A stretch of DNA of 64,000 nucleotides, taken from Escherichia coli. GTDB lineage: Bacteria > Pseudomonadota > Gammaproteobacteria > Enterobacterales > Enterobacteriaceae. The stretch is taken from assembly GCF_003334255.1 (NCBI RefSeq), contig NZ_QOWU01000012.1; one strand, 5' to 3'. Within the stretch, counting starts at the first letter, position 1, and the number at the start of each line of letters is the position of its first letter. The notes under the pieces were generated by a model. The model did no database searches and was not told the origin of the DNA. It was given only the letters and a program-made list of their open reading frames with translations. The position numbers and the translations under genes were made by a program. Below are positions 1-64,000 of this stretch, piece by piece.

Positions 1-11997: not shown

Positions 11998-13416
11998 TTA
12001 CGCGTTTTTCAACATCCACTCAATTTCTGTTTCTGTGATGAGGCGCTCAAACTGCAACAGCTCATCATTTTTACAGGCGTGATAGACATGGCAGAAGCGT
12101 TCGCCTAAATAGCGGCGCAGGTGATCATTCTCGATAAACTCACCCAGGGCATCGCTCTGGCGAATCGGAAAGGGTAAGCCTTCCTGTTCCAGCCCGTTGC
12201 CTTCGACTTCTTCCTGCAACGGCAGCTCGTTATCAAGGCCATGCAAAATACCGGCAAAAATCGCTGCCATCACCAGATATGGGTTGGCATCGGCACCCGC
12301 CACGCGATATTCCACGCGGTGATTATGACGGTCGCCGCACGGAATACGCAGGGCGACGGTGCGGTTGTTATGGCCCCACGACGCCTGCGTCGGCACATAC
12401 ATTCCCGGCTGGAAGCGGCGATACGAGTTCACGTTTGGTGCCAGCAACGCCATCGACGACGGCATCAGGTCAATCATCCCGGCGAGCATCTTTTTCAGCA
12501 GCGGCGAATCTTCGCCTTCCGCGTCAGAAAGCACGTTCTCGCCACGATTATTTTGCATACTGATATGGATATGCATTCCGCTGCCCGCGTGCTCTTCATA
12601 CGGCTTCGCCATAAAAGTGGCGTGCATCTTATGCTTTTCTGCCATCAGACGCACCAGGCGTTTTAGTGCCAGCGCATCATCGCAGGCTTCCAGCACGTTA
12701 TCAGTATGGTAAAGGTTGATTTCAAACTGACCCGGCGAGGCCTCAGCGACCGCGCCATCTGCCGGAATCAGCTGTAACTGCGCCAGTTCATCAATATCAT
12801 TGAGCACGTCGGCGAAGTGGTTGAGGTTATCAACGGAGTAAACCTGGCTTTGTGTATTGCGGTCATCGGTGCCAGGCGCGCAGGGCGGTTGCAGATACCC
12901 TTCAGCGTCGCGCTGGCGATCCAGTAAATAGAACTCCAGCTCTACCGCTACGACCGGGAACAATCCGCGCTGGCGCAGCTGCTGCCACAGGCGGTTAAGA
13001 ACGTTCCGCGGCTCAACGTCAAAGGGAGCGCCATCTTCATCGACCATGGTCAGGAGCATCTGACCGATAAACTCTGGATCGGCGGCAGAAGGAGTTAAGG
13101 AACCGAGAACAGGAACACAGGTACGATCCGGCTCGCCCATTTCCTGACCCAGACCTGCTTCTTCTACTACGTTGCCCAGAATATCCATTGCAAATACCGA
13201 GGCCGGGAAATAACACCCTTTCTCGAGCTTCTTCAGGCTTGAAACAGGAATACGCTTTCCACGGAAGCAACCATTTAAATCGGTAAGTAAAACATCAACA
13301 TATTGCGTATTCGGGTAGCGCTCCAGGTAGCGTTTCACTTCCTGCGTAAAGGCGCTACCCCGCCTCTCTTCTGACTGCTGAACAAAGTTCTCTACTTCAA
13401 CGATATTGGTTTCCAT
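11998..13416 (-). CDS. puuA: Gamma-glutamylputrescine synthetase PuuA (glutamine synthetase family), 472 aa
   Basis: ORF track 11998..13494; start at METNIVEVENF (cat read at 13414-13416); GS-like sequence. Confidence 0.9.
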   Translation of the reverse strand: METNIVEVENFVQQSEERRGSAFTQEVKRYLERYPNTQYVDVLLTDLNGCFRGKRIPVSSLKKLEKGCYFPASVFAMDILGNVVEEAGLGQEMGEPDRTCVPVLGSLTPSAADPEFIGQMLLTMVDEDGAPFDVEPRNVLNRLWQQLRQRGLFPVVAVELEFYLLDRQRDAEGYLQPPCAPGTDDRNTQSQVYSVDNLNHFADVLNDIDELAQLQLIPADGAVAEASPGQFEINLYHTDNVLEACDDALALKRLVRLMAEKHKMHATFMAKPYEEHAGSGMHIHISMQNNRGENVLSDAEGEDSPLLKKMLAGMIDLMPSSMALLAPNVNSYRRFQPGMYVPTQASWGHNNRTVALRIPCGDRHNHRVEYRVAGADANPYLVMAAIFAGILHGLDNELPLQEEVEGNGLEQEGLPFPIRQSDALGEFIENDHLRRYLGERFCHVYHACKNDELLQFERLITETEIEWMLKNA

Positions 13417-13627
13417 GATTCTTCGCCTTTGGTTTGTTTTCCGCTCGTTATCAAAGCGTAAAATATAATGACCACCATTCGAATCTGTATGCAAACTAAA
13501 TGTTTGTCAAATATTAAATTGAGTTTGCAAAAATGAAAACCCACTGCTAGATTGAAAAAATATTGAACATAAAGGTCATTTAAAGCGCAGTAATGGCGAT
13601 AATTTAGTCCACTTTGTGAGATTGAGC

Positions 13628-14392
13628 ATGGAAAATATAATGAACAATCCGGTTATCGGTGTCGTAATGTGCAGGAACAGGCTTAAGGGTCATGCGACCC
13701 AGACTCTGCAAGAAAAGTACCTGAATGCCATCATCCATGCAGGCGGCTTGCCTATTGCGCTACCACATGCGCTGGCGGAACCGTCATTACTTGAACAACT
13801 TTTGCCGAAACTCGATGGCATTTATCTTCCTGGTAGTCCCAGCAATGTGCAGCCGCACCTATATGGTGAAAACGGCGATGAGCCTGACGCCGATCCCGGG
13901 CGTGATCTTCTGAGCATGGCGATAATTAATGCCGCACTCGAAAGGCGCATCCCCATTTTCGCCATCTGCCGGGGTTTACAAGAACTGGTGGTGGCAACCG
14001 GTGGTTCGTTGCATCGCAAGCTGTGCGAACAGCCTGAATTGCTGGAACATCGGGAAGATCCCGAACTGCCGGTGGAACAGCAATATGCACCGTCGCATGA
14101 AGTTCAGGTTGAAGAGGGGGGATTACTGTCTGCGTTGTTACCTGAATGTAGCAACTTTTGGGTAAACTCTCTACATGGACAAGGGGCGAAGGTCGTTAGC
14201 CCACGGTTGCGTGTTGAAGCTCGCTCGCCGGATGGCTTAGTTGAGGCGGTTAGCGTCATCAATCATCCTTTTGCGCTGGGCGTACAGTGGCACCCGGAAT
14301 GGAACAGTAGCGAGTACGCGCTTTCGCGTATATTGTTCGAGGGCTTTATCACCGCTTGTCAGCACCATATCGCTGAAAAACAGCGACTCTGA
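13628..14392 (+). CDS. puuD: Gamma-glutamyl-gamma-aminobutyrate hydrolase PuuD (class I glutamine amidotransferase-like)
   Basis: ORF track 13616..14392; start at MENIMNNPVIGVV; divergent from puuA. Confidence 0.9.
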   Translation: MENIMNNPVIGVVMCRNRLKGHATQTLQEKYLNAIIHAGGLPIALPHALAEPSLLEQLLPKLDGIYLPGSPSNVQPHLYGENGDEPDADPGRDLLSMAIINAALERRIPIFAICRGLQELVVATGGSLHRKLCEQPELLEHREDPELPVEQQYAPSHEVQVEEGGLLSALLPECSNFWVNSLHGQGAKVVSPRLRVEARSPDGLVEAVSVINHPFALGVQWHPEWNSSEYALSRILFEGFITACQHHIAEKQRL

Positions 14393-14418
14393 CCACTACA
14401 GTTTAAGGAAATGCAAAT

Positions 14419-14976
14419 ATGAGTGATGAGGGACTGGCGCCAGGAAAACGCTTGTCGGAAATCCGCCAGCAGCAGGGGCTTTCACAACGTCGTGCCGCCG
14501 AACTCTCCGGGCTGACTCACAGTGCTATCAGTACGATAGAACAAGATAAAGTCAGCCCTGCCATCAGTACGCTGCAAAAGCTGCTGAAGGTGTATGGTCT
14601 GTCACTCTCGGAATTCTTTTCCGAGCCGGAAAAACCTGATGAGCCGCAGGTCGTCATTAATCAGGACGACTTAATTGAGATGGGTAGTCAGGGTGTGTCA
14701 ATGAAGCTGGTTCATAACGGTAACCCGAATCGCACGCTGGCGATGATCTTTGAAACGTACCAGCCGGGCACAACCACTGGGGAAAGAATTAAGCATCAGG
14801 GTGAGGAAATAGGCACTGTACTGGAAGGTGAAATTGTTCTGACGATTAATGGTCAGGATTACCACCTCGTCGCGGGGCAAAGTTATGCCATTAATACCGG
14901 CATCCCGCACAGTTTCAGTAATACGTCGGCAGGTATTTGCCGAATTATCAGCGCCCATACGCCCACCACGTTTTAA
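14419..14976 (+). CDS. puuR: HTH/cupin transcriptional repressor PuuR
   Basis: ORF track 185 aa; N-terminal XRE-type HTH (LSQRRAAELSGLTHSAISTIEQ). Confidence 0.9.
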   Translation: MSDEGLAPGKRLSEIRQQQGLSQRRAAELSGLTHSAISTIEQDKVSPAISTLQKLLKVYGLSLSEFFSEPEKPDEPQVVINQDDLIEMGSQGVSMKLVHNGNPNRTLAMIFETYQPGTTTGERIKHQGEEIGTVLEGEIVLTINGQDYHLVAGQSYAINTGIPHSFSNTSAGICRIISAHTPTTF

Positions 14977-15250
14977 TCTTTTTGTTCTGTAAGCCGGGTA
15001 AGCGCAATGCGCCCGGCAATCTATACACAAAATCATTCAAGTTGCATCAAGGCGGCAAGTGAGCGAATCCCGATGAGCTTACTCAGGTAAGTGATTCGGG
15101 GGAGCGAACGCAGCCAAGGCAGAGGCGGCTTGAAGGATGAAGTGTATATAAAGAATGTCGCCAGAAATAAACGGGCATACGGCCCGGGGATCTCTGCGCC
15201 CTGACGTTCACAAACTGCATATATCTGATAGACGTGAAACAGGAGTCATA

Positions 15251-16738
15251 ATGAATTTTCATCATCTGGCTTACTGGCAGGATAAAGCGTTAAGTCTCGC
15301 CATTGAAAACCGCTTATTTATTAACGGTGAATATACTGCTGCGGCGGAAAATGAAACCTTTGAAACCGTTGATCCGGTCACCCAGGCACCGCTGGCGAAA
15401 ATTGCCCGCGGCAAGAGCGTCGATATCGACCGTGCGATGAGCGCAGCACGCGGCGTATTTGAACGCGGCGACTGGTCACTCTCTTCTCCGGCTAAACGTA
15501 AAGCGGTACTGAATAAACTCGCCGATTTAATGGAAGCCCACGCCGAAGAGCTGGCACTGCTGGAAACTCTCGACACCGGCAAACCGATTCGTCACAGTCT
15601 GCGTGATGATATTCCCGGCGCGGCGCGCGCCATTCGCTGGTACGCCGAAGCGATCGACAAAGTGTATGGCGAAGTGGCGACCACCAGTAGCCATGAGCTG
15701 GCGATGATCGTGCGTGAACCGGTCGGCGTGATTGCCGCCATCGTGCCGTGGAACTTCCCGCTGTTGCTGACTTGCTGGAAACTCGGCCCGGCGCTGGCGG
15801 CGGGAAACAGCGTGATTCTAAAACCGTCTGAAAAATCACCGCTCAGTGCGATTCGTCTCGCGGGGCTGGCGAAAGAAGCAGGCTTGCCGGATGGTGTGTT
15901 GAACGTGGTGACGGGTTTTGGTCATGAAGCCGGGCAGGCGCTGTCGCGTCATAACGATATCGACGCCATTGCCTTTACCGGTTCAACCCGTACCGGGAAA
16001 CAGCTGCTGAAAGATGCGGGCGACAGCAACATGAAACGCGTCTGGCTGGAAGCGGGCGGCAAAAGCGCCAACATCGTTTTCGCTGACTGCCCGGATTTGC
16101 AACAGGCGGCAAGCGCCACCGCAGCAGGCATTTTCTACAACCAGGGACAGGTGTGCATCGCCGGAACGCGCCTGTTGCTGGAAGAGAGCATCGCCGATGA
16201 ATTCTTAGCCCTGTTAAAACAGCAGGCGCAAAACTGGCAGCCGGGCCATCCACTTGATCCCGCAACCACCATGGGCACCTTAATCGACTGCGCCCACGCC
16301 GACTCGGTCCATAGCTTTATTCGGGAAGGCGAAAGCAAAGGGCAACTGTTGTTGGATGGCCGTAACGCCGGGCTGGCTGCCGCCATCGGCCCGACCATCT
16401 TTGTGGATGTGGACCCGAATGCGTCCTTAAGTCGCGAAGAGATTTTCGGTCCGGTGCTGGTGGTCACGCGTTTCACATCAGAAGAACAGGCGCTACAGCT
16501 TGCCAACGACAGCCAGTACGGCCTTGGCGCGGCGGTATGGACGCGCGACCTCTCCCGCGCGCACCGCATGAGCCGACGCCTGAAAGCCGGTTCCGTCTTC
16601 GTCAATAACTACAACGACGGCGATATGACCGTGCCGTTTGGCGGCTATAAGCAGAGCGGCAACGGTCGCGACAAATCCCTGCATGCCCTTGAAAAATTCA
16701 CTGAACTGAAAACCATCTGGATAAGCCTGGAGGCCTGA
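15251..16738 (+). CDS. puuC: Gamma-glutamyl-gamma-aminobutyraldehyde dehydrogenase PuuC (aldehyde dehydrogenase), 495 aa
   Basis: ORF track 15155..16738; ATG read at 15251 preceded by aggagt RBS; N-terminus MNFHHLAYWQDK. Confidence 0.9.
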   Translation: MNFHHLAYWQDKALSLAIENRLFINGEYTAAAENETFETVDPVTQAPLAKIARGKSVDIDRAMSAARGVFERGDWSLSSPAKRKAVLNKLADLMEAHAEELALLETLDTGKPIRHSLRDDIPGAARAIRWYAEAIDKVYGEVATTSSHELAMIVREPVGVIAAIVPWNFPLLLTCWKLGPALAAGNSVILKPSEKSPLSAIRLAGLAKEAGLPDGVLNVVTGFGHEAGQALSRHNDIDAIAFTGSTRTGKQLLKDAGDSNMKRVWLEAGGKSANIVFADCPDLQQAASATAAGIFYNQGQVCIAGTRLLLEESIADEFLALLKQQAQNWQPGHPLDPATTMGTLIDCAHADSVHSFIREGESKGQLLLDGRNAGLAAAIGPTIFVDVDPNASLSREEIFGPVLVVTRFTSEEQALQLANDSQYGLGAAVWTRDLSRAHRMSRRLKAGSVFVNNYNDGDMTVPFGGYKQSGNGRDKSLHALEKFTELKTIWISLEA

Positions 16739-16739
16739 A

Positions 16740-18020
16740 ATGACCGAACATACCAGCAGTTACTACGCCGCCAGTGCGAATAAATATGCACCATTCGACA
16801 CGCTGAATGAGTCAATCACCTGCGACGTTTGCGTGGTTGGCGGCGGCTATACCGGGCTCTCCTCCGCGCTGCATCTGGCGGAAGCGGGCTTTGACGTAGT
16901 GGTTCTCGAAGCCTCACGCATCGGCTTTGGCGCAAGCGGGCGCAATGGCGGACAGCTTGTGAACTCCTACAGCCGCGACATCGACGTGATCGAAAAAAGC
17001 TACGGCATGGACACCGCCCGTATGCTCGGCAGCATGATGTTCGAAGGTGGTGAGATCATCCGCGAACGTATCAAACGTTATCAGATTGACTGCGACTACC
17101 GCCCCGGCGGCCTGTTTGTGGCGATGAATGATAAACAGCTCGCCACACTTGAAGAGCAGAAAGAGAACTGGGAACGCTACGGCAATAAACAGCTGGAATT
17201 GCTGGACGCCAACGCCATTCGCCGTGAAGTAGCCAGCGATCGCTATACCGGTGCGCTGCTGGATCACAGCGGTGGGCATATTCATCCGCTAAACCTTGCC
17301 ATTGGCGAAGCGGACGCCATCCGCCTCAACGGCGGGCGCGTGTATGAACTTTCTGCCGTGACGCAGATCCAGCACACCACGCCAGCCGTTGTGCGAACTG
17401 CCAAAGGTCAGGTGACGGCGAAGTATGTGATTGTCGCCGGGAATGCGTATCTGGGCGATAAAGTAGAGCCGGAACTGGCGAAACGCAGCATGCCGTGCGG
17501 CACGCAGGTGATCACCACCGAACGGCTGTCGGAAGATTTAGCCCGTTCGCTGATCCCGAAAAACTACTGTGTGGAAGACTGTAACTATCTGCTTGATTAC
17601 TACCGTCTTACCGCCGACAACCGCCTGCTGTACGGCGGCGGCGTGGTCTACGGCGCGCGCGACCCGGATGACGTTGAGCGCCTTGTGGTGCCGAAACTGC
17701 TGAAAACCTTCCCGCAGCTGAAGGGCGTGAAAATTGATTACCGCTGGACGGGCAACTTCCTGCTGACCCTGTCGCGTATGCCGCAGTTTGGTCGCCTCGA
17801 TACCAACATCTATTACATGCAGGGCTACAGCGGCCACGGCGTGACCTGTACTCATCTAGCCGGACGTTTGATTGCCGAACTGCTGCGCGGCGACGCCGAA
17901 CGTTTCGATGCCTTCGCCAATCTGCCGCATTACCCGTTCCCCGGCGGGCGCACGCTGCGTGTGCCGTTTACCGCGATGGGCGCGGCGTATTACAGCCTGC
18001 GCGATCGTCTGGGCGTTTAA
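16740..18020 (+). CDS. puuB: Gamma-glutamylputrescine oxidase PuuB (FAD-dependent)
   Basis: ORF track 426 aa; FAD-binding GxGxxG (VVGGGYTGLSSA). Confidence 0.9.
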   Translation: MTEHTSSYYAASANKYAPFDTLNESITCDVCVVGGGYTGLSSALHLAEAGFDVVVLEASRIGFGASGRNGGQLVNSYSRDIDVIEKSYGMDTARMLGSMMFEGGEIIRERIKRYQIDCDYRPGGLFVAMNDKQLATLEEQKENWERYGNKQLELLDANAIRREVASDRYTGALLDHSGGHIHPLNLAIGEADAIRLNGGRVYELSAVTQIQHTTPAVVRTAKGQVTAKYVIVAGNAYLGDKVEPELAKRSMPCGTQVITTERLSEDLARSLIPKNYCVEDCNYLLDYYRLTADNRLLYGGGVVYGARDPDDVERLVVPKLLKTFPQLKGVKIDYRWTGNFLLTLSRMPQFGRLDTNIYYMQGYSGHGVTCTHLAGRLIAELLRGDAERFDAFANLPHYPFPGGRTLRVPFTAMGAAYYSLRDRLGV

Positions 18021-18057
18021 TTTCCGATTAACCGTGAAGAGTTAAAAGGTGTGAAAC

Positions 18058-19323
18058 ATGAGCAACAATGAATTCCATCAGCGTCGTCTTTCTGCCACTC
18101 CGCGCGGGGTTGGCGTGATGTGTAACTTCTTCGCCCAGTCGGCTGAAAACGCCACGCTGAAGGATGTTGAGGGCAACGAGTACATCGATTTCGCCGCAGG
18201 CATTGCGGTGCTGAATACCGGACATCGCCACCCTGATCTGGTCGCGGCGGTGGAGCAGCAACTGCAACAGTTTACCCACACCGCGTATCAGATTGTGCCG
18301 TATGAAAGCTACGTCACCCTGGCGGAGAAAATCAACGCCCTTGCCCCGGTGAGCGGGCAGGCCAAAACCGCGTTCTTCACCACCGGTGCGGAAGCGGTGG
18401 AAAACGCGGTGAAAATTGCTCGCGCCCATACCGGACGCCCTGGCGTGATTGCGTTTAGCGGCGGCTTTCACGGTCGTACGTATATGACCATGGCGCTGAC
18501 CGGAAAAGTTGCGCCGTACAAAATCGGCTTCGGCCCGTTCCCTGGTTCGGTGTATCACGTACCTTATCCGTCAGATTTACACGGCATTTCAACACAGGAC
18601 TCCCTCGACGCCATCGAACGCTTGTTTAAATCAGACATCGAAGCGAAGCAGGTGGCGGCGATTATTTTCGAACCGGTGCAGGGCGAGGGCGGTTTCAACG
18701 TTGCGCCAAAAGAGCTGGTTGCCGCTATTCGCCGCCTGTGCGACGAGCACGGTATTGTGATGATTGCTGATGAAGTGCAAAGCGGCTTTGCGCGTACCGG
18801 TAAGCTGTTTGCCATGGATCATTACGCCGATAAGCCGGATTTAATGACGATGGCGAAAAGCCTCGCGGGCGGGATGCCGCTTTCGGGCGTGGTCGGTAAC
18901 GCGAATATTATGGACGCACCCGCGCCGGGCGGGCTTGGCGGCACCTACGCCGGTAACCCGCTGGCGGTGGCTGCCGCGCACGCGGTGCTCAACATTATCG
19001 ACAAAGAATCACTCTGCGAACGCGCGAATCAACTGGGACAGCGTCTGACAAACACGCTGATTGATGCCAAAGAAAGCGTTCCGGCCATCGCGGCGGTACG
19101 CGGTCTGGGGTCTATGATTGCGGCAGAGTTTAACGATCCGCAAACGGGCGAGCCGTCAGCGGCGATTGCACAGAAAATCCAGCAACGCGCGCTGGCGCAG
19201 GGGCTGCTCCTGCTGACCTGTGGCGCATACGGCAACGTGATTCGCTTCCTGTATCCGCTGACCATCCCGGATGCGCAATTCGATGCGGCAATGAAAATTT
19301 TGCAGGATGCGCTGAGCGATTAA
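18058..19323 (+). CDS. puuE: 4-aminobutyrate aminotransferase PuuE (class III PLP aminotransferase)
   Basis: ORF track 421 aa; class III aminotransferase-like sequence. Confidence 0.9.
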   Translation: MSNNEFHQRRLSATPRGVGVMCNFFAQSAENATLKDVEGNEYIDFAAGIAVLNTGHRHPDLVAAVEQQLQQFTHTAYQIVPYESYVTLAEKINALAPVSGQAKTAFFTTGAEAVENAVKIARAHTGRPGVIAFSGGFHGRTYMTMALTGKVAPYKIGFGPFPGSVYHVPYPSDLHGISTQDSLDAIERLFKSDIEAKQVAAIIFEPVQGEGGFNVAPKELVAAIRRLCDEHGIVMIADEVQSGFARTGKLFAMDHYADKPDLMTMAKSLAGGMPLSGVVGNANIMDAPAPGGLGGTYAGNPLAVAAAHAVLNIIDKESLCERANQLGQRLTNTLIDAKESVPAIAAVRGLGSMIAAEFNDPQTGEPSAAIAQKIQQRALAQGLLLLTCGAYGNVIRFLYPLTIPDAQFDAAMKILQDALSD

Positions 19324-19338
19324 TAGCCCAACGCAATA

Positions 19339-19424
19339 ATGTCTGATGCGCTGCGCTTATCAGGCCTGCAAACGACGTATTGATTATGTATGCCGAATAA
19401 AGCATTCACGCCGCATCCGGCAAG
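19339..19424. repeat. BIME: two REP units in inverted orientation
   Basis: tgtctgatgcgctgcgcttatcaggcctgc and tgccgaataaagcattcacgccgcatccggca between convergent puuE and pspF. Confidence 0.7.
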
Positions 19425-19442
19425 TTGTATTGCTCAACTTCG

Positions 19443-20420
19443 CTAAATCTGGTGCTTTTTCAACAACGCGCGGAACTGATGATAAGTTAACCCCAGTAAT
19501 TCAGCCGCGCGCTTCTGGTTATATTTCCCTTGTTGCAAACTGAGTTGCAGCAACTCTTTTTCCTGCTGCATCTGAAACTCACGTAAATCCAGCGGCAGTG
19601 TTGGAAGCGAGGTGGTTTCTGAAACGGCGATAGCGTCTTCAGGCGGACGCCGTTTAAAGGGATCAATAATGATGTCATCAAGCGGATAATCGCTGGTGCC
19701 GTGGCGATACACTGAACGTTCCACCACGTTTTTCAATTCACGAATATTTCCCGGCCAACGATAATTCAGCAATGTTTCTCTGGCGCGCTCCGTAAACCCC
19801 GGGAACAGAGGCAGCTTGATTTCCCGACACATCTGGATGGCAAAGTGTTCTGCCATCAACATTATGTCGCTTTCGCGCTCGCGCAGTGGTGGCAGTTGTA
19901 CAACATCAAAAGCCAGTCGGTCGAGCAGGTCAGCGCGAAAAGTGCCTTCATTGACCATCGCCGGGAGATCGGCATTCGTCGCGCATACCAACCGCACATT
20001 CACCTGCAATGGCTGGCTGCCGCCAACGCGCTCCAGTTCACCGTACTCAATCACGCGCAATAATTTCTCCTGCACCATCATCGGTGCCGTAGCGAGTTCA
20101 TCAAGAAATAGCGTACCGCCGTCGGCACGTTCAAATCTCCCTGGATGACGTTTTTGCGCACCGGTAAACGCCCCCGCTTCGTGACCAAACAGTTCGGAAT
20201 CCAGCAGATTTTCATTTAACGCCGCGCAGTTAAGGGAAATAAACGGCCCTTGCCAACGGGAGGAGAGATAATGCAGGCGGCTGGCAATCAGCTCTTTACC
20301 GGTGCCGCGTTCGCCGATGATGAGCACCGGTTTGTCCAGCGGTGCGAGATGCGAAACCTGTTCCAGCACTTCGAGAAAGCTGTTCGCCTCACCAAGTAAA
20401 TTATCTTTGTATTCTGCCAT
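19443..20420 (-). CDS. pspF: Sigma54-dependent transcriptional activator PspF (AAA+ enhancer-binding protein), 325 aa
   Basis: ORF track 19443..20435; start at MAEYKDNLLGEANSF; Walker A GERGTGKE; C-terminal HTH. Confidence 0.9.
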   Translation of the reverse strand: MAEYKDNLLGEANSFLEVLEQVSHLAPLDKPVLIIGERGTGKELIASRLHYLSSRWQGPFISLNCAALNENLLDSELFGHEAGAFTGAQKRHPGRFERADGGTLFLDELATAPMMVQEKLLRVIEYGELERVGGSQPLQVNVRLVCATNADLPAMVNEGTFRADLLDRLAFDVVQLPPLRERESDIMLMAEHFAIQMCREIKLPLFPGFTERARETLLNYRWPGNIRELKNVVERSVYRHGTSDYPLDDIIIDPFKRRPPEDAIAVSETTSLPTLPLDLREFQMQQEKELLQLSLQQGKYNQKRAAELLGLTYHQFRALLKKHQI

Positions 20421-20514
20421 GATGAAATTCGCCACTTGTTAGTGTAATTCGCTAATTCATCCTGGCATGTTGCTGATGATTCTTCAATCAGATCTTTATA
20501 AATCAAAAAGATAA

Positions 20515-21255
<741 letters not shown>

Positions 21256-21308
21256 TAACATCCAGGCGGCGTCCGAACGCGCCGCCGCTCATCGTCTAAG
21301 GAGTACTT

Positions 21309-21533
21309 ATGAGCGCGCTATTTCTGGCTATTCCGTTAACCATTTTTGTGCTGTTTGTTTTACCGATCTGGTTATGGCTGCATTACAGCAATCGTTCTGG
21401 TCGCAGTGAATTGTCGCAAAGTGAGCAGCAGCGATTAGCGCAACTGGCTGATGAAGCAAAACGGATGCGCGAACGTATTCAGGCGCTGGAATCTATTCTT
21501 GATGCAGAACATCCGAACTGGAGGGATCGCTAA
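21309..21533 (+). CDS. pspB: Phage shock protein B
   Basis: ORF track 74 aa; single TM helix; synteny. Confidence 0.9.
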   Translation: MSALFLAIPLTIFVLFVLPIWLWLHYSNRSGRSELSQSEQQRLAQLADEAKRMRERIQALESILDAEHPNWRDR

Positions 21534-21892
21534 TGGCGGGCATTAATCTCAATAAAAAATTATGGCGTATTCCACAGCAGGGCATGGTCCGCGGCGTCTG
21601 CGCCGGGATTGCCAACTATTTTGATGTACCGGTAAAACTGGTGCGTATCCTGGTGGTGCTGTCGATTTTCTTCGGTCTGGCGCTGTTTACCCTGGTTGCT
21701 TACATCATTTTGTCATTTGCGCTTGATCCAATGCCGGACAACATGGCCTTTGGTGAGCAGCTACCTTCCAGCAGCGAATTGCTGGATGAAGTCGACCGTG
21801 AACTGGCGGCAAGTGAAACGCGTTTACGCGAGATGGAACGTTATGTCACTTCCGATACTTTCACGTTACGTAGCCGTTTCCGTCAACTGTGA
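21533..21892 (+). CDS. pspC: Phage shock protein C
   Basis: ORF track 119 aa; 1-nt overlap with pspB. Confidence 0.9.
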
Positions 21893-21900
21893 GGAAAGTT

Positions 21901-22122
21901 ATGAATACTCGCTGGCAACAGGCCGGGCAAAAGGTAAAGCCTGGTTTCAAATTAGCAGGCAAGCTGGTACTTCTTACCGCACTGCGCTATGGCCCGGCGG
22001 GTGTGGCGGGCTGGGCGATAAAATCAGTTGCTCGCCGACCGCTGAAAATGTTGCTGGCTGTGGCGCTGGAACCGCTGTTAAGTCGGGCTGCTAATAAACT
22101 GGCACAGCGTTATAAAAGGTGA
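21901..22122 (+). CDS. pspD: Phage shock protein D, 73 aa
   Basis: ORF track 21889..22122; start taken at ATG 21901 (MNTRWQQAG). Confidence 0.85.
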
Positions 22123-22196
22123 GGGGAGTTTCGCAAAAATTGTTAAATCTCAGGCGTATAATGGATGGCAATTTTCATCCATAGAAGGACGCTTAC

Positions 22197-22511
22197 ATGT
22201 TTAAAAAAGGCTTACTTGCTCTGGCACTGGTGTTTTCACTGCCCGTTTTCGCCGCTGAACACTGGATCGATGTTCGTGTTCCAGAGCAGTATCAGCAAGA
22301 GCACGTTCAGGGGGCCATCAATATTCCCCTGAAGGAAGTGAAAGAGCGCATTGCCACCGCCGTTCCGGATAAAAACGACACCGTGAAAGTGTATTGCAAT
22401 GCCGGACGCCAGTCAGGGCAAGCAAAAGAGATCCTTAGCGAGATGGGATATACCCACGTTGAGAACGCCGGTGGCCTGAAAGACATCGCAATGCCGAAGG
22501 TCAAAGGTTAA
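22197..22511 (+). CDS. pspE: Thiosulfate sulfurtransferase PspE (periplasmic rhodanese)
   Basis: ORF track 104 aa; signal peptide; rhodanese active-site Cys in VYCNAGRQS. Confidence 0.9.
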   Translation: MFKKGLLALALVFSLPVFAAEHWIDVRVPEQYQQEHVQGAINIPLKEVKERIATAVPDKNDTVKVYCNAGRQSGQAKEILSEMGYTHVENAGGLKDIAMPKVKG

Positions 22512-22523
22512 AAGAATTCACCA

Positions 22524-22553
22524 TGAGCGGCGCTTATGCGCCGTTTTTTTTTC
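22524..22553 (+). terminator. Rho-independent terminator of the psp operon
   Basis: gagcggcgcttatgcgccg hairpin followed by a 9-T run immediately after the pspE stop. Confidence 0.8.
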
Positions 22554-22723
22554 TGTCACACCTTATTTACATCCCCATAGATTATTTGCGTCAGCTCACA
22601 AATACGCTTTTTCCCTGGTAAAAAATGATTTCCTGCGTGACTAAAACCCTTGTGCTCAATTGACAGTTTATTTTCTGCGGAGTAGTCTCTCGTTTCATGG
22701 GACCGCTACCACGGAAAGGCAAC

Positions 22724-24403
22724 ATGAAACAGAAAATTACGGATTACCTGGACGAAATCTACGGTGGAACATTTACCGCAACTCATTTACAGAAACTTGT
22801 AACGCGTCTTGAGAGTGCGAAACGATTAATTACACAGCGACGTAAAAAACACTGGGATGAAAGTGATGTCGTGTTAATTACCTATGCCGATCAATTTCAC
22901 AGCAATGATTTAAAACCATTACCCACATTTAATCAGTTTTACCATCAATGGCTGCAAAGCATTTTTTCACATGTTCATTTGTTGCCGTTTTATCCATGGT
23001 CATCTGATGATGGCTTTTCGGTAATTGATTATCATCAGGTCGCCAGTGAAGCGGGGGAGTGGCAGGATATTCAGCAACTCGGTGAATGCAGTCATTTAAT
23101 GTTTGATTTTGTCTGCAACCATATGTCGGCAAAAAGTGAATGGTTTAAAAACTATTTACAACAGCATCCAGGTTTTGAAGATTTTTTTATTGCCGTTGAC
23201 CCGCAAACCGATCTCAGCGCCGTCACTCGCCCGCGTGCGTTACCGTTATTAACGCCATTCCAGATGCGCGATCATTCAACGCGCCATTTATGGACCACCT
23301 TTAGTGACGATCAAATTGACCTGAATTACCGTAGCCCTGAAGTGTTGCTGGCGATGGTGGATGTTTTACTCTGTTACCTTGCGAAAGGTGCTGAGTATGT
23401 CCGCCTGGATGCCGTTGGCTTTATGTGGAAAGAGCCGGGAACAAGCTGCATCCATCTGGAAAAAACACATCTGATTATCAAACTGTTACGGTCGATTATT
23501 GATAACGTTGCGCCAGGTACAGTGATCATTACCGAGACCAATGTTCCGCATAAAGACAACATTGCTTACTTTGGCGCAGGCGATGACGAAGCACATATGG
23601 TGTACCAGTTCTCGCTGCCGCCACTGGTGCTGCATGCGGTGCAAAAACAGAACGTTGAGGCGCTTTGTGCGTGGGCGCAAAACCTGACACTACCTTCCAG
23701 CAACACCACCTGGTTTAACTTCCTCGCCTCTCACGATGGCATCGGGCTAAACCCGCTACGGGGCTTGTTGCCTGAAAGCGAAATATTAGAGCTGGTCGAG
23801 GCGTTACAGCAGGAAGGTGCATTAGTAAACTGGAAAAATAATCCCGACGGTACACGCAGTCCGTATGAAATAAATGTGACCTATATGGATGCGTTAAGCC
23901 GCCGTGAGAGTAGCGATGAAGAACGTTGCGCCAGGTTTATCCTTGCCCATGCGATTTTGTTAAGTTTCCCCGGTGTGCCAGCGATATATATTCAAAGTAT
24001 TCTTGGCTCGCGTAATGATTACGCAGGTGTCGAAAAACTCGGATATAACCGTGCGATTAACCGTAAAAAATATCACAGTAAAGAGATAACCCGAGAACTG
24101 AACGATGAAGCTACATTAAGGCATGCGGTATATCATGAGTTGTCGCGTTTAATTACACTTCGTCGCAGCCATAACGAGTTTCATCCGGATAATAATTTTA
24201 CCATTGATACGATTAATTCATCCGTAATGCGTATTCAAAGAAGTAACGCTGATGGTAATTGTCTGACTGGATTGTTTAATGTCAGTAAAAATATTCAGCA
24301 TGTAAATATTACTAATCTGCATGGTCGGGATCTGATTAGTGAAGTTGATATATTGGGTAATGAAATAACGCTGCGCCCCTGGCAGGTTATGTGGATTAAA
24401 TAA
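22724..24403 (+). CDS. ycjM: GH13 sucrose-phosphorylase-like glycoside phosphorylase YcjM, 559 aa
   Basis: ORF track 22697..24403; ATG at 22724 preceded by ggaaagg RBS; first gene of the ycjM-V cluster. Confidence 0.85.
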   Translation: MKQKITDYLDEIYGGTFTATHLQKLVTRLESAKRLITQRRKKHWDESDVVLITYADQFHSNDLKPLPTFNQFYHQWLQSIFSHVHLLPFYPWSSDDGFSVIDYHQVASEAGEWQDIQQLGECSHLMFDFVCNHMSAKSEWFKNYLQQHPGFEDFFIAVDPQTDLSAVTRPRALPLLTPFQMRDHSTRHLWTTFSDDQIDLNYRSPEVLLAMVDVLLCYLAKGAEYVRLDAVGFMWKEPGTSCIHLEKTHLIIKLLRSIIDNVAPGTVIITETNVPHKDNIAYFGAGDDEAHMVYQFSLPPLVLHAVQKQNVEALCAWAQNLTLPSSNTTWFNFLASHDGIGLNPLRGLLPESEILELVEALQQEGALVNWKNNPDGTRSPYEINVTYMDALSRRESSDEERCARFILAHAILLSFPGVPAIYIQSILGSRNDYAGVEKLGYNRAINRKKYHSKEITRELNDEATLRHAVYHELSRLITLRRSHNEFHPDNNFTIDTINSSVMRIQRSNADGNCLTGLFNVSKNIQHVNITNLHGRDLISEVDILGNEITLRPWQVMWIK

Positions 24404-24416
24404 AAAGGAACATCTC

Positions 24417-25709
24417 ATGATTAAATCAAAAATCGTGCTGTTATCAGCACTGGTTTCATGCGCCCTGATTTCAGGCTGTAAAGAAGAAAATAAAACGAAT
24501 GTATCCATCGAATTTATGCATTCTTCGGTGGAGCAGGAGCGCCAGGCCGTTATCAGAAAATTGATTGCCCGTTTTGAAAAAGAAAACCCTGGCATCACCG
24601 TTAAGCAAGTGCCCGTGGAAGAAGATGCTTATAACACTAAAGTCATTACTCTTTCACGTAGCGGTTCGCTGCCGGAAGTGATCGAAACCAGCCATGACTA
24701 CGCCAAAGTGATGGACAAAGAGCAGCTTATCGATCGCAAAGCGGTTGCCACAGTCATCAGCAACGTTGGTGAAGGCGCGTTTTACGATGGCGTACTGCGT
24801 ATTGTGCGTACCGAAGATGGTAGCGCATGGACCGGTGTTCCTGTCAGCGCCTGGATTGGCGGTATCTGGTATCGCAAAGATGTGCTGGCAAAAGCGGGGC
24901 TTGAGGAGCCGAAAAACTGGCAACAGCTGCTGGACGTTGCACAGAAACTGAATGACCCGGCGAATAAAAAATACGGCATTGCGCTGCCTACAGCAGAAAG
25001 CGTGTTGACGGAACAATCCTTCTCCCAGTTTGCGTTATCCAACCAGGCTAACGTCTTTAACGCCGAAGGCAAAATCACCCTTGATACACCAGAGATGATG
25101 CAGGCACTGACCTATTACCGCGACCTTGCTGCCAACACTATGCCGGGTTCTAACGACATCATGGAAGTGAAAGACGCCTTTATGAACGGCACCGCGCCGA
25201 TGGCGATTTACTCCACCTATATCCTTCCGGCTGTGATTAAAGAAGGCGACCCGAAAAACGTCGGTTTCGTGGTGCCAACCGAGAAAAACTCTGCGGTCTA
25301 CGGCATGTTGACCTCGCTGACCATTACCGCCGGGCAAAAGACCGAAGAGACGGAAGCAGCAGAAAAATTTGTCACCTTTATGGAGCAGGCAGACAACATT
25401 GCCGACTGGGTGATGATGTCGCCAGGTGCTGCGCTGCCGGTGAATAAAGCGGTGGTGACTACCGCCACCTGGAAAGACAACGACGTTATTAAGGCGCTGG
25501 GTGAACTACCGAATCAGCTAATCGGTGAACTGCCAAATATTCAGGTTTTTGGCGCAGTAGGGGATAAAAACTTTACCCGCATGGGTGATGTGACGGGTTC
25601 TGGCGTGGTGAGTTCAATGGTGCATAACGTCACCGTGGGTAAAGCCGATCTCTCTACTACGCTGCAAGCGAGCCAGAAAAAACTGGATGAACTGATCGAA
25701 CAGCACTAA
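24417..25709 (+). CDS. ycjN: Sugar ABC transporter periplasmic binding protein YcjN
   Basis: ORF track 430 aa; lipoprotein-type signal peptide (LISGC). Confidence 0.85.
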   Translation: MIKSKIVLLSALVSCALISGCKEENKTNVSIEFMHSSVEQERQAVIRKLIARFEKENPGITVKQVPVEEDAYNTKVITLSRSGSLPEVIETSHDYAKVMDKEQLIDRKAVATVISNVGEGAFYDGVLRIVRTEDGSAWTGVPVSAWIGGIWYRKDVLAKAGLEEPKNWQQLLDVAQKLNDPANKKYGIALPTAESVLTEQSFSQFALSNQANVFNAEGKITLDTPEMMQALTYYRDLAANTMPGSNDIMEVKDAFMNGTAPMAIYSTYILPAVIKEGDPKNVGFVVPTEKNSAVYGMLTSLTITAGQKTEETEAAEKFVTFMEQADNIADWVMMSPGAALPVNKAVVTTATWKDNDVIKALGELPNQLIGELPNIQVFGAVGDKNFTRMGDVTGSGVVSSMVHNVTVGKADLSTTLQASQKKLDELIEQH

Positions 25710-25729
25710 ACCCAGGACAGGAATCCGCA

Positions 25730-26611
25730 ATGAACAGGCTTTTTTCAGGTCGTTCCGATATGCCCTTTGCGCTGCTGCTTCTCGCGCCCAGCTTATTACT
25801 GCTGGGCGGTCTGGTGGCGTGGCCGATGGTGTCGAATATCGAAATCAGTTTTTTACGTCTGCCGCTCAATCCCAACATCGAGTCAATGTTTGTTGGGGTG
25901 AGCAACTATGTGCGTATCCTCTCCGATCCCGGCTTCTGGCATTCGCTGTGGATGACGGTCTGGTATACCGCGCTGGTGGTGGCGGGCAGCACCGTGCTCG
26001 GGCTGGCGGTGGCGATGTTTTTCAACCGCGAGTTCCGCCTGCGCAAAACCGCGCGTTCGCTGGTGATCCTCTCCTACGTAACGCCGTCCATTTCGCTGGT
26101 GTTCGCCTGGAAATACATGTTCAACAACGGCTACGGCATTGTTAACTACCTCGGCGTCGATCTTCTGCATCTCTATGAGCAGGCACCGCTGTGGTTCGAT
26201 AATCCGGGCAGTAGCTTTGTGCTGGTGGTGCTGTTCGCCATCTGGCGCTACTTCCCGTATGCCTTTATCTCGTTTCTGGCGATTTTGCAGACCATCGACA
26301 AATCGCTGTACGAAGCGGCAGAGATGGATGGCGCTAATGCCTGGCAACGGTTTCGTATCGTCACGCTGCCCGCAATTATGCCGGTCCTGGCGACGGTGGT
26401 GACACTGCGCACCATCTGGATGTTCTACATGTTCGCGGATGTTTATTTGCTGACGACCAAGGTCGATATTCTCGGTGTATATCTCTACAAAACCGCCTTT
26501 GCCTTTAATGATTTAGGAAAAGCGGCGGCGATCTCGGTGGTGCTCTTCATCATTATTTTCGCTGTCATTCTGCTGACCAGGAAACGGGTGAACCTCAATG
26601 GCAACAAATAA
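25730..26611 (+). CDS. ycjO: Sugar ABC transporter permease YcjO
   Basis: ORF track 293 aa; MalF/G-type permease with EAA-like loop. Confidence 0.85.
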   Translation: MNRLFSGRSDMPFALLLLAPSLLLLGGLVAWPMVSNIEISFLRLPLNPNIESMFVGVSNYVRILSDPGFWHSLWMTVWYTALVVAGSTVLGLAVAMFFNREFRLRKTARSLVILSYVTPSISLVFAWKYMFNNGYGIVNYLGVDLLHLYEQAPLWFDNPGSSFVLVVLFAIWRYFPYAFISFLAILQTIDKSLYEAAEMDGANAWQRFRIVTLPAIMPVLATVVTLRTIWMFYMFADVYLLTTKVDILGVYLYKTAFAFNDLGKAAAISVVLFIIIFAVILLTRKRVNLNGNK

Positions 26612-27440
26612 ACGCACACTCAGTCGCATCGGTTTTTACTGCGGGCTGGCGCTGTTTCTCATCATCACGCTGTTTCCATTTTTTGTGATGCTGATGACCT
26701 CGTTCAAGGGCGCGAAAGAGGCGATCTCACTGCATCCTACGCTGCTGCCGCAGCAGTGGACGCTGGAGCATTACGTCGACATTTTTAACCCGATGATTTT
26801 CCCGTTTGTCGACTACTTCCGTAACAGTCTGGTGGTGTCTGTGGTTTCATCCGTGGTGGCGGTATTCCTCGGCATTCTTGGGGCTTACGCGCTTTCCCGC
26901 CTGCGCTTTAAAGGTCGGATGACCATCAACGCCAGCTTTTACACGGCGTATATGTTCTCTGGCATTTTGCTGGTGGTGCCGCTTTTCAAAATCATCACCG
27001 CGCTTGGCATTTACGACACTGAGATGGCGCTGATCATCACCATGGTGACGCAAACTCTGCCCACCGCCGTGTTTATGCTGAAAAGCTACTTCGACACCAT
27101 CCCCGATGAGATCGAAGAAGCGGCGATGATGGATGGCCTCAACCGTCTGCAAATTATCTTCCGCATCACCGTGCCGTTGGCGATGTCCGGGCTGATATCC
27201 GTGTTCGTCTACTGCTTTATGGTGGCGTGGAACGACTATCTGTTTGCGTCGATTTTCCTCTCCAGCGCCAGCAATTTCACCTTACCGGTGGGCCTGAACG
27301 CGCTGTTCAGTACGCCAGATTACATCTGGGGACGGATGATGGCGGCCTCACTGGTGACCGCATTGCCGGTGGTGATTATGTATGCGCTTTCGGAACGTTT
27401 TATTAAGAGTGGTTTGACCGCCGGTGGCGTGAAGGGCTAA
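26598..27440 (+). CDS. ycjP: Sugar ABC transporter permease YcjP
   Basis: ORF track 280 aa; overlaps ycjO by 14 nt. Confidence 0.85.
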   Translation: MATNKRTLSRIGFYCGLALFLIITLFPFFVMLMTSFKGAKEAISLHPTLLPQQWTLEHYVDIFNPMIFPFVDYFRNSLVVSVVSSVVAVFLGILGAYALSRLRFKGRMTINASFYTAYMFSGILLVVPLFKIITALGIYDTEMALIITMVTQTLPTAVFMLKSYFDTIPDEIEEAAMMDGLNRLQIIFRITVPLAMSGLISVFVYCFMVAWNDYLFASIFLSSASNFTLPVGLNALFSTPDYIWGRMMAASLVTALPVVIMYALSERFIKSGLTAGGVKG

Positions 27441-27470
27441 AGCGGCCAGTTTCTTTACAAGGAGTTTTAA

Positions 27471-28523
27471 ATGAAAAAGTTAGTAGCCACAGCACCGCGT
27501 GTTGCTGCGCTGGTTGAGTATGAAGATCGGGCGATTTTAGCTAATGAAGTGAAGATCCGCGTGCGTTTCGGCGCACCGAAACACGGAACGGAAGTGGTCG
27601 ACTTCCGCGCCGCCAGCCCGTTTATTGATGAAGACTTTAACGGCGAATGGCAGATGTTCACTCCGCGTCCGGCAGATGCGCCGCGCGGCATTGAGTTTGG
27701 CAAATTCCAGCTTGGCAACATGGTGGTTGGCGACATTATCGAGTGCGGCAGCGACGTTACCGACTACGCGGTGGGCGACAGCGTATGCGGCTACGGCCCG
27801 CTCTCCGAGACGGTCATCATTAACGCAGTGAATAACTACAAGCTGCGCAAAATGCCGCAAGGCAGCTCCTGGAAAAACGCCGTCTGCTACGACCCGGCGC
27901 AGTTTGCCATGAGCGGCGTGCGCGATGCCAACGTGCGCGTAGGGGATTTTGTGGTGGTGGTAGGGCTTGGCGCAATCGGTCAAATTGCCATCCAACTGGC
28001 TAAACGCGCTGGCGCTTCTGTGGTGATTGGCGTCGATCCTATCGCCCATCGCTGTGATATTGCCCGTCGCCACGGCGCGGATTTCTGCCTTAACCCCATC
28101 GGCACTGATGTAGGTAAAGAGATCAAAACGCTGACCGGCAAGCAGGGTGCCGATGTGATTATCGAAACCAGCGGCTACGCCGACGCGCTGCAATCGGCGC
28201 TCCGCGGTCTGGCTTATGGCGGCACCATCTCCTATGTCGCGTTTGCCAAGCCGTTTGCCGAAGGTTTTAACCTCGGACGCGAAGCGCATTTCAATAACGC
28301 CAAAATTGTCTTCTCTCGCGCGTGCAGCGAACCGAACCCGGATTATCCGCGCTGGAGCCGCAAGCGTATTGAAGAAACCTGTTGGGAACTGCTGATGAAC
28401 GGTTATCTCAATTGCGAAGATTTAATCGACCCGGTGGTGACCTTTGCCAATAGCCCGGAAAGCTATATGCAGTATGTCGACCAGCATCCGGAACAGAGCA
28501 TCAAAATGGGCGTTACGTTTTAA
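27471..28523 (+). CDS. ycjQ: Zn-dependent sugar dehydrogenase YcjQ (MDR family)
   Basis: ORF track 350 aa; NAD-binding GLGAIGQ motif. Confidence 0.85.
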   Translation: MKKLVATAPRVAALVEYEDRAILANEVKIRVRFGAPKHGTEVVDFRAASPFIDEDFNGEWQMFTPRPADAPRGIEFGKFQLGNMVVGDIIECGSDVTDYAVGDSVCGYGPLSETVIINAVNNYKLRKMPQGSSWKNAVCYDPAQFAMSGVRDANVRVGDFVVVVGLGAIGQIAIQLAKRAGASVVIGVDPIAHRCDIARRHGADFCLNPIGTDVGKEIKTLTGKQGADVIIETSGYADALQSALRGLAYGGTISYVAFAKPFAEGFNLGREAHFNNAKIVFSRACSEPNPDYPRWSRKRIEETCWELLMNGYLNCEDLIDPVVTFANSPESYMQYVDQHPEQSIKMGVTF

Positions 28524-28541
28524 TTCAAAGGAATGAAAAAA

Positions 28542-29330
28542 ATGAAAATCGGCACACAGAATCAGGCGTTCTTTCCGGAAAACATTCTGGAGAAATTTCG
28601 TTATATCAAAGAGATGGGCTTCGATGGTTTTGAGATTGACGGCAAACTGCTGGTCAACAACATCGAAGAAGTCAAAGCGGCGATCAAAGAAACCGGTTTA
28701 CCGGTGACCACCGCCTGCGGTGGCTATGACGGCTGGATTGGTGACTTTATCGAAGAGCGTCGTCTTAATGGCTTAAAGCAGATCGAACGCATTCTCGAAG
28801 CGCTGGCAGAAGTGGGCGGTAAAGGTATCGTCGTTCCGGCAGCGTGGGGCATGTTTACCTTCCGCTTACCGCCGATGACTTCACCGCGTAGTCTGGACGG
28901 CGACCGCAAAATGGTGAGTGATTCCCTGCGCGTACTGGAGCAGGTCGCCGCGCGTACCGGAACCGTGGTGTATCTCGAACCGTTAAACCGCTATCAGGAT
29001 CATATGATCAACACCCTCGCCGATGCTCGTCGTTACATCGTCGAAAACAATCTTAAACATGTGCAGATTATCGGGGATTTCTATCACATGAACATCGAAG
29101 AAGATAACCTGGCGCAGGCGCTGCACGACAACCGTGACTTGCTCGGTCATGTGCATATTGCCGATAACCATCGTTACCAGCCGGGCAGCGGCACCCTCGA
29201 TTTCCACGCGCTGTTTGAACAGCTGCGCGCCGATAACTATCAGGGTTATGTGGTGTATGAAGGGCGTATCCGGGCAGAAGATCCTGCCCAGGCGTACCGT
29301 GATTCGTTGGCCTGGTTGCGTACCTGCTAA
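28542..29330 (+). CDS. ycjR: Sugar-phosphate isomerase/epimerase (TIM barrel) YcjR
   Basis: ORF track 28533..29330; start taken at MKIGTQNQAFF. Confidence 0.8.
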   Translation: MKIGTQNQAFFPENILEKFRYIKEMGFDGFEIDGKLLVNNIEEVKAAIKETGLPVTTACGGYDGWIGDFIEERRLNGLKQIERILEALAEVGGKGIVVPAAWGMFTFRLPPMTSPRSLDGDRKMVSDSLRVLEQVAARTGTVVYLEPLNRYQDHMINTLADARRYIVENNLKHVQIIGDFYHMNIEEDNLAQALHDNRDLLGHVHIADNHRYQPGSGTLDFHALFEQLRADNYQGYVVYEGRIRAEDPAQAYRDSLAWLRTC

Positions 29331-29339
29331 GAGGTCTTT

Positions 29340-30395
29340 GTGAAAAGTGCAATGACAAGCTCTCCGCTGCGGGTCGCGATAATAGGCGCAGGCCAGGTTG
29401 CGGATAAGGTCCATGCTTCGTACTACTGCACCCGCAACGATCTGGAACTGGTGGCTGTCTGTGACAGCCGCCTTTCCCAGGCGCAGGCGCTGGCAGAAAA
29501 ATACGGGAATGCATCCGTGTGGGACGATCCGCAGGCCATGCTGCTGGCGGTGAAACCTGACGTGGTTAGCGTCTGCTCACCTAATCGTTTTCATTACGAA
29601 CATACCCTGATGGCGCTTGAAGCGGGCTGCCATGTGATGTGCGAAAAACCGCCCGCCATGACGCCAGGTCAGGCGCGGGAAATGTGCGATACCGCGCGCA
29701 AACAGGGCAAGGTGCTGGCCTACGACTTTCACCATCGTTTTGCGCTCGATACGCAACAGCTGCGTGAACAGGTGACCAACGGCGTTTTGGGAGAGATTTA
29801 CGTTACCACCGCCCGCGCCCTGCGTCGCTGCGGCGTTCCCGGCTGGGGTGTCTTTACCAATAAAGAACTGCAGGGTGGTGGCCCGCTGATCGACATCGGC
29901 ATTCATATGCTGGATGCTGCGATGTATGTGCTGGGCTTTCCGGCGGTGAAAAGCGTGAATGCGCATAGCTTTCAAAAGATCGGCACGCAAAAGAGCTGTG
30001 GTCAATTTGGTGAGTGGGATCCGGCAACTTACAGCGTCGAAGATTCGCTGTTTGGCACCATTGAATTTCATAACGGCGGCATTCTGTGGCTGGAAACGTC
30101 ATTTGCACTCAACATCCGCGAACAGTCGATTATGAACGTCAGCTTTTGTGGTGATAAAGCTGGTGCGACGCTGTTTCCAGCACATATCTACACCGATAAC
30201 AACGGTGAATTAATGACGCTGATGCAACGGGAAATGGCAGACGACAACCGCCATTTGCGCAGCATGGAAGCCTTTATCAATCACGTACAGGGCAAGCCCG
30301 TGATGATAGCCGACGCCGAGCAGGGGTACATCATCCAGCAACTGGTGGCGGCGTTGTATCAATCCGCAGAAACAGGGACGCGTGTGGAATTATGA
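29340..30395 (+). CDS. ycjS: Gfo/Idh/MocA-family NAD-dependent oxidoreductase YcjS
   Basis: ORF track 351 aa (GTG start); Rossmann N-terminus LRVAIIGAGQVA. Confidence 0.85.
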   Translation: MKSAMTSSPLRVAIIGAGQVADKVHASYYCTRNDLELVAVCDSRLSQAQALAEKYGNASVWDDPQAMLLAVKPDVVSVCSPNRFHYEHTLMALEAGCHVMCEKPPAMTPGQAREMCDTARKQGKVLAYDFHHRFALDTQQLREQVTNGVLGEIYVTTARALRRCGVPGWGVFTNKELQGGGPLIDIGIHMLDAAMYVLGFPAVKSVNAHSFQKIGTQKSCGQFGEWDPATYSVEDSLFGTIEFHNGGILWLETSFALNIREQSIMNVSFCGDKAGATLFPAHIYTDNNGELMTLMQREMADDNRHLRSMEAFINHVQGKPVMIADAEQGYIIQQLVAALYQSAETGTRVEL

Positions 30396-32659
30396 CCAGG
30401 CCAGTAACGTTATCAGAACCCCATTTCAGCCAGCATACCCTGAACAAGTATGCATCGCTGATGGCGCAGGGGAACGGCTATCTTGGGCTTCGCGCCAGCC
30501 ATGAAGAAGATTACACGCGCCAGACGCGAGGGATGTATCTGGCGGGGCTGTATCATCGGGCGGGAAAAGGTGAAATCAACGAACTGGTGAACCTGCCTGA
30601 TGTCGTGGGGATGGAGATTGCCATAAATGGTGAGGTTTTCTCGTTATCCCACGAAGCCTGGCAGCGTGAGCTTGACTTTGCCAGTGGCGAATTACGCCGC
30701 AATGTTGTCTGGCGTACCAGCAACGGCTCAGGTTACACCATCGCCAGCCGTCGCTTTGTTTCGGCAGACCAACTGCCGCTCATTGCGCTGGAAATCACTA
30801 TTACGCCACTGGACGCCGACGCGTCAGTGCTGATTTCAACAGGCATTGACGCCACGCAAACCAATCACGGTCGCCAACATCTCGACGAAACCCAGGTGCG
30901 GGTGTTTGGTCAGCATCTGATGCAGGGGAGCTACACCACCCAGGATGGACGCAGTGATGTGGCCATCAGCTGTTGCTGTAAGGTGAGCGGTGATGTGCAG
31001 CAATGCTATACCGCCAAAGAGCGCCGTTTACTGCAACATACCAGTGCGCAGCTTCATGCAGGCGAGACAATGACGTTGCAAAAACTGGTGTGGATCGACT
31101 GGCGGGATGACAGGCAAGCTGCTTTAGACGAGTGGGGCAGCGCGTCGCTTCGCCAGCTTGAAATGTGCGCGCAGCAGAGTTACGACCAACTTCTTGCAGC
31201 ATCAACAGAAAACTGGCGTCAATGGTGGCAGAAACGTCGTATCACGGTAAATGGCGGCGAAGCGCACGATCAGCAAGCGTTAGATTATGCGCTTTATCAT
31301 CTGCGCATCATGACGCCTGCCCACGACGAGCGCAGCAGCATTGCGGCAAAAGGCTTAACCGGCGAAGGCTACAAAGGCCACGTTTTCTGGGATACAGAAG
31401 TATTTTTGTTACCGTTTCATCTGTTTAGCGATCCGACGGTTGCCCGAAGTTTACTGCGTTATCGCTGGCACAACTTGCCAGGCGCGCAGGAGAAAGCGCG
31501 ACGCAACGGCTGGCAGGGCGCGCTATTTCCGTGGGAAAGCGCGCGCAGCGGCGAAGAAGAGACGCCGGAATTTGCCGCCATTAACATTCGCACCGGGCTG
31601 CGGCAAAAAGTGGCCTCGGCGCAGGCGGAACATCATCTGGTGGCCGATATCGCCTGGGCGGTTATTCAATACTGGCAGACCACGGGGGATGAAAGTTTCA
31701 TTGCGCATGAAGGCATGGCGCTACTTCTGGAGACGGCAAAGTTCTGGATTAGCCGCGCGGTGAGAGTTAACGATCGTCTGGAAATTCATGATGTTATTGG
31801 GCCAGACGAATATACCGAACATGTCAATAATAATGCATACACCAGCTATATGGCCCGCTACAACGTTCAACAGGCGCTGAATATTGCCCGCCAGTTCGGC
31901 TGTAGCGACGATGCGTTTATCCATCGCGCCGAAATGTTCCTCAAAGAGCTATGGATGCCAGAAATTCAGCCCGACGGCGTTTTGCCGCAGGATGATTCGT
32001 TTATGGCTAAGCCGGCGATTAATCTGGCGAAATACAAAGCGGCGGCGGGGAAGCAAACCATACTGCTGGATTATTCACGCGCAGAAGTGAACGAGATGCA
32101 GATCCTCAAACAAGCTGATGTGGTGATGCTCAATTACATGCTGCCGGAGCAGTTCTCAGCGGCATCGTGTCTTGCCAATCTGCAATTTTATGAACCGCGC
32201 ACTATTCACGACTCGTCATTAAATAAAGCAATCCACGGCATTGTTGCCGCACGCTGTGGCCTGCTGACCCAAAGTTATCAGTTCTGGCGCGAGGGGACTG
32301 AAATCGATCTTGGTGCTGATCCGCATAGTTGTGATGATGGTATCCATGCTGCCGCAACTGGCGCTATCTGGCTGGGGGCGATTCAGGGTTTTGCCGGGGT
32401 GAGCGTGCGTGACGGTGAATTGCATCTCAATCCGGCGTTACCTGAGCAGTGGCAACAGTTGTCTTTCCCTCTGTTCTGGCAGGGCTGCGAATTACAGGTC
32501 ACTCTTGACGCGCAGCGTATTGCGATTCGAACTTCTGCGCCCGTTTCACTGCGTTTGAACGGTCAGCTTATAACCGTGGCTGAAGAATCTGTTTTCTGTT
32601 TGGGTGATTTTATTTTGCCCTTCAATGGGACCGCTACCAAACATCAGGAGGATGAATGA
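30392..32659 (+). CDS. ycjT: GH65 kojibiose phosphorylase YcjT
   Basis: ORF track 755 aa; 4-nt overlap with ycjS; GH65-like. Confidence 0.85.
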
Positions 32660-33315
32660 AACTGCAAGGGGTAATTTTCGATCTGGATGGTGTAATCACC
32701 GATACCGCGCATCTGCATTTCCAGGCGTGGCAGCAGATTGCCGCTGAAATTGGCATCAGCATTGATGCGCAGTTTAACGAATCCCTAAAAGGGATCAGCC
32801 GCGATGAGTCTCTGCGGCGCATTCTGCAACACGGGGGCAAAGAGGGCGACTTTAACTCGCAGGAGAGGGCGCAACTGGCGTATCGCAAAAATCTGCTCTA
32901 TGTCCACTCACTACGCGAGTTGACGGTCAACGCTGTTCTACCCGGCATTCGCTCTTTGCTGGCAGATCTCCGTGCACAGCAGATCTCGGTTGGGCTGGCT
33001 TCTGTCTCCCTGAATTCGCCGACGATTTTAGCGGCGCTGGAGCTGCGCGAGTTTTTCACCTTCTGCGCGGATGCTTCCCAACTTAAAAACTCGAAACCGG
33101 ACCCGGAAATCTTTCTCGCCGCCTGTGCAGGGCTGGGCGTGCCGCCGCAGGCATGTATCGGCATTGAAGATGCGCAGGCGGGCATTGACGCCATTAACGC
33201 CAGCGGTATGCGCTCGGTGGGGATCGGCGCGGGCTTAACCGGGGCGCAATTACTGTTGCCTTCAACGGAATCACTCACCTGGCCGCGGTTATCGGCCTTC
33301 TGGCAAAACGTATAG
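32656..33315 (+). CDS. ycjU: Beta-phosphoglucomutase YcjU (HAD superfamily)
   Basis: ORF track 219 aa; HAD motif [11 protein letters not shown]. Confidence 0.9.
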
Positions 33316-33328
33316 CAAAGGAATCAAC

Positions 33329-44500: not shown

Positions 44501-45400
44501 ATGAAGCGTGAAGAGATCGCTGATCTGATGGCGTTTGTCGTCGTTGCAGAGGAGCGTAGCTTCACTCGAGCAGCAGCCCGCCTGAGCATGGCGCAGTCAG
44601 CTTTAAGCCAGATAGTGCGCCGTATAGAAGAACGATTGGGATTGCGGCTTCTGACCCGAACCACGCGCAGTGTTGTACCCACTGAAGCGGGCGAGCATCT
44701 TTTGTCTGTTCTTGGCCCTATGTTGCATGACATAGATTCAGCCCTGGCATCCCTGAGCGATCTGCAGAACCGCCCATCCGGGACAATACGTATTACTACT
44801 GTAGAACATGCAGCAAAAACGATATTGTTACCAGCAATGCGCACATTCCTGAAATCGCATCCTGAAATTGATATTCAGCTCACCATTGATTATGGTTTGA
44901 CCGATGTCGTTTCTGAACGTTTTGATGCAGGCGTCCGTCTGGGTGGGGAGATGGATAAAGATATGATCGCCATTCGAATCGGGCCAGATATACCAATGGC
45001 TATTGTTGGCTCACCGGATTATTTTTCTCGCCGAAGTGTTCCAACGTCAGTGTCACAATTAATAGATCATCAGGCAATTAATTTGTATCTTCCCACATCG
45101 GGTACAGCAAATCGCTGGAGATTAATACGCGGTGGACGTGAAGTTCGTGTTCGCATGGAAGGTCAGCTTTTACTGAATACGATAGACCTGATCATTGATG
45201 CTGCAATTGATGGGCATGGATTGGCGTATCTACCTTATGATCAGGTTGAGCGGGCTATTAAAGAAAAAAAACTGATACGTGTTTTGGATAAATTCACACC
45301 AGATTTACCCGGTTATCACCTGTACTATCCACACCGTCGACATGCTGGCTCGGCATTCTCATTATTTATAGATAGGCTGAAGTATAAAGGTGCTGTTTAG
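44501..45400 (+). CDS. pgrR: LysR-family regulator PgrR (YcjZ)
   Basis: ORF track 299 aa; LysR-type N-terminal HTH (FTRAAARLSMAQSALSQ); divergent from ycjY. Confidence 0.85.
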   Translation: MKREEIADLMAFVVVAEERSFTRAAARLSMAQSALSQIVRRIEERLGLRLLTRTTRSVVPTEAGEHLLSVLGPMLHDIDSALASLSDLQNRPSGTIRITTVEHAAKTILLPAMRTFLKSHPEIDIQLTIDYGLTDVVSERFDAGVRLGGEMDKDMIAIRIGPDIPMAIVGSPDYFSRRSVPTSVSQLIDHQAINLYLPTSGTANRWRLIRGGREVRVRMEGQLLLNTIDLIIDAAIDGHGLAYLPYDQVERAIKEKKLIRVLDKFTPDLPGYHLYYPHRRHAGSAFSLFIDRLKYKGAV

Positions 45401-45736
45401 CACTACTTGCTGATACATTAATTTAATTCTTCTCTTAACGTATTCTCAGTTCCTTTCAACGTTTTGGTCATTTTTTATTCTTCGTACAATGGCGACAGAT
45501 GCTGATTATGATACCGAAAACGGGTTTGAACGTGCGAAGCCCGAACGTAGTGTTCGGAGTTCTATGTGCTTTACCGCATTTTGGAGACTATTATTTACAC
45601 TAAATCTGATTTGATATATTGATACTTAAAACATTTGATGCTTCCTTTGTCACTTTTTTGATGGAAGTTGTTTGCATTTCTTTAAGGCGAAACAAATAAT
45701 TACGCATCAATTTTAATGTCGGTTAGAGGGAAACTT

Positions 45737-47350
45737 ATGAAGCACTCTGTTTCAGTCACGTGTTGTGCGCTGTTGGTCAGCAGCATTTCTCTTTCGTATG
45801 CTGCAGAAGTTCCGAGCGGCACAGTACTGGCAGAGAAGCAGGAGCTGGTGCGCCACATTAAAGATGAGCCTGCGTCGCTGGATCCCGCTAAAGCCGTGGG
45901 CCTGCCAGAGATTCAGGTCATTCGCGATCTGTTTGAAGGTCTGGTGAATCAGAACGAAAAAGGGGAGATTGTCCCCGGCGTTGCGACTCAGTGGAAAAGT
46001 AATGACAACCGTATCTGGACTTTTACCCTGCGCGATAACGCAAAATGGGCGGATGGCACACCGGTAACGGCGCAAGATTTTGTCTACAGCTGGCAACGTC
46101 TGGTGGACCCAAAAACATTGTCGCCATTTGCATGGTTTGCCGCGCTGGCGGGAATCAACAACGCACAGGCGATTATTGATGGTAAAGCTACGCCTGACCA
46201 GCTTGGCGTCACCGCAGTTGATGCCCATACTTTGAAAATTCAGCTTGATAAACCGTTGCCGTGGTTTGTGAATTTAACCGCTAACTTTGCCTTCTTCCCG
46301 GTGCAAAAAGCCAACGTAGAAAGCGGTAAAGAGTGGACGAAACCCGGAAATCTGATCGGCAATGGCGCTTATGTTCTTAAAGAGCGCGTAGTCAATGAAA
46401 AACTGGTCGTGGTACCGAATACCCATTATTGGGATAACGCCAAAACGGTACTGCAAAAAGTGACCTTCCTGCCAATTAATCAGGAATCCGCAGCCACTAA
46501 GCGTTACCTCGCGGGGGATATTGATATCACCGAATCCTTCCCGAAAAATATGTATCAGAAGCTGTTGAAGGATATTCCGGGGCAGGTTTATACGCCGCCG
46601 CAGCTCGGGACCTATTATTATGCGTTTAACACGCAAAAAGGGCCGACGGCAGATCAGCGCGTTCGTCTGGCATTAAGTATGACGATAGATCGCCGCCTGA
46701 TGACCGAAAAAGTATTAGGGACGGGCGAAAAGCCAGCGTGGCATTTTACACCAGATGTTACCGCGGGATTTACGCCGGAACCTTCGCCGTTTGAACAAAT
46801 GAGTCAGGAAGAACTGAATGCGCAGGCAAAAACTTTGTTGAGCGCAGCTGGTTATGGTCCGCAAAAACCGCTGAAGCTGACGCTTTTGTATAACACTTCA
46901 GAAAACCATCAAAAAATTGCGATTGCTGTAGCATCGATGTGGAAAAAGAACCTTGGCGTAGATGTTAAATTGCAAAATCAGGAATGGAAAACCTATATCG
47001 ATAGCCGTAACACCGGCAATTTTGATGTTATCCGCGCCTCGTGGGTGGGGGATTATAATGAACCCTCCACTTTCCTGACATTATTAACGTCAACGCATTC
47101 AGGAAATATTTCACGCTTTAACAATCCGGCATATGACAAAGTTCTGGCCCAGGCATCGACGGAAAATACCGTTAAAGCGCGTAATGCCGATTACAACGCG
47201 GCAGAAAAAATCCTCATGGAGCAAGCACCGATTGCACCAATTTATCAATATACCAATGGACGATTAATCAAGCCGTGGCTGAAAGGTTATCCCATTAATA
47301 ATCCTGAAGATGTGGCGTACAGTCGGACTATGTATATTGTGAAGCATTGA
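45737..47350 (+). CDS. mppA: Murein tripeptide periplasmic binding protein MppA (SBP family 5), 537 aa
   Basis: ORF track 45716..47350; ATG at 45737 (MKHSVSVTCCALLVSSISLSYAAE signal peptide). Confidence 0.9.
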   Translation: MKHSVSVTCCALLVSSISLSYAAEVPSGTVLAEKQELVRHIKDEPASLDPAKAVGLPEIQVIRDLFEGLVNQNEKGEIVPGVATQWKSNDNRIWTFTLRDNAKWADGTPVTAQDFVYSWQRLVDPKTLSPFAWFAALAGINNAQAIIDGKATPDQLGVTAVDAHTLKIQLDKPLPWFVNLTANFAFFPVQKANVESGKEWTKPGNLIGNGAYVLKERVVNEKLVVVPNTHYWDNAKTVLQKVTFLPINQESAATKRYLAGDIDITESFPKNMYQKLLKDIPGQVYTPPQLGTYYYAFNTQKGPTADQRVRLALSMTIDRRLMTEKVLGTGEKPAWHFTPDVTAGFTPEPSPFEQMSQEELNAQAKTLLSAAGYGPQKPLKLTLLYNTSENHQKIAIAVASMWKKNLGVDVKLQNQEWKTYIDSRNTGNFDVIRASWVGDYNEPSTFLTLLTSTHSGNISRFNNPAYDKVLAQASTENTVKARNADYNAAEKILMEQAPIAPIYQYTNGRLIKPWLKGYPINNPEDVAYSRTMYIVKH

Positions 47351-47362
47351 TGTGATGGGAAC

Positions 47363-47392
47363 TGGCGTTACCCTTGTGCATAACGCCAGTGA
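47363..47392. terminator. Hairpin between convergent mppA and ynaI
   Basis: ctggcgtta cccttgtgca taacgccag inverted repeat. Confidence 0.55.
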
Positions 47393-47400
47393 TGTCTGAT

Positions 47401-48432
47401 TTAGCGACCCTGTTCCGGCGGTGTAATGTTATCCATATACAGCGTCTGGCTGGGGAAGGCAAAGTCCGCGCCGTGTGACTGTACAATATCGATAATCTTC
47501 AAATAAACGTCTTGCTGTGCAGCAAGCCATTCAGCCCATACCGTGGTTTTGGTAAAGCAATAAACCATAATATTCAATGAAGAGTCAGCAAACTGGTTGA
47601 AATAAACCAGTAAGGTTTGTCGCTGGTCGATGGCCGGGTGATTTTTCAGCATCTCACGTACAGCTTCGACAATAACGCCCACTTTTGCCGCATCCTCATA
47701 ACGTAAACCAATGGTCGTGGTAATGCGGCGGTTGGTCATTCGTCCTGGGTTTTCTACGCTGATCGACGAAAACAGCGAGTTCGGTACGTACAATGGACGA
47801 TTATCAAAGGTCGTAATTTTGGTAATTCGCCAGCCAATTTCCGCTACTGTACCTTCGATATTTCTGTCCGGTGAACGGATCCAGTCGCCAATACTGAAAG
47901 GACGGTCGAAATAGAGCATAATCCCGGAAAAGAAGTTACTCAGAATATCTTTACCGGCCATACCGACAGCCAGACCACCAATACCACCAAAGGTCAGCAA
48001 GCCAGAAAGGCTCATGCCGAAATGTTCGCCATAAAGCAGAACAAGCACCACAATAATGGTGATTTTGATGATACGCGACATAATCCGCGCACTGGTGATA
48101 TCGCGACCTTTTTTAATCTGCTGTTTTTCAAACTGATTAATCAGCAGAAATAGCTTAATCGTCAGAATAACCGCAATCAGGGACGTACAGATAAAATCGA
48201 TAACGCCTGGGGTGATAAATTTGAGTTTATAGTTTTCTATAACATAATTAATAATGCTACCAACAGCACTGATAATTATGGTGTAGATTAAAAATTGCAC
48301 CGCATGGAATAAAAATCCTTTTCTTTTACGATTTCCACGGCGAAACCAAAAGCTCATCAGAATCAATGCTGCGCAGCTACCGAAAATAATGACCAGATTA
48401 AGCGCATTATTTGTAAACAGTTCAGCGATCAT
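47401..48432 (-). CDS. ynaI: MscS-family mechanosensitive channel YnaI
   Basis: ORF track 343 aa; N-terminal TM helices plus MscS-like C-terminal domain. Confidence 0.9.
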
Positions 48433-48675
48433 TGTTTTATCAGGCTCCTCCAGATAATTGTCGTCATGCCGGAAACCCCTGGCGGGGCTATTTTACCGCG
48501 ACAATTCATTCAGATCATCAATAGTCAGGGAAGGAAGTAGCAACATTAGCTAACTAATCAATGCGTTGATTGTAAATCCAGCTAAGAGGTGAGGTTTTCA
48601 GAGCAGACAACGGTGAAATGTCATGGTATTGTTACGTTTAGGTAACAAGAAATTTGTCTGCACAAGGATTACATC

Positions 48676-48933
48676 ATGATTATGGCGAAACTGAAGTCAG
48701 CGAAAGGGAAGAAATTTCTCTTTGGTTTGTTGGCGGTTTTCATTATTGCGGCGTCGGTTGTGACTCGCGCGACCATCGGCGGCGTTATAGAACAGTACAA
48801 TATTCCGCTGTCTGAGTGGACGACATCAATGTATGTGATTCAGTCATCGATGATTTTTGTTTATAGCCTGGTCTTTACTGTGTTGCTGGCAATCCCGTTG
48901 GGAATTTATTTCCTTGGCGGCGAAGAGCAGTAA
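48676..48933 (+). CDS. ynaJ: Small inner membrane protein YnaJ (DUF2534)
   Basis: ORF track 85 aa; two hydrophobic helices. Confidence 0.8.
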   Translation: MIMAKLKSAKGKKFLFGLLAVFIIAASVVTRATIGGVIEQYNIPLSEWTTSMYVIQSSMIFVYSLVFTVLLAIPLGIYFLGGEEQ

Positions 48934-48943
48934 GTAAAAAATA

Positions 48944-48965
48944 GGCCCGATAACTCGGGCCTTGT
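48944..48965. terminator. Hairpin between convergent ynaJ and uspE
   Basis: ggcccgataactcgggcc inverted repeat. Confidence 0.5.
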
Positions 48966-48982
48966 CAGTTATTGAAGAGTCG

Positions 48983-49933
48983 TTAATCGTCTTCTTCGTC
49001 ATCCAGTTCAACGGGTGTCTGATACTGGTCAGGTTTAATGACCAGCAGGTCGCAGCGAAGATGATCAATCACCTGTTCCGCCGTGTTGCCGAGGAATGCT
49101 GCTGAAATACCGGTGCGTCCGACCGTGCCCAGAACCACAATTCCCGCCTGTAAATGCTCCGCCAAATCAGGAATCACCTCTTCAGGCAGACCTTTTTCTA
49201 CGTGCGTCATGTTTTCATTAATGCCGAATTTCTGCCGCAGAGCTTTCATTGCCAGCAAATGTTGCCCACGAATGGCATCGTTATAAACGCTCGGGTCAAA
49301 TTCCGGCAGTTCAATCGCGATATTAATTGGCGTTACCGGATAAGCGCCAACCAGATGAACTTCGGTATGGTTGACTTGTTCTGCCAGTTCGATCGTCTCT
49401 TTGACCAGTTTTTCATTGAGCGCATTATGATACGGCTCTTCACTGGCGAGATTCACCGCCACCAGCGCCTTGCCTCCTTCCGGCCACGGCTGGTCTTTCA
49501 CCATCCACACCGGGCTTGGGCATTTGCGTAACAGATGCCAGTCCGTTGGCGTAAAAATCACCGCTTCCAGACGGTCATGTTGGTGCGCCATTTTTAGCAC
49601 CAAATCGTGTCCGCCGCTGATCACTTCCTGAATGATGGCTTCGAAAGGACGGTTATGCCAGACCACTTTAATTTCAATGGGAACGCCAGCATTGAGATAA
49701 TATTTTGCCTGCTCGTGGATCCAGGCTGTACGCTGGCTGATGACGCCCTGACGCATAGCGGTACGTTCGTCCGGGGAGAGCAGGGTGGTCATTTCGTATG
49801 AGAAGTCATAGATCGGCAAAAAGGCTTTAATTTTGCCACCAATCCGTTGATGTAAATAAACAGCTCGCCGCAATGCTGGTTGGTCGTCCTGGTTAGGATC
49901 GATAACAACGAGCATGTTCTGATACATAGCCAT
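48983..49933 (-). CDS. uspE: Tandem universal stress protein UspE, 316 aa
   Basis: ORF track 48983..49960; start at [17 protein letters not shown]. Confidence 0.9.
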
Positions 49934-50084
49934 ACAGGGTCTCCTTACAACAACTGTCAACGCAGTTTGTAATTAAAAGATTAACCCATATCTGGTGAAT
50001 GAAACAGTGATGAACCTTCTGCCAGATCAATAAATCAGAAAAATTTAATGATATGACAGAAGGATAGTGAGTTATGCGGAAAAA

Positions 50085-50837
50085 TCAGGCAACGTTACGC
50101 GTATGACCAGCAAGCTGGGCCAGCGCATCGTTATTTTCGATGGTGATGTATTTACCTTTGACTGCCAGCATACCGCTTTTCTGGAAGCGACCCAGCAGAC
50201 GGCTGATGGTTTCTACCGTCAGGCCCAGATAGTTACCGATATCGCCACGAGTCATCGTCAGGCGGAATTCACGAGGGGAGAAGCCGCGTTGGGCAAAACG
50301 ACGGGACAGGTTGTAGATGAATGCAGCCAGACGTTCCTCGGCATTTTTCTTCGACAACAGCAGGATCATGTCCTGATCGCCTTTGATTTCACCGCTCATC
50401 AGACGCATCATCTGCTGACGCAGATTCGGCATTTTACCGGACAAATCGTCCAGCGTTTCGAACGGGATTTCACATACCATCGAGGTTTCCAGCGCCTGAG
50501 CGAAGCTCGGGTGATGGCCGCTGCCGATAGCATCAAATCCCACCAGGTCACCTGCTAAATGAAAACCAGTGATTTGCTCGTCGCCTTGCTCAGTGATGGT
50601 ATAACTTTTAATCGTACCGGAGCGGATGGCATAAAGCGATTTAAGTTCATCACCAGCCTTAAACAGCGTCTGGCCTTTCTGAATAGGCTTCTTCCGCTCA
50701 ATGATATTATCAAGCTGATCAAGCTCATGTTCGTTGAGTGTGAACGGGATGCAAAGCTGGCTGATGCTGCAATCCTGGCAATGGATAGCACAACCGCCAG
50801 ACTGAATGCGCCGTATAATTCGCTTTTCCGGGATCAT
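50085..50837 (-). CDS. fnr: Anaerobic global regulator FNR (CRP/FNR family), 250 aa
   Basis: ORF track 50085..50894; start at [29 protein letters not shown] (Fe-S cysteine cluster); C-terminal HTH. Confidence 0.95.
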
Positions 50838-50856
50838 AGGTCTGCTCAAGCCGTAA

Positions 50857-50870
50857 TTGATATTTGTCAA
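50857..50870. promoter_or_regulatory. FNR box (TTGAT-N4-GTCAA) in the fnr promoter
   Basis: ttgatatttgtcaa read ~20 bp upstream of the fnr start codon. Confidence 0.65.
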
Positions 50871-51031
50871 TTTTAACATCTTTTTAGGGAGCAAGTAAGT
50901 CTAAGCAAACCTTAACAGCAGAGAATTCCGATATTAGATGTAAATATATGTCTATCTATTTGAAAAACCTTAAGTTGTTAAGGGTAACTTTACATAAAAG
51001 TGTGAACAAGCTGGCACAAATTGTTTAATGT

Positions 51032-51547
51032 TTACAGCAAAAGATAACCTTCGTGGCGCAATAACCACTCTTTTCGCTGAACTCCGCCTGCATATCCGGT
51101 CATGGTGCCGTTTCGGCCAATAACCCGATGGCAAGGTACTACAATGCTGATGGGATTCGATCCGTTTGCCGCACCAACGGCACGCGCCGCGCCAGGGCGG
51201 CCCAATTGTTCAGCCAGTTGGCCGTAATGCATTACCTGCCCGCAGGGGATAGTGCGTAGTGTTTTCCAGACTTCGCGCTGAAATGGCGTCCCCCCTGTGG
51301 CAGTGGGAAGCGTATCAATAATGCTAAGATTACCGGCAAAATAATCACGAAGCTTGTCGCTTAAACCGCCTGGGTTGGTGGCAGAAATGCGCTCATAGCC
51401 TTCTTTGCGATAATGGATGTTCAGCAGCTGCACCATGCGTTCGCTGTACTCTTCCCATTCAACCGCCCGCAGGCGAAATTGCTCATCGCAAATCACCCAC
51501 AGTGGACCCAGTGGCGTGGCAATTTTTTCTTCAAGTAATCTCAGCAT
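51032..51547 (-). CDS. ogt: O6-alkylguanine-DNA alkyltransferase Ogt
   Basis: ORF track 171 aa; active-site PCHRV motif. Confidence 0.95.
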
Positions 51548-51557
51548 CCGTTCTCTC

Positions 51558-53084
51558 TTAAGACAAACGTGGGTAAATCCCCGGACCTATCGGCAGACCA
51601 ACAAGATACCACGCCAGCAACATCAGCAGCCATACCACCAAAAAGATAAGCGGATAGGGCAAGACTAACGAATAGTAAGTACCCAGTTTCGCGTCTGGTT
51701 TGTAGCGTTGCAGGAATCCAAGAAACAGTGGAACAAAAGGAGATACCGGCGCTAAAGGCAATACGGATGAGTCGGCAATACGAAAGAGGATTTGCGCAAA
51801 TGCCGGGTGAAAGCCAAGTAGCATAAACATTGGTACGAAAATGGGGGCCAGAATCGACCAGATTGCGGAACCGCTGGCAATAAACATGCATAAGAAAGAG
51901 GAAAGCAACGCCAGACCGACAAACGCCGGGATGCCGCTAAGCCCTGAACTTTCCAGTATATCGGTCAGCCCCACGGCGATGAATTTCCCCATGTTGCTCC
52001 AGTTAAACATGGCGACAAATTGGGCGAGGGGAAAAACCATCACGATAAATCCCGCCATCTCTTTCATCGGTTCAATCATTAAATGCGGTAAATCCGCCTG
52101 ACGTCGAATTGTGCGGGTAGCGATGCCATAAGCCAGCGAAACCACAAAGAAAAAAAGAATGATCAGTGGCACGATACCTTTAATAAAGGGTGATGGCATC
52201 ACGGTGTGATTAATCGGATCGCGCAATATCCCGTTTTCCGGGATCACCATCAGCGCGATCGCAGCAATAAAAAGTAGCGATACGACACCTGCTATGCGTA
52301 AACCAAAACGCTGACTTTCGGTCAATGTCTGCAGTTTCTCATCGCTGTTTCCCTGCCATTGACCTAACCGTGGTTCGATGATTTTGTCGGTTATCAGGCC
52401 GCCAACAATCGTCAGTACGACTACGGAGCTGGCCATAAAATACCAGTTATCAATTACACTGACGTGCATTTGCGGATTGAACGCAGCCGCCGCTTCCGTG
52501 CTGATCCCCGACAGCAACACGTCGGTTGTGACAATCAGTAAATTAGCCGTGAAGCCGCAACCTACGCCTGCAATGGCGGCCAGTAAACCTGCAACTGGAT
52601 GCCTGCCCACCGCCAGAAAAATCAGCGCACCCATCGGTGGCATGATCACTAACGCCGCATCGGAAGAAATGTGGCTGAAAAAAGCAATAAACAGCACCAT
52701 ATAACTGGCGTAGCGGGCATTAACATGCGATGCCATTTTAACCATTAGCGCTGGCAGTAAGCCGACGCGCTCCGCCAGACCGGCACCTAAAACCAGCGCC
52801 AGGATCGCACCAAGTGGAGCAAAACCGCTAAAGTTTTTAATCACATTGGGTAAAAACCAGTGTAATCCTTCCACACTGAGCAGGTTTTTCACCACCACCG
52901 GCGTACCATCGGTCGGGTTTTTCGCACTGACGCCAAAGGCCGACAAAATTGCCGTCGTCACCATGAGTACGATAATCAAATAGATAAAGAGCAAAAAAGG
53001 ATGGGGAACCTTGTTACCAATTCTTTCGACCCAGCCATAGAGCTTCCCGGATTGGGAGGACGACGGTATGGATGACATACTCAT
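51558..53084 (-). CDS. abgT: p-Aminobenzoyl-glutamate transporter AbgT
   Basis: ORF track 51558..53090; polytopic membrane protein; last gene of abgABT. Confidence 0.85.
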
Positions 53085-53120
53085 GGGCATTCCTCGGTTG
53101 TTGTGTTTACGTTGTTGTTG

Positions 53121-54566
53121 TTATTTTAAAGGTGACGGTGTCACGTTTTTCGGGATAGGGCAGTGATACGGTTGCGTGTCCGTTACTTGCTGATGCTCTT
53201 GTAGGCATTCTTGCAATAGCCCTGAATCAATGAAGAGATTGACTGTGGTTGCTGCCATAGTTTTCGCCGCCAGCAGCATTCCTTTATGAGCAATAGATGT
53301 TCGCCCCTGGCTAACCAGTTGCCACGTATGTAGCGGTGTACCGACGGCAAAACAGGGGCTGAAACTCTGGGCAACAGGCAGTTTCCAACTGACGTCGCCG
53401 ACATCAGTCGATGCCGCAAGCACGTTATCGGTGGCGGCATATGGAGCGACTTCATTCGCCAGTACCGTTTCACGATGACGTAGTGCAAAAACCTTGCCGT
53501 TTTCGCCACCGGTTGCGGCGATATTATTCAGACTGTTTTGCCGATCGTTGGGGGTGAGCGTAGCCTGAATTTGTTTCGCAAAAGCCAGTTCTTCGGAGTT
53601 CCATTCTGGGGTACCAAAATGGGATAGGGCCTGGTACATGGCATTTTCTAAGGTGCGATTCGGGAGATAACTGGAACAGGCTTTGTCGAAGCGGCATTCA
53701 ACCGTGGTTTCGGTCATCAATGCCGCACCTTCGGCGATTTTGGCGACCCGATCATAAATATGCTGCACGTCGGTCATTTCGGGGGCGCGGATAAGATAAA
53801 GTACTTCTGCCTGCGCCTGGACCACGTTGGGCGTGATCCCGCCGCTATCTGTGATGGCATAGTGTACGCGCGCTTTTTCAATAATATGTTCGTTGAGGAA
53901 GTTGGTGCCAGTGGTCATCAACGTTACGGCATCAAGGGCGCTGCGTCCCAAATGAGGGGAATTCGCGGCATGTGCTGCGATCCCTTTAAAGCGCCATGAT
54001 GCCTGAATGTTTGCCAGCGTGCGGGTATTGAACATACCGGCAAAGGCTTCCGGGTGCCAGGTGAGTGCCGCATCCACATCATCAAATACCCCCTCGCGGA
54101 CCATGAACGTTTTACCCGAGCCGCCTTCTTCGCCAGGACAACCATAAAAGCGTACTGTGCCGCCTTGCCCATATTGTTCCAGCCATTTCTTGACGGCTAT
54201 TGCAGCGGCAAAGGCGGCGGTTCCCAGCAAATTGTGTCCGCAACCGTGACCATTTTCACCGGGCGTCGCGGATGTAGGTTGCGCGCAACCAGCTTGCTGA
54301 CTTAAACCTGCCAGGGCGTCATATTCTCCCAGCAGGGCGATAACCGGTTTGCCTTGACCAAACGAAGCAATAAAGGCATTTGGGATATTGCCTACGTTGC
54401 GGGTAACGGTGAAGCCTGCAGATTCCAGCGCCGAAGCCAGATGCTCCGCTGACCAGAACTCTTCAAAACGTGTTTCTGGATGATCCCAGATTTGATCGGC
54501 AATATCGGTATAACGTTGGCGATCGGCTTCAATCGCATCGTCGATAAAACGATAGATTTCCTGCAT
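53121..54566 (-). CDS. abgB: p-Aminobenzoyl-glutamate hydrolase subunit B AbgB (M20 peptidase)
   Basis: ORF track 481 aa; M20-family metallopeptidase-like. Confidence 0.85.
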   Translation of the reverse strand: MQEIYRFIDDAIEADRQRYTDIADQIWDHPETRFEEFWSAEHLASALESAGFTVTRNVGNIPNAFIASFGQGKPVIALLGEYDALAGLSQQAGCAQPTSATPGENGHGCGHNLLGTAAFAAAIAVKKWLEQYGQGGTVRFYGCPGEEGGSGKTFMVREGVFDDVDAALTWHPEAFAGMFNTRTLANIQASWRFKGIAAHAANSPHLGRSALDAVTLMTTGTNFLNEHIIEKARVHYAITDSGGITPNVVQAQAEVLYLIRAPEMTDVQHIYDRVAKIAEGAALMTETTVECRFDKACSSYLPNRTLENAMYQALSHFGTPEWNSEELAFAKQIQATLTPNDRQNSLNNIAATGGENGKVFALRHRETVLANEVAPYAATDNVLAASTDVGDVSWKLPVAQSFSPCFAVGTPLHTWQLVSQGRTSIAHKGMLLAAKTMAATTVNLFIDSGLLQECLQEHQQVTDTQPYHCPIPKNVTPSPLK

Positions 54567-55876
54567 CAGATACCTCGCGTCCAGGGAAAATTGAGCGAGG
54601 TGCGCGCCAGCGTTTCGACGGCAATAGCGAGAACCTGCTCGTCAAAATCGAATTTTTCGTTGTGGTGACCTGCCGCCAGTTGTGTGCCAAACACCATGTA
54701 GGAGGCTTGCCCTTGATGTTGCTGCACGCGGGCCATCATTAATGTGGCATCTTCGGAACCCGCAGGCGCTTCAACACGTTCAATGGCCTGATTGACCCCC
54801 GCGACCTGAGCCGCCTGACTTTGCAACCATGCGACCCATTGCGGCGAAGGAGAACTGGCGGTAGCTGCACCCATCAGACGAGTTTCAACGCCGACACCAT
54901 ACATGGTTGCTGCGCCCTGAATCGCTTGTTGTGCACGGTCAAAAACATATTGATTAATGACGTCGCTGGCCCCGCGTGTTTCCACTTTCAGCAACGCCGA
55001 GGCAGGAACAACGTTACGGCCGCTTCCTGCCTGCATAACGCCCACGTTTACTCTGGAAGCTCCTTCGCTGTGCGGGGCGATTGCATGCAGTGCAAGAGTT
55101 GCTTGTGCTGCCGCCAACAAGGCATTGTGACCGTCTTCTGGTTTTGCGCCTGCGTGAGCGGCGGTCCCGGTGAAGTGCGCGTCAAATTTGGTGGTTGCCA
55201 TAAAATTATCACTGCCGCACACCACGGTGCCCGCAGGTACGCCAGTGCCAATGTGCACGGCAGTAAAATAATCAACATCATCTACGACACCTGCATCGAC
55301 CATCGCCCGCGCGCCACGCGTACCTTCCTCTGCAGGCTGAAAAATCAGTTTGATGACGCCATGTAGTCCGGACTCGAACTGTTTAAGGGTATGCGCCAGC
55401 CCAAGCCCAATGGCGGTATGCCCATCATGACCACAGGCATGCATCATTCCGGCGTTACATGACGCAAAACCGTCGCGGTAGGGGCGATGGCTGACATCCT
55501 GCTCTTCACTGAGATCCAGCGCGTCCATATCGACACGGAAAGCCATAACTGGACCGGGGCGACCGGTATCCAGGGTGGCGACAATACCAGTGAAACCACC
55601 TTCAAAAGCCGCAATCCATTGTGCTAGCGCACCCTGTTGACGAGCGCGCTCGAATTCGCGTTGTAGAGTGAGTTCATCAGGTAGTCCCATCCGGCTACTT
55701 TCATTAACTACTTCGCGGCCCAGTGCCAGTGAATAGCCGAGCTGCTGCAATTCTTCCGCAACAAGGGTGGCAGTGCGGAATTCCACCCAGCCAGACTCTG
55801 CATAGTGATGAAAATCACGTCGCCAGTGCGATAATTTTGGGGCAAGTGAATTAACAAATTGATTCAAAGACTCCAT
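54566..55876 (-). CDS. abgA: p-Aminobenzoyl-glutamate hydrolase subunit A AbgA (M20 peptidase)
   Basis: ORF track 54566..55891; start at MESLNQFVNSLAPK; 1-nt overlap with abgB. Confidence 0.85.
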   Translation of the reverse strand: MESLNQFVNSLAPKLSHWRRDFHHYAESGWVEFRTATLVAEELQQLGYSLALGREVVNESSRMGLPDELTLQREFERARQQGALAQWIAAFEGGFTGIVATLDTGRPGPVMAFRVDMDALDLSEEQDVSHRPYRDGFASCNAGMMHACGHDGHTAIGLGLAHTLKQFESGLHGVIKLIFQPAEEGTRGARAMVDAGVVDDVDYFTAVHIGTGVPAGTVVCGSDNFMATTKFDAHFTGTAAHAGAKPEDGHNALLAAAQATLALHAIAPHSEGASRVNVGVMQAGSGRNVVPASALLKVETRGASDVINQYVFDRAQQAIQGAATMYGVGVETRLMGAATASSPSPQWVAWLQSQAAQVAGVNQAIERVEAPAGSEDATLMMARVQQHQGQASYMVFGTQLAAGHHNEKFDFDEQVLAIAVETLARTSLNFPWTRGI

Positions 55877-56051
55877 AACCTTTCCCGTCATCAGTAAAAA
55901 GTGTGACCCGGTTCACGTAGCGATAGTTTTTACTTATCACTAACTGATTTTTCACAGTTTTAACCGTTCATAAATTACCCTGACACAATCATCTGCATTA
56001 AAGTAGATGCCAGTTTCTTTGGTCTGATAAATAACGGTTATCGGTGGCGTC

Positions 56052-64000: not shown

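Follow-up and report, generated by a model that had tools for sequence, protein, structure and literature searches.

We put at close to nine in ten the probability that the repeated AT-rich motif in the divergent spacer between puuA and puuD marks operators of PuuR, a repressor of the XRE-cupin type that responds to putrescine and is encoded nearby. There appear to be four such operators, here named O1 to O4, and the motif seems better read as four 20-bp imperfect palindromes with the half-site rTGKwMAWWA than as direct repeats. The repetition itself is real and not a matter of chance, while the assignment of these exact four stretches as PuuR-bound sites, O3 above all, rests on sequence analysis.

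All positions given here are those of the window, i.e. the whole 64,000-nucleotide stretch of E. coli chromosome that was analysed. Its segment 13300-13800 is matched by 4,372 of 5,426 complete E. coli genomes, and gene coordinates were taken from the RefSeq annotation of an identical E. coli locus and converted to window positions. K-12 coordinates convert to window positions by subtracting 1,345,516 from U00096.2 or 1,347,492 from U00096.3. The puuA gene, which encodes glutamate-putrescine ligase, occupies 11998-13416 on the minus strand, where it forms a group with puuP and ymjE. The puuD gene, which encodes gamma-glutamyl-GABA hydrolase, occupies 13628-14392 on the plus strand (start codon ATG at 13628-13630), in a group with puuR, puuC, puuB and puuE. 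Between the two divergent genes lies a spacer of 211 bp (13417-13627), next to puuR. The puuR gene itself (14419-14976, plus strand) is found immediately downstream of puuD and is identified as encoding an XRE-cupin repressor by its annotation and by Pfam, with an HTH_3 domain at residues 13-66 (E = 9.6e-15) and a Cupin_2 domain at residues 111-178 (E = 1e-18). Over positions 12000-14380 (2,381 bp) the sole difference between the window and K-12 MG1655 is at 13513, which is an A here and a G in MG1655. Farther into puuD, conserved blocks of the gene had an RNA fold z-score of -1.24 and no Rfam family was found there; manual inspection of these blocks for CRP, sigma-54 and NtrC-like patterns gave only a loose NtrC-like dyad, GCACC-N5-GGTG, at 13855-13868.

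The original prediction described two direct copies of the motif, one upstream of puuA and one at the puuD start. Exact matches to AAAATATAATGAMCA were indeed found at 13460-13474 (AAAATATAATGACCA, ending in GACCA) and at 13632-13646 (AAAATATAATGAACA, ending in GAACA). The first lies upstream of puuA at precisely the predicted coordinates; the second is equally exact, but had been placed at 13631-13645, one base away from its true position. This second copy had also been said to overlap the puuD start codon. As a 15-mer it does not, but begins one base past the ATG and includes the in-frame Met5 ATG (13640-13642), whereas in the 20-mer form introduced below it begins at the ATG itself. A further copy, AAAAAATATTGAACA at 13555-13569, has two mismatches to the motif and includes the string aaatattgaaca, which had correctly been proposed as an AT-rich variant between the direct copies. 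When up to two mismatches are permitted, these three sites (starting at 13460, 13555 and 13632) are the only matches on either strand of the 64 kb. Shuffled sequences have a mean of 0.36 such matches, and three were reached in 0 of 100 shuffles. An additional test presupposed no motif at all, and used 2000 dinucleotide-preserving shuffles of positions 13417-13660, whose G+C content is 34%. Of these shuffles, 0.45% contained a direct pair of 15-mers that agreed at 14 or more positions (P = 0.0045).

The idea that the copies are simple direct repeats did not hold up, as the sites behave like imperfect palindromes. We compared all pairs of 14-mers in 24 representative species, one species at a time. 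The strongest relation was inverted (10.9 of 14 matches, z = 6.9), and joined 13461-13474 with the reverse complement of 13629-13642; the best direct pair reached z = 6.0. The three clear sites (13460, 13555 and 13632) were used to build a 15-mer weight matrix, which ranked them 1st, 2nd and 3rd in the window; each of them also has a minus-strand match that is shifted by 3 nt. Because of this inverted self-similarity, and because the protein family is known to bind palindromes, we trained a 20-mer matrix on O1, O2 and O4 only and then symmetrised it (consensus ATGTTCAATATATTGAACAT). O3, which the asymmetric 15-mer matrix had failed to detect, appeared only after symmetrising. Although untrained, O3 is the next-best match in the spacer after O1, O2 and O4, and it ranks 12th among 63,981 window positions. 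The top four matches occur at the same four aligned positions in all 24 representative species, and the fifth match scores far lower in most of them. O3 is the third or fourth best match in 24 of 24 species, and in 20 of the 24 it outscores all positions in roughly 8 kb of flanking sequence. The eight half-sites of the window yield the pattern rTGKwMAWWA, with TG at positions 2-3 in seven of the eight; in O1 and O2 the left half agrees poorly with this half-site. Within the 64-kb window, matrix scans confine the PuuR-type motif to this one spacer.

The predicted operators differ in their relation to the two genes. O1 (GCGTAAAATATAATGACCAC, 13456-13475) contains the exact 15-mer at 13460-13474, and scores 21.7 with the 15-mer matrix and 20.3 with the 20-mer matrix. 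It is found 40-59 nt upstream of the puuA ATG, where it covers the predicted transcription start or -10 element of that gene. O2 (ATTGAAAAAATATTGAACAT, 13551-13570) contains the 15-mer at 13555-13569, and its scores are 23.1 and 22.0, respectively. O3 (ATGGCGATAATTTAGTCCAC, 13593-13612), the match contributed by the symmetrised matrix, falls within the puuD 5′ UTR, at +34 to +53. Its right half alternates between GTCCA and GAACA, as in the other operators, and 13 of 18 positions agree between O3 and O4 in most genera when the alignment is read by eye. O4 (ATGGAAAATATAATGAACAA, 13628-13647) contains the 15-mer at 13632-13646 and has the top score in the window with either matrix (23.3 and 23.1). 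Since it starts at the puuD ATG and extends over codons 1-7, corresponding to +69 to +88 of the puuD transcript, O4 is only partly intergenic.

These positions are highly conserved. A search with PuuR returned 80 loci in Enterobacterales, from which we selected for alignment the 59 loci, each representing a species, that have divergent puuA and puuD genes and complete N-termini. The spacer in these species is 205-239 bp long, mostly 210-215 bp, and consists of near-invariant islands with DNA between them that varies freely. These islands comprise AAATATAATGnCCAC at 13461-13475, which belongs to O1; a long block at 13497-13531; CTGCTAGATT plus AAATATTGAAC at 13543-13568, the latter being the conserved part of O2; and ATAATTTAGTCCA at 13599-13611. 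The Shine-Dalgarno sequence and the first puuD codons form further islands. From start to start, the operators are 95, 41-42 and 34-35 bp apart in nearly every one of the 59 species. Since these species, with their divergent puuA and puuD, retain the four islands and the spacing, the motif travels with puuR. Loci outside the training set, i.e. Serratia paralogues, Rahnella and Pantoea, also have high-scoring sites in the same upstream region, and the full four-site layout is seen in several of the Serratia paralogues (with spacings of 96, 41 and 36 bp) and in Pantoea.

Published work on PuuR fits this arrangement. The literature describes PuuR as binding the puuA and puuD promoter regions, and as a DNA-binding protein that is released on sensing putrescine (PMC7901475 being among the citing papers). 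Both puuAP and puuDRCBE are repressed by PuuR, and the spacer has also been described as containing FNR and ArcA sites. When tested in Corynebacterium, the puuD promoter gave a 36-fold response at full length, compared with 6.9-fold in a truncated form. The spacer has furthermore been stated to contain four PuuR DNA-binding motifs, whose locations are not given (PMC9951944); our matrix scans yield exactly four outstanding sites, in the window as well as in each of the 24 representative species. The 15-mer string turned up in none of the papers searched in full text, and the only result for a PuuR binding site, operator or box was a Rhizobium study without site sequences. No PuuR binding data from DAP-seq, SELEX or ChIP-exo were found, and the other papers that cite PuuR contain no site coordinates. 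PuuR operators of K-12 are catalogued in RegulonDB and EcoCyc. Those of the K-12 puuA-puuD region are said to have been defined by PuuR footprinting in a 2012 study by Nemoto et al., reportedly J Bacteriol 194:3437. The consensus from that study is reportedly an asymmetric 15-mer, AAAATATAATGAACA, so our palindromic reading may differ from the description of its authors. This string is identical to the window copy at 13632-13646.

The location of the operators relative to promoters is best defined for puuD. Its transcription start has been mapped experimentally (Kim et al. 2012, PMC3415461, supplementary file 2) to NC_000913.2 position 1359076 on the plus strand, which is 68 nt before puuD, equals window position 13560 and results in a 5′ UTR of 68 nt. 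An extended -10 element, TGcTAGATT (13545-13553, conserved at 1.4-1.8 bits per base), ends 7 nt before this start, and a conserved -35 element, TTGCAA (13525-13530), is found 17 bp upstream of the -10, a position that fits the mapped start. O2 covers -9 to +11 of this promoter, with the mapped start inside it. The TATAAT hexamer within the motif was also considered as a sigma-70 -10 element, and was rejected: the only mapped start in the spacer (13560) uses TAGATT at 13548-13553. The 59-species alignment shows no conserved -35 element upstream of the hexamer at 13464-13469, and the hexamer at 13636-13641 is downstream of the puuD start codon.

For puuA, two candidate promoters on the minus strand can be proposed, both of them predictions read from the sequence. 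P1 (13482-13510) would have the -35 element TTGACA (13510-13505), a 17-nt spacer, the -10 element CAGATT (13487-13482) and a start near 13475; its TTGACA, as well as A2 and T6 of its -10, are conserved. The alternative, P2, would use the -35 element TTGCAT (13494-13489), an 18-nt spacer and the -10 element CATTAT (13470-13465), with a start near 13458. Kim 2012 contains no mapped puuA start, Park 2013 lists ‘no TSS’, and we found no matching coordinates in Cappable-seq supplements. O1 would overlap the start of P1 or the -10 of P2. Operators are therefore seen to overlap core promoter elements at O2, with its mapped puuD start, and at O1 for the predicted promoters only.

The spacer contains another conserved element, which had initially been proposed as a variant of the motif. 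This element, aaatattaaatt, is present at 13509-13520, and it is conceivable, though unlikely, that four same-strand direct 15-mer repeats at 13460, 13509, 13555 and 13632 are the actual PuuR sites, with 13593-13612 being something else. Such a set would also agree with the four motifs stated for the spacer without positions (PMC9951944), all of its members are within conserved islands, and with the A allele of the window, the 15-mer matrix gives the minus strand at 13505-13519 a score of 10.5 bits. However, the 13509 element is below 4 bits on the plus strand with the 15-mer matrix derived from the other sites, its minus-strand score is only 3.8 with the usual G, and the symmetrised 20-mer matrix gives it -0.4. 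It is never among the top four matches in the 24 species, while the untrained O3 is recovered in every one of them.

Moreover, the block around 13509 already has an explanation. ChIP-seq data place an ArcA-P binding region with four direct-repeat elements at 13489-13531 on the plus strand (Park et al. 2013, PMC3798270). Listed there are a ChIP peak at puuD/puuA, a box of 18 bp with 14 bits (atgtttgtcaaatgttaa) and, within ATGCAAACTAAATGTTTGTCAAATGTTAAATTGAGTTTGCAAA at -70 to -28 of puuD, direct repeats starting from U00096.2 positions 1359008, 1359019, 1359030 and 1359041; in the same data, ArcA represses puuA 15.3-fold and puuDR 10.6-fold. This block is the most conserved part of the spacer. 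In the alignment, AAATGTT is repeated at 13498 and 13509. The ArcA-P site is made up of TGTTA-like direct repeats every 11 bp. aaatattaaatt sits on the strongest ArcA repeat (11.7 bits), over or adjoining the predicted puuA -35 hexamer. From the ArcA-P ChIP-seq block, the strength of this repeat and the -35 neighbourhood, we therefore conclude that aaatattaaatt is an ArcA repeat next to a candidate puuA -35 element and not a PuuR-type site on either strand. The initial view of the spacer as an array of PuuR operators serving the divergent puuA and puuD promoters survives in its main point, but it assigned the 13509 element wrongly and missed the fourth copy at 13593-13612.

The single difference from MG1655 falls within this same element. 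In the strongest ArcA direct repeat, 13513 is where TGTTA has its G. MG1655 and approximately 99% of E. coli read aaatGttaaatt here, and G is found in all other genera. Only 47 of 4,318 E. coli genomes, BL21 and C among them, share the A allele of the window.

A different concern applies to O4, which might be conserved for coding or translation initiation (as an AT-rich, unstructured gene start) rather than as an operator, with only the intergenic copies binding PuuR. AT-rich gene starts generally favour translation initiation, and O4 overlaps codons 1-7 of puuD, where an N-terminal M-x-(N/D)-I pattern is conserved. We nonetheless consider this explanation improbable. O4 is the best match to the motif in the whole window, it resembles O3 at most positions as described above, and its distance from O3 is fixed. 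Its codons are also unusual. All 59 species encode Ile4 of puuD by ATA, a rare codon that accounts for about 10% of the other Ile codons of the gene, and codon 3 ends in T in every species. Across puuD, the codon is also invariant in only 14 of 113 residue-invariant columns. Furthermore, all that is left of puuD in the paralogous Serratia loci is an ORF of 42 codons, in which MGNIF… is followed by a remnant of the C-terminus and the stop overlaps the start of puuR; O4 is intact at the head of this vestigial gene. As that ORF is still translationally coupled to puuR, O4 may have a role in translation even there, and its conservation could partly reflect translation-initiation needs.

Finally, the proposal that the repeats are promoter parts (TATAAT-like -10 elements or UP elements) or AT-preferring nucleoid-protein sites instead of specific repressor operators is very improbable: O1 and O4 do carry a perfect TATAAT, the region is AT-rich and a consensus scan reports TTGTGA-16-TATAAT at 13614-13641, but a promoter there would start downstream of the conserved start codon, the mapped puuD start is served by TAGATT and not by the motif hexamers, promoter-like sites are no commoner than in shuffles (1 versus 1.1 in the consensus scan), most species lose TATAAT (O4 having TATATT and O2 AATATT) yet keep the flanking TG…CA, and the literature assigns the spacer to PuuR.

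If O1 to O4 are PuuR operators, their positions suggest how repression is most likely achieved. PuuR on O2 would cover the edge of the -10 element and +1, and would thereby block initiation at puuDRCBE; its position over these elements is shown, and we infer occlusion. PuuR on O1 would lie over the predicted puuA start or -10, and could block puuAP with either candidate promoter. O3, in the puuD leader, and O4, at the start codon, probably strengthen repression, whether by cooperative binding, by looping with O2 and O1, or as roadblocks. We suggest this strengthening because the spacing is nearly fixed and because the full-length promoter responds more strongly than the truncated one. Binding of putrescine to the cupin domain would then release PuuR, in line with the literature. 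The circuit would also regulate itself, as puuR is part of the puuD operon. The conserved block at 13489-13531 is a separate input, the ArcA-P site that shuts both promoters off anaerobically.

The geometry of the sites invites a more specific, and tentative, proposal. The spacings of 95, 41-42 and 34-35 bp are held from Escherichia to Serratia while the intervening DNA drifts. It is possible, though we would not favour it on present evidence, that the four operators form one fixed-geometry complex, in which a looped assembly of several PuuR dimers wraps both promoters and the ArcA site, with the last operator in the first puuD codons. O1 and O2 are separated by about nine helical turns, and O2 and O3 by about four. 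On the other hand, neither the O2-O4 distance (76-77 bp) nor the O3-O4 distance (34-35 bp) is a whole number of helical turns, so O4 is out of phase, and a simple in-phase looping model does not include O4. If true, and if not already contained in Nemoto 2012, a fixed-geometry complex would refine the picture of independent 15-bp sites.

The predicted array does not differ in kind from the known PuuR operators of K-12, since the locus (apart from the one base that differs from MG1655) and the regulator are the same. Similar systems have also been described in P. aeruginosa, in which the XRE-cupin proteins PauR, PsdR and ErfA combine HTH_3 and cupin domains like PuuR (Trouillon et al. 2021, PMC7901475). 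These proteins are local repressors of neighbouring metabolic genes, and they bind as dimers to palindromes over core promoters at neighbouring promoters (PMC7901475). PauR, which also appears to be autoregulatory, responds to both putrescine and cadaverine. Family members do not share one binding consensus, and PauR controls 29 genes at 12 loci (PMC7901475), compared with a PuuR motif found in one spacer of the 64-kb window. For PsdR, a faster-migrating complex of the monomer type has been seen when half a site is mutated. The block at 13489-13531, in turn, is one of the ArcA-P multi-repeat sites of Park et al. 2013 (PMC3798270) and contains four direct repeats. It belongs to a separate regulator and has a motif separate from that of the PuuR array, and the window has the minority A in its strongest repeat.

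PuuR control of the puuA-puuD spacer is real, functional and already known. It was reportedly worked out in 2012, and it is in use in putrescine biosensors. What is possibly new is the palindromic reading, the strict spacing and the start-codon operator that survives the decay of puuD. The value of the analysis is correct annotation of the spacer, with PuuR operators (one of them inside the puuD reading frame), an ArcA site and the mapped puuD promoter. This annotation bears on the design of PuuR sensors, for which the full-length spacer gave the 36-fold response and the truncated one 6.9-fold. It also bears on the comparison of strains, since the strongest ArcA repeat is altered by one base in BL21 and in other B and C strains.

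Two 5′ ends mapped by Kim et al. 2012 (PMC3415461), at window positions 13876 and 14175, lie inside puuD (13628-14392, + strand) and were assigned to puuR (14419-14976, + strand), with 18 and 23 reads, respectively, versus 5 at the puuD promoter. These ends and their read counts suggest that promoters within puuD also drive puuR, without dependence on the puuD promoter that PuuR controls. The end at 13876 falls within the first of two blocks of nucleotide conservation in puuD, which span 13850-13900 (codons 75-91) and 13943-13968 (codons 106-114). Across about 20 representative Enterobacterales species both blocks are near-invariant in nucleotides, including third codon positions, and third-position information reaches 1.93 bits in codons 79-87, compared with a gene mean of 0.94. 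The two blocks are inverted copies of each other, with 15 of 18 positions shared between ATGGTGAAAACGGCGATG in the first and the reverse complement of the second, ATGGCGAAAATGGGGATG.

The blocks may constitute an internal puuR promoter or a regulator site. With regard to RNA structure, their fold z-score is only -1.24, and an Rfam search of the blocks gave no match. An out-of-frame short ORF at 13862-13912 is kept in the one other sequence compared. The blocks are absent from Serratia loci in which puuD is vestigial. Serratia marcescens (L058 among the 80 Enterobacterales loci from the PuuR search) carries a second, paralogous puuA-puuR cluster that lacks puuD, as is likewise the case at L059, L062 and L064-L075, and here a 42-codon puuD remnant, MGNIFSKAALTTDIMQHRYRPGRRPIPIFISACRPYQKEVPL, occupies positions 3876-4004 of L058. 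The remnant retains both the Shine-Dalgarno sequence and the operator at the start codon, and it overlaps puuR by ATGA. It looks like a leader ORF built from both ends of puuD.

Two of the PuuR operators, O1 (13456-13475) and O4 (13628-13647), differ between genera at position 5 of the half-site (rTGKwMAWWA), which corresponds to 13471 in O1 and 13643 in O4. Escherichia has T at this position in both operators (TGGTCATTA and TGTTCATTA), versus A in both in Klebsiella and Raoultella (TGGACATTA and TGTACATTA). Two operators of a single lineage have changed in parallel.

Outside the puuA-puuD spacer, the top match in the 64-kb window to our PuuR matrix (a symmetrised 20-mer built from O1, O2 and O4) is at 7080-7099 (ACGTTAACAATAATGACCAG, 14.8 bits), inside sapB and about 55 nt upstream of the sapC start. 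The annotation of SapBCDF as an exporter of putrescine makes its place suggestive, and this match in coding DNA may well be due to chance. The puuR-puuC spacer, where REP112a-b has been reported in the literature, contains a REP-like hairpin (14993-15017) followed by a repeat element of ERIC/IRU-like appearance (15021-15144), whose Rfam match to V_AS5 is below threshold (44.8 bits, against a gathering score of 96).

Within the puuA-puuD spacer, the core of the ArcA-P site (13489-13531) is flanked by the arms of a 12-nt inverted repeat, TGCAAACTAAAT at 13490-13501 and ATTGAGTTTGCA at 13518-13529, which are 92% complementary; the left arm is conserved in some genera only. The -35-like hexamers TTGCAT and TTGCAA, one for each divergent promoter, are set as mirror images by this repeat. 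The sole difference from MG1655 across 2.4 kb also lies in the ArcA-P site: position 13513 is A in the window and G in MG1655, and the A takes the place of the G of TGTTA within the strongest direct repeat of this ChIP-seq-mapped site. The position is G in every other genus compared. The A allele occurs in 47 of 4,318 E. coli genomes; BL21(DE3) and further B strains are among the carriers, as is strain C. In these carrier strains, the A allele might weaken anaerobic ArcA repression of the puu genes.
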